Origin: an uncultured Bacilli bacterium
Lineage (GTDB): Bacteria > Bacillota_I > Bacilli_A > RF39 > UBA660
Direction: 5' to 3'
NCBI GenBank assembly: GCA_963931545.1
Contig: OZ007025.1
Coordinates: 740,312 to 804,311, forward strand
DNA: 64,000 nucleotides
Part shown: positions 1 through 64,000 of the stretch, one piece after another
Layout: the number at the start of each line of letters is the position of its first letter
Numbering within the stretch: the first letter of the stretch is position 1
Translations under genes and position numbers: made by a program
The notes under the pieces: generated by a model
Databases searched by the model: none
The model's input: the letters and a program-made list of their open reading frames with translations, nothing else
Told to the model about the DNA's origin: nothing

Positions 1-42
1 TCTTATTAAGTATATTGATTTTATAAGTATACTATTTTAAAG

Positions 43-67
43 CCATAAATTAATTTATGGTTTTTTT
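43..67 (+). terminator. Rho-independent terminator of an off-window upstream + strand gene
   Basis: Palindrome CCATAAATT/AATTTATGG followed by T7. Confidence 0.6.
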
Positions 68-100
68 GTCAAATATTGTCTAGTTATGATAGTGTACCCA

Positions 101-129
101 TATACAATATATTTATTATTTGATATAAT
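101..129 (+). promoter_or_regulatory. Sigma-A-like promoter with extended -10 for the autolysin gene
   Basis: TATACA (101-106), 17-nt spacer, TGaTATAAT (121-129). Confidence 0.4.
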
Positions 130-155
130 ATTTATAGGATAATTAGGAGGGCATA

Positions 156-3100
156 ATGATGAAAAAAGGATTGAAATTATTAATTTTATTTGGTTTTTTT
201 ATTTTTTTACCTTTTATTAAAGTAGAAGCTGCTTCAACTTATACAGTTGAGATGGTTGCGAATCAAACTGGTAATAAAGTTATTGGTAAATATAATAGTT
301 ATAGTGCGGCTTTGAATGCTATGAATGCCCAAAGTTCTAATGCCAATAGTGTTGCAACTATTTATAGAGATGGTATTCCTGTTGATAGTAAGTATGGTAT
401 TTTTAAATTTAAACCCGGTAGTACTTATAATTTATATGAAAGTGCGACCGGAAAAGCGTATACCTATGTTCATGGCTCTTATGGTACTGATGCGGCTTTA
501 CTAGGATATAGTGAAAATGGTAGAGTTAAAGTTATGATTAGTGGTTATACTGGTTGGACCGAGATAAACAATGGTGTAGTAACTCCTATTTCTTTAATGG
601 GTATTAATGGAAATATGATTAATGTTCCTGGTGGACTTGGAATTAGAATTAGAAAAACTCCATCTTTAAAAGGAACGGTTATTACACAAGTTGGAACAAC
701 TTCTAATTTTAGTTATACGGAAACTAGAAATGCAGATGGTTATACTTGGTATAAAATTAGTTATAATGGTAGTGAGGCTTGGATAGCTAAAACAGATAGT
801 GTGACTGTTTTAACAGGTACTAATGGTCTTGGAACATATTATAATCATTATGGTCCTACTGGTAATTTAATACATCATTTTACTTATTATAATGGTAAGG
901 GTTATGGAGATACATTTACTAATTTAGGTACAGCTCCTTCATTTTTAACTAAGGATGTTAGGTATTATAGTTTTGATGGTATTTATTTTTATTCTAATTT
1001 GACAAGTATGCTTGATGATTATAGAAGTGGTGGTTATAAAAGAAGTATCAATTATAATAGTCCATATTATTCATATTATTTATATTTACCTAGTCATTCA
1101 GTGACTGGTTATACAGCTGAAGATTTAGATAGAATTATTGCAAATAAAGGTTATAATGCATCTACTTCAAAAATGTATGGTACAGGTAAATATTTTAAAG
1201 AAGCTGAAGCTACTTATGGTCAAAATGCTTTAATGATGTTTAGTACAGCTATGAATGAGAGTGCGAATGGTACAAGTAAGATTGCTATGGATAAAAATAA
1301 TTTATTTGGCTATGGAGCTTCTGATAGTAATCCTTATGATGGTGCTTATACATATGCAAATCCTAGAGAATCTATTATGGATTATGCTAAAAGGACAGGT
1401 GGTAGTTATTCTTTAGTGACTGGTGCATATTATTATGGTGGTCATTATGGTAATAAATCAAGTGGTAGAAATGTTAAATATGCTTCTGATCCTTACTGGG
1501 GAGAAAAACAAGCTAGTAACTCATTTTTAAGCGATTTGGATTATGGTGGTAAAGATTTTAATTCAAGTACTATTGGAGTTACTAATAAAGATTTTGCTAA
1601 TGTATGGGTTTTTGATAAACCTGAAAGAAGCGATGCGGCACATAGATATAGTTTAAAAAATCCTAATACTAACGCTTTAGTTTATGATGTTTCAGTAAAT
1701 GTTGTAGATAAAGTATTGGGAGCCAATAATGAATGGTTTTATAAAGTATATACTGATTTACCAACTAGTGACAATCTTTTATATGGTTATGTTTTAGCTA
1801 ATGAAGTTAATGTTTCTAATAATCAACCAGTTATAAATGCTTCCGATAAAACAATTAAAGAAGGAGATACATTTAATCCATTAGAAGGTGTTATAGCATC
1901 TGACACCGAAAATGGTAATTTGACTAATAAAATTACATATGAAAGTAATGTAAATCCTAATGAAGAAGGTACATATAAAGTTACTTATACGGTTGTAGAT
2001 AATAGTAATTTTCATGCTAGTAAAACAATTACTGTTAAGGTTATATCTGCTGAGCTTCCTATAATTACTGCTGAAGATAAGGAAGTTAAGCAATTCGAAG
2101 AGTTTGATTATATGGATGGTGTAAGTGCTAAGGCATATGATGGGACAGATTTAACTGATGATATTACTTATGAAGAGACAGTTAATACAGATATTGCTGA
2201 TACTTATGAGGTTACTTATAAAGTAAAAGATACTAAGGGTAAAGAAGCAAGTAAAACTATTAATGTAACAGTTATTCCTAATGAAAAGCCAGTTATTAAT
2301 GCATCAGATAAAGAAATTTATTTAAATAGTGATTTTGATCCTTTAGAGGGTGTTACGGCTAGTGATGCTGAGGATGGACCTATTGAAAAAATTGAATATA
2401 AAGGTGAAGTTAAAACTGATGAGGTAGGGGATTATAAGGTTACTTATATAGTTACTGATAAAAATGGTCAAAAGACCGAAAAAACTATAACTGTTAAAGT
2501 TATTGTAAATCAGCTTCCAGTTATCAATGCATATGATAAAACAGTTTATTTGAATAGTGATTTTGATCCATTGGATGGTGTTACAGCTTATGATCCTGAA
2601 GATGGAACAATTACTAAAATTAATGTTGATTTAAATGAAGTAAAAACAAATGAACTTGGTCAATATAAAGTGACTTATTCAGTAACTGATTCATATGAAC
2701 AAACAGTTACTAAAACAATCACAGTTACTGTTAGTGAAAAAGTATTAGAAGAAAAAGAAGGATTATTCTATATTGGTTATTTAAGTAATATTAATGGAAA
2801 ACTAGAATTAAAAGGATATAATACAATTAAAGGTATTGATAATGACTTAAATCAAAAAATAGAATATAAGATAACTTTGAAAAATGTTGATAATGGTAAA
2901 ACATATGAACAATACGCTACAAGAATAACTGATGACAAAGATATTCCATTTGATGTTTATAGTTCAGATGGTAAAAACTATAAATATTCATGGTTTACAT
3001 TTGATTTTGATTTATCAGGATTACCTGCTGGAAATTACACTGCATCAATCATGTCAATTGGTGAAGATTACTACTCTGAAAATGTAATTAACAACAAGAC

Positions 3101-3680
3101 TAATAGCACACAAATTACAAGTTTTAATAACAACAAATATGTGACTATTAGAAACAATTATAATTATGATGATAGCCCAATCGAATTTATTATTCGTGAT
3201 GAAAAGCTAGCCGATAAAACAGTTGGAAGCTATTATAACCAATTTGATAATTATATAGATTTTAATTTCACTAATGATAATAAGTTGCACTTAAGAGGAA
3301 TGTCATACTCTTATGGAATGAATTTATCTAGTAGTACAAATGTTACAAGAAAGATAATTTTTGAAAACCAAGAAACATACGAAACATATATTAAAGATTT
3401 AGGTTCTGTAACTAATGGTGATTATAGCGCACCTCTTCCAGTAAGTGATGGATTAGACAAGACAAGAGCTTGGTATGATAATAATCTTGATATATCTGAT
3501 ATTCCAAAAGGAAATTATACAATTTATATAACTACAAGTGCTAATGTTACAGATATATCAGAATTCACTGAAAAACTAGGTAGAACACTTGATGATGTTA
3601 AAGCAACTATTAATGGAAAAAAATACAGTTTTAACATTAATTTTTCTAAAAATAGTAGAATTGAAATGAAAGTTGAATAA
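156..3680 (+). CDS. Secreted modular cell-wall hydrolase: SH3b-like + GH73 N-acetylglucosaminidase + 4 Ig-like (DUF5011-type) repeats + 2 C-terminal repeats
   Basis: 1174 aa. AGGAGG RBS at 145-150 and a signal peptide ending KVEA/AS. GH73-like motif AMNESANGTSKIAMDKNNLFGYGA. Four tandem ~77-aa repeats (PVINASDK...TITVKV) at nt ~1821-2740, then two ~150-aa C-terminal repeats each containing GNYT. Confidence 0.8.
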   Translation: MMKKGLKLLILFGFFIFLPFIKVEAASTYTVEMVANQTGNKVIGKYNSYSAALNAMNAQSSNANSVATIYRDGIPVDSKYGIFKFKPGSTYNLYESATGKAYTYVHGSYGTDAALLGYSENGRVKVMISGYTGWTEINNGVVTPISLMGINGNMINVPGGLGIRIRKTPSLKGTVITQVGTTSNFSYTETRNADGYTWYKISYNGSEAWIAKTDSVTVLTGTNGLGTYYNHYGPTGNLIHHFTYYNGKGYGDTFTNLGTAPSFLTKDVRYYSFDGIYFYSNLTSMLDDYRSGGYKRSINYNSPYYSYYLYLPSHSVTGYTAEDLDRIIANKGYNASTSKMYGTGKYFKEAEATYGQNALMMFSTAMNESANGTSKIAMDKNNLFGYGASDSNPYDGAYTYANPRESIMDYAKRTGGSYSLVTGAYYYGGHYGNKSSGRNVKYASDPYWGEKQASNSFLSDLDYGGKDFNSSTIGVTNKDFANVWVFDKPERSDAAHRYSLKNPNTNALVYDVSVNVVDKVLGANNEWFYKVYTDLPTSDNLLYGYVLANEVNVSNNQPVINASDKTIKEGDTFNPLEGVIASDTENGNLTNKITYESNVNPNEEGTYKVTYTVVDNSNFHASKTITVKVISAELPIITAEDKEVKQFEEFDYMDGVSAKAYDGTDLTDDITYEETVNTDIADTYEVTYKVKDTKGKEASKTINVTVIPNEKPVINASDKEIYLNSDFDPLEGVTASDAEDGPIEKIEYKGEVKTDEVGDYKVTYIVTDKNGQKTEKTITVKVIVNQLPVINAYDKTVYLNSDFDPLDGVTAYDPEDGTITKINVDLNEVKTNELGQYKVTYSVTDSYEQTVTKTITVTVSEKVLEEKEGLFYIGYLSNINGKLELKGYNTIKGIDNDLNQKIEYKITLKNVDNGKTYEQYATRITDDKDIPFDVYSSDGKNYKYSWFTFDFDLSGLPAGNYTASIMSIGEDYYSENVINNKTNSTQITSFNNNKYVTIRNNYNYDDSPIEFIIRDEKLADKTVGSYYNQFDNYIDFNFTNDNKLHLRGMSYSYGMNLSSSTNVTRKIIFENQETYETYIKDLGSVTNGDYSAPLPVSDGLDKTRAWYDNNLDISDIPKGNYTIYITTSANVTDISEFTEKLGRTLDDVKATINGKKYSFNINFSKNSRIEMKVE

Positions 3681-3707
3681 ATCGCAGATTATTTTCTGCG
3701 ATTTTTA
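3680..3707 (+). terminator. Rho-independent terminator of the autolysin gene
   Basis: Stem AATCGCAG/CTGCGATT followed by a T-run. Confidence 0.7.
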
Positions 3708-3878
3708 AATTCATACAAAGTTTACAAAAAAAGTATGACTTTCCTATTATATGAAAAAATTGGAAATGTTCAGGCACAAGTAGAAAACTTCTGCATCTAT
3801 GAAACATCTCCAACAAACTAATTATAACAAAAAGTTTTGCTAATTACAATAGTTTCAAAAAACTTATTTATAAAATTC

Positions 3879-3912
3879 AAAAAAAGATAACTCAAATTAT
3901 TGAATTATCTTT
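3879..3912 (-). terminator. Terminator of the PASTA-protein gene
   Basis: Stem AAGATAA..TCAA / TTGA..TTATCTT overlapping the stop codon, followed by U5 on the - strand. Confidence 0.5.
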
Positions 3913-5966
3913 TATTTATTAACGATTGTTATCTTTATAGTATCGCAGCTTGAAACCATTGAACCAGGTGTATGACTATAACTACATACAGCACCATTAC
4001 TTGCATTACCATTCGGACAACTTGTTACATAATCACATTCAATATTCAAGTTACTATTATTTGCAGTATTTTTCATAATCGAACAAGTCTCACCACCATT
4101 ACTTCCAGCTCCTCCAGCAGTAAATTTATAAGTATTACAAGTAGGGGTGGATGGAGTAGTTGTTCCACCAGAACTTCCACCTGATGAACCAGAATTATTT
4201 GAAGAGCCACTAGATGGTCTAGAAGATGAACTAGAGCTAGATGTTTTATTTGAATTGCTAGTTGTCTTTTTATCAGTAGCAATAGTTATAGTGATTGTGT
4301 CTCCTTTAGAAATTTGTGTTCCTTCTGCAATACTTTGATTAATAACTTTTCCTGATGATTTTGTAGAATATTCTTCTTTGAATGTACAATTAATACCTAA
4401 ATTATCACATTCTTTTTTAGCTTCAGATTTAGTCATTCCATTAAAGTTTGGAACAGTTACTGCAGTTCCTTTAGAAACGTATACTGTAATGGTTTCTTCT
4501 AAATTAATATTTGCTCCTTCTTCGATAGAAGTTTTAATAATTTTATCTTTTTCAAATTCATCATTAAATTCTTCTTTTATTTCATATTTGATACCATTTG
4601 TATCAGCCCAGCTCTTAAAGTCATTTATATTATCGAACTTTTTCATAACTAGTGGGCCTTTAGAAAATGTAACATCAACAGTTGTTCCTTCTTCAATTAT
4701 ATCTCCTTCTTTATAATTACTTTCAATTACACGGCCAGATTTAATTTCGTTATCATATTTATCTGAATAATTGATTTGTAAATTATTTTCAACCATCCAT
4801 TTTGTAACATAAGCCATTGTTTTATTTTTTAAATTAGGAACTTTTATTTCTTTACCTTTAGAAATAGTTAAAGTAACTGAGTCATCTGGATTTACAGTTG
4901 TTCCTTTTTTAGGATTACTGCTTATTACATGATCTTTTTCTATATTGTCTGAAAATTCATATTTTAATTCATATAAAATTCCATTACGGCCTAAATAAAC
5001 TTCGGCATTTAATAAACTTTCGTTTTTTAAGTCTTTTAATTTAATAGGGGATAGAGCAGCTTTATCTCCTAAAGATACTGTAAATATAATTGGATCATTT
5101 CTTTTTATTGTTCCTGTTTTATTTTGTGATATTACTGTATCTTTTTTAACACTTGTATTTTCTTCAAAGTTAATAGTAACACTATTTAAGAAATTTTCAT
5201 TAATAAAATCTAAAACATCATCAACATTCCATCCTGTCATATCGGCTAGAATTACATCTTTATTATAGTCTGGGCCATTAGAAACAACAAATTCAACATT
5301 GTCTATATTTTTAGTTAAAGTTTCTGGTTTTTTACTTTGACTTATTACACTATATTTTTGAGTTGTATCACTATATTCAAAGTTTTGATCTGTTTTAACA
5401 TTGTTTTCTTCAGTCCAGTTAATTGCTTTAGTTAAATTTTCACTTTCAAAATTTGGTAAATAGCTTTGGATTGGTAAACTAATTATATCTGTCATATATA
5501 GACCATTAAAAGCTATAGCTCCGAGAACAATTAGTGCTGTAACAATAGTTGGAGCAGATTTGTTTTTGAAAAATGATTTTTTAAAACTAATTAAAAAGCA
5601 TGTCATAATTATTAGAAGGAAAAAGGCATTGATGATTTGATAAATTTGATTTATTTGATTTGCTGAATCAACAATTAAATAAATGAAAACAGCAATCGTA
5701 ATAACATAGGTTAATGAAAGAAACATGTTAGCGGCTTTTGGCTTTTTTATTTCTTCTTTGGTATTATCAAATTCTTGTCTTCTTTGTTTTTTAGGATTTT
5801 TATAAACATTTTTCTTTCCATCGTTAAAGATAATATTTTTAAGTTCAGCTCTTTTTTCTTCTAATTCTTTTTCCTTTTGAGTTTGTTTATTTTTGAGTTC
5901 TTCTTCAAACTTTTTTCTTTCAGTTCTAGATGTATATGATGTATTATTAAAATCTTTATTTTCCAT
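3912..5966 (-). CDS. Membrane-anchored multi-PASTA-repeat protein without a kinase or transpeptidase domain, with a Ser/Gly linker and a six-Cys C-terminal module
   Basis: 684 aa. Lys/Glu-rich N-terminus and 3-4 TM helices. Five to six PASTA-like units ending in SNGP / SLGDK / SKGKE / SKGP / SKGT. S/G-rich tract at nt ~4140-4265 and a 75-aa C-terminus with 6 Cys at nt 3915-4139. Confidence 0.7.
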   Translation of the reverse strand: MENKDFNNTSYTSRTERKKFEEELKNKQTQKEKELEEKRAELKNIIFNDGKKNVYKNPKKQRRQEFDNTKEEIKKPKAANMFLSLTYVITIAVFIYLIVDSANQINQIYQIINAFFLLIIMTCFLISFKKSFFKNKSAPTIVTALIVLGAIAFNGLYMTDIISLPIQSYLPNFESENLTKAINWTEENNVKTDQNFEYSDTTQKYSVISQSKKPETLTKNIDNVEFVVSNGPDYNKDVILADMTGWNVDDVLDFINENFLNSVTINFEENTSVKKDTVISQNKTGTIKRNDPIIFTVSLGDKAALSPIKLKDLKNESLLNAEVYLGRNGILYELKYEFSDNIEKDHVISSNPKKGTTVNPDDSVTLTISKGKEIKVPNLKNKTMAYVTKWMVENNLQINYSDKYDNEIKSGRVIESNYKEGDIIEEGTTVDVTFSKGPLVMKKFDNINDFKSWADTNGIKYEIKEEFNDEFEKDKIIKTSIEEGANINLEETITVYVSKGTAVTVPNFNGMTKSEAKKECDNLGINCTFKEEYSTKSSGKVINQSIAEGTQISKGDTITITIATDKKTTSNSNKTSSSSSSSRPSSGSSNNSGSSGGSSGGTTTPSTPTCNTYKFTAGGAGSNGGETCSIMKNTANNSNLNIECDYVTSCPNGNASNGAVCSYSHTPGSMVSSCDTIKITIVNK

Positions 5967-6057
5967 ATTATCACCTATAATAATTATACCTTAAAAGGTG
6001 AATAAATAATATATTGTAAAGTGTTTTTAACTGTTATTTTACTTATACTTTACAAAA

Positions 6058-6082
6058 GAAAAAAGAATGCAAAAGGCATTCT
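6058..6082 (-). terminator. Terminator of the hydrolase gene
   Basis: Stem AGAATGC/GCATTCT followed by a U-run on the - strand. Confidence 0.6.
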
Positions 6083-6729
6083 CATCTTAAATGATTTTTA
6101 ATTAAACTCATAGTTTTACTTCCATGATCAATACTTGTTAATGGATTATGTAATTTTGAATTAATAATTTCAATCTCTACGTTATCTTTTCTATTGGCTA
6201 AGCGGTGTAGATATTCCTTTGGTATAAAAATATCATCTTTAGAATATATAATTAAAATTGGAACATTAACTCTTTCAAGAGCTAAAGTTGCCCATGGTTT
6301 GGTTCTATTAAATAAAATGATTGATTTGGCAGTTTCTCCGCTAATTTTTTTACTTTTTTCTCCAAAAGGTCTTTGAATAGAAGGATGAGTTTTTGCTTCT
6401 TCAATTATTCTTTTTTCTTTTTTAGAATATTCACCAAACTCTGGTGAAATTAAAATCATTTTTTTAACTTTAGAGGATTTTTCGGTATTTAATATTCCTA
6501 AATTACATCCCATAGAATGACAAATAATGTTTACGTCTTGTCCTATAGGGTTGCTTCTTCTAACTTCATCATCAATGGCTGCATTTAATTTTTCTTTTGA
6601 AAAAAGAGGTAGGCCTTCATAACTATAAAAAACATTTGTAAATCTTAAATGATTTTCCTTAAACATACTTCTAATTTTTTCTAATTCTTGATTATCAGTA
6701 GATAATCCTTTGAAATATAAATTATTCAT
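6082..6729 (-). CDS. Alpha/beta-fold hydrolase (esterase/lipase-like)
   Basis: 215 aa. Nucleophile-elbow motif ICHSMGCN and no signal peptide. Confidence 0.55.
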   Translation of the reverse strand: MNNLYFKGLSTDNQELEKIRSMFKENHLRFTNVFYSYEGLPLFSKEKLNAAIDDEVRRSNPIGQDVNIICHSMGCNLGILNTEKSSKVKKMILISPEFGEYSKKEKRIIEEAKTHPSIQRPFGEKSKKISGETAKSIILFNRTKPWATLALERVNVPILIIYSKDDIFIPKEYLHRLANRKDNVEIEIINSKLHNPLTSIDHGSKTMSLIKNHLR

Positions 6730-6791
6730 TTTATCATATCCTTTCTGGTTATTCCATTATAACACATATATGATATTACGAAGAAAAATAT

Positions 6792-7853
6792 TTAAAAAAT
6801 TGTTTTTTCTTTAAACTTAATTTTTTTTATTAGGTATGTAATAATCAAAGAAAACACAAAAATTAAAATAGATATTAGTGGTATTGAAAGAATTGGCTTG
6901 AAGTCAGTAATTTGTATTATATTAAAATCAAATAATAAATTCATAATTAAAATATGGATGATGTATATTCCTAAAGTACAATTTGATATAGTTGTAATTT
7001 GTTTTCTATATATTTTTTCAGATTTAAAATATGTATTTTTAAAACATAAGAATAGTGCACATGCTTCGAAAAATGTAAATATACTAAAATTGTCATAAAA
7101 ATTGCCAATATTTGTCTTTTCATATTGAGATACAAGGAAGGTTAATAACGCACAAGTAATTACGCTTAAAATTCCCATTATATAAATAATTTTTCTTTTC
7201 TTTGGAGAAATATCAAAATTATATAGAAAATATCCTAACAAGAAATAACTATAATATTGACAAATTAAGGCTATAGGAAGTTTATTAAATATTTTATTTA
7301 ATATATTTATATAAGGTATAAAAGAACAATACGAAATGGTTTTTATCAAACATCCAATTATTAGTAATCCAAAGAAATATTTAAAAATTTTTTTGCTAGA
7401 GTTTTGAGTAATTTTAATTAAAATAGGTGAAATAATATATAATCCAATTATTGTTGGAATATACCAAAAATGATAAGGGCCATTAATAATTGATAAAATT
7501 AAATTTTTAAAATTAAAATCTATTCTATTAATCAAAATATCATAAATGTAATAAACAATAGACCATAATATAAAAATGAAAACTAACTTAAGTATATATT
7601 TTTTAAATATAGTAACAATATCTTTTTCTTTTGTACTATTCAAAAAGAAGACACCACTAATCATTATGAAAATTGGAACAGCACTTCTAGCCATACTATC
7701 ATAAAAATTATAAACATTAAATTCAAATGTATTACTGGGGACTGAATACCACAAATATGCTGATACATGAATGACAATTACCATAAATGATGCCAAAATT
7801 CTAATTAAATCTAAATTATAATCTCTCTTTTGCTTTTTTATCGTGTTGTTCAT
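6792..7853 (-). CDS. Acyltransferase-3 family membrane O-acyltransferase
   Basis: 353 aa, about 10 TM helices. N-terminal motif NLDLIRILASFMVIVIHV is typical of AT3 enzymes. Confidence 0.7.
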   Translation of the reverse strand: MNNTIKKQKRDYNLDLIRILASFMVIVIHVSAYLWYSVPSNTFEFNVYNFYDSMARSAVPIFIMISGVFFLNSTKEKDIVTIFKKYILKLVFIFILWSIVYYIYDILINRIDFNFKNLILSIINGPYHFWYIPTIIGLYIISPILIKITQNSSKKIFKYFFGLLIIGCLIKTISYCSFIPYINILNKIFNKLPIALICQYYSYFLLGYFLYNFDISPKKRKIIYIMGILSVITCALLTFLVSQYEKTNIGNFYDNFSIFTFFEACALFLCFKNTYFKSEKIYRKQITTISNCTLGIYIIHILIMNLLFDFNIIQITDFKPILSIPLISILIFVFSLIITYLIKKIKFKEKTIF

Positions 7854-8120
7854 TTTTAACCTCCTGATATAAAAAGTATAACATAGAAAACATAAAAAAC
7901 CAATTTATAAGGTAAAAAAAGCGTGTGTTTTTGATTTCTAAAGTATAAAATTTTAAAAGTAAAGAACAAGATTAGAAATACAATTAAATAACTTATGATA
8001 ATTTAGTGGAGCTGAGTAATAAGTATTAAAATTTTAAAATCCAAAATACATTTTTTTAGATGCCTATGATTTTATGCAAAAATCTGATATAATATTTTTG
8101 AAAACATGGAGGGGTATTTA

Positions 8121-10655
8121 ATGAACAAGAAAATTTTATATTGCTTATTTTTTGTTATGGCTTTTTTAGCATTTACTTTTGATGTAGATGCTGCCACTTT
8201 AAAGGAAGGAATTTATACAATCAAAAGTGCTTTAGGTACTAATATGGTAATTGATGTAGATAATGCCGGAACACATAATAAAACCAACGTGCAACTTTAT
8301 TCTAGTAATGGAACAAATGCTCAAAAATGGTATGTGAAACCGGTTGGGGATGGTTATTATGAAATTATGACTATGCTTGATAATAATTTATCTTTAGATG
8401 TAGATAATGCTGGTAAATCCAACAAAACCAATGTACAAATATATACTAAAAATAACACTAATGCCCAAAGATGGTACATAAAGGATGCTGGTGGTGGATA
8501 CTATAACATTATTTCAAAATGTAATGGTTTATATATTGATGTAGATAATGCTGGAATACGTAATAAAACTAATATTCAGATGTGGAATGGTAATGGAACA
8601 AATGCTCAAAAATTTAGATTTGTTGAAGATTTAGTTGGTCAGCAAAGTTTAGAGGATGGAATTTATAAAATTTCTAGTTTTGCTGATTCTACAAAATCAT
8701 TAAGTATTAATGGGAATGCTACGCAAAATTCTAAGGTTGTATTAGCCGATAGTGATAGTTCAATTGAACAAATGTGGAGAATTAAATATTTAGGGAATGG
8801 ATATTACACTATAACTTCATATGCTAATGAATGGATGGTGCTTGATGTTAAGAATGGCAGCAGTGCAAATGGAACAGATACTCAGCTATATCAAAGCAAC
8901 GGTTCAAATGCTCAAAAGTGGATAATTAGAGAAGAAGATGGATATTATAGTCTAATTTCTGCTTTAGATCACATGTATGTCGACATTGAAGATGGTAATA
9001 TTAAAAGTGGCACAAGTATTCAAATATACCAAACAAATGGTTCAAATGCCCAAAAATTTATTTTTACTAAAATGGAAGAACCTAAAATAGCAAATGGCTA
9101 TTATACTTTTAATAGTGCTTTGGATAATAATAAAGTTATTGATGTAAATGCTATGATTGCAACCAATAACATTCAAACAATTTTAAATGAAAATAATAAT
9201 CTCAATTCTCAAAAGTGGTATATTGAATACATAGCAGATGGATATTATTCTATTAAATCAGCACTTAATAATAATTTTGTTTTAGATGTTAAAAATGGTG
9301 ACAAAGTTAATGGAACAAAGGTGCAAATTTATTCTTCTAATGGTAGTGAAGCGCAAAAGTGGTACATAAAAGATGCTGGTGATGGATATTATTATATAAT
9401 TGCTAAAAATAGTTATAAATATTTAGATATTGCTGATGGAAAGTCAGCGAATGGAATAAGCATTCAAATTTATACCGGTAATAAGACAAATGCTCAAAAA
9501 TTTAAATTGACTCCTACAACCGTTAATGAAAATGAAGCACCTACGCACATATACGAAGAGGGCTATTATACAATTAATTCTAAATTAGCTAATAATAAAG
9601 TTTTAGATGTTGACAATGCTAAAAAAGCAAACGGAACTAATGTCCAACTTTATCAGAGTAATAATTCAGTTGCTCAAATATGGTATTTAAAGAAATTAGA
9701 TAATGGATATTATGCAATCTTAAGTTCAATGAATCCAGAAGTTGCTTTAACAGCTGCAAGTGGAGATAGAACAAATGGTGTAAATGTTCAAATATCAAAA
9801 TATGCCGATTTAGATACTCAAAAGTGGGCTATTAAAAATGATGGAAAAGGCTATAATGTTATTGTTTCAAAAGCCAATGGTTTGAACATTGATGTATTAA
9901 ACGGAAATACTACAAATGGAACTAATATTCAACTTTATCAAAACACTTTATCTGATTCTCAGTTTTTCCAATTAAAAAAGTACGAAGGTCAGAAGGTTTA
10001 TACTGGTATTGATGTTTCACATCACCAAAACACTATAGACTGGGCTACAGTGGCAAAATCAGATATTGGTTTCGTTATAATTAGAGCGGGCTATGGTGGA
10101 AATTGGACTGACCAAGATGATAGGGAGTTTTTAAATAATGTTAAAGCTTGTGAAGAATATAATATCCCATATGGTTTATACTTATATTCCTATGCTAGTG
10201 AAATTGATAATGATGATTCTAGTGCTCAAAATGAAGCTAGGCATATGCTACGTTTAATTGATCAAATAGAACAATATAATTATTCACCAAATCTAGGTAC
10301 AAAAGTATTTATTGACATGGAAGATAATAGTGTTGTTAATGCAGGAAAAGAACAATTAACAAATGTCTCTGATACTTTCTGTTCACAAATCGAGGCAAAC
10401 GGTTATAGTTGTGGTATTTATGCCAATAAAACATGGCTTACTAATCATTTAAATGCTCAAGAATTAGTTAAAAAATATGATATTTGGCTTGCTGAATGGC
10501 TACCAGTACCTAGTCCAAGTTTTGGATATGCAAAAAATCAAAAGCCAACTTATAATTTAACTCCTTATAAATATTGGCAATTTGCTTCAGATGGACATTT
10601 AAACGGAATAAACGGAAATGTTGATTTTGATTTGGGTTATGATATTTTTGATTAG
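8121..10655 (+). CDS. Secreted GH25 muramidase fused to four ricin-type beta-trefoil lectin domains (12 QxW subrepeats)
   Basis: GGAGGGG RBS upstream of the ATG at 8121; the track start at 8106 has no RBS. Signal peptide present. Twelve ~45-aa subrepeats end in AQKW/AQRW/AQKF-type motifs. C-terminal GH25 motif GIDVSHHQNTIDWATVAKSDIGFVIIRAGYG (nt ~10000-10652). Confidence 0.8.
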   Translation: MNKKILYCLFFVMAFLAFTFDVDAATLKEGIYTIKSALGTNMVIDVDNAGTHNKTNVQLYSSNGTNAQKWYVKPVGDGYYEIMTMLDNNLSLDVDNAGKSNKTNVQIYTKNNTNAQRWYIKDAGGGYYNIISKCNGLYIDVDNAGIRNKTNIQMWNGNGTNAQKFRFVEDLVGQQSLEDGIYKISSFADSTKSLSINGNATQNSKVVLADSDSSIEQMWRIKYLGNGYYTITSYANEWMVLDVKNGSSANGTDTQLYQSNGSNAQKWIIREEDGYYSLISALDHMYVDIEDGNIKSGTSIQIYQTNGSNAQKFIFTKMEEPKIANGYYTFNSALDNNKVIDVNAMIATNNIQTILNENNNLNSQKWYIEYIADGYYSIKSALNNNFVLDVKNGDKVNGTKVQIYSSNGSEAQKWYIKDAGDGYYYIIAKNSYKYLDIADGKSANGISIQIYTGNKTNAQKFKLTPTTVNENEAPTHIYEEGYYTINSKLANNKVLDVDNAKKANGTNVQLYQSNNSVAQIWYLKKLDNGYYAILSSMNPEVALTAASGDRTNGVNVQISKYADLDTQKWAIKNDGKGYNVIVSKANGLNIDVLNGNTTNGTNIQLYQNTLSDSQFFQLKKYEGQKVYTGIDVSHHQNTIDWATVAKSDIGFVIIRAGYGGNWTDQDDREFLNNVKACEEYNIPYGLYLYSYASEIDNDDSSAQNEARHMLRLIDQIEQYNYSPNLGTKVFIDMEDNSVVNAGKEQLTNVSDTFCSQIEANGYSCGIYANKTWLTNHLNAQELVKKYDIWLAEWLPVPSPSFGYAKNQKPTYNLTPYKYWQFASDGHLNGINGNVDFDLGYDIFD

Positions 10656-10684
10656 AACAAATAAATATTTATTTGTTCTTTTTT
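10655..10684 (+). terminator. Rho-independent terminator of the GH25 gene
   Basis: Perfect palindrome GAACAAATAAA/TTTATTTGTTC followed by T6. Confidence 0.8.
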
Positions 10685-10686
10685 GT

Positions 10687-10722
10687 AATAAAAATCGTTA
10701 ATACAGTAATCTTTCAAAAAAT
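10687..10722. repeat. Direct repeat copy A (AATAAAAATC...AATCTTTCAAAAAAT)
   Basis: The 15-mer AATCTTTCAAAAAAT (10708-10722) and the 10-mer AATAAAAATC recur at 11116-11144. Confidence 0.6.
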
Positions 10723-11115
10723 CGTGAATTTTTAGACTAAATGCAGGTTTATGAAGTAACATTTAATTTACAAGACTTATTGCTACTTTGGAATATAAAA
10801 GCGGAAATAAGTCTTTTAATTTCGTCTAATATTAGCTAGTATTACTTAAATTTTTGCACGACAAAATTAAGGAGGTTATTTCCGTTTTTCATACTAATTT
10901 CTGTTTTTTTAATATTATTAAAGCAATTGAATAATCATAGGATGTATGTATTTATAGATTACAAACAAAGCCAGCTTTGTTTGTATTAAGTATTATAATC
11001 AATAAAATGTAAAAATCAAGGGTTTTATAAACTCACTGTCGTTCACCCTTGATTTTACTTTTTATTGTACTATATTCAAACTTATTTCAGTTTTTTGCCA
11101 TAAAACGGAATTTCA

Positions 11116-11144
11116 AATAAAAATCTACGAATCTTTCAAAAAAT
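11116..11144. repeat. Direct repeat copy B (AATAAAAATC...AATCTTTCAAAAAAT)
   Basis: Identical 15-mer at 11130-11144 and 10-mer at 11116-11125, just upstream of the operon -35. Confidence 0.6.
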
Positions 11145-11156
11145 ATACTGCGTTTG

Positions 11157-11185
11157 TTGATAAAATAAATTGTTTTTGCTATACT
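11157..11185 (+). promoter_or_regulatory. Sigma-A-like promoter of the glycopolymer operon
   Basis: TTGATA (11157-11162), 17-nt spacer, TGcTATACT extended -10 (11177-11185). Confidence 0.55.
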
Positions 11186-11208
11186 TAATCTGGTAGAGGT
11201 GTGAGTTT

Positions 11209-12144
11209 ATGAAGAAAATTTCGTTAGTTGTTCCTTGTTATAATGAAGAGGAAGTAATTAAAATATTTTATGCAGAAATTCAGAAAATTAAAAAGGATTT
11301 TAAAAACGTAACATTCGAAATTATTTTTGTTAATGATGGTTCTAAAGATAAAACACTAGAACTAATGAGAGAATTATCTAAAAATGATGATGTAAGATAT
11401 GTTTCTTTTTCAAGAAACTTTGGCAAAGAAGCAGCAATGTATGCTGGGCTTGAAGCATCAACAGGAGATTATATTGCTATTATGGATGCTGACCTGCAAG
11501 ATCCCCCAGCACTTCTAAAAGAAATGTATGAAATATTAGAGTCTAAAGAATATGACAGTGTTGCTACAAGAAGAGTAACTCGTAAGGGTGAGCCAGTAAT
11601 CCGTAGCTTTTTTGCAAGACTATATTATAAATTAATAAATAAAATCTCTAAAACAGAAATAGTTGATGGTGCAAGAGATTTTAGATTAATGACAAGACAA
11701 ATGGTTAATTCTGTTTTATCATTAAAAGAATATAATAGATTTTCTAAAGGTATTTTTTCTTGGGTAGGGTATAGAACAAAATGGCTTGAATATGAAAATG
11801 TTGAAAGAGCAGCAGGAGAGACTAAATGGTCTTTTTGGAAATTATTTTTGTACTCTTTAGAAAGTATTGTAGCTTTTTCTACAGTGCCACTTTCTATTGC
11901 TTCTGTTATGGGAATATTATTTTGTTTTGTAGCTTTTATTATAATAATTTTTGTAATTGTAAGAACACTTATGTATGGTGATCCAACAAGTGGATGGCCA
12001 AGCATGGTTTGTATTATGTTTTTCATAGGTGGAGTTCAATTACTCTGTCTCGGAATCATGGGTCAATACTTATCTAAAACATATTTAGAAGTAAAGAAAA
12101 GACCAATTTATATTGTTCAGGAAACAGAAAAGGATAGGAAATAA
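11209..12144 (+). CDS. GT2 polyprenyl-phosphate glycosyltransferase (GtrB/CsbB/ArnC-like)
   Basis: 311 aa. Motifs SLVVPCYNEE, FVNDGSKD and MDADLQDPP, plus two C-terminal TM helices. Confidence 0.85.
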   Translation: MKKISLVVPCYNEEEVIKIFYAEIQKIKKDFKNVTFEIIFVNDGSKDKTLELMRELSKNDDVRYVSFSRNFGKEAAMYAGLEASTGDYIAIMDADLQDPPALLKEMYEILESKEYDSVATRRVTRKGEPVIRSFFARLYYKLINKISKTEIVDGARDFRLMTRQMVNSVLSLKEYNRFSKGIFSWVGYRTKWLEYENVERAAGETKWSFWKLFLYSLESIVAFSTVPLSIASVMGILFCFVAFIIIIFVIVRTLMYGDPTSGWPSMVCIMFFIGGVQLLCLGIMGQYLSKTYLEVKKRPIYIVQETEKDRK

Positions 12145-12169
12145 ATAAGAATATTGTAGGGGATGTATT

Positions 12170-13654
12170 ATGGAAAAAATAATGAGTCGTATTATTAATA
12201 TTGTTTTTGTACTTGTTTTTGGTTTTATCATTTTAGGTGGATTATTTTTTAAAAATAGATTATATGGCTCTAGTAACCAATTAATAATAATTGCATCAAC
12301 ATTACTATGGGGTGTTTTACTATTTGTTTTATTTAAGAAAATCAGTAAGACAAAAGAAATATCAAATAAAAAGAAGAATATCATTTTAGCCTGCTTTTTT
12401 ATTATATTTTTTATCATTCAGTTGATTGTTGCAAAACAATTACAAGTAATTCCTTCATGGGATTTTGGTAATAACTATCAGGCGGCCAAGAGTTTTGCTA
12501 CAAATGGTGATTTATATTTAAATTATGTTTATCCAAATAATTATTTTCTTACATTTTGTTTAGCCATTGTTTATAAAATTTCTAGTATTTTGGGATATTT
12601 TGATTTTGAAACATTATCTATTATTATTAATATAATTTTTATTGATTTGTCCATTTTTTTAATCTATTTAATTGCTAAAAAATTAATTGGAACAAACTAT
12701 GCATTATTTGCAACATTTATGTGTTTATTTATATCACCATTTTTGCTTTATACTCCAATTTTTTACACGGATACATTATCTATGTTTGTTCCAGTCCTTA
12801 TGTTTTATATTTTTATTAACATTAATGAGAATAATTCAAAAAAGAAAAATATATTATTGCTTATCTGTTTGGGAGTTGTTACTTTTATTGGCTACAAATT
12901 AAAAGGAAGTACATTTGTTACAATTATTGCAATGTTTATTATTTGGCTTTTTCAAAATTCATCAATTAAAGAAAAGATATTTAAAATTTTAATTCCAACT
13001 TTTATTGTAATTATTCTCATGATAAGCTATAACATAGTTTTAAACATAGCGCTTCCAAACCTCGAAAAGTATGAAGATCATAACTTACCAATAACGCATT
13101 ACCTAATGATGGGTCTTAATGATGAGGGACTTATATATGGTGGCTTTAGTCAAACTGATTTCACTAACACAAGCCATTCAAAAGATAAAGTGGCGTATAA
13201 TTTAGAAGTTATAAAAGAACGTATTTCAAAAAGGAAAATCTGGGGAAATATTAAATTTTATGCAATAAAGACATTGGATACTTGGGCTGATGGAAATTAC
13301 TTTGCTTCAGAAAAACTAAATAGAAAACCAATCAATAATTCGCCATTGCATGCCATAGTTTTACCTAATGGAAAATATTTTGATGTTTGTTTTAACTTTT
13401 ATACAGGAATTGTTTTGGCTATGTATGTTTTTATGCTTATTAGTTGTGTCGTTGACTTAAAAAATAAAACAAATTTACTTGATAATAAGACTTTATTAAG
13501 ATGTGTATTATTAGGAATATGGTTATTCTTATTAATATGGGAAACCAGATCTAGATATTTAGTTGATTTTGTACCCATAATGATAGTTTTAACGGTTTTG
13601 TCTTTATATAGTATTGTTAATTTTGAAAAAAACAAATTAACAAACAAGGAGTGA
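12170..13654 (+). CDS. Polytopic GT-C-type membrane glycosyltransferase (ArnT/PMT-like)
   Basis: 494 aa with more than 10 TM helices. Translationally close to the GtrB-like gene. Confidence 0.5.
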   Translation: MEKIMSRIINIVFVLVFGFIILGGLFFKNRLYGSSNQLIIIASTLLWGVLLFVLFKKISKTKEISNKKKNIILACFFIIFFIIQLIVAKQLQVIPSWDFGNNYQAAKSFATNGDLYLNYVYPNNYFLTFCLAIVYKISSILGYFDFETLSIIINIIFIDLSIFLIYLIAKKLIGTNYALFATFMCLFISPFLLYTPIFYTDTLSMFVPVLMFYIFININENNSKKKNILLLICLGVVTFIGYKLKGSTFVTIIAMFIIWLFQNSSIKEKIFKILIPTFIVIILMISYNIVLNIALPNLEKYEDHNLPITHYLMMGLNDEGLIYGGFSQTDFTNTSHSKDKVAYNLEVIKERISKRKIWGNIKFYAIKTLDTWADGNYFASEKLNRKPINNSPLHAIVLPNGKYFDVCFNFYTGIVLAMYVFMLISCVVDLKNKTNLLDNKTLLRCVLLGIWLFLLIWETRSRYLVDFVPIMIVLTVLSLYSIVNFEKNKLTNKE

Positions 13655-13655
13655 A

Positions 13656-15041
13656 ATGATTATGCAAAAATTAAAACACTTTTTTATATATTTTCTATTA
13701 TTTTTATTCGGATTAACTTTTGTTAGATCTTTAATTACATATCCAATAATATCAATAGCTTGTTTAAGTTTTATAATATGGTTTGGATATAAGTTTGAGA
13801 TACCCAAATTTGGAATTTTTATATTTTTAATGGCATTAATCTTAAGAATTGCTGTAGTTATATTATTTGACACCCCAATTATTAGTGATTATTCAGTGAT
13901 GTTTAATACCGCAAAAGAAATTGTTTCCGGCAATTTAACTGCAGCCGCAAATTCAGAATATATGTTACGTTGGGGTTATCAAATGGGCTATACTTTATTT
14001 ATGTCCTTGTTATTATTTATTTGTAACAATGTTTTGTTTATAAAAATTGTTAATTGTATTTTTACTTCGTTAATTGTTTTATTAATATATTTAATAACAA
14101 AGGAAATTACAAATAAGAAAGTAGCAAGAATAATCAGCTTAATATATATAGTTTTTCCATTTCCACTTTTATTTAACACAGTTTTAAGTAACCAGCACAT
14201 TTCATCGTTTTTCTTTTTATTAGCTATTTATATTTTTATTTCCAAAAAATTTAAACAAATAAATATTAATTTAAGATATTTGCTTATTGGAGTATGTTTA
14301 GCTGTAGGTAATATTATTCGCCCAGAAGCAATTATATTTATCATGTCCATTTTATTATTTTTGATTTTAACAACAAAAAAAGAAGATGTGGTAAAAATGG
14401 GCAAAAACTTTGGAATTTTAATTTTAGTTTATTTAATAATAACAACAACTTCTTCTTTTATTGTAACGAAAACCGGTATTAGCCCAAGTGGTTTTAAAAA
14501 TACTGAGCCTTTATGGAAATTTACTGTTGGTTTAAATCCAGAAACAAAAGGTGATTATAACGCGCAATTATCTGAAAAGTTTAACGAAGAAAGTAACGAA
14601 GAACATTTAAAAAGATTATACAATTATACAATTGGATCATTAGATAAATTGCCATCATTATTTATGTATAAAGCTCAACATTTTTGGATTGAAAGTGATT
14701 TGGGATGGTCTTTGTTTTATCTGTCTGGAAAATCAATAAATGTTTTGAATCAAAAAATAAAAGCTGATAGTCTTATTGCTTTATTTTATTCATTTAATCA
14801 GTTAATAATTTATATTATATTTATTTTTGCGATTATTGCAATTATTCTTAAACGCAAAAATATGTCAAGAACACAATTATTCTTTTTAATTATTTTACTA
14901 GTTTATTTTGGAGTATATTTATTGATTGAAAGCACGCCACGATATGCATATACCGCACAAATTTTTCTGTTTTTAATGAGTATGTATACGGTTGAATATT
15001 TATTGAATTGCTATCAAAAAAAGAAAGTAAAAAAATCGTGA
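13656..15041 (+). CDS. Second polytopic GT-C-type membrane glycosyltransferase (ArnT/PMT-like)
   Basis: 461 aa with more than 10 TM helices. AAGGAG RBS lies within the preceding stop region. Confidence 0.5.
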   Translation: MIMQKLKHFFIYFLLFLFGLTFVRSLITYPIISIACLSFIIWFGYKFEIPKFGIFIFLMALILRIAVVILFDTPIISDYSVMFNTAKEIVSGNLTAAANSEYMLRWGYQMGYTLFMSLLLFICNNVLFIKIVNCIFTSLIVLLIYLITKEITNKKVARIISLIYIVFPFPLLFNTVLSNQHISSFFFLLAIYIFISKKFKQININLRYLLIGVCLAVGNIIRPEAIIFIMSILLFLILTTKKEDVVKMGKNFGILILVYLIITTTSSFIVTKTGISPSGFKNTEPLWKFTVGLNPETKGDYNAQLSEKFNEESNEEHLKRLYNYTIGSLDKLPSLFMYKAQHFWIESDLGWSLFYLSGKSINVLNQKIKADSLIALFYSFNQLIIYIIFIFAIIAIILKRKNMSRTQLFFLIILLVYFGVYLLIESTPRYAYTAQIFLFLMSMYTVEYLLNCYQKKKVKKS

Positions 15042-15069
15042 TAAAAGTAAATAAGTCTTCTTGGTTTAT

Positions 15070-15099
15070 TTGCTTTTATTTTTGTATATATGTTATAAT
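15070..15099 (+). promoter_or_regulatory. Internal promoter upstream of glf
   Basis: TTGCTT, 18-nt spacer, TGtTATAAT extended -10 (15091-15099). Confidence 0.4.
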
Positions 15100-15140
15100 G
15101 AATAAGACATAATATTACAATTTTTGAAAGGTGGATAATA

Positions 15141-16316
15141 ATGAATTTTGATTATATTGTTGTAGGTGCTGGCTTTGCTGGTGCAACTATCGCAGAAAGG
15201 GTTGCTAATGAATTAAATAAAAAAGTATTAGTAATTGATAAAAGAGACAATATTGGTGGTAATATGTATGATTATATTGATGAAAATGGTATATTAATAC
15301 ATAAGTATGGACCACATTTATTTCATACAAATTTAGAAAATGTTTACAATTATTTAAAAGACTTTGGTGAATGGTTTTTCTATGAACATAGAGTTCTAGG
15401 TAAAGTTAATGGTAAAATTGTACCAATTCCATTCAACATTACTTCAATAGAAAAAAGCTTTGATAAAGAAAAAGCTGATAAACTAATTGGAATTTTAAAA
15501 AAAGAATTTGGTACAGAAAAGAAAATTCCAATTTTAGAACTTCGTAAATATCCAGATAAAGACATTAATGAACTCGCAGAATATATTTATGAGAACGTTT
15601 TCTTATATTATACAATGAAACAATGGGGACAAACTCCAGATGAAATAGATCCTAATGTAACAAATAGAGTTCCAGTATTTGTTTCAAAAGATGATCGTTA
15701 TTTTCAAGATAAATATCAATTTATGCCAAAAGGTGGATACACTAAAGTATTTGAAAAAATGTTGGATAGTAAAAATATTGAAGTAAGATTAGGTGTAGAT
15801 GCTAAAGAAGTTTTAACTGTTAAAGATAATAAGATTTATTTTGAAGGTAAAGAATTTAAAGGTACTGTTATTTATACAGGCGCAATTGATGAATTTTTTG
15901 ATTATGAATATGGATCTTTACCTTATAGATCATTGGAGTTTGAATTTGAAACAATTAATAAAGAATATTTCCAAGAAGTTGGTACAGTTAATTATCCAAC
16001 TAAGGAAGATAAATTTACAAGAATTACTGAATTTAAGCATATGACAATGGAAAATGCGAAAACACCTAAAACTACAATCATGCGTGAATATCCATGTGCC
16101 TATGATAGAAATAGTGAGAAAGCAAATATTCCATATTATCCAATAGTTAATGATGATAATCTTGAATTATATAATAAATATTTAGAAAAAGCATCTAAAA
16201 TTTCCAATTTTTATCTAATAGGAAGACTTGCTCAATATAAGTATTTCAATATGGATTTAGTTATTAATGAAGCATTGAAATTATTTGAACGACTAAAGGA
16301 GGAAAACAATGGCTAA
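15141..16316 (+). CDS. glf: UDP-galactopyranose mutase
   Basis: 391 aa. N-terminal FAD fold DYIVVGAGFAGATIAER...IGGNMYD and full-length Glf-like sequence. Confidence 0.9.
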   Translation: MNFDYIVVGAGFAGATIAERVANELNKKVLVIDKRDNIGGNMYDYIDENGILIHKYGPHLFHTNLENVYNYLKDFGEWFFYEHRVLGKVNGKIVPIPFNITSIEKSFDKEKADKLIGILKKEFGTEKKIPILELRKYPDKDINELAEYIYENVFLYYTMKQWGQTPDEIDPNVTNRVPVFVSKDDRYFQDKYQFMPKGGYTKVFEKMLDSKNIEVRLGVDAKEVLTVKDNKIYFEGKEFKGTVIYTGAIDEFFDYEYGSLPYRSLEFEFETINKEYFQEVGTVNYPTKEDKFTRITEFKHMTMENAKTPKTTIMREYPCAYDRNSEKANIPYYPIVNDDNLELYNKYLEKASKISNFYLIGRLAQYKYFNMDLVINEALKLFERLKEENNG

Positions 16317-17289
16317 AGTATCTATTATTGTTCCGATATATAATGTTGAAAAATATTTACCAAAATGTTTAGATAGTTTAATTAATCAAACATTTAAAGA
16401 TATAGAAATTTGGGCTATTAGTGATGGTTCACCAGATAATAGTGTTTCTATTATCAAAGAATATGCAAAAAAAGATAGTAGAGTAAAATGCATTGAAAAA
16501 GAAAATGGTGGATATGGTTCTGTTTTAGAATATGCTATTCAAAATATTACAACTGAATATTTTTTAATTTGTGATCCAGATGATTGGTTAGCTGAAAATG
16601 CTATTGAAACTTTATATAATTTAGCAATTAATGATGATTTGGATTTAGTAGTAGGATCTAAATATTTGGTTTACAATGATGATAACGAAGAAGTATATGA
16701 TAAAAGTATGGAACCATTTTGCCGAGTTATTCCAAACAAAGTTTATGTTGACAATATAGGAGAATTTGCATTTTTACATGTATCTCCTCATTCTAAATTA
16801 TATAAAACTTCTGTTGCAAAAGATATTTCTTTTCCTAAAAAGGTTAGTTTTACAGATTTATTGCTTTATATTTTAGCACTTACTAACGTTAAAAAAGCCT
16901 TATACACTGATCAAGCATTATCATATTATTTAGTAGATAGGCCGGGTAATTCTATGACTGATGTTAAGCCAAGAATTTTTGACTATCATATTACAGTTTT
17001 TAATTCTATTGTTGCTCAATTAAATCAAAAGAAAAACACATCTGATTTATTATATACAAGAATGTATTATCAATTCAGAAGCATATGTAGATTATATAAA
17101 AATGTAAGTGATGTAGATATAAAAAGACAATACTATAATAAAATAATGAACCTCTTAAATTTAATTTATGATCAAAGGAAAAGGGTATGCAAGGGAATGT
17201 TTTATGGCTCTTTTAAAGATAAATTGTTTTGCAGATTAATTTTTAATAAAATTACAAGAAAACATTTTTTTGATAGAGTGGTGTTGTAA
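16309..17289 (+). CDS. GT2 glycosyltransferase
   Basis: 326 aa. Motifs VSIIVPIYNVEKYL and DPDDW. AGGAGG RBS, with an 8-nt overlap with glf. Confidence 0.8.
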   Translation: MAKVSIIVPIYNVEKYLPKCLDSLINQTFKDIEIWAISDGSPDNSVSIIKEYAKKDSRVKCIEKENGGYGSVLEYAIQNITTEYFLICDPDDWLAENAIETLYNLAINDDLDLVVGSKYLVYNDDNEEVYDKSMEPFCRVIPNKVYVDNIGEFAFLHVSPHSKLYKTSVAKDISFPKKVSFTDLLLYILALTNVKKALYTDQALSYYLVDRPGNSMTDVKPRIFDYHITVFNSIVAQLNQKKNTSDLLYTRMYYQFRSICRLYKNVSDVDIKRQYYNKIMNLLNLIYDQRKRVCKGMFYGSFKDKLFCRLIFNKITRKHFFDRVVL

Positions 17290-18729
17290 GTGAAAAAAAT
17301 AACAATTAATTATTTTTACAATGTTATTTATCAAGTTTTAACATTACTTATTCCGATTGTAACAGCTCCTTATTTAGCTAGAACATTACAAGCAACGGCT
17401 AACGGAATCAACAATTATACAAGCTCAATTGTATATTGGTTTACTTTAGCAGGAATGCTTGGTATAACTTTATATGGTAATAAAGAAGTTGCAAAAGTTA
17501 GAGATAATAAAGATAAATTATCACAAAAATTTTGGGAAATCTTTGCATTACAATTTTTAACTAACTTTATATCTTTAGTTACCTTTTATATAATATTTGG
17601 CTTTGCAAGTGTTGATTATAAAACAATACTATTAATTCAAGGATTATCAATCTTGTCAGTTATGTTTGATATATCGTGGTTTTACTATGGTATGGAAAAC
17701 ATTAAACGTGTCACTATTAGAAATATAATTATAAAAATTTTAAATGTTATTAGTATATTTATTTTCATAAAACAGCCAAGTGATTTATCATTATATGTTT
17801 TCTTATCATGTGCATTTTCCATTTTAGGACAAATTATATTATGGATAGATTTAAGACATTACATTTCATTTAAAAAAATACATTTTAGAGATGCTTTATC
17901 TCATTTTAAACCATCAGCTTTGCTTTTTGTTCCACAGATAGCTGTTAGTATTTATTCAACTCTTGATAAAACAATGTTGGGAATGTTAGTGAGTGATGTT
18001 GCAGAAGTAGGCTTTTATTCCAAAGCTCAACAATTTGTAAATATGTTTTTATTTGTAATTACATCCATAGGAACAGTAATGATGCCTAGAATAGTTAATT
18101 TAACTGCCAATAATCAAAAGGATGAAGGACTGCGTTATGTTAATAATGCCTTTGATTTAGTTATGCTATTATCTATTCCAATGGCATTTGGCTTAGCTGC
18201 TATTGCTCCATATTTCATTAACTGGTTTCTAACACCTGAATTTGCTAAAACATCAGATCTGATGATGATTCTATGTCCAATGATTATAGCATCTTCACTA
18301 ACTAATGTATTAGGAATACAATTACTTATTCCGATGGAAAAGACCAAGCAATATACAAAATCAGTAGTTGCTAGTGCAGTAGTAAATTTTATATTAAATT
18401 TATTTTTAATTAGATATTTCAATAGTTATGGCGCAGCATTTTCAACGATTATTGCAGAATATTTGGTTTTGATAATCCAAATTGGATACACAAAAGAATA
18501 CATTAATTTTAAAAGTAAAATTTTGCCAGCATTTAAATATATAATATTTTCTTGTATTATGTTTGGAACTATGATGCTTATTGGAGAAAAAATGGGAATT
18601 TCATTTATTACTAATATAGTTCAATTTGGCGTTGGTGTATTAATTTATTTAGTTTTAATTTTAGTAAGTAAGGATAAAACAGCATTCAAATTAATTAATA
18701 TGTTAAAATCTTTGAAAAAAGGCGGTTAA
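17290..18729 (+). CDS. wzx: Wzx-type (MOP family) polysaccharide flippase
   Basis: 479 aa, about 12-14 TM helices, GTG start abutting the upstream stop. N-terminus NVIYQVLTLLIPIVTAPYLARTL is typical of oligosaccharide flippases. Confidence 0.75.
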   Translation: MKKITINYFYNVIYQVLTLLIPIVTAPYLARTLQATANGINNYTSSIVYWFTLAGMLGITLYGNKEVAKVRDNKDKLSQKFWEIFALQFLTNFISLVTFYIIFGFASVDYKTILLIQGLSILSVMFDISWFYYGMENIKRVTIRNIIIKILNVISIFIFIKQPSDLSLYVFLSCAFSILGQIILWIDLRHYISFKKIHFRDALSHFKPSALLFVPQIAVSIYSTLDKTMLGMLVSDVAEVGFYSKAQQFVNMFLFVITSIGTVMMPRIVNLTANNQKDEGLRYVNNAFDLVMLLSIPMAFGLAAIAPYFINWFLTPEFAKTSDLMMILCPMIIASSLTNVLGIQLLIPMEKTKQYTKSVVASAVVNFILNLFLIRYFNSYGAAFSTIIAEYLVLIIQIGYTKEYINFKSKILPAFKYIIFSCIMFGTMMLIGEKMGISFITNIVQFGVGVLIYLVLILVSKDKTAFKLINMLKSLKKGG

Positions 18730-18732
18730 ATC

Positions 18733-19866
18733 ATGAAAAAGAAAAAAGTATTATTTACAGCATTTAATTTAGGAGTTGGAGGAGTAAGTTCTGCATTAAT
18801 TAATTTACTTAATCAATTTGATTATGAAAAGTATGATGTAACACTATTATTGCAAATTAGACAAGGAGATTTTTTAGACAAATTAAATCCAAATGTGAAT
18901 TTAGAAGATTATGGTCTATCTAAAATAAAAAATAAAATTTTAAAAAAAATTGCTAACTTGTTTATATTTATCAAAATATTAATAAAAAATTTCCATAAAT
19001 ATGACTTTGCTGCATGCTATTCTCCTGGATATTTCTATAGTGCTTTAGTAGCTCGAATTGCTTCAAAAAACAATGCGGCTTGGATGCACACAAATATAAT
19101 AAATTATATGTCGAACTCAAATATAATGGATAAAAAGAACAAAGGTTATTCAACAGAAAAAAAAGTAAAGAGATTTTTGAACCATATGTTTTTTAGAAAA
19201 TTCAAAAAAAACATCTTTGTATCAGAAGATGGAAGAAAGGCCTATTTGAGTATGTTTCCAAATGATGAGGATAAAACTATAGTTTGTCATAATTTAATAG
19301 ACTATAATGATATATTGGAAAAATCTAAAGAAACTATTGATATACATGTCCCGAGAAACAAAACAATTTTCTTAAATGTTAGTCGTCACACAGAATATGA
19401 TAAAAGAATAACGAGAATAATTAATGCATGTGACAAATTAAATTCCGAGTATGATTTTTTATTATTATTAGTAGGTGATGGAGAAGAGCATGAACGATAT
19501 ATTAATATTGTAAAAGAAAAACATTTAGAAAATAAAGTAAAGTTTTTAGGACTAAGAACTAATCCATTTCCTTATTATAAAATAGCTGATGCTTTTGTCT
19601 TATCTTCCAAATTTGAAGGATTTCCTGTCGTTTTTTTGGAATCGATGATTATGAATTTGCCACTTATCACAACTGATGTTTCTGATGCAAATATAATTAT
19701 TAAAGATAAATTTGGCTATGTTGTTTCTAACGATGATGATGGAATATATAAAGGTATGAAACAATTTCTAGATAATGGTTTCAAAATAAAAAAACCATTT
19801 GATTATAAAAAATTTAATGAAGAAAGTATAGAGATTTTAGAAGGGTTGATTGATAATGAAAATTAG
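18733..19866 (+). CDS. GT4 (GT-B fold) glycosyltransferase
   Basis: 377 aa. N-terminal GVGGVSSALINL and C-terminal SSKFEGFPVVFLESM (the E-x7-E region). Confidence 0.8.
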   Translation: MKKKKVLFTAFNLGVGGVSSALINLLNQFDYEKYDVTLLLQIRQGDFLDKLNPNVNLEDYGLSKIKNKILKKIANLFIFIKILIKNFHKYDFAACYSPGYFYSALVARIASKNNAAWMHTNIINYMSNSNIMDKKNKGYSTEKKVKRFLNHMFFRKFKKNIFVSEDGRKAYLSMFPNDEDKTIVCHNLIDYNDILEKSKETIDIHVPRNKTIFLNVSRHTEYDKRITRIINACDKLNSEYDFLLLLVGDGEEHERYINIVKEKHLENKVKFLGLRTNPFPYYKIADAFVLSSKFEGFPVVFLESMIMNLPLITTDVSDANIIIKDKFGYVVSNDDDGIYKGMKQFLDNGFKIKKPFDYKKFNEESIEILEGLIDNEN

Positions 19867-20815
19867 TGTAATTATACCAGTATATAATGTCTATGATTAT
19901 TTAGATAAATGTTTATCATCTTTAGTTAATCAAACAGATACTAATTTCGAAGTCATAATTGTAAATGATGGTTCAACTGATGATAGTCAAAAAATAATTG
20001 ATAAATACGTGTCAGAAAATGCCAATATGCATTCCTATATCAAGGAAAATGGCGGTCTTGCATCAGCTAGAAACTACGGTCTTAAAAAAGCCACTGGCGA
20101 TTATATATTATTTTTAGACAGTGATGATTACTATGAATTAAACACAATTGAAGTTTTAAAAAAAGAGGCCCAAAATGATGATGACATAATTACTTTCCAA
20201 ATGTATATAGATGAGAATAACAAAATAACAGAGCAAAATATGGAAATGGAAGAATTTGTTTTTAGTGAAAATATTCCTGCATCAAAACGTTTATTATTGT
20301 ATAATCCATCAGCTTGTGACAAAATGTTTAAAAAAGAATTGTTTGTTAAAAATGATTTTGAATTTATAGAATGTACATATTATGAAGATTTAGGGACTAT
20401 TCCTTTACTCGCAATGTATACTGATAAAATAAAATTTACTAAACATTATTTATATCATTATTTAAAACGTGAAAACTCAACTATGAATAAAGTAAAATAT
20501 AATGCAAAAATAGAAGATATATTTTTAATGATAGAACGTATTGCTACAACATTCAAGGCAAAAAAATTATATGATAAATATAAAGAAGAAATAGAATATA
20601 TTTATATTCATCATTTATTAAGAGCCGCTAGTATTAGATTTCTTAATTATGATAAATATGACATGGTAGATAAAATTAGAAAAATAATAAAAGAAAATTA
20701 TCCTAAATTTAAAGAAAACAAATATTTTCAAAAATATGGTTTTAAAAGAAAATTAATGTGTAAATTAATATATAAAGGACATTACAAAACAATAAAAATA
20801 TTGAGAAAGATATAG
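19856..20815 (+). CDS. GT2 glycosyltransferase
   Basis: About 319 aa from the ATG at 19856. Motifs ISVIIPVYNVYDYL, VNDGSTDDS and LDSDD. Confidence 0.8.
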   Translation: MKISVIIPVYNVYDYLDKCLSSLVNQTDTNFEVIIVNDGSTDDSQKIIDKYVSENANMHSYIKENGGLASARNYGLKKATGDYILFLDSDDYYELNTIEVLKKEAQNDDDIITFQMYIDENNKITEQNMEMEEFVFSENIPASKRLLLYNPSACDKMFKKELFVKNDFEFIECTYYEDLGTIPLLAMYTDKIKFTKHYLYHYLKRENSTMNKVKYNAKIEDIFLMIERIATTFKAKKLYDKYKEEIEYIYIHHLLRAASIRFLNYDKYDMVDKIRKIIKENYPKFKENKYFQKYGFKRKLMCKLIYKGHYKTIKILRKI

Positions 20816-20824
20816 GTGGTATTT

Positions 20825-23209
20825 ATGCAAAATAAATTATTTAACAAATGGTTACCAATATTTATTCTTATACAACCATTATTTGATGTTATAACTTCTT
20901 TTATGACATCCATAGGAATTAATGTTACTGTAGGTATTATAGTTAAAATGTTGATTTTATTTTTAATGGGTATATATTTAGTCTTTATTGATAAATATAA
21001 ACGCAAATATAATTTCATTTATTTAGGTATTATAATTATTCTTTGTTTAGGAAATGTGTATTTTAATATCGATATTTTAAAATCACATTTCTCTGAATAT
21101 GCAGGTTACTTAATGAAATATGTATACTTTACAGTTGCGATATTTTATTTTATTAAATGGTATAAAAATGGAAATTATATAAAATTAAATGAACTACGAT
21201 TACCTTTTATAATTATTTCTATAACTTTTATTCTTTCATGGATTACAGGTACAGCTTTTGACACATATTTACCGGATAGTGGCAAGTATGGATCTTCTGG
21301 ATGGTTTTTTTCTGGAAATGAAATAGGAGCTTTATTAAGTATTATATTTCCAATTGTTTTATATAATTCATTACATAATCCAAATAGTCATAAATGGGAA
21401 ATTATTTTAACTGTTATTATTGGAATTGCTCTTTTAAGTTTAGGAACAAAAGTAGGCTTACTGGGATACTTTATAACTATAGTTGGATATCTTATATATA
21501 GACTTATAGCTATAATTAAAATAAAATTAGACAAAAAATTTGTTTTTGTTTTAGCCTGTTTAATTATTCCAATGCTATTTTGGAGTCATATACCAGCGGT
21601 TTATAACACATCAATAAGATATGATAGCTTAGAAATTGATAGTGAAGAAATTACTGAAGAAGAGAGAGCAGAAAGGATAAATTTTCTGATTTATAGTGGC
21701 CGAAATGGATACATTGCTAGAATGGTAATGTTACGTAAGGATATATCTGTAGGCGAAAGAATTTTTGGAAAATTCTATGAACGTGAAGACAAAACTTTAT
21801 TTATAACAGAACAAGATCCTTTTGATATATATTTCTTATTTGGAATTTTAGGTACTATAATTATGTTTATACCTTTATTATATGTTATATTTAGCTCTTT
21901 AAAAACATGGTTTAAAGAAATTAAAACAAGGTTTTTTGATATTGAATCTGCTATGTGCTTATTAAGTATTGTTTTGGCATTAGGTGTTGCAACAATGTCA
22001 GGACACACCTTACTTGCACCATCCGTTAGTACATTTATGATTATCATTTTAATCGCATTTTATATTAAATGTCATCAACCTTTAGAAGAAGAAAACAAAG
22101 AAAAAATGTTAATAGGTTCTGTTCACATGGAAGTAGGGGGTATTGAAAAAACTTTAATAAATTTACTTAAAAAAATTAATTATAAAAAATATGATGTTGA
22201 TTTAATGTTATTAAAACCGGAAGGTAAATTTTTAAATGAATTACCAGAAAACATTAATATAATTACTCCATATGATAGCCAAATTACACGTAAAATAGTA
22301 TTAAGTAATAATGTGATATGTAAGATGTTAAAACATTTAATGTTTAATTATTATACTGCTTCATGGTTTACAACCAATAAAAAATATAATGTTGCAATTT
22401 CTTATTCTGGATATTATCCTTTCGTAGATAATTACATTGGATATAGTGAAGCAGAAAAAAAATTAATTTGGGTACACACTGATGTTGAGTATAATTATAA
22501 TCATTTTGAAAAATACAAGAAAAAGTTTGATAGAACAAAATATAAATATGAGAGGTTCGATACTATAGTTGGAGTCAGCGAAGGGGTTAAAAAAAGTTTT
22601 GATAAAATCTTACCGGAATATAAAGATAAAACAACTTTTCTATGGAATATTATTGATTTTAAAAATCAAGATGAAACAACTGACATAAAACTAGAAGGAA
22701 AATTTAAAATAGTTTCTATTGGTAGACTTTGCACACAAAAACGTTTTGATAAAATTATAGATGCTGCAAAACAATTACCAGAAGATATAAAAATATATAT
22801 AATTGGAAATGGTGAATTATATAGTGCATTAGATTCATTAATAAAAACCAATCAATTAAATGAAAAAGTTATTTTGTTAGGTGAACAGCTCAACATCAGA
22901 TCTATTTTAAAGCAAGCAGACCTATTTTTATCTACATCTGATTTTGAAGGTTTGCCAACCGTTTTATTAGAATCATTACTATGTGGTATCCCTATTGTTG
23001 CCACTGATGTTTGTGGTAATAGTGATATATTTAAATATATTGCCCCTAAAGGAAGTATGATTCTATGTAAAAACAATGTTTCATCTATTGTTAAAATTAT
23101 TAATAAAGTTTGTAATAACAGTAAAACAGTAAATAAAAAATTTAAATTTGATTTAAATAGTTATAATTTAAAAAATATGGAAAAATTTTATAAGTTAATA
23201 GGTGAGTAA
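20825..23209 (+). CDS. Fusion protein: Wzy/O-antigen-ligase-like polytopic domain + C-terminal GT4 glycosyltransferase
   Basis: AGGTGG RBS and ATG at 20825. The N-terminal ~415 aa are polytopic with a Wzy_C-like loop, GSSGWFFSGNEIGALLSIIFPIV. From nt ~22090 there is a GT4 module (EVGGIEKTLINLL ... STSDFEGLPTVLLESL) paralogous to the genes at 18733 and 23210. Confidence 0.7.
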   Translation: MQNKLFNKWLPIFILIQPLFDVITSFMTSIGINVTVGIIVKMLILFLMGIYLVFIDKYKRKYNFIYLGIIIILCLGNVYFNIDILKSHFSEYAGYLMKYVYFTVAIFYFIKWYKNGNYIKLNELRLPFIIISITFILSWITGTAFDTYLPDSGKYGSSGWFFSGNEIGALLSIIFPIVLYNSLHNPNSHKWEIILTVIIGIALLSLGTKVGLLGYFITIVGYLIYRLIAIIKIKLDKKFVFVLACLIIPMLFWSHIPAVYNTSIRYDSLEIDSEEITEEERAERINFLIYSGRNGYIARMVMLRKDISVGERIFGKFYEREDKTLFITEQDPFDIYFLFGILGTIIMFIPLLYVIFSSLKTWFKEIKTRFFDIESAMCLLSIVLALGVATMSGHTLLAPSVSTFMIIILIAFYIKCHQPLEEENKEKMLIGSVHMEVGGIEKTLINLLKKINYKKYDVDLMLLKPEGKFLNELPENINIITPYDSQITRKIVLSNNVICKMLKHLMFNYYTASWFTTNKKYNVAISYSGYYPFVDNYIGYSEAEKKLIWVHTDVEYNYNHFEKYKKKFDRTKYKYERFDTIVGVSEGVKKSFDKILPEYKDKTTFLWNIIDFKNQDETTDIKLEGKFKIVSIGRLCTQKRFDKIIDAAKQLPEDIKIYIIGNGELYSALDSLIKTNQLNEKVILLGEQLNIRSILKQADLFLSTSDFEGLPTVLLESLLCGIPIVATDVCGNSDIFKYIAPKGSMILCKNNVSSIVKIINKVCNNSKTVNKKFKFDLNSYNLKNMEKFYKLIGE

Positions 23210-24289
23210 ATGAAAAAAATGATTATTTATATGCCCAAATTATCTGTTGGTGGCATGGAGAAAGCTTTAATAAATTTATTAAATTTTAGTACTTTAACCA
23301 ATCATTATCAAATTGAACTTTTTTTAGGATATGTTGTTCAAAAAGAATATTTAGATATGGTACCTAAAGAAGTTAAAATTAAATTATGTTGTAAAGGCAA
23401 ATGGGATTTATTTGGAAAAATTAGCACATATTTTAAAATGCAATTCAAACTTCTTAAAAATTTATTAAACATTGATAAATATGACATTGCAATTTCATAT
23501 GCCTATCAACATCCGATTTTAGCTAAATTAGCTAGAAACAGTTCAAAAAACAATATTATATTCGTTCACAATAATTTGAAGTTAAAATATAGTAGTAAAT
23601 CAAAAAGATTAAGAAAAATGAAATTTGAAAAATTTAATAAAGTTATTTGTGTTAGTAATGATGCATTGAAAGCTTTTAATGAATTATATCCTAATTATAA
23701 TGGAAAAATTACTGTGATTAATAATATGCTAGATGGAGAAAGCATTGAAAAAAAATCATTAGAAGAAATTGAGTTTAATTATAAAAAACCAGTTTTTATT
23801 GTAGTTGCTAGATGTGAAGAAAAATCTAAAAAATTATCTAGAATAATAAACACCAGTAATGAGTTAAAAAAACAAGGTTATACTTTTTCTGTTGTTATGG
23901 TTGGTGATGGTGAAGACTATCAAATGTATAAAAATCTAATAACAGAATTAAACTTACAAGACACTGTATTTTTGCTAGGTAAAAAAATCAATCCATATCC
24001 TTACATTAAAAATTCATCCGCATTAGTTTTATCATCAGCTTATGAAGGTTATGGAATAGTAATTGATGAAGCTAGAATTTTAAACATTCCAGTTATTTCA
24101 ACAGATGTTGCAGATGCTAAAGAAATTTTAAATCAGGGCTATGGAATTATTTGTAACAATTCTGAAGAAGGCGTTTATACAGGTATGAAACAATTTCTAG
24201 ATAAAGGATATATTGTTCAAAAGAAATTTGATTATCAAAAGTTTAATAGTGATATAAATAATAAATTAGAAAATTTTTTCGAGGAATAG
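23210..24289 (+). CDS. GT4 (GT-B fold) glycosyltransferase
   Basis: 359 aa. Motifs SVGGMEKALINLL and SSAYEGYGIVIDEA. Confidence 0.8.
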   Translation: MKKMIIYMPKLSVGGMEKALINLLNFSTLTNHYQIELFLGYVVQKEYLDMVPKEVKIKLCCKGKWDLFGKISTYFKMQFKLLKNLLNIDKYDIAISYAYQHPILAKLARNSSKNNIIFVHNNLKLKYSSKSKRLRKMKFEKFNKVICVSNDALKAFNELYPNYNGKITVINNMLDGESIEKKSLEEIEFNYKKPVFIVVARCEEKSKKLSRIINTSNELKKQGYTFSVVMVGDGEDYQMYKNLITELNLQDTVFLLGKKINPYPYIKNSSALVLSSAYEGYGIVIDEARILNIPVISTDVADAKEILNQGYGIICNNSEEGVYTGMKQFLDKGYIVQKKFDYQKFNSDINNKLENFFEE

Positions 24290-24296
24290 TGATATT

Positions 24297-24776
24297 ATGA
24301 AACAAAAAAAACAAAAAAAAGTATTATTTATTTGTAGTGTTGGCGGACATTTGACACAAATGCTTCAGTTAAAATCTCTTTTTGAAAAATATAATTATTT
24401 ATTTGTAACAGAAAAAACAGAAGTAACAATTGGATTAAAAGAAAAATATAATATGAAATTTTTTAAGTATTGTAATGGCCAAAACTTTATCAAATATTTT
24501 TTCATTAACGTATTAAATGCATTTAATTCAATTTACACTTTTTTTAAATTTAGACCAGATGTAATTGTTAGTACTGGAGCAAACACATCAGTTCCAATGT
24601 GTTATTTGGGAAGATTATTTGGTAAAAAAGTAATTTTTATTGAAAGTTTTGCAAAAAACAAAGGTAAAACATTATCTGGAAAACTTGTTTATCCAATTGC
24701 TACAACATTTGTGGTGCAATGGAAGTCTATGCTAGAATATTATCCAAAAGCAGTTTACTTTGGTGGAATATATTAA
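24297..24776 (+). CDS. Alg14-like (PssD/Cps14F-type) glycosyltransferase membrane/accessory subunit
   Basis: 159 aa. Motif VLFICSVGGHLTQMLQL. Confidence 0.75.
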   Translation: MKQKKQKKVLFICSVGGHLTQMLQLKSLFEKYNYLFVTEKTEVTIGLKEKYNMKFFKYCNGQNFIKYFFINVLNAFNSIYTFFKFRPDVIVSTGANTSVPMCYLGRLFGKKVIFIESFAKNKGKTLSGKLVYPIATTFVVQWKSMLEYYPKAVYFGGIY

Positions 24777-24788
24777 GGAGTGTGTCAA

Positions 24789-25256
24789 ATGATATTAGTT
24801 ACATTAGGTACTCAAAAACAAAAATTTTATAGATTACTAGAAGCAGTAGATAATTTAAAAACCGATGAAGAAATTATCGTTCAAGCTGGAGGTTCTTCAG
24901 ACTATAAAAGTGATAAAATGAAAATATTTGATTTTATTAGTTATGATGAAATGGGAAAATATATTGATGAAGCTGATTTAATAATCACTCACGGGGGTAC
25001 AGGTTCAATCATTATGCCACTTCAAAAAGGCAAAAAGGTAATAGCTGCACCACGACTCGAAAAATACGGAGAACACATTAATGACCATCAAAAAGAAATA
25101 GTAAATGTATTTAGTGATGAAAAACACATTTTAGCATTTAATGATGGTGATGATTTACAAAAAATATATGAAAAATCAAAAAAATTTAAACCAATTCCTT
25201 ATAAAAGCAACACTAAAAACTTTATAAAGAAATTAGAAGAAGAAATAGAAAAATAA
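24789..25256 (+). CDS. Alg13-like (PssE/Cps14G-type) glycosyltransferase catalytic subunit
   Basis: AAGGAG RBS with the ATG at 24789. Motifs ILVTLGTQKQKF, ITHGGTGSI and GEHINDHQ. Confidence 0.75.
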   Translation: MILVTLGTQKQKFYRLLEAVDNLKTDEEIIVQAGGSSDYKSDKMKIFDFISYDEMGKYIDEADLIITHGGTGSIIMPLQKGKKVIAAPRLEKYGEHINDHQKEIVNVFSDEKHILAFNDGDDLQKIYEKSKKFKPIPYKSNTKNFIKKLEEEIEK

Positions 25257-25329
25257 TGTCAATATTTGTTATTTTTATTAAAAAATGATAAAATGGTGAT
25301 GTATTTACAAATAGAGAAGAGGTATATAA

Positions 25330-26655
25330 ATGAAAGTAGCTGTAGCAGGTACAGGATATGTTGGTTTAGTAACAGGTGTTGCATTGGCTCACATAGGACA
25401 TAATGTAACATGTGTTGATGTTGATAAAGAAAAAGTAGAAAAAATGAAAAATGGTATAAGTCCAATTTATGAACAAGATTTAGAAGAACTTATGCTCAAA
25501 AATAAAGATAGATTAGATTATACATTAGATTACAAAAACGCATATAAGGATGCTGATGTAATTATTATTGGTGTAGGTACTCCAGAGAGAGAAGATGGCT
25601 CGGCAAATTTAGATTATGTACATTCTGTATGTGACCAAATTGCTGAATCACTAGAAAAAGACTGTGTAGTTGTGTTAAAATCTACAGTTCCAATTGGAAC
25701 AAACGATGAAATTGAAAAAGATTTAAATGATAAAGTTAAAGATGGAATTAAAGTTTATGTAGCTAGCAACCCAGAATTTTTAGCTCAAGGGACAGCCGTA
25801 CATGATACTTTATATGCATCTAGAATAGTTGTTGGAACAGAAGATGATTTTGCTGCTAATATAATGCAAAAACTATATGAACCATTAACTAAAGAACCAT
25901 ATAATGTCCCTTATTTACACACTTCAAGAAGAAGTGCAGAAATGATTAAATATGCTTCGAATGATTTTTTAGCTTTAAAAATTTCTTATATTAATGAAAT
26001 AGCTAATTTATGTAAAAAATTAGGAGCTAATATAGAAGAGGTTACTAAAGGAATGGGCTATGATTCAAGGATTGGAAATAAATTTTTGAAAGCTGGTATT
26101 GGTTATGGTGGATCATGTTTTCCTAAAGACACTAAAGCTTTGCATTGGCTTGGACAAATTGAAGGAGTAGAATTAGAAACTATTCAAGCATGTATTAGTG
26201 TTAATAAAAAGCAAAAATTGGTGTTATTACATGAATTGATTGATGATTTTGGAGGAAGTATTGAAGGTAAAACAATTGCTGTTTTGGGACTTACTTTTAA
26301 ACCTGGAACTGATGATTTAAGAGATGCACCATCTATTGATAATATTTCTATGCTATTAGATTATGGAGCAAACGTAAAAGCTTATGATCCTATTTCTACA
26401 GAAAGCTTTAAGAAAAAAATTAATTTTAAACTTACAGATGATGGGGTAAAAGGAACTATTGCATTTTTTGATAACATAGATGAAACAATTAAAGATGCAG
26501 ATGCAACTATGATTATGACTGAATGGCCAGAAGTTGTAAATTATAATGTTAAACAATATAAAAAACTAATGAAAACACCAAGAGTATATGATGGAAGAAA
26601 TTGTTATAAATTAGAAGATATGAAAGATATAACTTATAGTTCAATTGGTAGATAA
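25330..26655 (+). CDS. ugd: UDP-glucose 6-dehydrogenase
   Basis: 441 aa. Motifs KVAVAGTGYVGLV and GGSCFPKD. Confidence 0.9.
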   Translation: MKVAVAGTGYVGLVTGVALAHIGHNVTCVDVDKEKVEKMKNGISPIYEQDLEELMLKNKDRLDYTLDYKNAYKDADVIIIGVGTPEREDGSANLDYVHSVCDQIAESLEKDCVVVLKSTVPIGTNDEIEKDLNDKVKDGIKVYVASNPEFLAQGTAVHDTLYASRIVVGTEDDFAANIMQKLYEPLTKEPYNVPYLHTSRRSAEMIKYASNDFLALKISYINEIANLCKKLGANIEEVTKGMGYDSRIGNKFLKAGIGYGGSCFPKDTKALHWLGQIEGVELETIQACISVNKKQKLVLLHELIDDFGGSIEGKTIAVLGLTFKPGTDDLRDAPSIDNISMLLDYGANVKAYDPISTESFKKKINFKLTDDGVKGTIAFFDNIDETIKDADATMIMTEWPEVVNYNVKQYKKLMKTPRVYDGRNCYKLEDMKDITYSSIGR

Positions 26656-26684
26656 AGAAAATATTGTAATTAATATTTTCTTTT
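26656..26684 (+). terminator. Rho-independent terminator of ugd
   Basis: Perfect 10-bp stem AGAAAATATT/AATATTTTCT followed by T-run. Confidence 0.75.
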
Positions 26685-26711
26685 GTATATTTAAATTTAG
26701 TAGGGAATGTT

Positions 26712-28463
26712 ATGATTAATATATTAAAAAAGTGTAAATTACAAATCTTAAAATACACAAACAAATTATATCTTGAATGTTCTAAAATTTATAATAAACT
26801 TAAAAAAAGCAGATTTATAAATATTTATACAATTTCTATAGTTTTATTTTCATTATTTATGTTTTATCCATTTATACATTATTATATTTATGGTGATGAC
26901 ACCGCATTTCATTATTCGAACGCACTAATTCGTGGCTCTGATTTATCTTATGTTTTTTCAAAAATATTACCTAATGTAGCAAATAATTTAGGATATGCAA
27001 TAGGAATATTTTATCCAATTTTACCTCATGCAGTAGGTGGATTAATTTTAAATATAATAAGTAACTTTGGTTTTGGACCATTTGCAGCGTTAAAATTAAT
27101 TAAATTAATTACAATTATGATATCCGGTATATTTATGTATTTATTAGCATGCAAACTTTTTAAAAATAAATTATATGCATGTTTAACTGCTATTATTTAT
27201 ATATCATCTAGCTATTTTTACGTAGATATGTATTCACGAGATGCATTAAACGAAAACTTTGTTTTCATCTTTATTCCACTAATTTTCCTTGGAATATATT
27301 ATTTATTTAATGAGAAAAATAAAGTTATGTTTTATCTATGCTTTGTTACAGGATATGTTGGAATGATGTATTCTCATCTTGTAATGTCTGTCTGGTTTAC
27401 TTTATTTTTCATTGTATTTTTACTGTTCTATTTTAAGAAAATTTTTCAAAGAGAAAATTTTATATGTTTATTAATTTCGGCCATACTTATTTTAGCTTTA
27501 ACATCACCATTTACCATTCCATTAGTTGAACATTTACTAAATGGTGGTTATGTAGTATTTGATACTATATATGGAACAAATTTAGAAACCTTATCATTGA
27601 AACAATTCTTTATAAAAACACCTATTATTACTGGTGGCAACAATGTACTTTTCGTTAATTTTCAACTAATTGTAATACTGTTATTTATTATTTCGCTAAA
27701 AAAAATGATAAAAAGCAATATTCCTAAAGAAAGAAAAATGTTTATTATTGGTTGTTTATGCTTTGGATTGTTGGGAATATTCTTTACTTGTTGTGATTTT
27801 ATTTGGAAATTCGTTCCATCTTTTTTAAGAAACATTCAACTGCCATGGCGAACTAGTTTATTTGCAACATTTGGAATTTGTATTTTTGCCGCAGAAGGAC
27901 TAGATTATTTCTTTTTAGTATTTAAAAAGAAATTCATTCCAATTGTATCAATAATATTTATAATGGTACTGGCTTTTGGTTTTTATTATAATTTAAAAGA
28001 TGCAAGACTATTTGAACATAAATCATTTAATATAACCAATGATGCAATGGGATGGAAAAAAGAATATTTACCATCCGAAACAAAAGAAAATTTGGAATAC
28101 TTTGAAAAAAGAGATTTTAATGAAATTATTATTACAAAAGGTAATGGTAAAGTAGACATAATAGATAACAAAATACCATACTTAAGTTTTGAAGTATTTG
28201 ATATAGATAAAAGTATAATACTAGAATTACCTAGACTTTATTATCTTGGTTATAATATAACAGATGAGCATGGGAACATAATTGATTATTATAAGAATAA
28301 AAATGGTTTTATTGCAATCAATGTAACAAAAGAGGGAAAATATTATGTTAATTATACAGGAACACCAGGCTACAAATTATCAGTAATAATTGCTTCATTT
28401 ACACTATTTATAAGTATAATTATTTTATTTGTATATTTATACAAAAAGAAAAAGAATAATTAA
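26712..28463 (+). CDS. Polytopic GT-C-like membrane protein, paralog A
   Basis: 583 aa. Loop motif YGDDTAFH follows TM1. About 12 TM helices plus a C-terminal soluble domain and a TM anchor. Strongly similar along its full length to the gene at 31466-33175. Confidence 0.5.
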   Translation: MINILKKCKLQILKYTNKLYLECSKIYNKLKKSRFINIYTISIVLFSLFMFYPFIHYYIYGDDTAFHYSNALIRGSDLSYVFSKILPNVANNLGYAIGIFYPILPHAVGGLILNIISNFGFGPFAALKLIKLITIMISGIFMYLLACKLFKNKLYACLTAIIYISSSYFYVDMYSRDALNENFVFIFIPLIFLGIYYLFNEKNKVMFYLCFVTGYVGMMYSHLVMSVWFTLFFIVFLLFYFKKIFQRENFICLLISAILILALTSPFTIPLVEHLLNGGYVVFDTIYGTNLETLSLKQFFIKTPIITGGNNVLFVNFQLIVILLFIISLKKMIKSNIPKERKMFIIGCLCFGLLGIFFTCCDFIWKFVPSFLRNIQLPWRTSLFATFGICIFAAEGLDYFFLVFKKKFIPIVSIIFIMVLAFGFYYNLKDARLFEHKSFNITNDAMGWKKEYLPSETKENLEYFEKRDFNEIIITKGNGKVDIIDNKIPYLSFEVFDIDKSIILELPRLYYLGYNITDEHGNIIDYYKNKNGFIAINVTKEGKYYVNYTGTPGYKLSVIIASFTLFISIIILFVYLYKKKKNN

Positions 28464-28498
28464 AAAGTAAGTACATTTTAATAAAGTACTTACTTTTT
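28462..28498. terminator. Bidirectional terminator between convergent genes
   Basis: 12-bp stem AAAAGTAAGTAC/GTACTTACTTTT flanked by A- and T-runs. Confidence 0.75.
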
Positions 28499-28526
28499 TT
28501 ACAAATTAAAGAGAATACACATCACT

Positions 28527-29519
28527 TTAATTTTCTGCTTCTTCTAACATGTTTGTAATAAATATTCCATAACCTTTATGTGGATTATCAATAACGACAT
28601 GGGTAACTGCACCTATAACATTGTCTCCTTGAATAATAGGGGAGCCACTCATTCCTTGAATAATTCCATTAGTTTTATTCAATAATTCTTTATCAATTAT
28701 TTCAAAAACGAAATTTTTATTTTTTTGTTTTTCAGAATTAATTTGAGTAATATTAATTTCATATTCTTTAACTTCTGTTCCATTTAAAACAGTTAATATT
28801 TTTGCATTACCTTTTTTAATTTCACTTGGCTCGGCAACATTATAAGTTTTACCACCACTAATTTCTGCAGTATATTCTCCAAAAATTCCTTGAGTAGTAT
28901 TTTCCTTTACTTCACCCGTTACGTCTTCTTTATTATATTTGGCTCTTTTTTCACCAGGTGATCCATCAGAACTTGGAACTACATCAGTTACTTCAGAAGA
29001 AAAGATCGTTCCATCTTTTATTTCAAATATTTTTCCAGTTGCCTGTTCTTGAATCTCATGTCCTAAAGCTCCAAAAATTTTAGTATTTGGATCTATAAAA
29101 GTTAATGTTCCAATACCTGTTACACTATCTTTTACATAAAGACCTGTTTTATATATATTGTTTTCATCTTTATATAAATTTAATGTAGTTTCTTTTTCTT
29201 TATTATTTCTTAAATAAGTTAAACTTATTTTTTCTTCTTTTACTTTATTTATTTCAGTTGCCATTTGTTCAATGTTAGAAATTTGATTACCATTAATTTT
29301 TTCGATAATGTCTCCTGTTTTCAAGCCAGCTTCTTTAGCAGGAGATGTACCGTTTACTTCATATGTTCCAACAATTAAAACGCCTTTTGAATTTAATGAT
29401 ATACCAATATTTTGTCCACCTACAATAATTTTATCTGAATAAGCAAATACATTTATTGGTATAATAAAAAGGAATAGAAGAAGCAAGAAAATTGATTTTT
29501 TAAATTTTTTTAAAAGCAA
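28527..29519 (-). CDS. spoIVB: SpoIVB peptidase (S55) with PDZ domain
   Basis: 330 aa. PDZ motif GLKTGDIIEKING. S55 motifs GIGTLTFIDPNTKIFGALGHEI and GMSGSPI. Confidence 0.8.
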   Translation of the reverse strand: MLLKKFKKSIFLLLLFLFIIPINVFAYSDKIIVGGQNIGISLNSKGVLIVGTYEVNGTSPAKEAGLKTGDIIEKINGNQISNIEQMATEINKVKEEKISLTYLRNNKEKETTLNLYKDENNIYKTGLYVKDSVTGIGTLTFIDPNTKIFGALGHEIQEQATGKIFEIKDGTIFSSEVTDVVPSSDGSPGEKRAKYNKEDVTGEVKENTTQGIFGEYTAEISGGKTYNVAEPSEIKKGNAKILTVLNGTEVKEYEINITQINSEKQKNKNFVFEIIDKELLNKTNGIIQGMSGSPIIQGDNVIGAVTHVVIDNPHKGYGIFITNMLEEAEN

Positions 29520-29651
29520 ATAATCATCTCCTAATGAAAAAATCAGACTACATTATTATTATGGAAAATTTATTTAGAAATACAAGTAGTATTTTATGGC
29601 AACGTATTTTATTTATCTTAAAAATATGTTAATATAAGTATTGGTGATTTT

Positions 29652-30527
29652 ATGATATTAAAATTTTGTGATGACAATTTTTTATTTTATATCACCCACA
29701 CAAAATACTTTGATATTTTGTGCTATTTTGTTATATTTTTATTAATTGCTTTATTTATATTAGTACAAAAAAACGACTTTATCGAAAAAGTAAAAAAAAG
29801 CAAATTTAAAATGTTCTTTATTATTTTATTTTCTGGATTTTTTGTTGGATTTTTAATTTTTCTTTTTGCTTGGTTATTAAATAAAGACACATTTAATGGC
29901 TGTTCTACAAGATATTATCAAAATATTTATTTTAAAACAGAAAGCACAATAAATGAAACCGTAAATAACTTAAAAAATTCTAAAGTTATTATTGTTGGAG
30001 ATTCTCGCATGGAACGGATTGTTGATGATGAATCTATCAATATTCCATCAAATTTTACTTTTGTAGCTAAAAGTAGTATGAAAATTAATTGGTTTAAAAA
30101 TACTGCATTATCAAGAGTAAGGAAAATTTTAACAAACGATAAATACAAATATCATATAGTCATTAATATGGGAGTTAACGATTTAGATGAGGAACAATAT
30201 AATGGTGATGAAATAGCAAGTGAATATTTTGAGCTTTATAATAATTTAGCAAAAAAATATTCAACTTCAAAAATTTATATTCTGTCAGTTAATCCAATTA
30301 ATGAAGATATGATAAACGAGAGATGGCATAATGGAAGAACCACAAAAAAAGTAAAAGCATTTAATTCAACTATAAAAAAAGAATTAGATAATAGTGAATT
30401 AAACAACATATATTACTGTGATTCATATAACACTTTAGATTTTAAAACGGATGATGGACTACATTACACTAGAGATACAAATAGAGATATTATAAATTAC
30501 ATTGCAAATAAATGTGTAAAATTTTAA
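29652..30527 (+). CDS. Membrane-anchored SGNH/GDSL-like hydrolase
   Basis: 291 aa with two N-terminal TM helices. Block I is VIIVGDSRM and block V-like motif is DDGLHYT. Confidence 0.55.
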   Translation: MILKFCDDNFLFYITHTKYFDILCYFVIFLLIALFILVQKNDFIEKVKKSKFKMFFIILFSGFFVGFLIFLFAWLLNKDTFNGCSTRYYQNIYFKTESTINETVNNLKNSKVIIVGDSRMERIVDDESINIPSNFTFVAKSSMKINWFKNTALSRVRKILTNDKYKYHIVINMGVNDLDEEQYNGDEIASEYFELYNNLAKKYSTSKIYILSVNPINEDMINERWHNGRTTKKVKAFNSTIKKELDNSELNNIYYCDSYNTLDFKTDDGLHYTRDTNRDIINYIANKCVKF

Positions 30528-30560
30528 AGCGTCTACTTAAACTATAAGTAAACGCTTTTT
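30527..30560. terminator. Hairpin terminator shared by convergent genes
   Basis: Stem AAAGCGT..TACTTA / TAAGTA..ACGCTTT followed by T5. Confidence 0.6.
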
Positions 30561-30648
30561 ATACATAAACAAATAAACCTGCTATAAAGAATGCAATTAT
30601 ACCGATAAGCATAATCCATACAGCAATTTTTTGAACTTTAGGATTCAC
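30559..30648 (-). CDS. Unannotated 29-aa hydrophobic peptide (single TM)
   Basis: GAGGTGA RBS lies 5 nt upstream of a GTG start. Product is VNPKVQKIAVWIMLIGIIAFFIAGLFVYV. Below the ORF-track length cutoff. Confidence 0.4.
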   Translation of the reverse strand: MNPKVQKIAVWIMLIGIIAFFIAGLFVYV

Positions 30649-30692
30649 GATTATCACCTCTTAATAATTATATAATATTTTTTCTTTTTTTG

Positions 30693-30721
30693 GAATATTT
30701 TTTAATCAAAAGAGTATAATT
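30693..30721 (+). promoter_or_regulatory. Sigma-E-like sporulation promoter upstream of spoIIM
   Basis: GAATATT, 14-nt spacer, GTATAATT. Compared with the remembered B. subtilis sigma-E consensus (ZHATAXX-14-CATACAHT) this is 7/7 and 6/8. Confidence 0.3.
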
Positions 30722-30736
30722 TGATGAGGGATAAAT

Positions 30737-31366
30737 ATGAAAAAATATATGGACAAGTTAAAAAGTAATATTCGCATTAACAAAAATTTATTTGTATTTT
30801 TAGTGGTAATTATTGCTGTTGGAATTGCGGCTGGAAGCGTATTTGTAACTGTTTTAAATAATGAAGATAAAGTAATGGTTAGTGACTATTTAAATAACTT
30901 TCTAAATAATTTAAACAGTAATAATTTAAATTATAGTGGAACTTTAGTTAATACTTTAATCTTTACTTTGGGTGGAGCATTCCTAATTTGGTTACTTGGA
31001 ATATCAGTGATAGGTTTTATATTAATATTATTATTTTTATTTATAAAGGCTTTTGCTTTAGGATTTTCTATAGGAAGTATAATCATTAATTTTAATTTTA
31101 AAGGTATTTTAATTGCACTCGCATACATTGTACCTCATCACATAATTAATATGATGATTTTTCTTTTAATTTCTTCATATGCATTAATTTTATCATATAG
31201 ATTAATAAATAGTTTTACTAAAAAGAAAAGTTTTGAGTTTAAAGGAATTTTTAATAAATATTTATTTGTTTTAGGTTTTTCATTAATAATATTATTAATA
31301 AGTGTTTTATATGAGGTGTATGGAGTACCTAAATTAATTAACCTTATTGTGTCACTTTTAAATTAG
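30737..31366 (+). CDS. spoIIM: Stage II sporulation protein M
   Basis: 209 aa with 5 TM helices. Collinear with B. subtilis SpoIIM (LGISVIG, FIKAFALGFSIG). Confidence 0.75.
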   Translation: MKKYMDKLKSNIRINKNLFVFLVVIIAVGIAAGSVFVTVLNNEDKVMVSDYLNNFLNNLNSNNLNYSGTLVNTLIFTLGGAFLIWLLGISVIGFILILLFLFIKAFALGFSIGSIIINFNFKGILIALAYIVPHHIINMMIFLLISSYALILSYRLINSFTKKKSFEFKGIFNKYLFVLGFSLIILLISVLYEVYGVPKLINLIVSLLN

Positions 31367-31465
31367 ATATAGCTTTTATGCTATATTTAATTTTAAATAA
31401 TAGACTTTACTTCAGCTATTTGATAGAATAATAATGTAATTATGTGGGAAGTGTAAGGTGGTAAA

Positions 31466-33175
31466 ATGATTTTAAAACATAAAATTATTAATTTAAAAAG
31501 TAAAATATTAAAAAAACTAGACAACAGCAAATATTTAAACAAATACATTATTATAATTTTAATATTTTCATTATTTTTATTTTCACCACTTTTATTTAAT
31601 TATATATACGGTGATGATTCAACATTCCATGCAGCAAATATATTAATTAGAGGATCAAGTATTTTTAGTATATTTTCTAAAATTGTCCCTGAAATCGGAA
31701 ATAATTTAGGATATGGTATAGGAATATTTTATCCAGTATTACCACATGCTTTAGGAGGCTTAATATTAAATATTATTAGTATTTTTGGCTTAGGTGAATA
31801 TGCTGCTTTAAAAATAGTAAAGTTTTTAGTTATTTTTCTTTCAGGTATAACTATGTACTTATTAGCATCTAAATTATTTAAAAACAAAAATTATGGCTTA
31901 ATGTCTTCAATATTTTATATTTCTTCAAGTTATTTCTTTGTTGATATGTATTCGAGAGATGCACTAAATGAAAGTTTCGTTTTCATATTTATGCCACTTA
32001 TTTTTTTAGGAATATACTATTTATTTAATGAACACGATAAAACAAAATTTTACTTATCTTTTGTAGGAGGTTATATTGGGATGATGTATTCCCATTTGGT
32101 TTTATCGGTATGGTTTACTATATTTTTTATAATATTTTTACTATTATTTATTAAAGATATTTTAAAAAAAGATAATTTTGTTTCTTTAATTATAGCCGCT
32201 TTACTTATTCTAATTTTTACATCACCATTCACAGTTCTGATGATTGAACATATGCTTAATGGTGAATATATAGTTTTTACTAGAGAATTTGACATATTGA
32301 CATGGACACTACAATTAAAACATTTCTTTGTACAAATATTTGATGTAACAGGAAAAAACAACCTATTATATACAAGTTTTAACATAGTTCTTATTATCTT
32401 ATCATTTATGACATTATTCAAATTATTTAGTAAGAAAACACCTTCATATAGAAAAAAATATATCATGGGATTTTTATTAATTATTATAATGAGTATTTTC
32501 TTTGTTTGTAACAATACAATATGGCACTTTACTCCAAATTTTTTAAATAATATTCAATTTCCATGGCGTATCTGCACTTTTGCCATGTTAGGAATATCTT
32601 TATTTGCGGCTGAAGGTTTAGATATTTTTTATAATTTATTTAAAAAGAAATTTATTCCTATCGCAAGTTTCTTAATAATCGTTATTATTGCATCAAACAC
32701 ATACTACAATATACAAAACATTCAATTAGTTAAATCACTTCCATATAACATTGTTGATGGAATGGGGTGGGGAAAAGAATATTTACCAATAGAGACAGGG
32801 AGTAATCTCAATTATTTTAATGAACGAAAATCAAACGAAATAATCACTAATCAAAAGGAAGTCACAGCTAAAATAATTAAAAATGAAGTGCCTAATATGG
32901 AATTTAAAGTTAGTAATATAAAAGAGAAAACAACTTTAGAATTGCCTAGACTTTACTATTTGGGTTATAAAATTGAAGATGAAGGTGGGCATGAAATTAA
33001 ATATTCAAAAAATAAAAATGGTTTTATTTCCATAGTTATTAACAAAAAAGGATCATATTATGTTACATATCCTGGAACTTTAGGATATCAAATAAGCAAA
33101 ACAATAGTTATTATAACATCAATAGTATGTATAACTATAATTGTTCTAAAAAAGAGAAAACAAAATAATAATTAA
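31466..33175 (+). CDS. Polytopic GT-C-like membrane protein, paralog B
   Basis: 569 aa. Motifs YGDDSTFH, YFFVDMYSRDALNESFVFIFMPLIFLGIYYLFNE and ELPRLYYLGY are all shared with the gene at 26712-28463. Confidence 0.5.
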   Translation: MILKHKIINLKSKILKKLDNSKYLNKYIIIILIFSLFLFSPLLFNYIYGDDSTFHAANILIRGSSIFSIFSKIVPEIGNNLGYGIGIFYPVLPHALGGLILNIISIFGLGEYAALKIVKFLVIFLSGITMYLLASKLFKNKNYGLMSSIFYISSSYFFVDMYSRDALNESFVFIFMPLIFLGIYYLFNEHDKTKFYLSFVGGYIGMMYSHLVLSVWFTIFFIIFLLLFIKDILKKDNFVSLIIAALLILIFTSPFTVLMIEHMLNGEYIVFTREFDILTWTLQLKHFFVQIFDVTGKNNLLYTSFNIVLIILSFMTLFKLFSKKTPSYRKKYIMGFLLIIIMSIFFVCNNTIWHFTPNFLNNIQFPWRICTFAMLGISLFAAEGLDIFYNLFKKKFIPIASFLIIVIIASNTYYNIQNIQLVKSLPYNIVDGMGWGKEYLPIETGSNLNYFNERKSNEIITNQKEVTAKIIKNEVPNMEFKVSNIKEKTTLELPRLYYLGYKIEDEGGHEIKYSKNKNGFISIVINKKGSYYVTYPGTLGYQISKTIVIITSIVCITIIVLKKRKQNNN

Positions 33176-33245
33176 ATAAATAGTAAATATAAAAGCGATA
33201 GATTTTCTATTGTTTTTTTGATAAAATATGTGTAGGTGATTTAAT

Positions 33246-34334
33246 ATGCCAAAAGTTGTAGTTGGAATGAGTGGGGGAGTAGATAGTAGTGTAGCGGCTA
33301 TTTTACTTCAAAAGCAAGGATATGAAGTTATAGGACTTTTTATGCGTAACTGGGATAGTACAATTAATAATGATTTTTTAGGTAATCCAAATGATTTAAA
33401 TGATATATGTCCGCAAGAAAAAGATTATAATGATGCTTTAAAAGTATGTAATAAATTAGGTATTCCTTTAAAAAGAGTAGATTTTGTAAAAGAATACTGG
33501 GATTATGTCTTTACTTATTTTTTAGATGAGCTAAAAAAAGGAAGAACACCTAATCCTGATGTTATGTGTAATAAATATATTAAGTTTGATATGTTTGCGA
33601 AAGAAGCTATTAAATTAGGTGCTGATTATATTGCCACAGGTCATTATGCAAGACTTATTGATGGAAAATTATATAAAGGTTTAGATAAAAATAAAGATCA
33701 AACATATTTTTTGTCACAAGTTTCTAAGAAACAGTTAGAAAATGTTTTATTTCCAGTAGGAGAGTTACAAAAAAGTGATGTTAGAAAAATAGCTCATGAA
33801 TATGATTTAATTACAGCTGATAAAAAAGATTCTACGGGCATTTGCTTTATTGGAGAAAGAAATTTTAAAAAGTTTTTAGAAAACTATTTACCAAATAATC
33901 CTGGAGATATTGTCAATATTGATACTGGTAAAGTGTTAGGTAAACATACTGGTTTAATGTATTATACAGTTGGTCAAAGAAGAGGTTTAAATATAGGTGG
34001 TACTAAAGATAGACTATTTGTTTGTAAAAAGGATTTAGATAAAAATATTTTATATGTAGCTATGGGCGATGAAAATAAATATTTAATGAGTTATGCATGT
34101 GAAATAGAAGATGTTAATTTATTAGATGAATTACCTCATAAATGCATGGCTAAGTTTAGATATAGACAAGAGGATAATGAAGTTTATACTGAAAAATTAG
34201 ATAATGGAAACATATTAGTTAAATATTCTGAAGGTGTTAAAGCGGTTACTGAAGGGCAAGCTTGTGTATTTTATGATGGTGATGAATGCTTAGGTGGAGG
34301 AATAATTAAGACAGTATACAAGGAGTTTAAATAA
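33246..34334 (+). CDS. mnmA: tRNA 2-thiouridine(34) synthase
   Basis: 362 aa. PP-loop motif [14 protein letters not shown], full-length MnmA-like. Confidence 0.9.
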
Positions 34335-34745
34335 ATGGAAAAAATAAAAGAATTATTAAAAAAATATAAATTTATTATTTTATATGGTATATTTGGTGTT
34401 TTAACAACAGTTATTAATATTGCTGTTTATGGAATATTTTATAGTGTTTTAGATGTATCAAATGTTATTAGTAATATTATAGCTTGGGTATTTTCTGTTT
34501 TATTTGCTTTTATTACAAATAAATTATGGGTGTTTGAAAGTAAAAGTTTTGATTTTAAGATATTTATGAAAGAATTAGGCAGTTTTACAGTATGTAGATT
34601 AGCTACTGGAGCTTTAGATTTAGGAATTATGTTTGTGGGTGTTGATTTATTAAAAGGCCCAGCCATGATTTTAAAAGTTGCATCTAATATTATAGTTATA
34701 ATTTTAAACTATGTTATGAGTAAATTATTTGTTTTCAAGAAATGA
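34335..34745 (+). CDS. GtrA-family membrane protein (candidate lipid-linked sugar translocation factor)
   Basis: 136 aa with 4 TM helices. Motif AFITNKLWVFESK. Confidence 0.75.
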   Translation: MEKIKELLKKYKFIILYGIFGVLTTVINIAVYGIFYSVLDVSNVISNIIAWVFSVLFAFITNKLWVFESKSFDFKIFMKELGSFTVCRLATGALDLGIMFVGVDLLKGPAMILKVASNIIVIILNYVMSKLFVFKK

Positions 34746-34830
34746 GTTCATTTTAGAACTTTTTTTCTATAATAATTGAAATCATTTAAAAAATAGTATA
34801 AAATAGATAATTATTAGGAGGTAGGATTTT

Positions 34831-35259
34831 ATGTTTGCTTTTTTAGTGTTTTTTATTCCAAGTATAATTGGAATTAGAATTATTAATTATTTTAATAAAG
34901 ATTTAAAGATTAAAGATATTATATACGATTATATTACTTTATTTTTCTTTTCTTTAATAATCAATATAATTATTATGTATAACTTTTTTGGGGTTAAAGA
35001 AGATATATTTAAGGCTTTAAATACTGATATTATGTTATTTGTTTGGATTAGTTTAATTTCTATCATTATAAATGTCATTTTATGCTTAATTGGGCTTGCT
35101 GTTCAAAGAAATATAAAATTTAATATAGAGGTTAAGAATGAAACTAAAGCTAAAACAGTTTCTAATAGTGATAATAAAACTATTAAGATGGATAGTAAAG
35201 ATAATAAAAAAACTAGGAAAACTGTGTCTAAAACTGTTAAAAAAGATAAAAATAAGTAG
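34831..35259 (+). CDS. Small 3-TM membrane protein with a Lys-rich tail. Possibly the detached N-terminus of the downstream LtaS-family gene.
   Basis: 142 aa. GGAGG RBS. The 3' 122 nt overlap the next ORF in another frame. Confidence 0.4.
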   Translation: MFAFLVFFIPSIIGIRIINYFNKDLKIKDIIYDYITLFFFSLIINIIIMYNFFGVKEDIFKALNTDIMLFVWISLISIIINVILCLIGLAVQRNIKFNIEVKNETKAKTVSNSDNKTIKMDSKDNKKTRKTVSKTVKKDKNK

Positions 35260-36784
35260 TTTATTTACTTTTATTTTTTTAACCCTTGCTTTAATTATTT
35301 ATTATGTTAGTAAGTATATTAATGAAGCATTTTATAATATTACGGTAGACCAATTATTATATAGTTTAAAGACTGCTGAAGGAACTAGTCAAACAATATT
35401 TATTGATGGTGCGAAATACGTGTTAGAACGTGTGATTCCTATATATTTAATTATATTAATCATTATTATTTTTTTTAAATTATTAATTAAAAATAAAACA
35501 TATTTAGTGATTAATATTAAAAATAAAGATTTTAAATTTAGCATATATCCAATTTCTAGAATAATTAGAGTATTATTTACTTTTATACTTTTAATTTTAT
35601 CGGTTAATTATTTTTACGTAGAATTTAATTTAGAAAACTATTTAAATCCAAATAGAAAAACCCAATTCTTTGAGGTATATTATACTGACCCAAAAAACAT
35701 TAAATTAACTGCTCCTAAAGAAAAAAGAAATTTAATATATATATACGTTGAATCATTAGAGACTTCTTTATTTTCAAATAAAAGTGGTGGTAATTTTAAT
35801 GAATCAGTAATTCCTAATTTAGAAAAGCTTGCGAAAGATAATATTAATTTTAGTGGGAATAATAAATTAGGGGGAGCAAATGCTCTTTATGGCTCTACTT
35901 GGACAGTTGCAGCTATGGTATCTTCTAGTGCAGGTGTACCTTTAAAAGTGCCTATCGATGGCAATATGTATTCTGGTTATGGAGAGTTTTTACCTGGGGT
36001 ATATTCTTTGGGTGATACGTTAGAAGATAATGGTTATAAAAATTATTTAATGATAGGTTCAGATGCTAATTTTGGGGGCCGAAAGGATTACTTTACTTAT
36101 CATGGTAATTATGAGATAAAAGATTATAATTATGCGAAAGAAAAAGGATATATAAATGATAATTATTATGTTTGGTGGGGTTATGAAGATAGTAAGTTAT
36201 TTGAATTTGCTAAAGAGGAATTAATGGAAATTGCTAAAGAAGATGAGCCATTTAACTTTACTATGCTTACTACTGATACTCATTTTACTGATGGATATGT
36301 TGAAAATTTTTGCAAAACTCCTTATGATTATAAATATTTAAATGCTTATAATTGTTCAGATAGTATGATAGGGGAGTTTATAAAATGGATTCAAAAACAG
36401 GATTTTTATAAGGATACAGCTATTGTAATTACTGGGGACCATTTATCTATGCAAGCTAATATATCAAGTATGTTTGATAGTAATGATTATGATAGAAGTG
36501 TATATAATGTTTATATTAATTCAGCTTGCGAATCAAAAAATACAAATAATAGAAAGTTTACGACTTTTGATTATTATCCTACCACATTAGCTGCACTTGG
36601 CTTTGATATAGATGGTAATAGATTAGGCTTAGGGACAAATTTATTTTCTAAAAGACAAACTTTAGCTGAAGAAATTGGAATAGATAAATTAGATGATGAA
36701 CTTTCAAAAAACTCAAAATATTATAATAATAGATTACTTGGAGATAGTTATAAAGAATTAAAGAAGGCTGTTTCATCAGAATAA
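35138..36784 (+). CDS. LTA-synthase/sulfatase-family phosphoglycerol (or similar) transferase
   Basis: 548 aa. N-terminal TM helices followed by an extracellular alkaline-phosphatase-superfamily domain (YIYVESLETS, TTDTHF, ITGDH). Confidence 0.75.
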   Translation: MKLKLKQFLIVIIKLLRWIVKIIKKLGKLCLKLLKKIKISSLFTFIFLTLALIIYYVSKYINEAFYNITVDQLLYSLKTAEGTSQTIFIDGAKYVLERVIPIYLIILIIIIFFKLLIKNKTYLVINIKNKDFKFSIYPISRIIRVLFTFILLILSVNYFYVEFNLENYLNPNRKTQFFEVYYTDPKNIKLTAPKEKRNLIYIYVESLETSLFSNKSGGNFNESVIPNLEKLAKDNINFSGNNKLGGANALYGSTWTVAAMVSSSAGVPLKVPIDGNMYSGYGEFLPGVYSLGDTLEDNGYKNYLMIGSDANFGGRKDYFTYHGNYEIKDYNYAKEKGYINDNYYVWWGYEDSKLFEFAKEELMEIAKEDEPFNFTMLTTDTHFTDGYVENFCKTPYDYKYLNAYNCSDSMIGEFIKWIQKQDFYKDTAIVITGDHLSMQANISSMFDSNDYDRSVYNVYINSACESKNTNNRKFTTFDYYPTTLAALGFDIDGNRLGLGTNLFSKRQTLAEEIGIDKLDDELSKNSKYYNNRLLGDSYKELKKAVSSE

Positions 36785-36815
36785 AAGGTATTGCCTAAAG
36801 TGACAATACCTTTTT
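36783..36815 (+). terminator. Rho-independent terminator of the LtaS-family gene
   Basis: Stem AAAAGGTATTG/CAATACCTTTT followed by a T-run. Confidence 0.8.
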
Positions 36816-36937
36816 ATATTACGAATTTTTTGGGGTTTCCAAACTTTTTCGTAATAGAATTATAAAGTAAGGGTAATAATCATATTATGTTATTTAAATA
36901 GAACATATATTCTTTTTGACATAATTTTACATTTCTC

Positions 36938-36966
36938 TTGACTTTAATAGGGTAGTTAGGTAAAAT
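36938..36966 (+). promoter_or_regulatory. Sigma-A-like promoter of the HTH gene
   Basis: TTGACT, 17-nt spacer, TAAAAT. A second TTGACA lies 22 nt upstream. Confidence 0.5.
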
Positions 36967-36990
36967 TAATAGTAGGAGGGTTACAGACAT

Positions 36991-37776
36991 ATGGAAAGAT
37001 TAAATGACATATTAAGAGAACTTGGTATTTCTAAAGTGAAGTTAGCTAAATGTCTAGGAGTTTCTAGGCAGATGATTTATAATTATTTGGAGTTAGATGA
37101 TATTAATAAATGGCCAAAGGATAAAAAAGTTATTTTATTAAATATTCTTGGAATTAAATCTGCGGATGAACTTTATAATATTAAAGTTGATACAGATTAT
37201 ATTATGGATGTCGAAACTAGAATTAATAGTTTATTTGAAAATTCTAGTAAAAGTGAACTTGGCGAAGGAAATGTTATTTTTTCTGGTTTAGATGAAACAA
37301 GAAAAGAACTTTTGCACAATGTAATCGACGAAATAAAGGAACGTTTAGATGATGAGAAAGATGAAGATGGATATAATTCAATTCTTTATTTATATCATTA
37401 TTTACAGACAATGCCTAGTATGAAGGAATTAAAATATATTTTAGCTTATGTATCTAAGGTTGGTGGATATACAAAACCATATGAATTTGCTTTTGATGAA
37501 ACAGAACAATTTGTATTTGAAAGTATTTTGTTTTCAGCTTTTAATTTATATCATGCAGGAACATCTAGTAAAACTAGAATAGCGGAAACACATAAGAGAT
37601 TTGTTTCCCAAATTGAACATAAATTAGAAGATAAAATGAGTAGAACATTAGAAATGAATACATTAAAAATACAAGCAATGAAGGAATTAGGATTAACAGA
37701 AGTTAATGATGAAAATGTTGCTGAATTAATGTACAAAATTGATGAAATTCAAGCTCGTAAAGCTAGAGGAAATTAA
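36991..37776 (+). CDS. XRE-like HTH protein with an uncharacterised 190-aa C-terminal domain
   Basis: 261 aa. AGGAGGG RBS. N-terminal HTH LGISKVKLAKCLGVSRQMIYNYL. Confidence 0.6.
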   Translation: MERLNDILRELGISKVKLAKCLGVSRQMIYNYLELDDINKWPKDKKVILLNILGIKSADELYNIKVDTDYIMDVETRINSLFENSSKSELGEGNVIFSGLDETRKELLHNVIDEIKERLDDEKDEDGYNSILYLYHYLQTMPSMKELKYILAYVSKVGGYTKPYEFAFDETEQFVFESILFSAFNLYHAGTSSKTRIAETHKRFVSQIEHKLEDKMSRTLEMNTLKIQAMKELGLTEVNDENVAELMYKIDEIQARKARGN

Positions 37777-37801
37777 TCCGATAATATATGTTATGTTAAC
37801 T
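37774..37801. other. dif: Candidate XerCD dif recombination site (chromosome dimer resolution)
   Basis: TAATCCGATAA-TATATG-TTATGTTAACT. Matches dif sequences recalled from memory at 21/28 (B. subtilis) and 19/28 (E. coli), with 10/11 in the XerD arm of both. Sits at the + to - gene-orientation switch. Confidence 0.6.
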
Positions 37802-37819
37802 TGTATATAAAAGAAAAAT

Positions 37820-37853
37820 GGGTAGTATTTCTAATACTGATACTACTCTTTTA
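37820..37853 (+). terminator. Terminator of the HTH gene
   Basis: Stem GGGTAGTA/TACTACTC (one G-U pair) followed by TTTT. Confidence 0.5.
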
Positions 37854-38348
37854 TAATATTGGTTTATTTTATATTGTTTTTTTTGCTATTATTTTCTGTT
37901 TTGAATCTATTAAACCAGATGAAGATGTTAATAATAATAATACTTACTTATATTCTTAAAAATTTCTAACCAATGGTGAATATAACTTTTTAACTAAATT
38001 TATTTCCCTGGAAAATGAATTACATGTTTATATTTAGCTTCAGTTATTGAAAAAATGTCAAATATAGATATAATACTGGATTATTTAGAAACATTGACTT
38101 TGGTATTTTTAATGTAGACTTATAGTAATTTGTTATTAATTAAATTAAGGGATAAATCACATAATAATTTTAATAGGAAAAATATGATATTAAAGTTTAT
38201 GATATATGTTAAAGTATGAATTAAATTAATAACTTTTTTTACACGATATTTTAATGAAAAAGAGTATGTAAAGGGTAGTATAAGTTAAGAAATTAAAATA
38301 TCTTTTAATAATTTTTAGCACTCCCCTACCCTTATTTTATAAGGATTT

Positions 38349-39092
38349 TTAGCTTAACACGTGATTGACATACATAAATACAATTCCAATCAGAAAACTT
38401 AATACAGTTTTCTTTTTTTCTTTATACTTTAATGCTTCAGGTAATAATTCAATTATAGAAATATAAGTCATAATACCAGCAATAATAGCAAATAAACCAC
38501 CCATAATAGTATTATTAATAATTGGTTTTAGAAAAAGACATGCTAAAATGGCTCCTAGTGGCTCTGACATACCAGAAAGAAATGTTAAACCGATAGCTTT
38601 TTTCTTATTATTAGTTGCATAATATACTGGCATAGCTATACTAATACCTTCTGGAATATTATGCATAGCAATAGCAATAGTGATAGATATTCCGAGTTTT
38701 ATGTTTGTTTCAGATGATATATAAGTCGCAATACCTTCTGGTATATTATGAATAATTATTGCAATCATTGTAAATATACCTAATTTGTACAATTTGTTTG
38801 TATGGTTTAATTTCTTTGGTAAAATTTTATCTATTAATAAAGGAATCGTTAATCCAATAATAATAAATAAAGTTATATTTAAATAAATAGAATTTTTACT
38901 ATTACCTTGAAACATGGTTAGGCTTTCTGGAATTAAATCAAATATAGATACACTAAGCATTACTCCAGAAGCGAAAGCTAAAGCACATTTAATTATATTA
39001 TCTTTATTCCCTTTAATAAATATAAATAAAGAACCAATTAAAGTAGAAAGCCCTGCAACTATACATAATAAAAAAGGTAATAATTCATTCAT
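38349..39092 (-). CDS. ZIP-family divalent metal (zinc) transporter
   Basis: 247 aa. Duplicated HNIPEGIA/HNIPEGIS motifs. GGTGAGGAG RBS. Confidence 0.8.
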   Translation of the reverse strand: MNELLPFLLCIVAGLSTLIGSLFIFIKGNKDNIIKCALAFASGVMLSVSIFDLIPESLTMFQGNSKNSIYLNITLFIIIGLTIPLLIDKILPKKLNHTNKLYKLGIFTMIAIIIHNIPEGIATYISSETNIKLGISITIAIAMHNIPEGISIAMPVYYATNNKKKAIGLTFLSGMSEPLGAILACLFLKPIINNTIMGGLFAIIAGIMTYISIIELLPEALKYKEKKKTVLSFLIGIVFMYVNHVLS

Positions 39093-39143
39093 TACTCCTC
39101 ACCTATTTAAATAAATGTTAATAGTTAAAAAAATATACTAAAA

Positions 39144-39464
39144 TTGGAAGTTGATAATATAATTTCATTAAATAAAGCGTGCAAATTATTAGGATTATCA
39201 ATAGATGAATATAACACCGAAGATAATTATTACAGATACTAATTCATAACTGATTTAAATAATGCTGATATTTTAGATAAATTTGTTACGCTTGATAATG
39301 TTTATATAAATGATATGGTTAAAAATGATGAAATTAACTAGGATGTTGGAGATGAAGCGATTAATGCCAGTTTATTTTTAAAAAATTATAATTGTACAAG
39401 AATATCAAAAGAAGAAATTGGCAAAGTTATTCCTTCATTAGAAAAAGATTCAGTAATTTCCTGA
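39144..39464 (+). pseudogene. Decayed small ORF (HTH-like N-terminus) with two in-frame stops
   Basis: One frame of 106 codons has only two internal stops (TAA at 39240-39242, TAG at 39339-39341). It reads LEVDNIISLNKACKLLGLSIDEY...*...*...KEEIGKVIPSLEKDSVIS. Confidence 0.4.
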
Positions 39465-39470
39465 ATCTTT
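39444..39470. terminator. Hairpin downstream of the ArsP_2-like gene
   Basis: Perfect 10-bp stem AAAGATTCAG/CTGAATCTTT. Confidence 0.5.
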
Positions 39471-39477
39471 TATAATT

Positions 39478-40311
39478 CTATACTCCAAATATTTTTAATA
39501 GTAATCCTGTAATTATACTTATTAAATATAATATACCTACTATTTTAGTGTTTTCTTTAATGTTTTTGTTTGATTTAAATAAAACTAGTAGAGCAACACC
39601 ACTATTAGTTAAAAGTCCAGCTAAAGCAGATGAAAGTGGCAAAATATTAGCTATATATAACTCGGTTAGAATTATACTAGAACCACAGTTAGGAATTAAC
39701 CCAATTAAAGCTGCTATTAATGGTGTAAATAAATTAGTTTTATCAAATATATGTTTAATATTATCTTCGCCTATATAATGAAACGCAAAATTTAAAACAA
39801 ATGTAATAATAAATATAAATATTAAAGTTTTAAGTGTATGCTTTATAGCAGGAATAAAGATTCCATGTTCACAATCACAGTGGTCGTGCTCACAAATATC
39901 AAAATGTTCTTTAGGCTCTTCTTTTCTAATTATTAAATCAATTACAAATCCACAAATTAATCCAATTAATACCTTTAAACCAACTAATAATAATATACTA
40001 CTTAAACTAGCTTTTTCAGCTATTAATATTGGAAGCATTTCATCACTAGTTGATAGATAAATTGCCATAAGGGTTCCTAAGCTAATTATTTTAGTTATAT
40101 ATAAATTTGTTGCTAATACCGAAAATCCACATTGTGGTAAAGCTCCAAGTAAACTACCAATTAAAGGTCCAAATTTACCAGCTTTTTTAATAGTATTTTC
40201 AGTTTTATGCGACAGTTTATGTTCAAAAAACTCTATGATTAAAAAAGCAATAAATAAAAATGGCAAAACCTTTAAAGAATCTAAAATTGTATCTAAAATT
40301 ATTTCTTTCAT
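39478..40311 (-). CDS. ArsP_2-like putative heavy-metal/manganese permease with a His/Cys-rich loop
   Basis: 277 aa, about 8-10 TM helices. Motifs GALPQCGFSV and IPNCGSS. Central loop is HFDICEHDHCDCEHG. Confidence 0.5.
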   Translation of the reverse strand: MKEIILDTILDSLKVLPFLFIAFLIIEFFEHKLSHKTENTIKKAGKFGPLIGSLLGALPQCGFSVLATNLYITKIISLGTLMAIYLSTSDEMLPILIAEKASLSSILLLVGLKVLIGLICGFVIDLIIRKEEPKEHFDICEHDHCDCEHGIFIPAIKHTLKTLIFIFIITFVLNFAFHYIGEDNIKHIFDKTNLFTPLIAALIGLIPNCGSSIILTELYIANILPLSSALAGLLTNSGVALLVLFKSNKNIKENTKIVGILYLISIITGLLLKIFGV

Positions 40312-40351
40312 AATGTTCTCCTTTTCTATAAACTTTTAATATTATAGCATT

Positions 40352-41227
40352 TTATTTTCCATGTGGATGAAATTCTTCATAATTTTTTTGTAATCTTTCA
40401 CTAGTAATATGAGTGTATATTTGTGTAGTTGATATATCACTATGCCCAAGTAATTCTTGAATACTTCTTAAATCGGCTCCATATTTTAGCAAATGAGTTG
40501 CGAAAGAATGCCTTAAAGTGTGTGGCGAAAAATCAGTTTTAATGTTATTTTCTAAGGCTATTTTTTTTAATATTTTAAAAAAACCTTGTCTAGTCATCTT
40601 ATTGCCATGATTATTTAAAAATAAATAATTATTTTCTCCATGTTTAAATAAAGTTGCTCTATGATATAAAATATAATTTTTTAAAGCTTCGGATGCATAA
40701 TTGTTTAAAGGAACAATCCTTTCTTTAGAACCCTTACCAAAAATTCTAACAGTAGAGTTCATTAAATCAATGTCATTGACATTTAAATTTATAAGTTCAC
40801 TAACTCTAAGCCCACTACTATACATAAGTTCAAACATAGCTTTATTTCTATAATCATAGTCAGTATTTAAATTAATATCTAATAATTTATTAACTTCTTC
40901 TTCTGATAAAACTTTAGGTAACTTTTGCCTTTTTTTAGGGTTAGTAATAGTAAAGATAGGGTTATTTTTACAATATTTATTTATTTCTAAAAATTTATAA
41001 AAACTTTTTAAAGTACTTATATTTCTTGAAACACTTGAACTATTTTCTTCTTTGGAAATATATTGAATATATGCTTGAATATCATTTTTGGATAGTGTTT
41101 TAAAATTTTTTTTTATGTACTTATCTACCTTAGATAAATCTCTTTTATATGAGGAAATTGTATTTTCGCTATATTTTTTTTCGAATCTTAAATAATCGGT
41201 AAATTTGTTTATTAAATTTTCATTCAT
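40352..41227 (-). CDS. XerC/XerD-family tyrosine recombinase
   Basis: 291 aa. Motifs SGLRVSEL and HTLRHSFATHLLKYGADLRSIQELLGHSDISTTQIYTH. Confidence 0.8.
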   Translation of the reverse strand: MNENLINKFTDYLRFEKKYSENTISSYKRDLSKVDKYIKKNFKTLSKNDIQAYIQYISKEENSSSVSRNISTLKSFYKFLEINKYCKNNPIFTITNPKKRQKLPKVLSEEEVNKLLDINLNTDYDYRNKAMFELMYSSGLRVSELINLNVNDIDLMNSTVRIFGKGSKERIVPLNNYASEALKNYILYHRATLFKHGENNYLFLNNHGNKMTRQGFFKILKKIALENNIKTDFSPHTLRHSFATHLLKYGADLRSIQELLGHSDISTTQIYTHITSERLQKNYEEFHPHGK

Positions 41228-41315
41228 TTCTTAACTCACCTATAATAATTTTATCAAAAAAATGTTAAAAAAAAAAGAACTAAGCATGATATAATAATTA
41301 GTGGATGTGATATAT

Positions 41316-42515
41316 ATGAGACCACTTGCTGATAGTTTAAGGCCTAATAAATTAGATGATGTTATTGGCCAAAAACATTTAATAGGTAAAGATAAAGTTT
41401 TATATAATCTTATTAAACATGGTAAAATATTTTCAATGATTTTATATGGTCCTTGTGGGACTGGTAAAACGACTTTAGCTTATACTTTAGTAAATGAACT
41501 AAATTTAAAATGTGAATTTTTAAATGCTGTTATTAATAGTAAAAAAGATTTAGATTTAGTTATTGAGAAAGCTAAAGTTAATGATGGTATCATTTTAATT
41601 ATGGATGAAATACATAGATTAAACAAGGATAAACAGGATTTATTACTCCCCTACTTAGAAAATGGTTTAATTACTATAATTGGCTTAACGACTGCTAATC
41701 CATATCATTCAATTAATCCTGCTATTAGAAGTAGATGTCAACTATTTGAGGTTAAAGCATTAACGGATAATGATATTGAATATGCCTTGAATAAAGCTAC
41801 TAATTATCTAGATAAAATAAATATTACTGATGAAGCTATATCTTATATAGCAAGATTAGCTAATGGCGATTTAAGATATGCTTATAATTTGTTAGAAGTT
41901 GCTTATTATTCTTCAGAAAATTTTAAAATATCTTTAGAAGATTTAAAAAAAATAAATAATAAACCAAGCTTATATATAGATAAAAATGATGATGGATATT
42001 ATGATGTTATTAGTGCTTTACAAAAATCTATTAGAGGTAGTGATGTTAATGCGGCATTACATTATTTAGCTAGATTAATAGTTGCGGAAGATTTAGATAT
42101 TATATTTAGAAGGTTATCTGTCATAGCTTATGAAGATATTGGACTAGCTAACCCAGCTATTGGTCCTAGATTAGAGGCGGCCATTAATGCAGCTGAAAGA
42201 GTTGGACTTCCAGAAGCTAGAATTCCTTTAGGCGAAATTGTCATAGATATGGCTTTATCTCCTAAATCAAATAGTGCGCACGTGGCTTTAGATATGGCTA
42301 TTAATGATGTTAAAATGGGACATGTAGGTAAAGTGCCAAGTCATATTAAAACTAATTCTAAAGATTATAAATATCCCCATAATTATAAAGGAGGATATAT
42401 TAAACAGCAATATTTACCTGATGAATTGAAAGAAAGAAGATATTATAATCCTAAAACTACCAGTAAATATGAAATGAACTTAAAAAACATTTACGATAAA
42501 ATTAATAATTTGTAA
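41316..42515 (+). CDS. rarA: Replication-associated recombination protein A (AAA+ ATPase)
   Basis: ATG at 41316 gives MRPLADSLRPNKLDDVIGQ. Walker A is GPCGTGKTT. The track GTG start at 41301 is less likely. Confidence 0.85.
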   Translation: MRPLADSLRPNKLDDVIGQKHLIGKDKVLYNLIKHGKIFSMILYGPCGTGKTTLAYTLVNELNLKCEFLNAVINSKKDLDLVIEKAKVNDGIILIMDEIHRLNKDKQDLLLPYLENGLITIIGLTTANPYHSINPAIRSRCQLFEVKALTDNDIEYALNKATNYLDKINITDEAISYIARLANGDLRYAYNLLEVAYYSSENFKISLEDLKKINNKPSLYIDKNDDGYYDVISALQKSIRGSDVNAALHYLARLIVAEDLDIIFRRLSVIAYEDIGLANPAIGPRLEAAINAAERVGLPEARIPLGEIVIDMALSPKSNSAHVALDMAINDVKMGHVGKVPSHIKTNSKDYKYPHNYKGGYIKQQYLPDELKERRYYNPKTTSKYEMNLKNIYDKINNL

Positions 42516-43026
42516 ATGTTTTTATTTTGTTAAATTCTTTACATTTTGCTTCTAATAATATGTAATTACAGCATCTATCTTTTACGTTATTTGGTAATTT
42601 GTTTTTTTGATATAGTTCATATAATAATTTTGATTTTTGATATATATCTTTTTTGTGCGTTGTTAACCATCTTAGTTGGTTTCTAAGTAAATCAATTCTA
42701 AATTTTTCTTGTTTATTGATTGGTTTATCATTTAAATCAAACACAATATAATTTTCTTGAGTCACAGGAATCATATTATTAAAATTTACTACTCCATATT
42801 CCCCATTATTAATTTTTAATAAGTCAATAGTATTTTTTAACTTTTTATGTTTTTCTTTGGGACTGGATAGTGGAGCAAAATATTCGCATTTGTCTATTTT
42901 AAACAATATTCCGACAAATGGTCTAAGTTCTTTATTACCAGCATTATACACCACTCTATTATCAAATTTTCTTAAATAATCACAATAATTAGAATTAACT
43001 TTTACAATTTTAATTTTTTTATACAT
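42502..43026 (-). CDS. toxN: Type III toxin-antitoxin system toxin, ToxN/AbiQ-family endoribonuclease
   Basis: 174 aa. AGGAGG RBS. Family-like N-terminal half: YLRKFDNRV...RPFVGILFKIDKCEYFAPLSSPKEKHKKL. Preceded by a tandem repeat array and a terminator. Confidence 0.75.
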   Translation of the reverse strand: MYKKIKIVKVNSNYCDYLRKFDNRVVYNAGNKELRPFVGILFKIDKCEYFAPLSSPKEKHKKLKNTIDLLKINNGEYGVVNFNNMIPVTQENYIVFDLNDKPINKQEKFRIDLLRNQLRWLTTHKKDIYQKSKLLYELYQKNKLPNNVKDRCCNYILLEAKCKEFNKIKTFTNY

Positions 43027-43093
43027 CAGTTACCTCCTTTTTTGTTAAGTCAAATATATCACAAACAAATGTATTTGTAGATAAAAATCAAAA

Positions 43094-43117
43094 AGATTAG
43101 AGTATGCTCTCTAATCT
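43094..43117 (-). terminator. Internal (attenuating) terminator between the antitoxin repeats and toxN
   Basis: Stem AGATTAGAG/CTCTAATCT with a 6-nt loop, followed by UUUUGAUUUUU on the - strand. Confidence 0.7.
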
Positions 43118-43119
43118 TC

Positions 43120-43235
43120 TTTTTTAGCTGCCATTTATAGAGCTGGCTTCACTCACTTTTTTAGCTGCCATTTATAGAGCTGGCTTCACTCACTTTTTTA
43201 GCTGCCATTTATAGGCTGGCTTCACCTGCTTTTTT
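43120..43235 (-). ncRNA. toxI: ToxI/AntiQ-like antitoxin RNA repeat array (3 units of 37, 37 and 36 nt, plus a degenerate partial unit extending to ~43251)
   Basis: Units 43120-43156 and 43157-43193 are identical. Unit 43194-43229 has a few changes. The transcribed-strand unit is GTGAGTGAAGCCAGCTCTATAAATGGCAGCTAAAAAA. There is no ORF. Confidence 0.7.
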
Positions 43236-43313
43236 AATCGCTATATTTGAGTAACCATACTGGTTATTCAGTATGACTACAAACTTCATTTTTTGAAGTG
43301 TTATAGCATTATT

Positions 43314-43349
43314 ATTATATGCATAAATGAATATAATAAATCATTTATG
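43314..43349 (-). promoter_or_regulatory. Possible promoter/operator of the type III TA locus
   Basis: TATAAT on the - strand (43319-43314) with a poor -35. Perfect 9-bp inverted repeat CATAAATGA-N10-TCATTTATG at 43322-43349, which could alternatively be the holA terminator. Confidence 0.3.
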
Positions 43350-43382
43350 TGAATATAATATAACACATTTTAATAAAAATGT

Positions 43383-44303
43383 CTACTTTAGTATAAAAAG
43401 TTCTAGGGCTAAATCTTTATTTAAAGTACCTGTTTTGATGCCAATATCAATATTTGCTAAATCATTTAAATATTTAAGTAAAGTTTCAGATGTGTAGTTT
43501 CGGCCATTTTGAATAGCTAATTTTACTCTATAAGGATGAATTTTTAAAATACTGGCTATATCTTTTTCACTATATCCTTTTTTAAATAATTCTTTAGCTT
43601 GATACATTATTCTAAATTGATTTGCTAAAATGACTACTATTTTTATGGGCTCTTCGTTCATTTTAAGCATTTCATAATAAAGCTCTAAAGCTCTTTCTTT
43701 ATCTTTTTTTACTATATAATCAATTAATTTAAATATATCTATTTCGATTAATTTGATAGTTAAATTTAATATATCTTCATCAGTAATGTTTTTATCATTT
43801 CCCTTATATATTTTAATTTTATTAATCTCATTTTGAATAATTAATGGGTTATTTCCAATTCTATCTATAAAAAGATTAATTGTTTTGTAATCTATATTAT
43901 ATCCTTTAAACAATTTTCTAACTAGACTAATGGTATCTAATTCATCATTATATTCTAATACTTTACCTTTCTCTTTAATTAATTTTGTTATTTTTTTTCT
44001 AGTATCTAATTTGTCATTATGAACAATAAATATTAATGTAGTATTTTCATTAATGTTATCTAAATATTTTTGAACTATTTCACTATCCTTAGAAGTGGAA
44101 CCTGTAAACATATCCGCATTCTCAATGATAACTACTTTTTTATCTTCAAAAAGTGATAAGGTTTGTGCATCTTCAATAGCAAGTGATAATAAATCATTAT
44201 TTAAATCATATCTACTAATATTCATTTCATCTATATTTTTGCATATCTTTTTAATTTCTTCGTTAATTTGAAATTCTTTTGTTCCATATAACAAATATAC
44301 CAT
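43383..44303 (-). CDS. holA: DNA polymerase III delta subunit
   Basis: 306 aa. N-terminus VYLLYGTKEFQINEEIKKI and overall HolA-like layout. Confidence 0.7.
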   Translation of the reverse strand: MVYLLYGTKEFQINEEIKKICKNIDEMNISRYDLNNDLLSLAIEDAQTLSLFEDKKVVIIENADMFTGSTSKDSEIVQKYLDNINENTTLIFIVHNDKLDTRKKITKLIKEKGKVLEYNDELDTISLVRKLFKGYNIDYKTINLFIDRIGNNPLIIQNEINKIKIYKGNDKNITDEDILNLTIKLIEIDIFKLIDYIVKKDKERALELYYEMLKMNEEPIKIVVILANQFRIMYQAKELFKKGYSEKDIASILKIHPYRVKLAIQNGRNYTSETLLKYLNDLANIDIGIKTGTLNKDLALELFILK

Positions 44304-44335
44304 AAAATCACCTATATCAAGTATATCATATTTAA

Positions 44336-44355
44336 AAACACCTTTAAAGGTGTTT
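44336..44355 (-). terminator. Hairpin at the end of the small membrane-protein gene
   Basis: Perfect palindrome AAACACCTTT/AAAGGTGTTT overlapping the stop. The U-tract is weak. Confidence 0.4.
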
Positions 44356-44785
44356 AATTATTGAAAAATTCATCATTTGCTTTAGTTATTTCTTCATATT
44401 TGTTATTTAAGTTGTTTGTTTTTAATCTACCATATTTTCTTATGCCAAAGATAAGTACAGCTACAAAAGCCCCTGCAAATACAGCTCCTAAAATTATTTG
44501 AAGTATATTTGGTAAAGATAAAATTATTGTTGTTTTATCAAATGTTAATGTTAAAGTTCCAGATAATACAAATAGTGCGACTAAACCATAACCAGCATCT
44601 TTATTAAATGTTAAACGGCCTAATAAATATATATTGGCAAAAGGTATCCATGCCATAACTGATGGCTCTCCATATAATTTTTTGTTGAATTTGTTTAAAA
44701 ATATTGCTAAAGCGGCATAACAAGCAACAACTATTAAAATAACAAAAATCATAAAGAAATAAAAAAATCCTGATATTTCTTCCAT
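44354..44785 (-). CDS. Hypothetical 4-TM membrane protein
   Basis: 143 aa. GGGGAGGA RBS. No recognisable motif. Confidence 0.5.
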   Translation of the reverse strand: MEEISGFFYFFMIFVILIVVACYAALAIFLNKFNKKLYGEPSVMAWIPFANIYLLGRLTFNKDAGYGLVALFVLSGTLTLTFDKTTIILSLPNILQIILGAVFAGAFVAVLIFGIRKYGRLKTNNLNNKYEEITKANDEFFNN

Positions 44786-44840
44786 AAAAATCCTCCCCTA
44801 TTATTCTTTTGGTTATTTTAACCTTAATATCATTTTACCA

Positions 44841-44879
44841 TAAAAAAAAGATAATTGATAGCAAAATTAATTATCTTTT
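44841..44879 (-). terminator. Terminator of the two-component operon
   Basis: 11-bp stem AAAAGATAATT/AATTATCTTTT overlapping the kinase stop, followed by a U-run on the - strand. Confidence 0.6.
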
Positions 44880-46285
44880 GGAATTTCGAAATAAAATGTT
44901 GCACCTTTATCAGAACTTTCAACTCCATATTTGTAATTATGCATTTGTAAAATGTTTTTAACAATTGATAATCCTAAACCAGTACCATAATTATTTCTTT
45001 TGTGTTTTTTATCACTGTGGTAATATTTATCCCATATATGTTTTAAATCTTCTTTTTTTATTCCTTTACCAGTATCCTTAATTTCTACTTTATAAAAATG
45101 CTTTTCCTCTATTATATTAATATAAACCTTTTTATCTTCGCCAGTATAATTAATTGCATTATTTATCAAATTATAAATTACTTGATATATTCTTTTATAA
45201 TCAGCATTTATGATAACATCATCAGTATAATTAAATATAAATTGATAACTTTCTTTTTCGGATAAGATATTAAATTTTTTGATTATTTGTTTAATAAGTT
45301 CTATTAGATTAATTTTTTCTTTTTTTAGTGTTTCGTTACCTGATTGTACAGCTGATAAATCTAATATATCATTGACAAGTAAAGTAAGTCTATCAGTTTC
45401 ATCTATAATAATATTTAGATTTTCATCCATTTTTTCTTTATTGTTATAAGTTATATCTCTAACCATTTCTGCATAAGCCTTAATCATTGTAAGTGGGGTT
45501 TTTAAATCATGAGAAACGTTGGCCATTAAATCTCTTTTTAAAGTTTCGGTTTTATAGAGTTCTTCTTTCGCATACTTTAAAGAATCAGCTAGTTCATTAA
45601 TTTCATAGATATCACTTGAGGCGTTAAAGTTTGCATCAAAATTTCCATCAGCGAGTTTCTTAGCTTCATCACTAATTTTAATAATTGGTTTTGATAATTT
45701 TTTAGATATAAAATAACCTATTATCAAAGATAAGATAAGTACAATAATTGTTGTAATAACAAACTGATTGCTGAGGATTGTAATAGTTGAATCTAAAGGC
45801 TCTAAAGAGGCGTTTATAAAAGCATACATATCTTTATCTAATTTTAAGGCATATATTAAAGTTTCGTTTTTAAATTCTTCATTAATTAAATTGTAATGTT
45901 GTTCTAAAAGACCACTACTTATAAAATCTTTTTTAACTTTAAAATTTTTATTTCCAAATTCCATACATCCTTTATTGGAAACGGTTGAAACATATATATC
46001 ATCACCGTATATTTCAATACATATATCTCTTTTTTTGGCAATGCTTTCAATATAATTTGAACTTAGATGATTAACTTTTCTAAGTTCGGTTGCGGCTTTA
46101 TCTAGTTCACTTGTCTTATAAGATTTATAATATGAATCTAAAAAAACAATTTGGAAAAACCATAGAAAACATAGGATAAATATAGAAAAACCAATTAAAA
46201 AAAGCCAAATATTGATTTTTAAACTATTTGTTTTAGTGTTTTTTAATTGATATTTTATTTTCCTGATAAACTCTTTAATTTTCAT
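44867..46285 (-). CDS. Sensor histidine kinase (2 TM, HAMP, HisKA, HATPase)
   Basis: 472 aa. H-box is SHDLKTPLT; N/G boxes are NNAINYT and GTGLGLSIV. Confidence 0.85.
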   Translation of the reverse strand: MKIKEFIRKIKYQLKNTKTNSLKINIWLFLIGFSIFILCFLWFFQIVFLDSYYKSYKTSELDKAATELRKVNHLSSNYIESIAKKRDICIEIYGDDIYVSTVSNKGCMEFGNKNFKVKKDFISSGLLEQHYNLINEEFKNETLIYALKLDKDMYAFINASLEPLDSTITILSNQFVITTIIVLILSLIIGYFISKKLSKPIIKISDEAKKLADGNFDANFNASSDIYEINELADSLKYAKEELYKTETLKRDLMANVSHDLKTPLTMIKAYAEMVRDITYNNKEKMDENLNIIIDETDRLTLLVNDILDLSAVQSGNETLKKEKINLIELIKQIIKKFNILSEKESYQFIFNYTDDVIINADYKRIYQVIYNLINNAINYTGEDKKVYINIIEEKHFYKVEIKDTGKGIKKEDLKHIWDKYYHSDKKHKRNNYGTGLGLSIVKNILQMHNYKYGVESSDKGATFYFEIPKDN

Positions 46286-46946
46286 CTTTTACCACAAATT
46301 TATATCCTACGCCTCTAACTGTTGTAATTAAATCTCTATATGGGCCCAAATTATTTCTAAGCATCTTGACATGGGTATCAATTGTCCTATCATCTCCAAA
46401 GAAATCATAACCCCATATTTTATTTAAAAGTTGATTCCTAGATAAAGCGATATTTTCATTAGTTACAAAATAACATAATAATTCGTATTCTTTAAGGGTT
46501 AATTTAATCTCTTTACCATCGATATATACTGCATGGCCTGGATAGTCTATCTTTAAACCTTGATATTCGTAAGTATCTGGTGTCATTTTACCACTTCTTT
46601 TTAAAATGGCTTTTATTCTAGCTAAAAGTTCTTTAGGACTAAATGGTTTAGTTAAATAATCATCTGTTCCTAAATCAAAACCTCTTAATTTATCATATTC
46701 TTCATTGCGCGCTGATAATATGATTACAGGAATATTATTTATTTTTTTAACTTCTTCTAAAAAGGTCATACCATCCATTTTAGGCATCATAATATCTAAT
46801 ATTATTAAATCAATTTTTTCATTTTGAATAATATCTAGAGCTTCTAAACCGTTTTCGGCTTCGACGGTTTCATAATTTTCAGTTTCGGCATATGTTTTAA
46901 TAACATCTCTTATAAGTTTTTCATCATCAACTATTAGTAAACGCAT
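46275..46946 (-). CDS. OmpR-family response regulator
   Basis: 223 aa. Receiver domain LIVDDE...DIMMPKMDG and a winged-helix C-terminus. Overlaps the kinase gene by 11 nt. Confidence 0.9.
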   Translation of the reverse strand: MRLLIVDDEKLIRDVIKTYAETENYETVEAENGLEALDIIQNEKIDLIILDIMMPKMDGMTFLEEVKKINNIPVIILSARNEEYDKLRGFDLGTDDYLTKPFSPKELLARIKAILKRSGKMTPDTYEYQGLKIDYPGHAVYIDGKEIKLTLKEYELLCYFVTNENIALSRNQLLNKIWGYDFFGDDRTIDTHVKMLRNNLGPYRDLITTVRGVGYKFVVKDEN

Positions 46947-47004
46947 AAAATCATCTCCATATTAATTATATATAATAAGTGTGAAAATTTAGTGAAAAAA
47001 AGTT

Positions 47005-47400
47005 TTATGCTACCATAGAAACTTTTCTAGCTTTGCATAAAACTTTAACTTTATCATCTTTAGTCATTGCATCAGTTAATACTTCTTCTTTACCTTTAAT
47101 AACTTTTATATTACATTGTGGTTTGGTTACTTGTAGAGGTATTATTCTAGCAATCATATGATTTAAACTAGTTTTACCTTTTTCATCTAAATATATATTA
47201 GCAAGATGTTTTATACTAATAGTATTTTCAGAAATAAAATCATCTAATTTTTGTTTGTCTTCTTTAGTGATATTATCTAAATTATTAGTTAAATCATATA
47301 TTTCTTTAACTAATTTAAAATCAATAACATCATGTTCTTCATTATATGTTTTAAGAGCATTTCTAATACTTTTTAAATAAGAAATTTTTTCTTTTACCAT
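47005..47400 (-). CDS. Hypothetical cytoplasmic protein
   Basis: AGGAAG RBS upstream of the internal ATG (MVKEKISYL), about 131 aa. No recognisable motif. Confidence 0.45.
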   Translation of the reverse strand: MVKEKISYLKSIRNALKTYNEEHDVIDFKLVKEIYDLTNNLDNITKEDKQKLDDFISENTISIKHLANIYLDEKGKTSLNHMIARIIPLQVTKPQCNIKVIKGKEEVLTDAMTKDDKVKVLCKARKVSMVA

Positions 47401-47473
47401 ACAATCACTTCCTTTTTTAGACATGTTTAATTATACCTCTAAAACGACAACTTGTCAAGTTGTGTCAATTTTT

Positions 47474-48100
47474 TTAATTTCTGTTAATAATTTTCTTGAC
47501 AAGTGTTTTTTCATTTTGAATATATCTTCGCTCATAAATACTAATTATTTTTTGCCTTAGTTTTAAAAAATCTAAAAAACTAACATCAGTTTGATTTAAA
47601 AATAAATCCATATCTGCAATTATACTAACCGCTTCTTCTAAAGTCATACTTTTTTTTAGTTCATCTATTAAACTAAATATATCGTTGTTAAAATAGTCTT
47701 TCATCATATCTTCTTTATTTTCGTAAAAGTTTTCAAGTTCAAGTGCTAGATAGGTTAAATATATATAACCTTCGGTTTTACTTTGGAATAATCTTTGATT
47801 TAAAAGTTCGGTATATCCTTCGTTTAAACCATTACAAAAAAGGCCAGCTTTTTTAAACGTAGTGCTAAAACCAACCATATTATATTCATTATTACTTGAA
47901 GCTACATGTAATAATTCATGATATAAAACTGCCTTTTTATCACTATATATTTTTATTTGATTTTTCATAGGAATATATGTACCAGTTGTTATAACTCCTC
48001 TATTACTATTAGCTTCTTCAAAAGAATGATATTCAATAGAAATATCTTCTACTTTAGCTATAAAATTTCTAAGATTTTCTTTAGGCATTATATTAATCAT
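47474..48100 (-). CDS. Hypothetical protein with HExxH...NEGxxE (gluzincin-like) motif
   Basis: 208 aa. HELLHV is followed 28 residues later by NEGYTE. No signal peptide. Confidence 0.45.
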   Translation of the reverse strand: MINIMPKENLRNFIAKVEDISIEYHSFEEANSNRGVITTGTYIPMKNQIKIYSDKKAVLYHELLHVASSNNEYNMVGFSTTFKKAGLFCNGLNEGYTELLNQRLFQSKTEGYIYLTYLALELENFYENKEDMMKDYFNNDIFSLIDELKKSMTLEEAVSIIADMDLFLNQTDVSFLDFLKLRQKIISIYERRYIQNEKTLVKKIINRN

Positions 48101-48147
48101 ACTTTGTATAAATATATATAAGTTGTTATTTTCTGTTTTTAATTTTT

Positions 48148-48396
48148 CTAAGATATTTTCAAATTTTTTATTTTCTTCTTTAGAAAAATGGATAACTTTT
48201 TTTTGTTAGGTTTGATAATTCCTCTACTAAAAGATTTAATTAAACTTTGTTTTTGTTTTTCGATGTTTTCCATGCTATTTTTTAACCGTTCTTTTTTTTC
48301 TTTATGAGATTTATATATTTTTTTGCCATCATAATATAACATGAGACTATTTAGACCTATAAATATAACAATATAAATTTTTATGAATATATCCAT
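48148..48396 (-). CDS. Small single-TM protein with a Lys-rich tail
   Basis: AAGGAA RBS lies 8 nt upstream of the ATG at 48396 (MDIFIKIYIVIF...). The track start at 48504 would overlap the ABC gene. Confidence 0.45.
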   Translation of the reverse strand: MDIFIKIYIVIFIGLNSLMLYYDGKKIYKSHKEKKERLKNSMENIEKQKQSLIKSFSRGIIKPNKKKLSIFLKKKIKNLKIS

Positions 48397-48460
48397 TATA
48401 ATCATTCCTTTTTTCGTATTATAACAAACTTTAAATAAAAAGAAAAGCAAGTTTTTAAAC

Positions 48461-50782
48461 TTACTTTTCAAACTGTGAGTTATATAAATTTGCATAAAAG
48501 CCATTTTGCTTCATAAGTTCTTCATGATTTCCTTGTTCAACAATATTTCCTTCTTTCATAACTAAGATTAAATCAGCATTTTTAATGGTTGATAATCTAT
48601 GAGCAATGATAAATGAAGTTTTACCTTCAGTTAATTTATCCATGGCTGTTTGCACTAATTCTTCAGTTCTAGTATCAACATTAGAAGTTGCTTCATCTAA
48701 GATTAAAAATGGTGTTTCTTTAATCATTCCTCTTGCAATTGTAAGCAACTGTCTTTGACCAGCTGATACACTTTCGTTATCAGTAAGTGCAGTATTATAT
48801 CCTTTAGATAAAGTTCTAATAAAATGGTCTAATCCAACTTCTTTACAAACTTCTTTAACTTTTTCATCTGAAACATCTTCTCTATTATAAACTATATTTT
48901 CTTTAATGGTTCCTTCGAATAACCAAGTATCTTGAAGAACCATTGTAAATAAATCGTGAATATTTTCTCTAGTTAATTCTTTTGTTGAAACTCCATCAAT
49001 TTTTATATCTCCAGAATTTATATCATAAAATTTCATGAGTAAATTAACCATAGTTGTTTTACCTGCTCCAGTTGGACCTACAATAGCTATTTTTTGACCT
49101 GGTTTAGCATGTGCTGTAAAATTTTTGATAGTTGGGTTATCATTACCATCATATTTAAAGACAACATTTTCAAAATCAATATATCCTTTAACTTTATCAA
49201 TATCTAATTTTTGAGTGGTTTTTTCTTTGCTCATTTCTTCTTCATCGATAAAATCAAATACTCTTTCACTGGCAGCAGCTGTTGATTGAAGTGAGGTCAT
49301 TGCTTGAGCTATTTGTGAAAGTGGATTTGTAAATAATCTAACATATGTCATAAATGCAACAATGACACCAAATGAAATTTGTCCATTCATTGTAAGCATA
49401 GCTCCAACGATACATACGGCTACATATCCAAAGTTACCAATAAAAGCCATTATTGGTTGCATTAAACCTGATAAAAATTGACTTTTCTTATTACTTTGAC
49501 ATACTTTATCATTATATTTATTGAATTTTTCGCTAGCTTCTTCTTTACCATTATAAGCTTTTACAACATTTAAACCAGAATATATTTCTTCAATATGGCC
49601 ATTTAGATTACCTAGTTCTGTTTGTCTTTGTAAGAAATATTTTTGTGAGTTTCTTAAAATTAAAGCCATACCAATAAATCCAATTAAACTTGATAAAATG
49701 GCTGTTAAAGCTAAAATCCAGTTAGTTACAAACATCATAATAATACTACCTAAAAATAATGTTATACTACTAACTAATGATGCAAGCGATTGATTCATTG
49801 ACATAGCAATCATATCGACATCGTTGGTTATTCTAGATAATATATCACCTGTTTGGTGTTTGTCAAAATATTTTAAAGGTAATTTATTTATTTTTATAGA
49901 TATTCTACTTCTTAAATTATTTGCAAATTTGTTTGCGACATCAGTCATGCATATTGATTGAATATATGTAAATAATGCGCTTGCTAGATACATACATACT
50001 AGTAATAAACAAATTGCTTTAATTTTATCCATATCCATAACAGGGTTAATTACTTCTTTAATACTTGCAGGTAAAGTATCTAGTTTATTATATAATTCAG
50101 TTTGTGAAGCATTTTTATCCATGCTACTTAAGGTTTTTAAATATTTATATTGGTCGTTTGGACTTATTTTAATGCCATCAATAGTTATTTCTTCAAAAAA
50201 TATTTTTTGTAAGTTTTTAGGTAAATTAATATCTTTGGAATCTTTAGATATATTAATGATATTTAATTTATCTTCAGTAGTTATGTTAATTTCTTCGTAT
50301 TTAGAATTTTTGAATATTTTATTTAAAATATTTTGTGGTAAGGTACTTAAATTTGAAAAAGCTTCACTAGGATTATCTTTCATCTTATTTAATATTTCTT
50401 TAAATTTGACTTTATCTTCTGCATTAATATTATTATCACTTAAAATGTTTCTAATATTATCTTCAGAAACATCTGGGTTTAATATTTTTGGAAGTATTTC
50501 TTTTAATTTATCTTCATTTAAATTTTCATTAACCTTTTTATTTAAAGCTTCCATATTGTCTTGATTAATAACTAAACCTTTAGATATTTCATCGATTAAA
50601 TCTGATAATCTATCAGGAGCTAGGATTGATAATACTGAGCCAAGTATAGCTAAAGTAAAGGCTATAATAATTAAGGTTTTATAGGTATTAAGCTCTGTAA
50701 ATAATCTTTTGATAGCTCCTTTAAAATCTCTAGCTTTTTCATAAGTTGGACCACCTCCTGGTCCATGATTTGGTCTAGGCAT
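48461..50782 (-). CDS. ABC exporter half-transporter (TMD-NBD) with a ~190-aa insertion between TM1 and TM2
   Basis: 773 aa. Walker A GPTGAGKTT, signature VSAGQRQ, Walker B FLILDEATS. The insertion spans aa ~57-255 (nt ~50020-50614). Confidence 0.85.
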   Translation of the reverse strand: MPRPNHGPGGGPTYEKARDFKGAIKRLFTELNTYKTLIIIAFTLAILGSVLSILAPDRLSDLIDEISKGLVINQDNMEALNKKVNENLNEDKLKEILPKILNPDVSEDNIRNILSDNNINAEDKVKFKEILNKMKDNPSEAFSNLSTLPQNILNKIFKNSKYEEINITTEDKLNIINISKDSKDINLPKNLQKIFFEEITIDGIKISPNDQYKYLKTLSSMDKNASQTELYNKLDTLPASIKEVINPVMDMDKIKAICLLLVCMYLASALFTYIQSICMTDVANKFANNLRSRISIKINKLPLKYFDKHQTGDILSRITNDVDMIAMSMNQSLASLVSSITLFLGSIIMMFVTNWILALTAILSSLIGFIGMALILRNSQKYFLQRQTELGNLNGHIEEIYSGLNVVKAYNGKEEASEKFNKYNDKVCQSNKKSQFLSGLMQPIMAFIGNFGYVAVCIVGAMLTMNGQISFGVIVAFMTYVRLFTNPLSQIAQAMTSLQSTAAASERVFDFIDEEEMSKEKTTQKLDIDKVKGYIDFENVVFKYDGNDNPTIKNFTAHAKPGQKIAIVGPTGAGKTTMVNLLMKFYDINSGDIKIDGVSTKELTRENIHDLFTMVLQDTWLFEGTIKENIVYNREDVSDEKVKEVCKEVGLDHFIRTLSKGYNTALTDNESVSAGQRQLLTIARGMIKETPFLILDEATSNVDTRTEELVQTAMDKLTEGKTSFIIAHRLSTIKNADLILVMKEGNIVEQGNHEELMKQNGFYANLYNSQFEK

Positions 50783-52532
50783 TTTCTAATTCCTCCTTTG
50801 ATAATTGTGATAAAGCTATTTCTTTATAGACATCACAATTTTTTAATAATTCTTTATGAGTGCCTATACCGACACATTTACCACTATCCAATACAACAAT
50901 TTTATCAGCATTCATAATAGTTCCTATTCTTTGAGCTACTATTAAACTAGTCGCATCTTTAGTGTATTTTTTTAATTCTTTTCTTAAAACAGCATCAGTT
51001 TTATAATCTAAGGCGGAAAATGAATCATCAAATATATATATTTCTGGGTCTCTCGCAATGGCTCTAGCAATAGCTAATCTTTGTTTTTGACCACCAGATA
51101 CATTACTACCACCTTGGGCGATATGTGTTTTATATTTGTTATCCATTTTTTCAATAAATTCACTTGCTTGCGCTACTTCAGCGGCTTCTTTTATCTTTTC
51201 TTGAGTTATTTCTTTTCCGTTATCTCCATATGAAATATTATAATTAACTGTACCTGCAAACATAACGGCTTTTTGAGGAACATAGCCTAATTTATTATTT
51301 AAAGTTTCTGGTTTATATTCTTTAACATTAATTCCATCAATCAACACTTCACCTTCAGTTGCATCATAAAATCTTGGAACTAAATTAATTAAAGTTGATT
51401 TACCAGAACCTGTTGAGCCGATAAAAGCAATTGTTTCTCCTTTATTTACTTTAAAGGAAATGTTTTCTAAAACATATTCATCTGCGTCTGGATATTTAAA
51501 TGATACGTTTTTAAATTCAACTGTTCCTTTTTCTTTAGTTTCTCCATCAAATGTACCTGGAATAATATTTTGTTTGGTATCTAAAACTTCATTTATTCTT
51601 TTAGCAGATACTTCGGCACGTGGTATCATCATAAATATCATAGCTAACATTAAAAATGACATAATTACTTGCATAGCATATGAACTAAAGACAATCATAT
51701 TACCAAATAAAGTTATTTTATCTGCCAAAACAGAATTTTGAATTAGACCTGCTCCAATAAAATATATGGATAATGTTAGTCCATACATAATTAAATACAT
51801 TACAGGCATCATGATAGCAAATTTCTTTTGATTGAATAATTGCATATTAGTTAATTTATCATTTGTTTCATCAAACTTATTTTCTTGGTATTTTTCGGCA
51901 TTAAAAGCTCTTACTACTCTAATACCCGTTAAATTTTCCCTAGCTAAACCGTTTATTTTATCAATCAATTTTTGAACTATTTTAAATCTTGGAATAACAA
52001 TTATCATAAGCATAGTAATAACACCTAATAAGATTAAGACAGCAACTCCTGTAACGGCACTCCACTGCCAACCTTTATTTAATATTTTAGTGATAGCCCA
52101 TACAGCGGTAATAGGTGCTTTAACTAATAATTGAAGTCCCATAGCAACAAGCATTTCTATTTGGGTAACATCATTTGTTGTTCTAGTAATTAAACTGCTT
52201 GTTTGAAAATTTTTAACTTCTTCGGTATCTAAATTTTGAACTTTATCAAATATTTGTTTTCTTGTGTTTTTAGAAAATTCTGAAGCAATATATGAGGCAA
52301 AGTATCCCGCACCAACGGCAAAAATTAAACTGCCTAAAGCACATAATACCATATAGCTACCGTTTAAAATTATTTCACTCATTTCACTGCCTTCAGTTTG
52401 AACTAGGACTGTAATTTCAGACATATAGTCAGGAATTTTAAGTTCTAACCATACTTGGCCAACAATTAAAATAATACAAAATAATGCGAATAACCATTCT
52501 TTCTTAGTTAAATTTTTTAATAGTTTTAACAT
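50775..52532 (-). CDS. ABC exporter half-transporter (TMD-NBD), partner subunit
   Basis: 585 aa. Walker A GSTGSGKST, signature VSGGQKQ, Walker B IYIFDDSFS. Overlaps the partner gene by 8 nt. Confidence 0.9.
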   Translation of the reverse strand: MLKLLKNLTKKEWLFALFCIILIVGQVWLELKIPDYMSEITVLVQTEGSEMSEIILNGSYMVLCALGSLIFAVGAGYFASYIASEFSKNTRKQIFDKVQNLDTEEVKNFQTSSLITRTTNDVTQIEMLVAMGLQLLVKAPITAVWAITKILNKGWQWSAVTGVAVLILLGVITMLMIIVIPRFKIVQKLIDKINGLARENLTGIRVVRAFNAEKYQENKFDETNDKLTNMQLFNQKKFAIMMPVMYLIMYGLTLSIYFIGAGLIQNSVLADKITLFGNMIVFSSYAMQVIMSFLMLAMIFMMIPRAEVSAKRINEVLDTKQNIIPGTFDGETKEKGTVEFKNVSFKYPDADEYVLENISFKVNKGETIAFIGSTGSGKSTLINLVPRFYDATEGEVLIDGINVKEYKPETLNNKLGYVPQKAVMFAGTVNYNISYGDNGKEITQEKIKEAAEVAQASEFIEKMDNKYKTHIAQGGSNVSGGQKQRLAIARAIARDPEIYIFDDSFSALDYKTDAVLRKELKKYTKDATSLIVAQRIGTIMNADKIVVLDSGKCVGIGTHKELLKNCDVYKEIALSQLSKEELENA

Positions 52533-52975
52533 ATTTTCATCCTTTCTTCTTTTATGTTTTGATTCATTTTAGCCAGCACTGATAAAAAAATATCTAAATC
52601 TTTTTTATCAATTCCTTTGGTAACAACGTTTTCAGCGCTGTTTAAACTTTTTTTGACTGTTTCAAAATTAATAAGAGCTTTATCGCTTAGGATAATTTCT
52701 TTTATTCTAGTATCATTTTTATCTGGAATTTTATAAATAAGGCCATTTTTTTCCATTGTTTTTAAAATTTCAGATAATGTAGCTCTCCTTAAATTTAAAG
52801 CATTACCAATATCTCTTTGATAAACTTTATCGCCTTTTTTTGAGAGTATATAATGAAGAATTTGCATTTGCGCAGGTGTTGGAAATTCTTTTTTTTCTAC
52901 TTTAGTTTCACATATATATCTAATAATTTCGTGATTTAAGTTTTTTATTTGATAAGTTACTCTTAACTTTTCCAT
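52526..52975 (-). CDS. MarR-family transcriptional regulator
   Basis: 149 aa. Winged-HTH segment QRDIGNALNLRRATLSEILKTMEKNGLI. Overlaps the downstream ABC gene by 7 nt. Confidence 0.8.
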   Translation of the reverse strand: MEKLRVTYQIKNLNHEIIRYICETKVEKKEFPTPAQMQILHYILSKKGDKVYQRDIGNALNLRRATLSEILKTMEKNGLIYKIPDKNDTRIKEIILSDKALINFETVKKSLNSAENVVTKGIDKKDLDIFLSVLAKMNQNIKEERMKIC

Positions 52976-53004
52976 AAATCCACCTTCTTTAACACCCGTA
53001 GTAC

Positions 53005-53047
53005 ATTTTATTACTTATTATAAAAATTGTCAATAACCTAACAATTT
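53005..53047 (-). promoter_or_regulatory. Promoter of the marR-ABC operon with an overlapping inverted repeat (candidate MarR operator)
   Basis: On the - strand: TTGACA (53033-53028), 17-nt spacer, TAAAAT (53010-53005). Inverted repeat AAATTGT-N10-ACAATTT at 53024-53047 overlaps the -35. Confidence 0.45.
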
Positions 53048-53086
53048 AATTTTGTGTTTTACTTATTTTACCATAATTGGCGTTTT

Positions 53087-53109
53087 AAAAAGATAAGCAG
53101 AACTTATCT
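53087..53109 (-). terminator. Terminator of the CE4 deacetylase gene
   Basis: Stem AGATAAG/CTTATCT followed by U4 on the - strand. Confidence 0.6.
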
Positions 53110-53975
53110 TAATTGTTGATGTGGTGATGAATTTGCGGAGTATTTTTGGTTATTTTAGCAAAGGTGTAACCGTTTGTTTTAGCATATTTAATAATATCTC
53201 TTAGGGCATCTTTGGTTGAGACTTTGGTAGATAAGTCATGCATTAAAATTATATTAGTTCCACTATGTAGTCTATTCGTTACATTCATATAAATGTCTTC
53301 TTTAGTTAAATTTCCCGAAGCATCTTCACTATCGATGTCCCAGTCAAAATAGTAAAATGATTTTTCTGTTAATGCACTAGTTATTCTAGTGATGATACCA
53401 AGATTATATTTTTTAGATATAGTGTTAGAAGACCCGCCCGGCAATCTTATAATCCTAGATTTAACTCCCGTTATCCTAAAGACTTTTTGTCTAATATTAT
53501 TTAAGTCATTAAAGTAATTTTCATCAGATGAATAAACATAACTATAATTATGGGTTGAGGTATGAAGACCAATAGTATGGTTTTCAGCTTGCATTCTTCT
53601 TACTACATCAGCATATTTATCAATTTGTCTTTCAGTGACAAAGAATGTTGCTGGAACATTTTCATCTTTTAAAATGTCTAATATTTCTTCTGTTAAGTAA
53701 CTAGGTCCATCATCGAAGGTTAAGTAGACTGTTTTGTCAGAAATTATTGATGGATTAATATTTTCTTTTTTTATTTGTTTTTGTTTAGGGTAATTTATTT
53801 TTTTATTATAATTAACTAAAGGTTTTATTTCTTTAAAAGTTTGTTTTGGTACATTTATTTTAATTAAATAATTTATAAAAAAAGCAATATTTAAAAACAA
53901 ACAGATAATGATGATTATAGGAATTTTGTATTTTGTAATATATTTTTTAATATTTTGATACTGCATACTTCTCAC
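53109..53975 (-). CDS. Membrane-anchored polysaccharide deacetylase (CE4/NodB)
   Basis: 288 aa. Motifs VYLTFDDGP, HTIGLHTSTH and IIRLPGGS. Confidence 0.85.
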   Translation of the reverse strand: MRSMQYQNIKKYITKYKIPIIIIICLFLNIAFFINYLIKINVPKQTFKEIKPLVNYNKKINYPKQKQIKKENINPSIISDKTVYLTFDDGPSYLTEEILDILKDENVPATFFVTERQIDKYADVVRRMQAENHTIGLHTSTHNYSYVYSSDENYFNDLNNIRQKVFRITGVKSRIIRLPGGSSNTISKKYNLGIITRITSALTEKSFYYFDWDIDSEDASGNLTKEDIYMNVTNRLHSGTNIILMHDLSTKVSTKDALRDIIKYAKTNGYTFAKITKNTPQIHHHINN

Positions 53976-54055
53976 CTACTACAATTATACCTTAAAATAT
54001 AAGCTTTTTCAAAGTTTTTACTATATTAATATAAAAGTCTACTGTTTTAGTAGAC

Positions 54056-55456
54056 TTAATTATTTACGCTGTGAGTTACCATAGGAGTTGACATGGTTAT
54101 TTTATCAAAAGTATAACCATTATTTTTGCCATATCTAATGATGTTTCTCAAAGCATCTTTTGTATAAGTTTTAATATCATGCATTAAAATAACATTTGCT
54201 CTATTTTTACTTAGTGATTTAATGACATTATTATAAACTCCACTTGGGCTTGTTGTTTCACCTGCATCACCTGATGATATATTCCAATCAAAATAGTGAT
54301 AGCCCTTATTTACAACATCTTTAGTTAAAGTGCTCATAATACCTTTCGAATATTTTTTAGAAATTGTATTTGATGAACCACCTGGAAATCTAATTATTTT
54401 CGATTCATAGCCGGTTATTCTTTTAACTCTATTTTGAATTTGTAATAAATCATTATAATAACTATTGACTGATTTATAGACAGTAGCATAGTTATGTGAG
54501 GCGGTGTGAAGACCTACTGTATGTCCTTCATCAAATTCTCTTTTGATTAGGGAATCTGGTCCACTATTAGTGACAAAAAATGTTGCTTTGACGCCTTCAT
54601 CTTTTAAAATATCTAATATAATATTTGTAGTACCTTGTTTGGGTCCATCATCAAAGGTTAAATATATGACTCCCTTACCAGAGGCTGAATTATAAGTTGG
54701 TTTTGATACCACTTTAACAGTTCTTTCTACTATTGTTTGATTACCGGAAGAATCTTTTACAGTATAAGTAATCTTATATGTTCCTAATTTATTTATATTT
54801 ACACTACCGCTTTTAACCACATTACTTGTAATATCCCCATCACAGTTATCAGTTGCTGTATAACCTGGATCAGTCCAAGCATTACCTAAATATAAGGTTA
54901 TAGTTTTATTCCCTTTTAAAGTAATGGTTGGGACTGTTTTATCTTCTATACTAATCTTTCTAGTTATTTGAGCTTGATTGCCAGAAGAATCTTTGACTGA
55001 GTAAGTGATTACATTATCTTTAGTGGTTACTTTGACTTTTTTAGTGATATCCCCATCGTAGTTGTCGGTGGCAGTGTATCCTTCTTCTTTATATTCACCA
55101 TTTGGACATATAGATATATTTTCATTGCCTGTTAATGTTATAATAGGTTTTTCATCATCAATAATTTTTACAGTTCTTGTTTTTTTGAAAGTAATACCGT
55201 TAATTTTAACTTCATAAGTTACTTTGTAAGTTCCTAATTTTTTTAAATTGATATTTTTTTTGATTTTAACTTTTTTTGAATAATCTTTTCCAAATTTAGT
55301 TATTTTGTAACCAGATTCTTTATATGTTTCTCCATATTTTAATTCAATAGTATCACCTTTATTAAGTTTAAATTTTGGTGGTATAAAAAGAAAAACCATA
55401 GTTCCAACAAATAATACAATAATAGCTATAATTCCAATAACATACTTCTTTTTCAT
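54056..55456 (-). CDS. Membrane-anchored polysaccharide deacetylase (CE4) with three Ig-like (DUF5011-type) repeats
   Basis: 466 aa. Ig-like repeats GYTATDNYDGDIT / GYTATDNCDGDIT. CE4 motifs IYLTFDDGP, HTVGLHTASH and IIRFPGGS. Confidence 0.85.
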   Translation of the reverse strand: MKKKYVIGIIAIIVLFVGTMVFLFIPPKFKLNKGDTIELKYGETYKESGYKITKFGKDYSKKVKIKKNINLKKLGTYKVTYEVKINGITFKKTRTVKIIDDEKPIITLTGNENISICPNGEYKEEGYTATDNYDGDITKKVKVTTKDNVITYSVKDSSGNQAQITRKISIEDKTVPTITLKGNKTITLYLGNAWTDPGYTATDNCDGDITSNVVKSGSVNINKLGTYKITYTVKDSSGNQTIVERTVKVVSKPTYNSASGKGVIYLTFDDGPKQGTTNIILDILKDEGVKATFFVTNSGPDSLIKREFDEGHTVGLHTASHNYATVYKSVNSYYNDLLQIQNRVKRITGYESKIIRFPGGSSNTISKKYSKGIMSTLTKDVVNKGYHYFDWNISSGDAGETTSPSGVYNNVIKSLSKNRANVILMHDIKTYTKDALRNIIRYGKNNGYTFDKITMSTPMVTHSVNN

Positions 55457-55554
55457 ATAATACTCCTATTTATATATTTTAAAAATTTTTTTAAAGAATA
55501 TTTATAATTATAATTTTTTACATAATACTATCTAAAATTATTATATCATTAAAA

Positions 55555-57036
55555 TTACTTAATTAAAATTTCTCCTGTCATTTCTTTAGGTACTTTTATG
55601 TTTAAAAGTGTTAATATGGTTGGGGCAATATCGGCTAATTTGCCGTTTTTAAGTTTGATATTTTTAGTAACTAAAAATGGTACAGGACTTATAGAATGAG
55701 ATGTAATTATGTTATTATTATCATCTAACATATAATCACAGTTGCCATGGTCAGCTGTTATAATTAATATACCATTTAATTCATTTATTTTTTGATATAT
55801 TTTGCCAATACATTCATCTACACTTTCTATTGCTTTAACTGTTGCTTCAAAGTTTCCAGTATGACCAACCATATCGCCATTCGCAAAGTTTAAGATAATA
55901 ACATTGTAATTTTCCATTTTAGAAAGTAATGTATCAGTGATTTCATAAGCGCTCATTTCTGGTTTTAAATCATAAGTTGCAACTTTAGGAGACGGAATTA
56001 ATATTTGGTCACAGTTATCTAATTTTGTTTTATTTTCTCCATCAAAGAAATAAGTTACATGGGCATATTTTTCAGTTTCGGCAATTCTTAATTGTTTTAA
56101 ATTATTTTTCATTAAAACTTCTCCTAAATAATTATTTATTTTAGTATGTTTAAATAAATTGGTGCATATAACGTTGCTATCTACGGGCATCATTGTAACT
56201 AATTTTAAGTTAGGAATAAACTCTCTTTCAAAATCTTTAAAATCAGGATTAGTAAAAGCTGTAAATAATTCTCTTAATCTATCTGGTCTAAAATTAAAGA
56301 CTAAAATACCATCATTTTCTTTAATGTTGATATCATAAGTTTTAAAGGGTTCTATAAATTCATCGGTAATATTATTTTTATAACTTTCATTTATGGTATT
56401 TAAAATGTCTTTAACTTCTTTGTTTTGTGTCATATTATCGTAGGCTTTTTTTATTCTATCCCATCTATTATCTCTATCCATTGCATAATATCTACCAGAA
56501 ACACTCGCAATTTTTCCAGTATTTGTTTCTTTTATTTTATTTTCTAATATTTGTATAAAGTTAATAGCTTCATTGGGAGTTGTATCTCGGCCATCGGTAA
56601 AAATGTGATAGTATATGTTTATATTTTCTTTTTTTAATATATCTATTAGTCCTAATAAATGATTAATATGTGAATGTATTCCTCCATCACTTAATAAACC
56701 ACATATATGTAGATTTGAATTATTTACTTTAACATGATTGATTAAATCTTTAAATTCTTTATTATCTTTTAGTGTATTATTTTTTATAGCATCATTTATA
56801 ATATCAATTGACTGTTTAGGGATCCTACCTGTTCCTATATTTATATGTCCTACTTCACTATTGCCCATTTGCCCTTTAGGAAGACCAACTGAAGGACCAC
56901 TGGCTTCTAATAATGAATGAGGATATTTATTAAATAATTTATCTAAATTAGGGGTTTTTGCTGTATATAAAGCGTTTCCATGTGTTTCTTTTCTAATGCC
57001 AGTTCCATCTAAAATACAAAGTAATAATGGTTTCAT
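55555..57036 (-). CDS. gpmI: 2,3-bisphosphoglycerate-independent phosphoglycerate mutase
   Basis: 493 aa. Motifs LLCILDGTG, GNSEVGHINIG and TADHGN. Confidence 0.9.
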   Translation of the reverse strand: MKPLLLCILDGTGIRKETHGNALYTAKTPNLDKLFNKYPHSLLEASGPSVGLPKGQMGNSEVGHINIGTGRIPKQSIDIINDAIKNNTLKDNKEFKDLINHVKVNNSNLHICGLLSDGGIHSHINHLLGLIDILKKENINIYYHIFTDGRDTTPNEAINFIQILENKIKETNTGKIASVSGRYYAMDRDNRWDRIKKAYDNMTQNKEVKDILNTINESYKNNITDEFIEPFKTYDINIKENDGILVFNFRPDRLRELFTAFTNPDFKDFEREFIPNLKLVTMMPVDSNVICTNLFKHTKINNYLGEVLMKNNLKQLRIAETEKYAHVTYFFDGENKTKLDNCDQILIPSPKVATYDLKPEMSAYEITDTLLSKMENYNVIILNFANGDMVGHTGNFEATVKAIESVDECIGKIYQKINELNGILIITADHGNCDYMLDDNNNIITSHSISPVPFLVTKNIKLKNGKLADIAPTILTLLNIKVPKEMTGEILIK

Positions 57037-57080
57037 AATATCATCCTTTCTATACTAAACAATTATATCATAAAACGTTA

Positions 57081-57106
57081 AAAATAAATCAGATTTAATC
57101 TGATTT
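57081..57106 (-). terminator. Terminator of the pilC-pilD operon
   Basis: Stem AAATCAGAT/ATCTGATTT with a 3-nt loop, followed by AUUUU on the - strand. Confidence 0.6.
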
Positions 57107-57866
57107 ACCTATAAAAATTAATGATTGTTTCAATATTAAATTGTAACAATAAAAGTAAGGTAGCGCCCGCAGCTAAAAATGGTCCAAAAGGTAAAATATG
57201 ATTTTTCTTTTTATATAAAATTAATAAGGCTATTGGTAAGCCGATTAAAGAGCCTACAAATATTGATAATATAGCTATTGGATAAGTTAAAACCATACCA
57301 AATATAAAGAGTAATTTAATATCTCCTCCACCCATGGACTCTTTTTTAAATAGAAAATCGCCTAATTTTTTAAGTAAAAACATGGTTAGGAAAGCTAGTG
57401 TTCCATTTAATAAACTATATAAGGCTGCTTCTAAACCATTAATGCATAATATTTCGGCAAATAAAATGATTGTGAAAGTAATTAAAACTTCATCGGGTAT
57501 TATAAGGTAATGATAGTCACTTATAACTATAATAATCATCATTGAAATAAATGTTAAGGCAATAATTAAATTTAAGTTTAAACCAAATGATAAATAAGAC
57601 AAAACAAATAATATACCTGTTAAAGTTTCGAATATAGGATAAAATAATGATATTTTTTTATGACAGTGCTTACATTTACCGCCTTGAAAAATATACGATA
57701 AAATAGGTATTAATTCAAAGAAAGTTAATTTATGATTACAATTGGTACAATGACTTGGTGGATATACAATTGATTCTCCTTTTGGTAATCTATATCCAAC
57801 TACATTGTAAAAGGAACCAAAGATGGTTCCTATTATGAATAAAAATATACAAATAATTATTTCCAT
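57105..57866 (-). CDS. pilD: Prepilin peptidase (A24 family)
   Basis: Start taken at MEIIICIFLF (57866). Zinc-knuckle cysteines CTNC...CKHC. Active-site region GGGDIKLL. Confidence 0.8.
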   Translation of the reverse strand: MEIIICIFLFIIGTIFGSFYNVVGYRLPKGESIVYPPSHCTNCNHKLTFFELIPILSYIFQGGKCKHCHKKISLFYPIFETLTGILFVLSYLSFGLNLNLIIALTFISMMIIIVISDYHYLIIPDEVLITFTIILFAEILCINGLEAALYSLLNGTLAFLTMFLLKKLGDFLFKKESMGGGDIKLLFIFGMVLTYPIAILSIFVGSLIGLPIALLILYKKKNHILPFGPFLAAGATLLLLLQFNIETIINFYR

Positions 57867-57876
57867 AACATCACCT

Positions 57877-59508
57877 TTAGGCTTGAATTTGACTATACAT
57901 TGAAAACATTGGTACAACAATTGATAATACGATTACTCCAACCATTGCTGTTAACATAATAATTAAAGCTGGTTCAACAAATGTTTTAATACGTGTAACT
58001 GAATTTTTATGTAAATCTTGATAATATAATGATATTTTATACATCATTTCTGGTAGTTGACCACTTCTTTCTCCAGTAACAATCATTTCATAAGCTGGCA
58101 ATGGAAAGGCCCACTGGTTTTTAAAGGCTAATGAAATTGATTTTCCTTGAGAAATATTGTTTATTGCTTTTTGAATTAATTCTTTATATATTTCATTATT
58201 AGTTACTTTATTTAAAATTTTCATACTATCTGTGATAAAAACATTATGTGAAAGCAAAGAAGAAAATGTTTTAGTAAATGTAGTTACTTCTTTATATATG
58301 ATAACACTACCAAATACTGGCAGATGCATTAATATCCATTGTACTGTTTTTCGATATGCTTTAACATTTTTATATAAATAAATACTTAAAATTAATAATA
58401 TAACAATGGCTATTCCTATGTATATAATATATTTTTGTAAAAATTGACTGAGTGCTAAAACGGCAGAAGTGATTGCTGGTATTTTAGTGCTATCCATTGT
58501 GTTATAAATTTCGATAAATTTAGGAACTACATATAGCATGATGAATGTTCCAACTCCAATTGCAATTACAAAAATAATTGCGGGATACATCATTGCTGTA
58601 ATCATTGCTTTTCTAGTAGCTTCTATTTCTGTAAAATAGGCTTCCATATCATCTAATGTTTCTGGAAGTTCTCCTGTCATTTCTGCGGTTTTAACCATAT
58701 TAATTAAAATATTAGGGAAAGTGTTTCCTTGTTTAGCAAGTGCTTCACTAAAACTTTTTCCAGTAGTTAAATCATAACTTAATGTGGCTAAAATTCTTTT
58801 ATATTTTTCATTTTTAAATTGTTTTGTTAATATTTTTATAGCCTCGGCTAAGGGAATACCAACTTTTAAATAAGTAGAAACTTGAGCCAAAAAGAAAATT
58901 AAATCATGTGTTTTAAATTTATCCCCTGTTTTTCCAACACTATTATGTGAAAAATTTATCCATATATTTGTTTTAATTTTATAAATTTTATATCCCTGAG
59001 TTTTTAAATATGAATGCACTTCAACTAAAGAATATGCAGCGAAATAGCCTTTTACTATTTTTCCTTCTGGATTTCTTGCAATATATTCATAAATACGTTT
59101 TTTGCTTGTTTTTTTTGCTTCAGGGCCATTATAATTAATTATCATTTCCTGAGTATCTTTATATTTATCTTTAATTTCAGTGCTGCCAATTTTTGTGTTT
59201 AATAATTTACTTAGTTTTTTTGAAAAAGATTCTTTTTCTTTTGGTGTATCTTTGTTAGTCTTTATGTTTTTTTCTCTATTATGTTCAGCTAATAATAATT
59301 CGGTTTTTTTATAACGATTTTCGGTTTTTTGTGATTTGATAACAGGCTTTTTTGCTGTGTTAGTTGGGGTAAATAGCTTTGCCATAATAGTTGGAAATGC
59401 CATTATTCCCAAAAAGACATATCTAAAGAATTTACCAATAGCTTTAAATAATTCTATAATACCATGATAGACATAAATGAATGGGGATAACAAAAATTTA
59501 AAGTTCAT
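57877..59508 (-). CDS. pilC: Type IV pilus/T2SS platform protein (PilC/GspF family) with a ~135-aa N-terminal extension
   Basis: 543 aa with two T2SSF-type repeats (GIPLAEAIKIL..., GKSISLAF...). The extra N-terminus has a hydrophobic segment and a Lys-rich tract. Confidence 0.75.
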   Translation of the reverse strand: MNFKFLLSPFIYVYHGIIELFKAIGKFFRYVFLGIMAFPTIMAKLFTPTNTAKKPVIKSQKTENRYKKTELLLAEHNREKNIKTNKDTPKEKESFSKKLSKLLNTKIGSTEIKDKYKDTQEMIINYNGPEAKKTSKKRIYEYIARNPEGKIVKGYFAAYSLVEVHSYLKTQGYKIYKIKTNIWINFSHNSVGKTGDKFKTHDLIFFLAQVSTYLKVGIPLAEAIKILTKQFKNEKYKRILATLSYDLTTGKSFSEALAKQGNTFPNILINMVKTAEMTGELPETLDDMEAYFTEIEATRKAMITAMMYPAIIFVIAIGVGTFIMLYVVPKFIEIYNTMDSTKIPAITSAVLALSQFLQKYIIYIGIAIVILLILSIYLYKNVKAYRKTVQWILMHLPVFGSVIIYKEVTTFTKTFSSLLSHNVFITDSMKILNKVTNNEIYKELIQKAINNISQGKSISLAFKNQWAFPLPAYEMIVTGERSGQLPEMMYKISLYYQDLHKNSVTRIKTFVEPALIIMLTAMVGVIVLSIVVPMFSMYSQIQA

Positions 59509-59616
59509 TTTAACACCTTCCTATTCTTTTATGCTAAATTTATTATAACATAATAATTTTTAAAATAAAACTTTTTTTATTTAAATCATATAATATTTTA
59601 GAAGGGGGCTAGAATC

Positions 59617-59955
59617 ATGAATTTTTATAATCCCTATTATTATGTTATTCCTACGACTAGTGCTGGATTAGGGCGTGGATTATTTGGTGGAGCTCTACGC
59701 AATGGTATTAATTGGAGTGGAATTTTAAATGGTGCTCAAAGAACTTTAGGGTTAGTAAATCAAGCAATTCCTTTAGTTAAACAAGCGGCTCCTATGATGA
59801 GAAATGCTAAAACAATGTTTAAGGTTATGAATGAATTTAAAAAAGTTGATACACCTGTTAGCAAAAATAGTAATGAAAACAATGTTCATAATAGTAATAC
59901 AATTACTGAAAATGAAACTACCAATTATAATAGTGGGCCAACCTTTTTTCTTTAA
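59617..59955 (+). CDS. YqfQ/VrrA-like small protein
   Basis: 112 aa. GAAGGGGG RBS. A Gly-rich stretch is followed by the LGLVNQAIPLVKQAAPMMRNAKTMFKVM segment seen in YqfQ-like proteins. Confidence 0.35.
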   Translation: MNFYNPYYYVIPTTSAGLGRGLFGGALRNGINWSGILNGAQRTLGLVNQAIPLVKQAAPMMRNAKTMFKVMNEFKKVDTPVSKNSNENNVHNSNTITENETTNYNSGPTFFL

Positions 59956-59985
59956 TTATTTAAAAGAAAATTTTATATACTAATT

Positions 59986-60020
59986 AAAAATACTCCTATT
60001 TAATTTTTAGGAGTATTTTT
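59986..60020. terminator. Bidirectional terminator between convergent genes
   Basis: 12-bp stem AAAAATACTCCT/AGGAGTATTTTT. Confidence 0.75.
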
Positions 60021-62790
60021 AATTTGTTTGAGTAAATTTCCATTTTTGGGAAGCTGTTTTATTACATGTATACAATTGTATTTTTGTTCCATCTGTTGTT
60101 AAGCCACCAGAAACATCTAAACATTTATTACTTGTTTTATGTTTAATATAATAATATCCATCTCCTGCATTTTCTAAATAAAATCTTTGTCCATCTGTTG
60201 AATTACATATATAACTTTGGATTTTAGTTCCATCTGATGTTCCATTGTTTGCTACATCTAAACAAGCGTTTGTAACACCTATATGATATATTTTATAATA
60301 TACTTTACCATCAATTATACTTTCAACAGCGGGCATCCATTTTTGCCCAATATCTTTATTATTACTCCATAGCCAAATACTACATTCTCCATTATTTGCA
60401 TTACAATTACTTTGTTCTATTGAAAGGGTTTTATTATTATCTAAACCACTTATAAGCTGGTATTTTGTAGATAATGAAGTATTAATTACAAAATTAGGAT
60501 TAATCGTATAATCATGGGTGGTTGAATTGCCTTCTTGCCATTCTGTTATGTTAGGTACTGTATAACCAGAGTCTTCTACTACGGCCGAATTATATTCAAT
60601 AGTTCCACCATGTATTTCAAAAGTTCCATAATCTATGTTAAGTCCACCTGGTGCTGATTCAGTTGCTGTATTATTTGTAATACTTCCACCATTCATTACA
60701 AACGTTCCTTTAACAAATTGTACTCCTCCTCTAATTTCTCCAATATTATTAGAAATAGTTCCATTATTCATTACAAATGTTCCATTAGCAATGTGTACTC
60801 CTCCATCGACACCTCTATTATTTGTTATTAAGCCTTCATTCATTGTAAGAGTTCCATCAGCTACATAAATACCGCCTACTGTTGTTCCATAATTTTGATT
60901 AATTTCTCCACCATTTATTGTAATGGTTCCTCCACCTTGATAGATTCCTCCAACAATTCCATTTGAGTTATGTCCATTTTTTATAGTAGTACCATCTTCA
61001 ATATTTAAATTGCTTAAACTATCAATTAAGGTGTTTTGAGCAGTAATGTTTTTTCCATCTATTGTTATGTTTTCCAATGTAAGATTTCCTGCCATATGTC
61101 TTAATACATGCTCTAAATTACTTGCGGTTCTAAGTATGCTATATGTATTATTATAGCTTGTTAAGGTTATTTCTTTATCATCATCCATTAGTAACACTTC
61201 ATCTTGATTTATATTACTTTTTAGATATATTGTTGTATTATCATTCGCGTTGTCATATGTTTTTTGAATTGTTTTATATGGCTTATTAAATGTTCCTGCT
61301 CCTGTATTATCATTTGCGGTTGCTAATACATAATATTTTGTCCTTTTTACGTTATATGTACTTGATAAGGTATTTACTCCATCAGATACTGCTGCTACTA
61401 CATTTCCATCAAATGGAAAATATATGGTTGGTTTAGTATTAGTTATTGTTACTGCACTTTCATTATCTTTTTGATAGGTACATGTTAATGTGCTTCCACA
61501 TCCGCTTGGATATGTTATTACTACTTCTCCTTCATAATCTTCACTAAAGGTTGGTGTGGTAATTGACTTAGTGGTAACTATTTTTCTGGTATTTGTTGTT
61601 TTACCACTTTTTGATGTTACTCTAACTTCTACTGTATAACTTTTTCCTTGATTTAGATTTGTAAAATTATGAGTGGTACTAGTATTGCCATCTATCCAAT
61701 TTCCACCATTTATTCTATATTCATATTTAGTTATTCCACTATCAGCTTGGGCATTTGATACTACGGTTATACTATTGGTTGTACTTGTAGTTGATATGCT
61801 TAAACTTATATTATCTACTTTAACTTTTGAAGTTAGTGTTGTATTACTACTAACTGTATATTTATCATCTGGATTTCCTACTTTAGAACTTCCACTATAC
61901 CATCCATCTATTATATAGCCTTTATTAGGGGTTATGGTTGGTAAGGTTATTTCACATTCTGTTTCTCTATTATATATTGTACATATATCACTATTTTTTC
62001 CTATACTTTCTATATTGCTTCCTTTGTTATAGGTTACTTTTATTTCTTTTTTATAGATAGCATATAAGGTACTTGTTCCGACTGGCATTTGATATTCGCT
62101 TAGTCCTACCTCAGCATCTTTATCGGTATTCCAGCCTACAAATGTCCATCCATTTTTGTAGGCTTTAATATTTAAATCTACTTTACTTCCACTTGCTAGA
62201 TATTCTCCTTCACTATCAGTTCTTTCTCCTCCATTTGTTTTATAATCATAGGTTAATAGATATGTACTTGGGGCTTCTGGGTCTTTATTTTCTTGAGTAT
62301 ATTCAAATTCTATTTCTACTTCATTTGAAGTTGGCTCTCCTTCATAGTTTGGATTATATTCTATTTTTACATGAACTAATTTACTTTTTCCATGTTCTAA
62401 GACTTCTCCTTTGGTATATCCTGAGAAGGTTATTATTACCGCTTCACTATTTGAGTTTTGGGTATTTGTTAATATATCATTTAGTTTAGCATCTAAGGTC
62501 CCTCTATTTTCTATGGTTACATCATATTCCATGGCATCGCCTTTTTTATACAAATCGGCTTCCATTGAGGCTGTTAAGGTGGTCCATGATGGTTTTACTG
62601 TATTTTTGGCACTTCCTGTTGGAGTTCCATCTGTAACATTAGTTATTCTTATATCCCAGTTACTAGTTACTTTTGAAGTTCCTGAGATTTTTAATTCTGT
62701 ATTAAACGCAGCATAGCCTACTACCATACATAGTAGTACTCCTACTAAACTTAATATTATTATACTTCTTTTCTTTTTCCCTCTATGCAT
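60019..62790 (-). CDS. Large modular surface/secreted protein: N-terminal anchor or signal, Listeria-Bacteroides (InlB B-type) repeats, FN3, right-handed beta-helix repeats, C-terminal ricin-type lectin
   Basis: Start taken at the ATG at 62790 (MHRGKKKRS), with GGTGA 5 nt upstream. Motifs WTFVGWNTD and GYIIDGWYSG. FN3-like ITKYEYRINGG. Glycine-rich beta-helix turns GGIY.. / GGVH.. / GGVQ... C-terminal QxW lectin (GQKW, GQRF, SQKW). Confidence 0.75.
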   Translation of the reverse strand: MHRGKKKRSIIILSLVGVLLCMVVGYAAFNTELKISGTSKVTSNWDIRITNVTDGTPTGSAKNTVKPSWTTLTASMEADLYKKGDAMEYDVTIENRGTLDAKLNDILTNTQNSNSEAVIITFSGYTKGEVLEHGKSKLVHVKIEYNPNYEGEPTSNEVEIEFEYTQENKDPEAPSTYLLTYDYKTNGGERTDSEGEYLASGSKVDLNIKAYKNGWTFVGWNTDKDAEVGLSEYQMPVGTSTLYAIYKKEIKVTYNKGSNIESIGKNSDICTIYNRETECEITLPTITPNKGYIIDGWYSGSSKVGNPDDKYTVSSNTTLTSKVKVDNISLSISTTSTTNSITVVSNAQADSGITKYEYRINGGNWIDGNTSTTHNFTNLNQGKSYTVEVRVTSKSGKTTNTRKIVTTKSITTPTFSEDYEGEVVITYPSGCGSTLTCTYQKDNESAVTITNTKPTIYFPFDGNVVAAVSDGVNTLSSTYNVKRTKYYVLATANDNTGAGTFNKPYKTIQKTYDNANDNTTIYLKSNINQDEVLLMDDDKEITLTSYNNTYSILRTASNLEHVLRHMAGNLTLENITIDGKNITAQNTLIDSLSNLNIEDGTTIKNGHNSNGIVGGIYQGGGTITINGGEINQNYGTTVGGIYVADGTLTMNEGLITNNRGVDGGVHIANGTFVMNNGTISNNIGEIRGGVQFVKGTFVMNGGSITNNTATESAPGGLNIDYGTFEIHGGTIEYNSAVVEDSGYTVPNITEWQEGNSTTHDYTINPNFVINTSLSTKYQLISGLDNNKTLSIEQSNCNANNGECSIWLWSNNKDIGQKWMPAVESIIDGKVYYKIYHIGVTNACLDVANNGTSDGTKIQSYICNSTDGQRFYLENAGDGYYYIKHKTSNKCLDVSGGLTTDGTKIQLYTCNKTASQKWKFTQTN

Positions 62791-62806
62791 ATCATTCACC
62801 AATTAT

Positions 62807-62837
62807 ATTATACCCCCCCCCCCCATAAAAATTTCAA
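62807..62837 (-). promoter_or_regulatory. Promoter of the surface-protein gene with a G12 tract in the spacer
   Basis: On the - strand: TTGAAA (62837-62832), TTTTTAT, G12 (62824-62813), TATAAT (62812-62807). Spacer is 19 nt. Confidence 0.5.
62813..62824. repeat. Homopolymer C12 (+ strand), G12 on the coding strand
   Basis: Counted directly: 8 C at the end of the line starting 62761 plus 4 C at the start of the next line. Confidence 0.95.
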
Positions 62838-62893
62838 GTTTTTTTAATACAAAAGTAAAAAAAGAAACAAGGTTTTACACTTATTTCTTTATT

Positions 62894-62906
62894 GGGGGTG
62901 GGGGGG
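62894..62906. repeat. G5-T-G7 tract (+ strand), complementary to the C12 tract 69 nt away
   Basis: Counted directly: GGGGGTGGGGGGG. Confidence 0.95.
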
Positions 62907-62951
62907 TTATTTATTACTATACCTAGTGATAGATTAATATAAATAATTTCT

Positions 62952-64000
62952 TTAATTTGTTTCATATTTTTTTAAATATTCATCATAGGTCATTTGTTTA
63001 TCAATATATGTTCCATCTTCTTTAATTAAAATTAATCTGTTGGCTAAGGTTGATATTAATTCAGTATCAAATGTTGAAAATACTATTGGTCCATCAAATT
63101 TAGCTAAACCATTATTTAATGAAGTAATTGATTCAATATCTAAATGGTTGGTAGGTTCATCTAAAAGTAATACATTACCTTTATTTAGCATCATTTTGGC
63201 AAACATACATCTTACTTTTTCGCCACCTGACAAAACATTTACCTTTTTTAATGCTTCTTCTGATGAGAACAACATTCTTCCTAAAAAGCCTCTTACAAAA
63301 CTATCTTCTTTATTTTCTGAAAATTTTCTTAACCATTCTACTAAATCCTCATTTGTTTCAAAGTATTTATCATGGTTTTTTGGAAAATATGATGTAATGA
63401 CAGTTGTTCCTACTTTAATTTCTCCGCTATCTGGTATTCTTTCTCCTGCTAATATTTGAAGTAATGTAGTTTTAGCAATTTCGTTTTCTCCAATTAGGGC
63501 AATTTTATCATCTTTTTTAATATTTAAAGTAAAGTTTTTTAATATATCTTTACCATCAATAATTACATTAATCTTACTTAATGTAATTATCTCTTTACCA
63601 AGTCTTTTTTCATAATCGAAATTAATATATGGATATTTTCTTGAGGATGGTTTTAGTTCTTCTAAGGATATTTTTTCTAATAATTTTTTTCTAGAAGTTG
63701 CTTGTTTAGATTTAGAAGCATTGGCAGAAAATCTCGCAATAAAGCTTTGTAATTCTTTAATTTTTTCTTCTTTCTTTTTATTAGCTTGTTTTATTTGTTT
63801 TTGCATTAATTCATTAGATTGATACCAAAAATCATAATTACCAATAGTTATTTGAATTCTTTCTCTATCAATATCACACATATGTGTACATACTGTGTTT
63901 AAAAAATGTCTATCATGAGATACTAAGATAATTGTTCCTTTATAATCAGATAAGAAATTTTCTAGCCAGATTTTACTTTGAATATCTAAACCATTAGTAG
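62952..64000 (-). CDS. ABC-F family ATPase, partial (N-terminus beyond the window end)
   Basis: The frame stays open upstream of the track start: ...KGTIILVSHDRHFLNTVCTHMCDID. A Lys/Gln-rich inter-domain linker is followed by a second NBD with signature LSGGEKVR and Walker B LLLDEPTNHLD. Confidence 0.85.
   Translation of the reverse strand, partial: TNGLDIQSKIWLENFLSDYKGTIILVSHDRHFLNTVCTHMCDIDRERIQITIGNYDFWYQSNELMQKQIKQANKKKEEKIKELQSFIARFSANASKSKQATSRKKLLEKISLEELKPSSRKYPYINFDYEKRLGKEIITLSKINVIIDGKDILKNFTLNIKKDDKIALIGENEIAKTTLLQILAGERIPDSGEIKVGTTVITSYFPKNHDKYFETNEDLVEWLRKFSENKEDSFVRGFLGRMLFSSEEALKKVNVLSGGEKVRCMFAKMMLNKGNVLLLDEPTNHLDIESITSLNNGLAKFDGPIVFSTFDTELISTLANRLILIKEDGTYIDKQMTYDEYLKKYETN

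Follow-up and report, generated by a model that had tools for sequence, protein, structure and literature searches.

A probable chromosomal dif site at a gene-orientation switch in an uncultured RF39 bacterium, beside which the fourfold-site GC skew does not reverse

The window analyzed here, a 64,000-nucleotide stretch of 25% GC DNA from an uncultured Bacilli bacterium, contains a point at which a block of + strand genes gives way to a block of − strand genes. The left-hand genes leading up to this point, all on the + strand, are in order mnmA, a GtrA-like gene, a 142-aa membrane ORF, an LTA-synthase-like sulfatase gene, and a gene for a helix-turn-helix (HTH) protein. The right flank opens with zupT (−) and continues with an ArsP_2 permease gene (−), xerD (−), rarA (+), toxN (−), holA (−), and a long − block. 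Between the two flanks lies a 28-mer with the appearance of a dif site, and the features around it are as follows.

36991–37776, + strand: gene for an Xre-like HTH protein of 261 aa, the last gene of the + block
37774–37801, + strand: probable dif site of 28 bp, TAATCCGATAA-TATATG-TTATGTTAACT, assigned by sequence, uniqueness in the window, matrix score, and conservation
37774–37784, + strand: left (XerC-type) arm, TAATCCGATAA, assigned by alignment of related loci
37785–37790, + strand: central region of 6 bp, TATATG, varying among relatives at its last base alone (G, A, or C)
37791–37801, + strand: right (XerD) arm, TTATGTTAACT, unchanged in related loci with one exception
37777–38348, no strand: convergent intergenic region, the point at which gene orientation switches
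37820–37854, + strand: hairpin, GGGUAGUAU(U)/(G)AUACUACUC, followed by UUUUAU, which likely forms the intrinsic terminator for the HTH gene
38349–39092, − strand: zupT, which opens the − block and is the conserved right neighbor of dif in relatives
40352–41227, − strand: xerD, encoding a 291-aa tyrosine recombinase (TIGR02225 at 355.5 bits, above its cutoff of 329.6)

The TAA stop codon of the ORF at 36991–37776 supplies bases 1–3 of the dif site, and downstream of the site we observe a hairpin with a stem of 9–10 bp (37820–37848) and a U-run after it. The sequence and coordinates of the 28-mer, its overlap with the stop codon, and its position ahead of the terminator are thus as described in a first-pass annotation of this DNA. 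A consensus terminator scanner missed the hairpin at 37820–37848 because its loop is 9 nt long; a hairpin and T-run are found 3′ of dif in every close relative. As the site lies between the HTH stop codon and the terminator, it is probably transcribed within the 3′ UTR of the HTH mRNA, and nothing suggests that this transcription has functional relevance. No Rfam family was matched anywhere in the window. The HTH protein itself yields a poor AlphaFold model (pLDDT 62.7), for which Foldseek returns only weak matches to Xre, HipB, and Stl-type HTH proteins, and sequence comparison gives no solved-structure matches and only faint matches to Pfam or PHROG. RF39-like contigs keep the HTH gene and dif in this order at protein identities as low as 43%, but a role for the protein as a dif-associated factor was rejected, as holA stands in its place in three such contigs (L087, L090, and L132), and the link looks like conserved gene order, not function.

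Read on the + strand, 37774–37801 is TAATCCGATAATATATGTTATGTTAACT, which has an 11-6-11 layout with ATAA and TTAT at the inner ends of the arms. In agreement with the palindrome criterion of Kono et al. (2011), positions 7–12 and 17–22 (GATAAT and GTTATG) form four pairs (A-T, T-A, A-T, and A-T), while the arms as a whole are asymmetric, with 5/11 positions palindromic as read off the sequence, comparable to two-recombinase dif sites. The right arm, TTATGTTAACT, is identical at 11/11 positions to the published dif of Bacillus anthracis and Exiguobacterium. The two reference sites used for comparison in the first-pass annotation, ACTTCCTAGAATATATATTATGTAAACT for Bacillus subtilis and GGTGCGCATAATGTATATTATGTTAAAT for Escherichia coli, agree letter for letter with the seed sequences of Kono et al. 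(2011; PMC3025954), and the reported match counts are correct (21/28 and 19/28, respectively, with 10/11 in the right arm in both). The E. coli match by itself means little, as four 28-mers in the window reach 19/28.

A more specific measure comes from a log-odds matrix of 33 distinct predicted Firmicutes dif sites (Kono et al., 2011, supplementary file 2) set against the composition of the window. The 28-mer scores 22.7 bits, and the runner-up among ~128,000 window positions scores 9.5; under an i.i.d. background, 6e-4 sites at 22.7 bits are expected in a window of this size and 0.015 in 1.5 Mb. This score is strong but by itself not decisive in 25% GC DNA, because an equal one arises in 1/200 first-order Markov simulations. 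Allowing up to three mismatches, we find no further copy of the 28-mer in the 64-kb window. Looser patterns occur at chance level: the core ATAA-N6-TTATGTTAA with two mismatches is found 42 times against an expected 39, and the arm-only matches with at most one mismatch (four extra for the XerD arm and two extra for the XerC arm) do not exceed a hand-estimated chance number, which is about 8 for the XerD arm.

When the neighboring recombinase was scanned against one genome per species, 43 loci were obtained, the closest of which belong to uncultured Bacilli, Firmicutes bacterium CAG:822, and Ca. Coprosoma. The CAG:822 and Ca. Coprosoma relatives have been placed in the GTDB genus and family CAG-822 of the order RF39 (PMC8035907), and two complete chromosomes of 1.5 Mb are available among the relatives. 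The alignment with related dif sites that had been proposed as a check comes out clearly, with 0–3 changes in the 28-mer across about 20 related loci. Within the 64-kb window and loci of 5–20 kb, the site occurs once in the window, once in each of 20 relatives with an XerD locus, and once in each of five contigs of the same species, in which it is identical. Appreciable variation among relatives is confined to the three outermost left-arm positions and the final position of the center. In the left arm, the inner TCCGATAA is kept while the outer 3–4 bases differ by clade (TAAT, AAAT, or ACTT), and the same inner segment appears in the predicted dif of organisms with both XerC and XerD, such as Brachyspira and Desulfotomaculum; by this comparison, the left arm, TAATCCGATAA, would be the half bound by XerC.

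The site is also kept over longer distances. In two distant relatives, L026 and L028, whose XerD is 46–47% identical, it lies in the same syntenic convergent gap, which is otherwise unalignable. L028 carries ACTTCGTATAATATATATTATGTTAACT, an exact match to the published dif of Bacillus weihenstephanensis, and the L026 site (ATTTCG…) is one outer left-arm base off this version. Throughout the clade, including relatives with 46–54% identical XerD, dif is found downstream of xerD at a spacing of 2.2–4.9 kb. Beyond the clade, at least 120 metagenome contigs (21–71% GC) sampled from gut, marine, soil, and sediment environments each carry a single copy of a 25-base core, TCCGATAATATATNTTATGTTAACT. 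Among the 44 core-bearing contigs with at least 1.5 kb of flank on both sides, the nearest ORFs are convergent in 24, and 78% of coding DNA is on the + strand on the XerC-arm side (left) and 81% on the − strand on the XerD-arm side (right). Judged from these sequences, a single copy in convergent context across phyla is how a canonical cross-phylum dif behaves. A 22-base core is additionally present in six IMG/VR viral contigs, which are unrelated and have 36–49% GC.

The gene at 40352–41227, which had been described as a XerC/XerD-family recombinase gene 2.6 kb away, is separated from dif by that distance and by two genes, and it can be assigned to XerD. Its product passes the XerD model, as listed above, and scores slightly below the cutoff of the XerC model (331.7 against 335.15) and far below that of the XerS model (125 bits against 267), with XerH only a distant match. 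Among solved structures, E. coli XerD is the closest match (1A0P, E = 1.7e-61). In the alignment with it, RVSEL, HTLRHSFATH, and LGHSDISTTQIYTH supply the active-site motifs (Arg, His-x-x-Arg, His, and Tyr), so that the catalytic motifs are intact as far as sequence can tell. Also present in the alignment is an MTRQ segment, which corresponds to the FtsK-contact region named in a review (PMC5357621). A tblastn search with XerD finds no second tyrosine recombinase in the window. In one locus, L011, xerD sits in a different context.

Because the profile score, the conservation in relatives and across phyla, the occurrence of one copy per contig, the convergent genes, and the nearby XerD all agree, we conclude that the 28-mer is very likely the chromosomal dif site, of canonical XerCD type, of an uncultured RF39/CAG-822 (Ca. 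Coprosoma-like) gut bacterium. A dif-like XerCD site is what the first-pass annotation had proposed. The site is in itself ordinary and of a kind already known. In the XerCD paradigm, Xer recombinases acting at dif separate joined daughter chromosomes. By analogy, XerD from the gene 2.6 kb away would occupy the right arm, TTATGTTAACT, which is invariant, and the left arm, TAATCCGATAA, would be bound by a XerC-type partner encoded outside the window. The two would swap strands over the 6-bp center, TATATG. Control would probably be exerted by an FtsK/SpoIIIE-type translocase at the septum, and the outcome would be the conversion of chromosome dimers to monomers. Among KOPS/SRS-like words, GAAGAAG is polar on the right only, a signal confounded by purine-rich coding strands, and GAGAAGGG is absent in the same polarity test; polar words found de novo are A-rich coding-strand words, whose polarity is likewise confounded by coding-strand bias.

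The proximity of xerD to dif throughout the clade raises the question of whether the XerD-like enzyme could act alone on both arms, as XerS or XerH does. The gene usually found near dif is xerC, not xerD (Kono et al., 2011; PMC3025954), proximity of gene and site is a possible hallmark of single-recombinase systems (PMC5357621), and the genomes are reduced, at about 1.5 Mb. We nevertheless consider such a module improbable: two dissimilar arms are arranged in the canonical 11-6-11 layout, organisms with both XerC and XerD share the left arm, and the 291-aa enzyme scores as XerD and not as XerS. In addition, xerD does not directly adjoin dif and has another context in L011; the marks of the XerS/difSL and XerH/difH systems, an atypical site and a directly adjoining gene for a recombinase of ~355 aa, are absent from this dif and XerD. 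Still further from the evidence is the idea that the 28-mer is no recombination site of the chromosome at all, and is instead a chance AT-rich near-palindrome, an operator for the HTH protein, or an attachment site of an element or plasmid, which we regard as very improbable. Chance gains something from the base composition and the rate of equal scores in simulation noted above, and an operator from the abutting HTH gene, but the core is kept across phyla in contigs without an HTH gene and holA replaces that gene in some RF39-like contigs, by which an HTH operator is ruled out. The viral contigs with the 22-base core could be taken to suggest an element, but they are unrelated, and neither a second dif-like copy or half-site pair nor mobile-element genes in the flanks are found in the window. 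The single copy there and the conserved housekeeping flanks rule out an integrated element (IMEX) or a plasmid cer-like site. That the replicon is a plasmid, which would have undone the original proposal, is excluded by the housekeeping, chromosomal neighborhood and by relatives with 1.5 Mb chromosomes.

We next turn to the second part of that proposal, namely that the site marks the probable replication terminus. Gene orientation switches at dif as claimed, with 24 genes on + and 4 on − to the left and 2 on + and 21 on − to the right; the right-hand count agrees with the 21 of 23 given in the first-pass annotation, while its left-hand count of 24 of 29 does not. This switch is kept in all relatives. 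Cumulative G−C rises steeply to about 38 kb, reaches a plateau, peaks at 42.7 kb, and then falls. The raw skews are not symmetric around dif, with GC skew of +0.2 to +0.3 on the left and −0.1 on the right and AT skew of about 0 on the left and −0.13 on the right. Nor is the bulk skew flip independent of gene orientation: when the codon positions are separated, it traces to position 1, where coding strands have an excess of G whatever the gene class (+0.48 to +0.53).

Fourfold-degenerate sites give a different picture. If forks met at dif, left/+ and right/− genes would both be leading-strand genes, and similar skews would be expected in the two classes. Measured on the coding strand, the GC skew at fourfold sites is instead −0.14 in left/+ genes (G 155, C 204) and −0.60 in right/− genes (G 75, C 301), a difference that is highly significant (Fisher p = 1e-11; per-gene Mann-Whitney p = 6e-4; z ~7). 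The remaining two classes are small in the window, with 4 left/− genes at −0.65 (G 9, C 42) and 2 right/+ genes at +0.03 (G 17, C 16); left/− does not differ significantly from right/−, and right/− differs from right/+ (p = 1.3e-4). The + strand of the window is therefore G-rich at fourfold sites on both sides of dif, right/− genes resemble lagging-strand genes, and the mutational signature of fork direction is not reversed at dif. The adjacent, divergent rarA (+) and xerD (−) illustrate this bias, as their opposite coding-strand skews amount to the same + strand bias.

The pattern is not peculiar to this genome. In all 16 close relatives with data, the left/+ skew lies above that of right/− genes, which ranges from −0.47 to −0.89, and right/+ genes are G-rich (+0.24 to +0.65) in 12 of the 16. 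Because synonymous sites in these relatives are presumably saturated (XerD 68–83% identical), the bias would be an ongoing one and not a relic. The pattern extends to the equivalent of window position 69.5 kb on a 445-kb contig, which matches the window at 100% identity and adds about 6 kb. By way of control, the comparison was applied to 37 contigs of other taxa that carry this dif core, and in about 30 of them the left/+ and right/− skews are equal (|z| < 2); an RF39-like contig, L059, gives z = 6.3. Three distant relatives, L026, L028, and L102, have weak, roughly symmetric skews.

The orientation switch and the bulk GC skew thus favor a terminus at dif, while the fourfold-site skew, which is not reversed, does not, and the terminus reading is only partly supported. 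The fourfold-site skew speaks against dif as the meeting point of the forks but not against the identity of the site as dif. The simplest explanation of this anomaly places the probable meeting point of the forks over 32 kb beyond dif, on its right. In a full form of this explanation, dif is real and lies at the orientation boundary, and the left fork would pass it and replicate at least 32 kb of genes head-on, either because the replichores are unequal or because of a polar barrier to forks. We hold this reading at somewhat under even confidence. It is favored by the difference between left/+ and right/− genes and the likeness of the latter to left/− genes, by the shared pattern in all 16 close relatives with data and its extension to the equivalent of 69.5 kb, by the equal skews in most other-taxon contigs, which serve as a control, and by the asymmetric raw GC and AT skews. 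A weak hint comes from the two complete relatives, in whose records dif lies at 38.5% and 43.7% in the same orientation. On the assumption that these records begin at dnaA, their midpoints would fall to the right of dif by 177 and 95 kb, respectively. Against displaced convergence, 21/23 genes would have to be head-on over more than 26 kb, which is unusual in a Bacilli genome, and the case draws on 70 kb of this genome, in which the right/+ and left/− classes hold only 2 and 4 genes.

A terminus truly at dif, with a fourfold skew of non-replicative origin such as regional or gene-specific codon usage, has an appreciable but lesser claim, and we consider it possible, if doubtful. Orientation and bulk skew both switch at dif, and the skews of L026, L028, and L102 are weak and roughly symmetric, as such a terminus would have it. 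Right/− genes are also C-richer at fourfold sites (13%, versus 7% in left/+ genes), and the right-hand genes have higher GC. In published surveys, dif and the GC-skew shift point are separated by 0–1.4% of the genome (PMC3025954). On the other side of the argument stand the + strand bias shared by rarA (+) and xerD (−), the G-rich right/+ genes in 12 of 16 close relatives, and the ordinary nature of the right-hand genes, which include a two-component system, ABC exporters, deacetylases, gpmI, and pilC and are not a highly expressed set. To our knowledge, there is no codon-usage effect that depends on strand rather than gene. Returning to displaced convergence, we tentatively propose, with rather less than even confidence, that in CAG-822/RF39 dif and the orientation boundary are uncoupled from the meeting of the forks, with head-on replication over tens of kb and possibly 95–177 kb. 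The debate on whether dif is where replication ends includes a 2007 study by Hendrickson and Lawrence and work by Kono et al. from 2011 and 2012. Published arguments already allow termination to take place away from dif, with dif itself at the shift in bulk skew (PMC3025954; PMC3317982).

For a lineage represented solely by metagenome assemblies, knowing where dif lies sets the replichore boundary, and it aids assembly checks, the orientation of genomes, and the reading of coverage-based growth estimates. The site itself is textbook biology, and only the neutral-site skew that fails to reverse is potentially instructive. If displaced convergence holds in complete chromosomes, bulk GC skew and gene orientation could mark a “terminus” at dif with the forks meeting elsewhere, and the clade would offer a natural setting in which to study whether dif is the end point of replication.

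When compared to the dif of B. subtilis, which is served by CodV (XerC) and RipX (XerD), the site described here is alike in its 28 bp, its 11-6-11 layout, and its ATAA/TTAT inner ends. The overall identity of 21/28 is concentrated in the XerD arm (10/11) and the center (5/6), while the left arm agrees at only 6/11 positions and the center here ends in G. The B. subtilis site also lies at a bulk GC-skew shift point (PMC3025954). The present site differs in having xerD 2.6 kb away, in overlapping a stop codon, and in lying in a 3′ UTR.

Closer likenesses are found among predicted sites. Acholeplasma laidlawii, of a wall-less or reduced low-GC lineage, has a classical 28-bp site that agrees with ours at about 20/28 positions by eye and at 10/11 in the right arm, with a different center (GTATAT) and another left arm. 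It is the only Tenericutes entry in the survey of Kono et al. (2011; PMC3025954), which did not include RF39 genomes. In the predicted dif of Exiguobacterium sibiricum, the last 22 bases are identical, including the TATATG center (Kono et al., 2011), while the predicted sites of Brachyspira hyodysenteriae and Leuconostoc mesenteroides agree at 24/28 (10/11 in the left arm) and 23/28 positions, respectively. Set against these predictions, an outer left arm of TAAT or AAAT is particular to the CAG-822 clade.

The XerS/difSL systems of streptococci and lactococci and the XerH/difH systems of Helicobacter and Campylobacter resemble the present locus in that the recombinase gene stays near its site across large evolutionary distances (PMC5357621). 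In those systems, however, the gene adjoins a site that is 31 bp long (with an 11-bp center) or otherwise atypical and encodes a recombinase of ~355 aa, whereas here a gene for a 291-aa XerD lies 2–5 kb from a canonical 28-mer. With respect to the debate on termination at dif, the feature that sets this clade apart is that, beside dif and throughout the clade, the neutral-site skew disagrees with gene orientation and bulk skew.

The gene beside the predicted dif site is a recurrent feature of the RF39-like contigs, in which it encodes an Xre-like HTH protein.

36991-37776: Xre-like HTH protein gene, 261 aa (counterpart in the distant relative L026, 13155-13931)

The N-terminal 46 aa of this protein are nearly invariant among the window, L026, L059, L060, L102, L150, L168 and others, and the whole matches no significant Pfam family, with HTH_7 appearing only as a sub-threshold match. 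Across RF39-like contigs, the gene ends at dif or within 500 nt of it, at identities down to 43%, and the gene order with it is spoIIM-mnmA-HTH-dif-zupT-...-xerD-rarA. The exception is one RF39-like group of metagenome contigs (L087, L090 and L132; 21-25% GC), where holA occupies the place of the HTH gene, lying on the + strand immediately left of dif, whereas in the window it is on the - strand to the right. This difference in side and strand points to a rearrangement, one of whose endpoints would be at dif or close to it. In the close relative L011 (XerD 80% identical; record labeled Sphaerochaetaceae), the genes that come after xerD are an mscL-like one and others on the + strand (10013-16991), and dif was not found within 6 kb of xerD; the cause is either a rearrangement or an error of binning or assembly.

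Raw GC skew and raw AT skew are both asymmetric between the left and right of dif, and the bulk skew tracks gene orientation via codon position 1. At fourfold-degenerate sites, the + strand of the window is G-rich to the left of dif and to the right of it alike (1-64000, and in the overlapping stretch L176 to window-equivalent 69.5 kb), a pattern that is clade-wide among the close relatives (L001-L025).

Approximately 5 kb from dif lies a type III toxin-antitoxin locus (42502-43236).

within 42502-43236, - strand: toxN (PF13958, E = 1e-45)
43119-43236, upstream of toxN: direct repeats, 3.2 copies of 37 nt, 95% matches

The repeats fit a ToxI-like antitoxin RNA. Related genomes lack the locus between rarA and holA, and it is therefore an accessory insertion.

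The window matches a 445-kb contig, tig00001728 of ENA ERZ21549406, at 100% identity, and no Rfam families, including tRNA and rRNA, were detected across its 64 kb. Two further gene sets lie toward and just past its right end, the first being pilus/competence-type genes carried by a reduced RF39 genome.

57105-59508: type IV pilus or competence genes, of the prepilin peptidase and PilC/GspF types
L176 14988-19906 (window-equivalent 64604-69522), all - strand: SMC gene, two small ORFs and IS605-type OrfB/TnpB gene

Finally, the dif core CYGATAATATATATTATGTTAACT is present in six predicted viral contigs (L050-L055; IMG/VR, 36-49% GC) with unrelated hosts; these contigs could be elements that exploit Xer, or else host sequence flanking a prophage.

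Follow-up and report, generated by a model that had tools for sequence, protein, structure and literature searches.

The type III toxin-antitoxin systems closest to the locus described here are ToxIN of B. thuringiensis plasmid pAW63 (ToxIN_Bt; 4ATO), ToxIN of P. atrosepticum plasmid pECA1039 (ToxIN_Pa; 2XD0, 2XDB and 2XDD) and of E. coli (ToxIN_Ec; 7D8O), and AbiQ of L. lactis (4GLK). The ToxIN_Pa and ToxIN_Ec operons consist of a promoter, repeats, a terminator and the toxin gene (PMC3401426), and the type III logic of a repeat RNA antitoxin, a terminator and an endoribonuclease toxin is shared by CptIN (Eubacterium rectale, 4RMO) and TenpIN. In a published survey, repeats were 31-62 nt long and present in 1.9-5.6 copies (PMC3401426, Table 2), with mean lengths of 45 and 51 nt for CptIN and TenpIN, respectively, compared to 38 nt for toxIN (PMC3401426). 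Characterised enzymes of the ToxN family cut A-rich sequence (PMC5086642), ToxN_Bt at A/AAAA, AbiQ at A/AAA and ToxN_Pa at AA/AU; neither the ToxN_Pa site nor the GAAAU cut by the E. coli enzyme (PMC8860590) is a pure run of A.

The window, i.e. the whole stretch of 64,000 nucleotides that was analysed, comes from an uncultured gut bacterium. Inserted between its housekeeping genes holA and rarA is a segment of ~860 bp (~42524-43385, minus strand) that is, with a probability of about 0.9, a chromosomal type III toxin-antitoxin cassette of the ToxIN family. Its order on the minus strand is promoter, leader, three 36/37-nt repeats, terminator hairpin, ribosome-binding site and toxN. A preliminary description of the sequence had proposed the canonical type III layout. 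All features that it described were recovered at the positions given, and the order of promoter, array, terminator and toxin also recurs in most of the 80 related loci. This layout, together with the Pfam match, the fold and the covariation of the repeats, supports interpretation as a type III system of the ToxN/AbiQ type. The ToxIN family is known, and the cassette is a genuine and ordinary further member of it. The locus had been called unannotated, which holds for the RNA but not for the ORF, already tagged with PF13958 in public gene calls. Plasmid homologues bear the NCBI name 'type III toxin-antitoxin system ToxN/AbiQ family toxin', and because no family was matched in an NCBIfam search of the toxin, this product name probably comes from the Pfam model.

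The present locus shares a Firmicute origin with ToxIN_Bt, whereas ToxIN_Pa and ToxIN_Ec are from Gram-negative bacteria. In contrast to the chromosomal locus described here, all three are plasmid-borne, as are the AbiQ and pCV56A loci of L. lactis, a cultured dairy bacterium. Cleavage and complex assembly have been demonstrated for ToxIN_Bt and abortive infection for AbiQ, whereas the present locus is known from its sequence.

Family, fold and active site of the toxin

The reading frame proposed as the toxin gene, toxN, was found at 42502-43026 on the minus strand and encodes a predicted ToxN/AbiQ-family endoribonuclease of 174 aa containing the peptide motifs quoted in the preliminary description. 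The AGGAGG ribosome-binding site that had been reported lies 6 nt before its ATG (43033-43038, minus strand). ToxN_toxin (PF13958) was the sole Pfam match of the protein (E 1.1e-45, 156 bits compared to a cut-off of 25), spanning profile positions 2-159 of 159, and the AbiQ model of PADLOC was assigned to it (E 4e-34). Sequence matches to solved chains were obtained for ToxN of B. thuringiensis, P. atrosepticum and E. coli and for AbiQ, with E values from 2e-16 for ToxN_Bt, the best match among solved structures, to 3e-9 for AbiQ, the weakest of the four. The AlphaFold2 model (pLDDT 87.5, pTM 0.81) predicts the ToxN fold, which is defined by a twisted antiparallel beta core and surrounding helices, one of them long and kinked. 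The best four Foldseek matches of this model were 7D8O, 2XD0, 4ATO and 4GLK, the solved ToxN/AbiQ structures, at TM 0.73-0.78 (0.73/0.78 for ToxN_Pa and ToxN_Ec, which belong to the same Pfam family; 0.73/0.76 for ToxN_Bt; 0.74/0.77 for AbiQ). The next matches, CptN and MazF, were far behind, CptN having a distantly similar core fold (probability 0.98, TM 0.53). Membership in the CptN or TenpN families was rejected on the absence of a significant sequence match to either, on the single Pfam assignment and on the repeat length of 37 nt; CptIN also differs in forming a heterotetramer and in its pseudoknot (PMC5086642). These findings establish family membership and fold by computation and agree with the ToxN/AbiQ identity first proposed for the protein.

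Identity to the nearest characterised toxins was approximately 25-27% over the structural alignment (~27% for ToxN_Bt, ~25-26% for ToxN_Pa and ToxN_Ec), and the toxin of L. lactis pCV56A was 40% identical. The active site of ToxN_Pa comprises K33, T52, S53 and K55 (PMC5086642, PMC8860590), with Tyr29 at a fifth position. Residues R35, S54, S55 and K57 of the toxin aligned with the first four, i.e. with four of the five positions, and are invariant or nearly so across the subfamily, which places the T/S-S-P-K motif of the P. atrosepticum and E. coli enzymes in register with the present protein. Arginine also occupies the Lys33 position in ToxN_Bt, and serine in place of T52 is the state found in AbiQ (Ser51; PMC5086642). 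In contrast, Tyr29 and Trp57 of the P. atrosepticum and E. coli toxins have no equivalent here; Tyr29 of ToxN_Pa sits in a 2-residue insertion that the toxin lacks, and the loop matching this region (residues 29-34) is the sole low-confidence part of the AlphaFold2 model. The invariant Y27 may substitute for Tyr29.

The last part of the toxin gene (42502-42523, minus strand) was identified by alignment with the empty site as host-derived and forms the right-hand junction of the cassette. It consists of the former holA-rarA spacer and the antisense of the rarA 3' end, and encodes the last seven residues, IKTFTNY, while relatives of the toxin in other contexts terminate at ...YNK*. The 14-nt overlap of the toxN and rarA 3' ends noted previously is correct, rarA being at 41301-42515 on the plus strand.

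The dN/dS ratio of the toxin was 0.12-0.24 against six relatives, and the toxin is under purifying selection. This bears on whether the copy in the window could be an inactive relic with a toxin or repeats no longer expressed or toxic. The same locus does decay in close relatives, by deletion of the toxin in L108/L109 and by frameshift in L116/L117, and the toxin C-terminus has here been lengthened by the seven host-derived residues. However, the ORF is intact with its active-site motif conserved, comparison with the nearest intact relative gives a dN/dS of 0.13, two of the three repeat units are identical, promoter, terminator and ribosome-binding site are intact, and the identical protein was found on 14 contigs, so that a relic is very unlikely.

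The putative antitoxin repeats and their predicted pseudoknot

Tandem Repeats Finder detected one array, at 43119-43236, with a period of 37, 3.2 copies, 95% matches and a score of 208, and the repeat search found a 37-nt sequence twice in identical form and once in divergent form. The three head-to-tail repeats previously reported upstream of the toxin were thus recovered, ending 92 nt before the toxin ATG on the same strand. In the order of the minus strand, the putative antitoxin units are unit 1 (43200-43235, 36 nt, variant AAAAAAGCAGGTGAAGCCAGCCTATAAATGGCAGCT), in which helix A reads AGG/CCT and can still pair, unit 2 (43163-43199, 37 nt, AAAAAAGTGAGTGAAGCCAGCTCTATAAATGGCAGCT) and unit 3 (43126-43162, 37 nt), identical to unit 2. 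All units are bounded by A6 tracts (43235-43230, 43199-43194, 43162-43157 and 43125-43120), which number one more than the units, and within the repeat unit conservation is highest in the A-tract. The sequence first described as a partial fourth unit does exist, but it is merely the fourth A6 tract (43120-43125, minus strand), which closes an array of three complete units and, on the conservation of the tracts, is the predicted last processing site. Cleavage of the kind shown by ToxN_Bt would fit these tracts.

An array of 37 nt x 3.2 falls within the published ranges for type III repeats. ToxIN_Pa and ToxIN_Ec have 36-nt units in 5.5 repeats, whereas ToxIN_Bt has 2.9 copies of 34 nt (PMC5086642), a unit of another sequence and 3 nt shorter than the one found here. 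The array of L. lactis pCV56A (36 nt x 3.1, AAAAAAGCGGTGAATCTCCACCATCAAGTGAGAATC) shares the A-tract and both interleaved helices with the present one, and its unit closely resembles the shorter units of the toxin's subfamily. A new antitoxin sequence had been claimed. Rfam searches of the whole window at gathering thresholds and of the locus at E up to 10 found no family for the repeat RNA (matches to InvR and RalA were weak, falling well short of the threshold and on the opposite strand to the locus), and a full-text literature search for the unit sequence, whose scope did not include the supplementary tables of the 2012 survey, returned no paper. Against these two sources the unit is new, but the scan of genomes from other species found it unchanged in 11 of them and, on sequence comparison, lies on a continuum with other ToxN-family units such as that of Lactococcus pCV56A. 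When viral contigs were scanned for the exact repeat pattern, a search that diverged mimics would escape, no phage-borne antitoxin mimic was seen.

Conservation of the repeats in relatives, suggested previously as a check, was found in 74 of 80 related species-representative loci, which carry an array of 34-40 nt upstream of the toxin and on its strand, with 3.0-3.5 copies in 64 of the 74. One locus, L050, was left out because its sole array, with a 50-nt period and 307 nt upstream, was judged unrelated. Covariation was scored on 53 distinct units, the same sequences from which the pseudoknot had been proposed by eye, and the two interleaved helices were paired in 88.9% of cells compared to 73% in shuffles and 24-46% with slid partners. 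Compensatory cells numbered 60 compared to 21 expected from shuffles, and both sides change in six of the eight pairs; pair 10-25 was unpaired in 20 of the 53 units. In unit 3, helix A pairs 43154-43151 with 43143-43140 and helix B pairs 43147-43144 with 43133-43130. The published ToxI template has stems of 3-4 bp and loops of 3-4 nt (first), 1-2 nt (second) and 6 nt (third) (PMC3401426); the stem and loop lengths of the present unit fit it, as do those of the ToxI pseudoknots of P. atrosepticum and E. coli (PMC3401426). The comparison of units supports an H-type pseudoknot flanked by single-stranded tails, as is known for ToxI antitoxins, that of ToxIN_Bt included. The minimum free energy of a single unit was no better than that of shuffles (z -0.09), which is expected because the program cannot predict pseudoknots, and the nested helix that it predicted instead was rejected, with pairing no better than in shuffles and only two compensatory cells.

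These findings, which establish the array and the covariation of its pseudoknot computationally, show that both helices covary and thus that the repeats behave as structured RNA. They weigh heavily against the proposal that the repeats are DNA-level sites (iterons or operators) or part of a small-peptide gene. Tandem repeats ahead of genes can be regulatory binding sites, and a 26-aa ORF (43209-43289, minus strand) extends into unit 1; in the holA-toxin interval this and one of 21 aa, both on the minus strand, were the only small ORFs of at least 20 aa. However, the compensatory changes that preserve two interleaved helices indicate selection on RNA structure rather than on a DNA-binding motif or a peptide, and array and toxin always share a strand, with a terminator after the array. 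The 26-aa ORF, for its part, spans only part of unit 1 and starts in the non-conserved leader. The array contained no ORF of at least 30 aa, in keeping with the original statement that the repeat region has none, and elsewhere in type III systems cloned repeats neutralised the toxin with no translatable ORF (PMC3401426). Either of these readings is therefore extremely improbable compared to an RNA antitoxin.

Transcription signals and proposed mechanism

A sigma-70-type promoter was predicted at 43357-43385 (minus strand), with a -35 box TAGACA at 43385-43380, a 17-nt spacer and an extended -10 box TGT-TATATT at 43365-43357. It was the top promoter-like match in the region (10/12 with TG), and the TAG of its -35 box is the holA stop codon. 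The 83% and 72% relatives retain the pattern TAGACA-17-TGnTATATT although their spacer sequence differs, and the strict pattern was matched in 49 of 75 loci. The perfect 9-bp palindrome that the preliminary description had placed in the promoter region (CATAAATGA, 10 nt, TCATTTATG; 43322-43349, minus strand) is real (-7.7 kcal/mol, z -4.8), but its position immediately after the predicted -10 box makes it a more probable 5' end of the transcript than promoter element. It may stabilise the 5' end as a hairpin or serve as an operator. It is kept in L005 and L110, whereas the decayed locus L108 has lost one of its arms. A second leader hairpin, a 12-bp imperfect stem (43251-43280, minus strand; -12.5 kcal/mol, z -3.8), lies just upstream of the array, and other lineages have a different small hairpin at this position. 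With these two hairpins, the leader from the predicted transcript start to the array is approximately 110 nt.

Between the array and the toxin, the hairpin and U-tract reported earlier were found as a Rho-independent terminator at 43082-43121 (minus strand), with a 13-bp stem (core GATTAGAG/CTCTAATC), the loop AGCATA and a T-run. The hairpin, which with its T-run was located at 43121-43090, folds at -14.4 kcal/mol (z = -5.4), a value equalled by 0 of 200 shuffles, and the terminator search returned two sites, both strands of this one hairpin, compared to 0.3 expected in shuffles. Relatives retain the sequence of the hairpin, and a hairpin with a T-run stands at this position in 69 of 75 subfamily loci. 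Conservation of promoter and terminator is thus established by computation.

By analogy with characterised relatives, from which cleavage position, stoichiometry and the leakiness of the terminator are carried over, a single promoter would drive transcription of the short leader and three antitoxin units. The strong terminator would halt most transcripts, leaving the antitoxin RNA in excess, and read-through would supply the toxin mRNA. ToxN would cut the precursor within the A6 tracts to release 36/37-nt RNAs. Each RNA, folded as an H-type pseudoknot whose A-rich tails stay single-stranded, would bind two toxin molecules head to tail, blocking the active sites in a closed complex, presumably a 3:3 triangle. 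When the unstable RNA is not replenished, e.g. after shut-off of host transcription by a phage, the freed toxin would cleave A-rich RNAs and growth would stop, so that the infection would be aborted or loss of the locus penalised. Toxicity, neutralisation, RNA processing and phage defence would all follow the precedent of the ToxIN family.

Insertion, decay and role of the cassette

The holA-rarA site was found empty, occupied and decayed in related genomes, and both insertion and decay at this site are established by computation. At the empty site holA and rarA are 6 nt apart. In the decayed state (L108/L109) the toxin is deleted and the array degenerate, L108 retaining the promoter, the terminator and one degenerate unit, while L116/L117 have a frameshifted toxin. 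In a near-identical strain the toxin is frameshifted, an A6 run inside toxN reading A7, and two units are still intact. In this comparison, loss of the toxin precedes decay of the antitoxin at the holA-rarA site. On an unlikely reading, the A6 run in toxN might act as a slippage switch for toxin activity.

A target-site duplication or flanking inverted repeats were sought at the cassette ends and rejected, the only candidate being an ambiguous, unconvincing AAA(G/A)T in AT-rich sequence. In two unrelated contexts the upstream gene ends within the -35 box, its stop codon being the TAG of TAGACA, and in several others the stop codon is the TGA of TTGACA. As a general rule such overlap was rejected; it was seen in 6 of 23 TAGACA loci, from two independent contexts, which exceeds the 1.1% background and is not universal. 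It is possible but unlikely that the ~860-bp unit is a minimal mobile module inserting precisely at the ends of genes, its -35 box giving the upstream gene its stop codon. The antitoxin RNA is almost invariant, since identical units adjoin toxins whose identity is only 68-81%, e.g. in L008-type loci, where the toxin is 72% identical. On the same unlikely reading, a single cross-neutralising antitoxin 'currency' might be common to many gut species.

The genomic context, with housekeeping neighbours and no defence genes nearby, does not favour phage defence over addiction. A working ToxIN pair could serve selfish maintenance, as an addiction module or by stabilising the chromosomal region, instead of abortive infection, and besides this isolated position between two housekeeping genes, the decay series fits that role; the decayed sibling has lost its toxin and kept promoter, terminator and a degenerate unit, the near-identical strain has a frameshifted toxin beside two intact units, and loss of toxin first and antitoxin second follows addiction logic. 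Some type III systems are moreover bifunctional and can stabilise plasmids (PMC5086642). On the other hand, the family members ToxIN_Pa and AbiQ, which have been characterised, act by abortive infection (PMC5086642), relatives are found on phages and prophages, toxin-first loss is equally expected of a defence system that has grown costly, and the two roles can coexist. Selfish maintenance in place of abortive infection is thus possible, if rather unlikely.

The understanding of the type III mechanism is unchanged by the finding of this ToxIN cassette. The RNA half of such loci is missed by standard pipelines, and a covariance model built from the units could annotate it. The 53 distinct natural units provide an unusually clean covariation test of the antitoxin fold, and a single site in empty, occupied and decayed states is useful for thinking about the gain and loss of cassettes. 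The reach of the ToxIN family is extended to a poorly known group, uncultured gut Bacilli with small genomes that are related to 'Firmicutes bacterium CAG:822'. ToxIN cassettes appear common among them, since 74 of the 80 loci examined, each from a species representative, have an array.

Toxin family, fold and active site

The ORF at 42502-43026 (-) was borne out as a 174-aa CDS that contains the motifs quoted in the preliminary description. When its product was searched against Pfam, it matched the ToxN_toxin family (PF13958) at E 1.1e-45 and 156 bits (cut-off 25), and the match spanned positions 2-159 of the 159-position profile. The PADLOC AbiQ model matched the toxin at 4e-34. Among solved structures, sequence matches were found to ToxN of B. 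thuringiensis (4ATO, 2e-16), P. atrosepticum (2XD0, 4e-15) and E. coli (7D8O, 3e-14), and to AbiQ (4GLK, 3e-9). An AlphaFold2 model of the toxin was built from 31 subfamily sequences (mean pLDDT 87.5, pTM 0.81), and 4ATO, 2XD0, 7D8O and 4GLK were the top four Foldseek matches of the predicted fold in the PDB, with TM 0.73-0.78. In contrast, the model reached a TM of only 0.53 with CptN, well below the ToxN/AbiQ structures, and was likewise distant from MazF.

The active site comprises Tyr29, Lys33, Thr52, Ser53 and Lys55 in ToxN_Pa (PMC5086642) and Lys33, Thr52, Ser53 and Lys55 in E. coli ToxN (PMC8860590). The last four residues aligned with R35, S54, S55 and K57 of the window toxin; R35 and S55 were invariant, and S54 and K57 nearly invariant, in the 31 aligned subfamily members. 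The window toxin shares a serine at the Thr52 position with AbiQ (Ser51; PMC5086642). In ToxN_Pa, Tyr29 lies within a two-residue insertion, whereas the window toxin has no insertion there, and the matching loop (residues 29-34) was the sole low-confidence stretch of the model. In comparisons with six relatives (58-91% identity), the toxin had a dN/dS of 0.12-0.24. These findings show family membership, predicted fold and a catalytic motif at four of the five active-site positions, and indicate that the toxin gene is under purifying selection.

Cassette layout and its conservation

Tandem Repeats Finder detected the repeats described earlier as an array at 43119-43236 (period 37, 3.2 copies, 95% matches, score 208). 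On the minus strand, the array consisted of a variant 36-nt unit 1 (43235-43200) followed by units 2 (43199-43163) and 3 (43162-43126), both 37 nt and identical in sequence, AAAAAAGTGAGTGAAGCCAGCTCTATAAATGGCAGCT (transcribed strand, A-run first). The degenerate partial fourth unit that had been proposed is a fourth A6 tract (43125-43120, -) that ends the array, leaving three complete units between four A-tracts. In line with the claim of no upstream ORF, none of at least 30 aa was found in the array. The hairpin with a U-tract was recovered downstream of the array as a hairpin and T-run at 43121-43090. Its two strands accounted for both terminator-like sites found, compared to 0.3 expected in shuffles, and its energy of -14.4 kcal/mol (z = -5.4) was equalled in none of 200 shuffles. 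The AGGAGG RBS was located 6 nt upstream of the toxin ATG, and the 9-bp palindrome at 43349-43322 (hairpin z -4.8). The leader, approximately 110 nt from the predicted start to the array (43247-43352), contained two stable hairpins, the second at 43280-43251 (-; z -3.8). Leaders in other lineages were shorter, with a different small hairpin directly before the first A-tract.

Toxin relatives numbered 1,941 at E < 1e-5. A scan limited to a single genome for each species yielded 80 loci, all from uncultured gut Bacilli, Erysipelotrichaceae or 'Tenericutes'-type assemblies, whose toxins were 50-81% identical to that of the window. When related genomes were checked, as the preliminary description had proposed, 74 of the 80 loci carried a 34-40-nt tandem array directly upstream of the toxin and on its strand. 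Copy number was 3.0-3.5 in 64 of these 74 loci; the '.2' that recurs in the copy numbers is the additional A-tract, which leaves every unit flanked by A-tracts at both ends. When the window was added to the 74, a hairpin and T-run lay between array and toxin in 69 of 75 loci, and the strict promoter T[AT]GACA-N16-18-TAnnnT was present in 49 of 75, mostly with an extended -10 TG. No array was found within 500 nt upstream of the toxin in loci L032, L042, L044 and L070; in L090, only 139 nt of upstream sequence was present. Locus L050, from an uncultured Clostridia MAG, had no 34-40-nt array and carried a 50-nt x 1.9 repeat approximately 307 nt upstream of the toxin. These results show that promoter and terminator are conserved across the subfamily.

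By analogy with ToxIN/AbiQ systems (PMC5086642, PMC3401426, PMC8860590), the terminator would let only a fraction of transcripts through to the toxin, and the precursor RNA would be cut by ToxN within the A-tracts. Each unit would then bind a pair of toxins head to tail to form a closed complex, probably 3:3. Loss of the labile RNA would free the toxin, and the outcome would be abortive infection. The housekeeping gene context supports neither phage defence nor selfish maintenance.

Covariation and conservation of the probable antitoxin RNA

No Rfam family matched the whole window at gathering thresholds or the locus at E up to 10, and the evidence for the antitoxin therefore rests on comparison with relatives. 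An alignment of 53 distinct genomic units was scored for a two-helix pseudoknot with, in positions within the unit, helix A (G9-C23, A10-U22, G11-C21, U12·G20) and helix B (G16-C33, C17-G32, C18-G31, A19-U30). The arm order A5', B5', A3', B3' makes this an H-type pseudoknot. Standard pairs filled 88.9% of cells compared to 73.1% in column shuffles (0 of 500 reached the observed value) and 24-46% when partners were slid by 1-3 columns, a scoring that somewhat favours the pseudoknot because the structure was proposed after viewing the scored sequences. The suggested check for covariation of the repeat gave a positive result in both helices: 60 cells were changed on both sides compared to 20.8 in shuffles, and 6 of 8 pairs showed such change compared to 3.9, counts that are conservative because the alignment was made without structure fitting and a number of 3' arms sit one column out of register. 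The covariation score was 0.403 compared to 0.155 in shuffles and at most 0.10 when slid. Helix A changed from GAG/CUC to GGG/CCC and CGC/GCG, and helix B from GCCA/UGGC to GGCA/UGCC, UCCA/UGGA and CCCA/UGGG. Unit 1 of the window had helix A rewritten as AGG/CCU with pairing kept. These findings show a repeat array with pseudoknot covariation. A nested MFE fold of the 5' arm with the 3' tail was rejected (paired 83% compared to 81% in shuffles, with 2 compensatory cells).

The unit geometry (stems 3-4 bp, first loop 3-4 nt, second 0-1 nt, third 6 nt) fits the ToxI family 'Group I' template, in which the third loop is at most 7 nt (PMC3401426). ToxI_Pa and ToxI_Bt are H-type pseudoknots between single-stranded tails (PMC5086642). 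The A-run was the best-conserved part of the unit, with 2 positions invariant and 3 more kept in at least 90% of units. Since characterised family members cut at A-rich sites (ToxN_Pa AA/AU, ToxN_Bt A/AAAA, AbiQ A/AAA; PMC5086642), the A6 tracts are likely processing sites.

The repeat had been put forward as a new antitoxin sequence. It had no match in Rfam or in the searchable literature, but identical units were found in 11 species-representative loci (L012-L015, L020, L023-L025, L028, L039, L043) whose toxins were 68-81% identical to that of the window, and in 21 of the species-representative loci the consensus differed at no more than two positions. The array and terminator of the window shared 93% DNA identity with those of the L008-type locus, compared to 79% for the toxin gene. 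The antitoxin RNA evolves more slowly than the toxin gene, hinting that a unit may neutralise the toxins of other species. Relatives on phage contigs (38-45% identity) had the same design in other letters, with 3.2-copy arrays such as AAAAAGTCGGTAAAACCTCAGCCGTATAAATGAGGAGTTG. Arrays on a C. botulinum plasmid (38-39 nt x 3.2) and on L. lactis plasmid pCV56A (36 nt x 3.1, AAAAAAGCGGTGAATCTCCACCATCAAGTGAGAATC) also shared the design with different sequence. Given these identical and near units elsewhere and the same design in distant relatives, the window RNA reads as a sequence variant inside a continuous ToxI class and no separate kind. At locus L107 (C. botulinum plasmid p1, NZ_CP063823.1), the middle unit of a 3.2-copy array upstream of locus position 695 was far from the outer two (AAAAAGTCGGAGATCCTCTTCCGTATAAATGGGGTTTT compared to AAAAAGTCAGTGAGCCTCCACTGTATAAGCGAGGAGCT), with both stems rewritten within the array.

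Empty, occupied and decayed states of the site

The window HolA shared 84% identity with its 'Firmicutes bacterium CAG:822' counterpart, pointing to an uncultured lineage of small-genome gut Bacilli. The toxin was found in identical form, beside the same neighbouring genes, on 14 contigs. At the empty site (L112-L115, HolA 84%), the holA TAA, AAACAT and the rarA stop follow one another, leaving the convergent genes 6 nt apart. The full cassette was present in the window, in L110 (HolA 87%) and in L005-L007 (toxin 83% identical). In L108/L109 (HolA 96%; 3919-4103), only the promoter, a leader from which 22 nt are deleted, a single degenerate unit and the terminator were left, and the toxin gene was wholly deleted. 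Alignment with the empty site placed the insert from the -35 box to the toxin end (window about 43385 to 42524), with the holA stop, originally TAA, now the TAG of TAGACA. The old junction AAAATAAAAACATTTACA was kept at the right end, where the toxin reads through and stops inside rarA antisense. This read-through gives seven extra C-terminal residues (relatives end ...YNK*) and the 14-nt toxN/rarA overlap reported earlier, confirmed by the rarA end at 42515. Neither a target duplication nor terminal repeats could be convincingly identified at the cassette. A 291-aa XerC/XerD-like tyrosine recombinase with Phage_integrase domains (40352-41227, -) adjoins rarA; it also occurs at empty sites and is thus no part of the cassette.

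The holA stop lies inside the -35 box of the cassette (43380-43385). In L008-L015, the TAG of TAGACA ends an unrelated DHHW-family gene (L008 2715-2720), and an upstream stop codon likewise lay inside the -35 box at L005 2670-2675. The TGA of TTGACA was the upstream stop codon in five other loci (L026, L077, L078, L082, L084). Of 23 TAGACA loci, 6 had a long ORF ending at the -35 TAG, compared to a rate of 1.1% for TAG triplets overall. The overlap means either that the cassette inserts precisely at the ends of genes or that these small genomes have shed all dispensable bases.

In the near-identical strain of L116/L117, an extra A turned the A6 run of toxN (window 42654-42649) into A7, and L116 had a frameshifted toxin of 136 aa (1501-1911) and an array of two units compared to three. 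The A7 could be a mutation that simply inactivates the toxin, a switch prone to slippage or an assembly error in the homopolymer; the last of these is unlikely, since several samples yielded the truncated product, which appeared in three protein clusters. Toxin loss before antitoxin decay is as expected of a toxin-antitoxin pair.

These findings show that the cassette is a unit of gain and loss. Family, fold, array, terminator and covariation support the type III ToxN/AbiQ toxin-antitoxin reading, to which they add covariation evidence from natural units for the antitoxin fold, a series of empty, occupied and decayed states of a single site, and an RNA that is better conserved than its toxin gene.

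Follow-up and report, generated by a model that had tools for sequence, protein, structure and literature searches.

What is a run of twelve G residues doing in the promoter spacer of a gene for a large lectin-bearing protein, in DNA with a GC content of only 25.8%? The question is raised by a 64,000-nt stretch from an uncultured Bacilli bacterium (hereafter the window), in which a sequence-only reading had proposed a phase-variable promoter upstream of a surface-protein gene. Does the length of the tract set the strength of the promoter, or does the tract serve as a fixed spacer, as one arm of a larger structure, or nothing at all?

Promoter architecture and the predicted product

On the coding (-) strand, the elements of the promoter and its gene follow one another in this order:

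62832..62837 (-), -35-like hexamer TTGAAA
62825..62831 (-), AT part of the spacer, TTTTTAT
62813..62824 (-), G12 homopolymer (C12 on the + strand), 3' part of the spacer and proposed slippage-prone element
62807..62812 (-), -10 hexamer TATAAT, directly abutting G12
62791..62806 (-), leader ATAATTGGTGAATGAT, 16 nt, with the Shine-Dalgarno sequence GGTGA at 62796-62800
60019..62790 (-), the putatively regulated gene, 923 aa from the ATG at 62790

Base-by-base coordinates confirm the arrangement originally described, TTGAAA-TTTTTAT-G12-TATAAT, with a 19-nt spacer in which 12 of the 19 residues are G; the start codon occupies 62790-62788 (-), and a second TATAAT overlaps the first at 62802-62807 (-). 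The accompanying claim that the window holds no comparable G/C run apart from a partner tract is borne out: G12 is the only run exceeding 7 nt, the other runs of at least 5 nt (eight of G and one of C) measure 5-7 nt each, and the longest of them are the G7 and G5 of the so-called partner (C7AC5 on the - strand, 62906-62894). From base composition, about 3e-6 G/C runs of at least 12 nt would be expected per window. The site is missing from the list of a promoter scan limited to 16-18 nt spacers for the sole reason that its spacer is 19 nt long; with spacers of 16-19 nt, it ranks among 13 sites matching at least 11 of the 12 consensus positions over 128 kb, both strands included.

The extent of the gene depends on the start codon chosen. 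The ORF listing extends it to an upstream TTG (927 aa), and public gene calls begin at M22 (902 aa), thus hiding the signal peptide of the product; an exact-protein look-up retrieves the 902-aa form and gives no match for the 923-aa form. The 923-aa product begins with a basic and hydrophobic signal/anchor helix (residues 4-29, …GYAAFNTE). This is followed by a beta-sandwich, then by an InlB B-repeat and an fn3/Y_Y_Y-like domain, and a Gly-rich repeat region precedes the C-terminal Ricin-B lectin. The lectin assigned in the sequence-only reading is well matched (E = 4e-30, with PDB sequence matches too), and the label "beta-helix" given to the same protein is without Pfam support. A PDB fold search with the N-terminal domain confirmed the InlB B-repeat alone, giving no significant match for the first beta-sandwich and no TasA match; Peptidase_M73 (TasA/camelysin, the SipW-dependent fibre proteins, PF12389) reaches E = 0.013 and 15.8 bits, below its 22.5-bit cut-off, and the …GYAAFNTE segment may resemble the signal-cleavage region of TasA. 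On the strength of its signal/anchor helix, InlB B-repeat and Ricin-B lectin, the product is predicted to be an exposed binding protein, located at the surface or secreted. Short-read assemblies tend to break within genes of this surface-protein family.

Tract position and spacer length across relatives

The lineage is represented solely by MAGs, whose names refer to gut samples of rabbit, sheep, human and other origin. Among such uncultured small-genome gut Bacilli, 11 further loci have a G tract that separates a -35-like from a -10-like hexamer. The tract is pure (G11-G13) in some and interrupted in others; in every case, the G residues are on the coding strand and a gene of the surface-protein family lies downstream. 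Their flanks fall into four unrelated contexts, namely the window group, L025 (TTGATT-TTTA-G11-TGA-TAAAAT), L036 from a human-gut MAG (TTGACA-ATAAA-G13-TATACT), and L045 together with L046 from a rabbit-named MAG (TTGTCA/TTGCCA…CCT-G12-TATAAT, about 40% protein identity). Tracts of G11-G13 occupy the same position in L008, L025, L036, L038, L045, L046, L054 and L060. The counterparts of the -35 hexamer (TCGAAA, TTGATT, TTGACA, TTGTCA and TTGCCA) lie 4-7 nt upstream of the tract, and those of the AT spacer read TTTTCAT, TTTTGAT or TTTCCAT. Throughout about 418 kb of fetched related DNA, all G/C runs of at least 8 nt share this placement, on the coding strand of a family gene, 0-3 nt 5' of a -10-like and 4-7 nt 3' of a -35-like hexamer.

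The assignment of the two hexamers in the window is supported by alignment with L025 and with a tract-free paralogue, L026, whose canonical promoter (TTGACA-17-TAAAAT) is in an identical register when aligned on the conserved leader ATAATTGGTGAAT.ATATG, the TATAAT of the window aligning with its TAAAAT. The leader is near-invariant in the promoter alignment, and a metagenome DNA scan with a 25-mer spanning the -10 and the leader returned two unrelated genes alone (L015 and L016), which have the same promoter/RBS module and no tract. An alternative promoter, with TTTTAT as its -10 and a start inside the G run, was rejected as not general since AAACCT precedes the tract in L045 and L046.

Recurrence of the tract in four flank contexts argues for selection keeping it pure in a 26% GC genome. 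It also bears on the suspicion that the tract is a functionless product of chance mutation, or an artefact of sequencing or assembly such as the poly-G produced by two-colour chemistry. Two loci would invite that suspicion, contig L061, which begins with G12 and breaks inside the tract, and L059, in which an odd interrupted tract (GGAG7TG4) is found at 2.8x coverage. Elsewhere, however, the tract is internal to long contigs obtained with different assemblers from different samples, it occupies the same position in many independent assemblies, several short-read ones among them, and it is conserved across diverged promoters and species; this cross-assembly and cross-species recurrence refutes an accident or artefact, which we hold to be extremely improbable.

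Does the tract vary in length? In the window strain, G12 is internal and identical in three long-read-style assemblies from different samples (L001-L003). Among relatives, L008 has G11 and L060 has G12 on the same TCGAAA/TTTTCAT flank haplotype, the degraded -35 hexamer of which (TCGAAA) counts against a switch, and two paralogues of one MAG have G11 (L038) and G12 (L054), such one-base differences coming mostly from short-read assemblies at 4-13x, where homopolymer calls are error-prone. The comparison of tract length over related strains and MAGs suggested at the outset thus turned out positive, with G11 against G12 on like flanks and G11-G13 farther out. One lineage has an interrupted tract, G4AG7, which is identical in two samples (L062 and L063) and keeps the total length of 12. 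The same family also includes T-tract promoters, CCTTG-T16-GAGT-TACAAT in L040 and its T20 counterpart in L042, both within one MAG.

In tract-free promoters of the family, the modal spacer is 17 nt (12 of 21 confident cases), and spacer length is therefore taken as the relevant variable. Promoters bearing a tract stand 1-2 nt off this mode: in the ten loci whose pure or G4AG7 tract is completely assembled, the spacer measures 18 or 19 nt, and a 17-nt spacer is found in none of the assembled tract-bearing copies, the interrupted L059 having 22 nt and L061 being cut off inside its tract. This preponderance might rather reflect a need for fixed geometry, and the constant length of G4AG7 is as compatible with a length constraint as with a "locked" switch.

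These observations are a ground for considering the G tract as a fixed structural or regulatory spacer whose mutability is a side effect. As a G·C block, such a spacer could be rigid and under-twisted; it could also bind a protein or be prone to form a G-quadruplex, and it would either set the geometry of the promoter or make it dependent on supercoiling or on an activator. The 18-19 nt spacers of all ten fully assembled loci, with none at 17, the retention of length 12 by G4AG7 in two samples, the constant presence of G on the coding strand and the G12 common to all three assemblies of the window strain would be expected of it. Tract length nevertheless varies between near-identical flanks, T16 and T20 tracts play the same role in relatives, so that base identity is not essential, and the spacer TTTTTATGGGGGGGGGGGG, examined by eye, shows none of the dyad symmetry that characterises the operators within the 19-20-nt spacers of MerR-type promoters. 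Pure G/C tracts of at least 8 nt, including G runs of 11-13, are moreover intrinsically unstable, and we know of no bacterial poly-G-binding activator, both of which count against a fixed spacer. In one published survey, 76% of 17 G/C homopolymer tracts of at least 8 nt were length-variable (PMC7864442). On balance, a fixed spacer appears unlikely.

An accessory cassette and its C-rich block

The promoter and its gene are part of a larger accessory unit, the further elements of which are the following:

59956..62950 (-), the whole accessory cassette (C-block, terminator, candidate switch promoter, gene, terminator), about 3 kb, delimited by comparison with empty sites
62894..62906 (-), C-rich block C7AC5, family consensus CCCCCACCACCCCC, an imperfect inverted partner of the G tract at the left edge of the cassette
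62861..62890 (-), AT-rich hairpin AAAGAAATAAG / CTTGTTTCTTT, then a T run to about 62854; predicted fold -9.6 kcal/mol, z = -2.7
59988..60018 (-), hairpin and T run past the stop codon, read by eye from the sequence

The cassette is missing from sister lineages, in which yqfQ directly follows the ABC-F gene. The 19 empty-site loci concerned (L066-L084) were reached by a search for ABC-F homologues and served as negative controls and for defining the cassette edges, adding no tract lengths; BLAST places these boundaries at about 62950-62960 and about 59955 in the window. In the 19 sister-lineage loci without the gene, G/C runs of at least 6 nt are absent.

The AT-rich hairpin upstream of the promoter is conserved in L008, L038, L054, L059 and L060, and other hairpins take its place in L025 and L036. 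According to the predicted fold, it is likely an intrinsic terminator shielding the candidate switch promoter from ABC-F read-through, and the hairpin past the stop codon is likely a bidirectional terminator common to the gene and to the convergent yqfQ-like gene. No credible Rfam family was found in 59400-64000, the rli43 match reaching 20 bits against a gathering score of 100. A 43-aa ORF (62834-62965, -) would translate the C-block; it was judged spurious because it is not conserved upstream of paralogues.

The C-rich block has no role in a model of slippage at the G tract, and yet it is conserved, accompanying G-tract promoters in three terminator contexts (window group, L025 and L036) and occurring nowhere else in the fetched DNA. 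Together with the G tract, it forms an inverted repeat with arms of 20-22 nt, 77-80% complementary and 56-57 nt apart, and in the predicted fold the two blocks are paired with each other (-40.7 kcal/mol, z = -2.3). A read-through transcript of the ABC-F gene could contain a G·C stem of about 13 bp made by the blocks around the first terminator. Such a stem would terminate transcription a second time, form a roadblock or stabilise the 3' end, and a hairpin in single-stranded DNA could modulate slippage. The complementary arms, the joint fold and the co-occurrence in three contexts are in keeping with such a stem, but comparison across loci speaks against it. No covariation is observed: the pairing is broken in L008 by a C-to-G change (C5GC2AC5 facing G11), the C-block is degenerate in L062 (ACCACCACTACCCC), L036 has merely C4AC3 facing G13, and L045 and L046 have G12 without any C-block. 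The C-block of L025 forms an ordinary terminator stem with a nearby TGGGGT. The G arm is not followed by a U tract, and the gene's own transcript would lack the G tract, which lies upstream of the transcription start predicted near 62800, about 7 nt past 62807. A terminator or attenuator made of the two blocks was consequently rejected, as they show neither compensatory changes nor a U run, and a functional stem of any of these kinds seems quite unlikely.

With the -35 hexamer and the terminator lying between them, the same imperfect inverted repeats might recall an inverton, in which they would bound a promoter segment that a site-specific recombinase inverts. The stretch enclosed by the arms is, however, just 56-57 bp, known invertons measuring about 150-300 bp or more; no recombinase gene was found in about 4 kb of upstream and 14 kb of downstream sequence, a single orientation is present in all of the more than 15 loci examined, and the arms are homopolymeric and diverge independently. 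With such a segment size, no recombinase nearby and one orientation, an inverton is effectively refuted and retains next to no probability.

Could the C-block nonetheless contribute mechanistically, as part of a two-element switch? A portable "contingency cassette", composed of the C-rich block, the insulating terminator and the homopolymer-spacer promoter, might spread and duplicate with surface-protein genes in this small-genome gut lineage; the C-block might then base-pair with the G tract, either in single-stranded DNA or in read-through RNA, and this pairing may serve to tune slippage, to reset the length of the tract through template switching or to secure insulation. We consider this doubtful; if true, a two-element switch of this kind would be a feature not described for porA-type promoters.

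A probable contingency promoter and its precedents

Taken together, the G12 promoter is probably a slipped-strand contingency promoter of the porA/tp0126/vlp type, giving on/off or volume control, and most likely represents a known mechanism in a new lineage. The tract would form the hypermutable spacer of a sigma-70/sigmaA-type promoter driving a secreted or surface lectin-bearing protein. Slipped-strand mispairing at replication would add or remove G residues, and tract length would set the distance between the hexamers (19 nt for G12, 18 nt for G11, 17 nt for G10) and thereby promoter strength, so that a clonal population would come to contain cells differing in expression of the protein, in an ON/OFF or a graded manner. 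With an intrinsic terminator just upstream, this promoter would be the main determinant of transcription, and the design may be family-wide, several paralogous surface-protein cassettes each having their own G or T spacer tract. The sequences establish the architecture, the conserved position of the tract, its length differences between assemblies and the accessory character of the cassette; switching itself, the slippage rate, the transcription start, the effect of length on transcription and the adaptive value are inferred. The original phase-variation proposal gains support from the differences in tract length across relatives and from the promoter register of L026.

To what extent does the locus resemble established systems? 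Homopolymers between -35 and -10 control porA, fetA and opc (PMC2791445), and the length of the porA poly-G (poly-C elsewhere) of Neisseria meningitidis determines the spacer and in turn the level of transcription (PMC2791445; PMC7864442). In porA as in the window gene, a G tract separates the two promoter hexamers ahead of a gene for a surface protein. For porA, the optimum lies at 11 G and a 17-nt spacer, whereas the assembled states of the window family are at 18-19 nt; porA, fetA and opc belong to Gram-negative pathogens, without gene or promoter homology with the window, and the conserved C-rich block and terminator are particular to the window cassette. In Treponema pallidum, tp0126 likewise has a poly-G between -35 and -10, with transcription optimal at 17 nt, and poly-G tracts mark several paralogous surface-protein genes (tprE/G/J, tprL) and vary within isolates (PMC7864442). 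The position of the tract in the spacer is common to tp0126 and the window, unlike that of tprL, which overlaps the -10 region; T. pallidum is GC-rich with many poly-G tracts, whereas in the 26% GC genome of the window the tract is a strong compositional outlier.

Closer in genome type are the vlp (poly-A) of Mycoplasma hyorhinis and the vmm (TA repeat) of M. mycoides, where a promoter or spacer tract for each paralogous surface gene gives combinatorial ON/OFF expression (PMC10502178). These Mollicutes are low-GC, small-genome and Bacilli-related, and have several paralogues each with its own tract. Their tracts are of A or TA and their products are lipoproteins, in contrast with the G (in some relatives T) tracts and signal-peptide lectin/B-repeat proteins considered here, and the window organism is walled, as PASTA, glucosaminidase, GH25 and SpoIIM genes occur in the window. 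In Bordetella pertussis fim2/fim3, a poly-C tract of some 12-15 nt separates the site of an activator (BvgA) from the -10 and tunes the transcription of the fimbrial genes by spacing. A C/G homopolymer upstream of the -10 and tuning by spacing would be shared with the window promoter, at which an activator site is not evident.

Most of the promoter switches known to work by strand slippage come from mucosal pathogens and mycoplasmas, and invertible promoters are the switch type best known in gut Bacteroides; for RF39-like bacteria or uncultured gut Bacilli, literature searches on phase variation turned up no relevant work. If confirmed, the present case would mean that uncultured small-genome gut Bacilli diversify their lectin/adhesin surface proteins by slipped-strand promoter switches. 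Since the tract is short and can be placed uniquely, its length distribution would be readable directly from existing metagenomic reads, which could give a culture-free view of ON/OFF population structure and of selection by the host (for example by IgA).

Promoter layout of the surface-protein gene

The sequence-only reading had described the promoter of the surface-protein gene as TTGAAA-TTTTTAT-G12-TATAAT on the minus strand, with 12 G inside a 19-nt spacer, and this layout holds when the sequence is read by position.

Surface-protein gene and its promoter (promoter elements, leader and start codon read from the sequence by position)
62837-62832, minus strand: -35-like hexamer TTGAAA
62831-62825, minus strand: AT part of the spacer, TTTTTAT
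62824-62813, minus strand: G tract, G12
62812-62807, minus strand: -10 hexamer TATAAT
62806-62791, minus strand: leader ATAATTGGTGAATGAT, with GGTGA at 62800-62796
62790-62788, minus strand: start codon ATG
60019-62790, minus strand: surface-protein gene, 923 aa

This promoter is one of 13 sites matching at least 11 of 12 consensus positions (both window strands, spacers of 16-19 nt), and it is missing from a standard promoter scan because that scan is limited to an 18-nt spacer. Two perfect TATAAT hexamers overlap here with a 5-nt offset (TATAATATAAT, 62802-62812, minus strand), the second lying at 62807-62802. The window has a GC content of 25.8%, and G or C runs of at least 12 nt are expected from base composition at ~3e-6 per window. 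The earlier statement that only a partner block compares with the tract was likewise confirmed: all other G/C runs of at least 5 nt measure 5-7 nt, and the two longest form the C7AC5 block upstream (62906-62894, minus strand), the tract's imperfect inverted complement.

Is the tract real? An identical G12, internal to contigs of 40-445 kb, is present in all three long-read-style assemblies of the window strain, from different samples (L001-L003), and short-read assemblies made independently also have a G tract there. The worry that it might be an assembly artefact, or a mere accident, to which we give very little credence, is refuted by its recurrence across assemblies and species. Exact-protein matches and a scan across species-representative genomes assign the window to metagenome-assembled genomes (MAGs) of uncultured 'Bacilli bacterium', a few of which are labelled Tenericutes or Firmicutes. 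Judging from names only, these MAGs come from rabbit ('Lapin'), sheep jejunum and human gut (UMGS MAG); one circular uncultured Bacilli genome measures ~1.5 Mb.

Tract-bearing promoters and tract length across the family

We fetched 42 loci whose proteins are related to the N-terminal domain, and added further loci via exact-protein look-ups. Most paralogues have ordinary promoters. For example, the tract-free promoter of L026 reads TTGACA-17 nt-TAAAAT and continues into the shared leader (ATAATTGGTGAATAATATG), therefore its -10 aligns exactly with the window TATAAT abutting the G tract, an alignment that we regard as decisive, at the level of sequence, for the promoter register. Of the overlapping TATAAT pair, the first lines up with the -10 in tract-free paralogues and the second does not.

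Tract-bearing promoters (locus: -35; 5' spacer part; tract; -10; spacer; only L025 has a 3' part between tract and -10)
Window, L001-L003, L006, L007: TTGAAA; TTTTTAT; G12; TATAAT; 19 nt
L008: TCGAAA; TTTTCAT; G11; TATAAT; 18 nt
L060: TCGAAA; TTTTCAT; G12; TATAAT; 19 nt
L038 (same MAG as L054): TTGAAA; TTTTGAT; G11; TATAAT; 18 nt
L054 (same MAG as L038): TTGAAA; TTTTGAT; G12; TATAAT; 19 nt
L062, L063 (two samples): TTGAAA; TTTCCAT; G4AG7; TATAAT; 19 nt
L059 (2.8x coverage): TTGAAA; TTTTTAT; GGAG7TG4; TATAAT; 22 nt
L061 (contig starts inside the tract): -35 outside the contig; at least G12, then T, then GGG; TATAAT
L025: TTGATT; TTTA; G11, then TGA; TAAAAT; 18 nt
L036: TTGACA; ATAAA; G13; TATACT; 18 nt
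L045 (same MAG as L046): TTGTCA; AAACCT; G12; TATAAT; 18 nt
L046 (same MAG as L045): TTGCCA; AAAACCT; G12; TATAAT; 19 nt

All G/C runs of at least 8 nt in ~418 kb of fetched DNA lie in promoter spacers of family genes with G on the coding strand, and 19 sister-lineage loci devoid of the surface-protein gene hold no G/C run of at least 6 nt. The G tract occurs in four unrelated flank contexts in a very AT-rich genome, a recurrence that is difficult to account for unless the tract itself is under selection. Some relatives in the protein family have poly-T in its place: one MAG has CCTTG-T16-GAGT-TACAAT (L040 113-128) and T20 in the same context (L042 2928-2947), and L047 has T19 and T26 (53-71 and 98-123) in promoter-like contexts. 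These look like a T-tract counterpart of the proposed G-tract switch. The window's -10 and leader module (TATAATATAATTGGTGAATAATATG) also precedes unrelated genes with no G tract in two other metagenome contigs (L015 911-935, L016 2689-2713), and appears to be a generic promoter/RBS module of these organisms.

The comparison of tract length across relatives, proposed from the window alone, gave G11 versus G12 on the same flank haplotype (L008 and L060) and again on the same flanks within one MAG (L038 and L054); as these calls come from assemblies at ~4-13x coverage, where a one-base error is possible, real length variation between loci is suggested rather than proven. Tract-free family promoters, counted where the best match was confident and unique, have spacers of 16 (3), 17 (12), 18 (4), 19 (1) and 20 nt (1). 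Where a pure or G4AG7 tract is fully assembled (ten loci), the spacer measures 18 nt in five loci and 19 nt in the other five, never 17. Does this reflect a dominant gut state that is low or OFF, 1-2 slips from ON, an optimum shifted for the G·C block, or a length constrained for another reason? The spacer data are compatible with all three readings. The 18-19-nt spacers, and an interrupted tract that retains its total length, would also suit a fixed structural or regulatory spacer element, but near-identical flanks that differ in tract length, the T tracts that stand in for it in relatives, and the fact that long G runs are inherently unstable make this unlikely.

The surface-protein gene, its cassette and the C-rich block

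The surface protein has a basic, hydrophobic helix at its N-terminus, a beta-sandwich with no significant match in a PDB comparison, an InlB-type B-repeat (Pfam Flg_new; Foldseek TM 0.74-0.79 against 2y5p), a weak fn3/Y_Y_Y match, a Gly-rich repeat region with no Pfam support, and a C-terminal Ricin-B lectin (E = 4e-30). An exact-protein look-up found no 923-aa product in public records; the public calls for L001-L003 start at M22 (902 aa; 62727 versus 62790), losing the basic N-region of the signal/anchor peptide. In many samples (e.g. L008 3729-4490; L061), the 923-aa form is replaced by a short allele of ~253 aa, made of residues 1-188, one Gly-rich turn and the final 25 lectin residues, and short-read contigs often break within the gene (contig ends in L010, L011 and L013). 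The gene is modular, and the pattern suggests deletion/recombination variants besides the proposed promoter switching.

Upstream lies an ABC-F ATPase gene (stop codon 62952-62954), and downstream are a yqfQ-like gene in convergent orientation and genes for a T2SS-F/PilC-like protein, a prepilin peptidase and iPGM. The stretch separating ABC-F from the promoter holds the C-rich block and a likely terminator: an AT-rich hairpin (62890-62861; -9.6 kcal/mol, z = -2.7) with a T run to ~62854 looks like an intrinsic terminator; an Rfam search around the locus returned nothing credible. An inverton has a negligible chance of accounting for the locus, given a segment of 57 bp, a single orientation in the loci seen, and no recombinase called over ~4 kb on the upstream side and 14 kb on the downstream side.

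Two other window proteins, of 849 aa (8106-10655, plus strand; seven Ricin-B lectin repeats and a GH25 lysozyme domain) and 1174 aa (156-3680, plus strand; SH3, glucosaminidase and Ig-like domains), are large and wall- or surface-associated, and neither gene has a homopolymer of at least 8 nt upstream. A ToxN-family toxin gene (42502-43026, minus strand; Pfam E = 1e-45) is immediately preceded by a 37-nt tandem repeat of 3.2 copies (43119-43236), the arrangement seen in type III ToxIN toxin-antitoxin systems.

Sister lineages with an ABC-F 90-95% identical (L066-L084) show ABC-F, ~20 nt, a bidirectional terminator and yqfQ; the surface-protein gene and its promoter are missing, and the ~3 kb from ~62950 to 59956 are therefore an accessory insertion. 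Paralogues with different genomic neighbours (L038, L054, L059) resemble the window from the C-rich block onward, through terminator and promoter into the gene's 5' part. This block (consensus CCCCCACCACCCCC; L008, L025, L036, L038, L054, L059, L060 and window 62894-62906, minus strand) sits just upstream of the terminator hairpin at the left edge of the duplicated cassette, adjoins only G-tract promoters in the fetched DNA, is followed by three different hairpins (window group, L025, L036), and is absent at L045 and L046. It could be read with the G tract as a pairing device, pairing in read-through RNA being predicted at -40.7 kcal/mol (z = -2.3), but covariation is absent and changes in the block do not keep the pairing (C5GC2AC5 in L008, a degenerate block in L062, C4AC3 in L036), so that this is quite improbable. 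For this conserved block, it is plausible that it acts as an insulator, while any involvement in slippage is speculative. That the two elements form a portable contingency cassette, with a mechanistic role for the C-rich block, is a doubtful extension.

A candidate spacing switch

Slipped-strand mispairing would change the G count, which would alter the -35/-10 spacing and thus transcription of the surface lectin protein, the upstream terminator leaving the G-tract promoter as the main transcription input. The sequences show the architecture and its register, its recurrence, its specific strand and position, unequal tracts from one assembly to another, and the accessory status of the cassette; from these we infer slippage frequency, transcription start, the length-activity relation and adaptive value. 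The same spacing logic applies to porA/fetA/opc (PMC2791445), tp0126 (PMC7864442) and vlp/vmm (PMC10502178). The kind of element is classical; new are the lineage, uncultured small-genome gut Bacilli, the family-wide use of G or T tracts, and the associated cassette of C-rich block and putative terminator.
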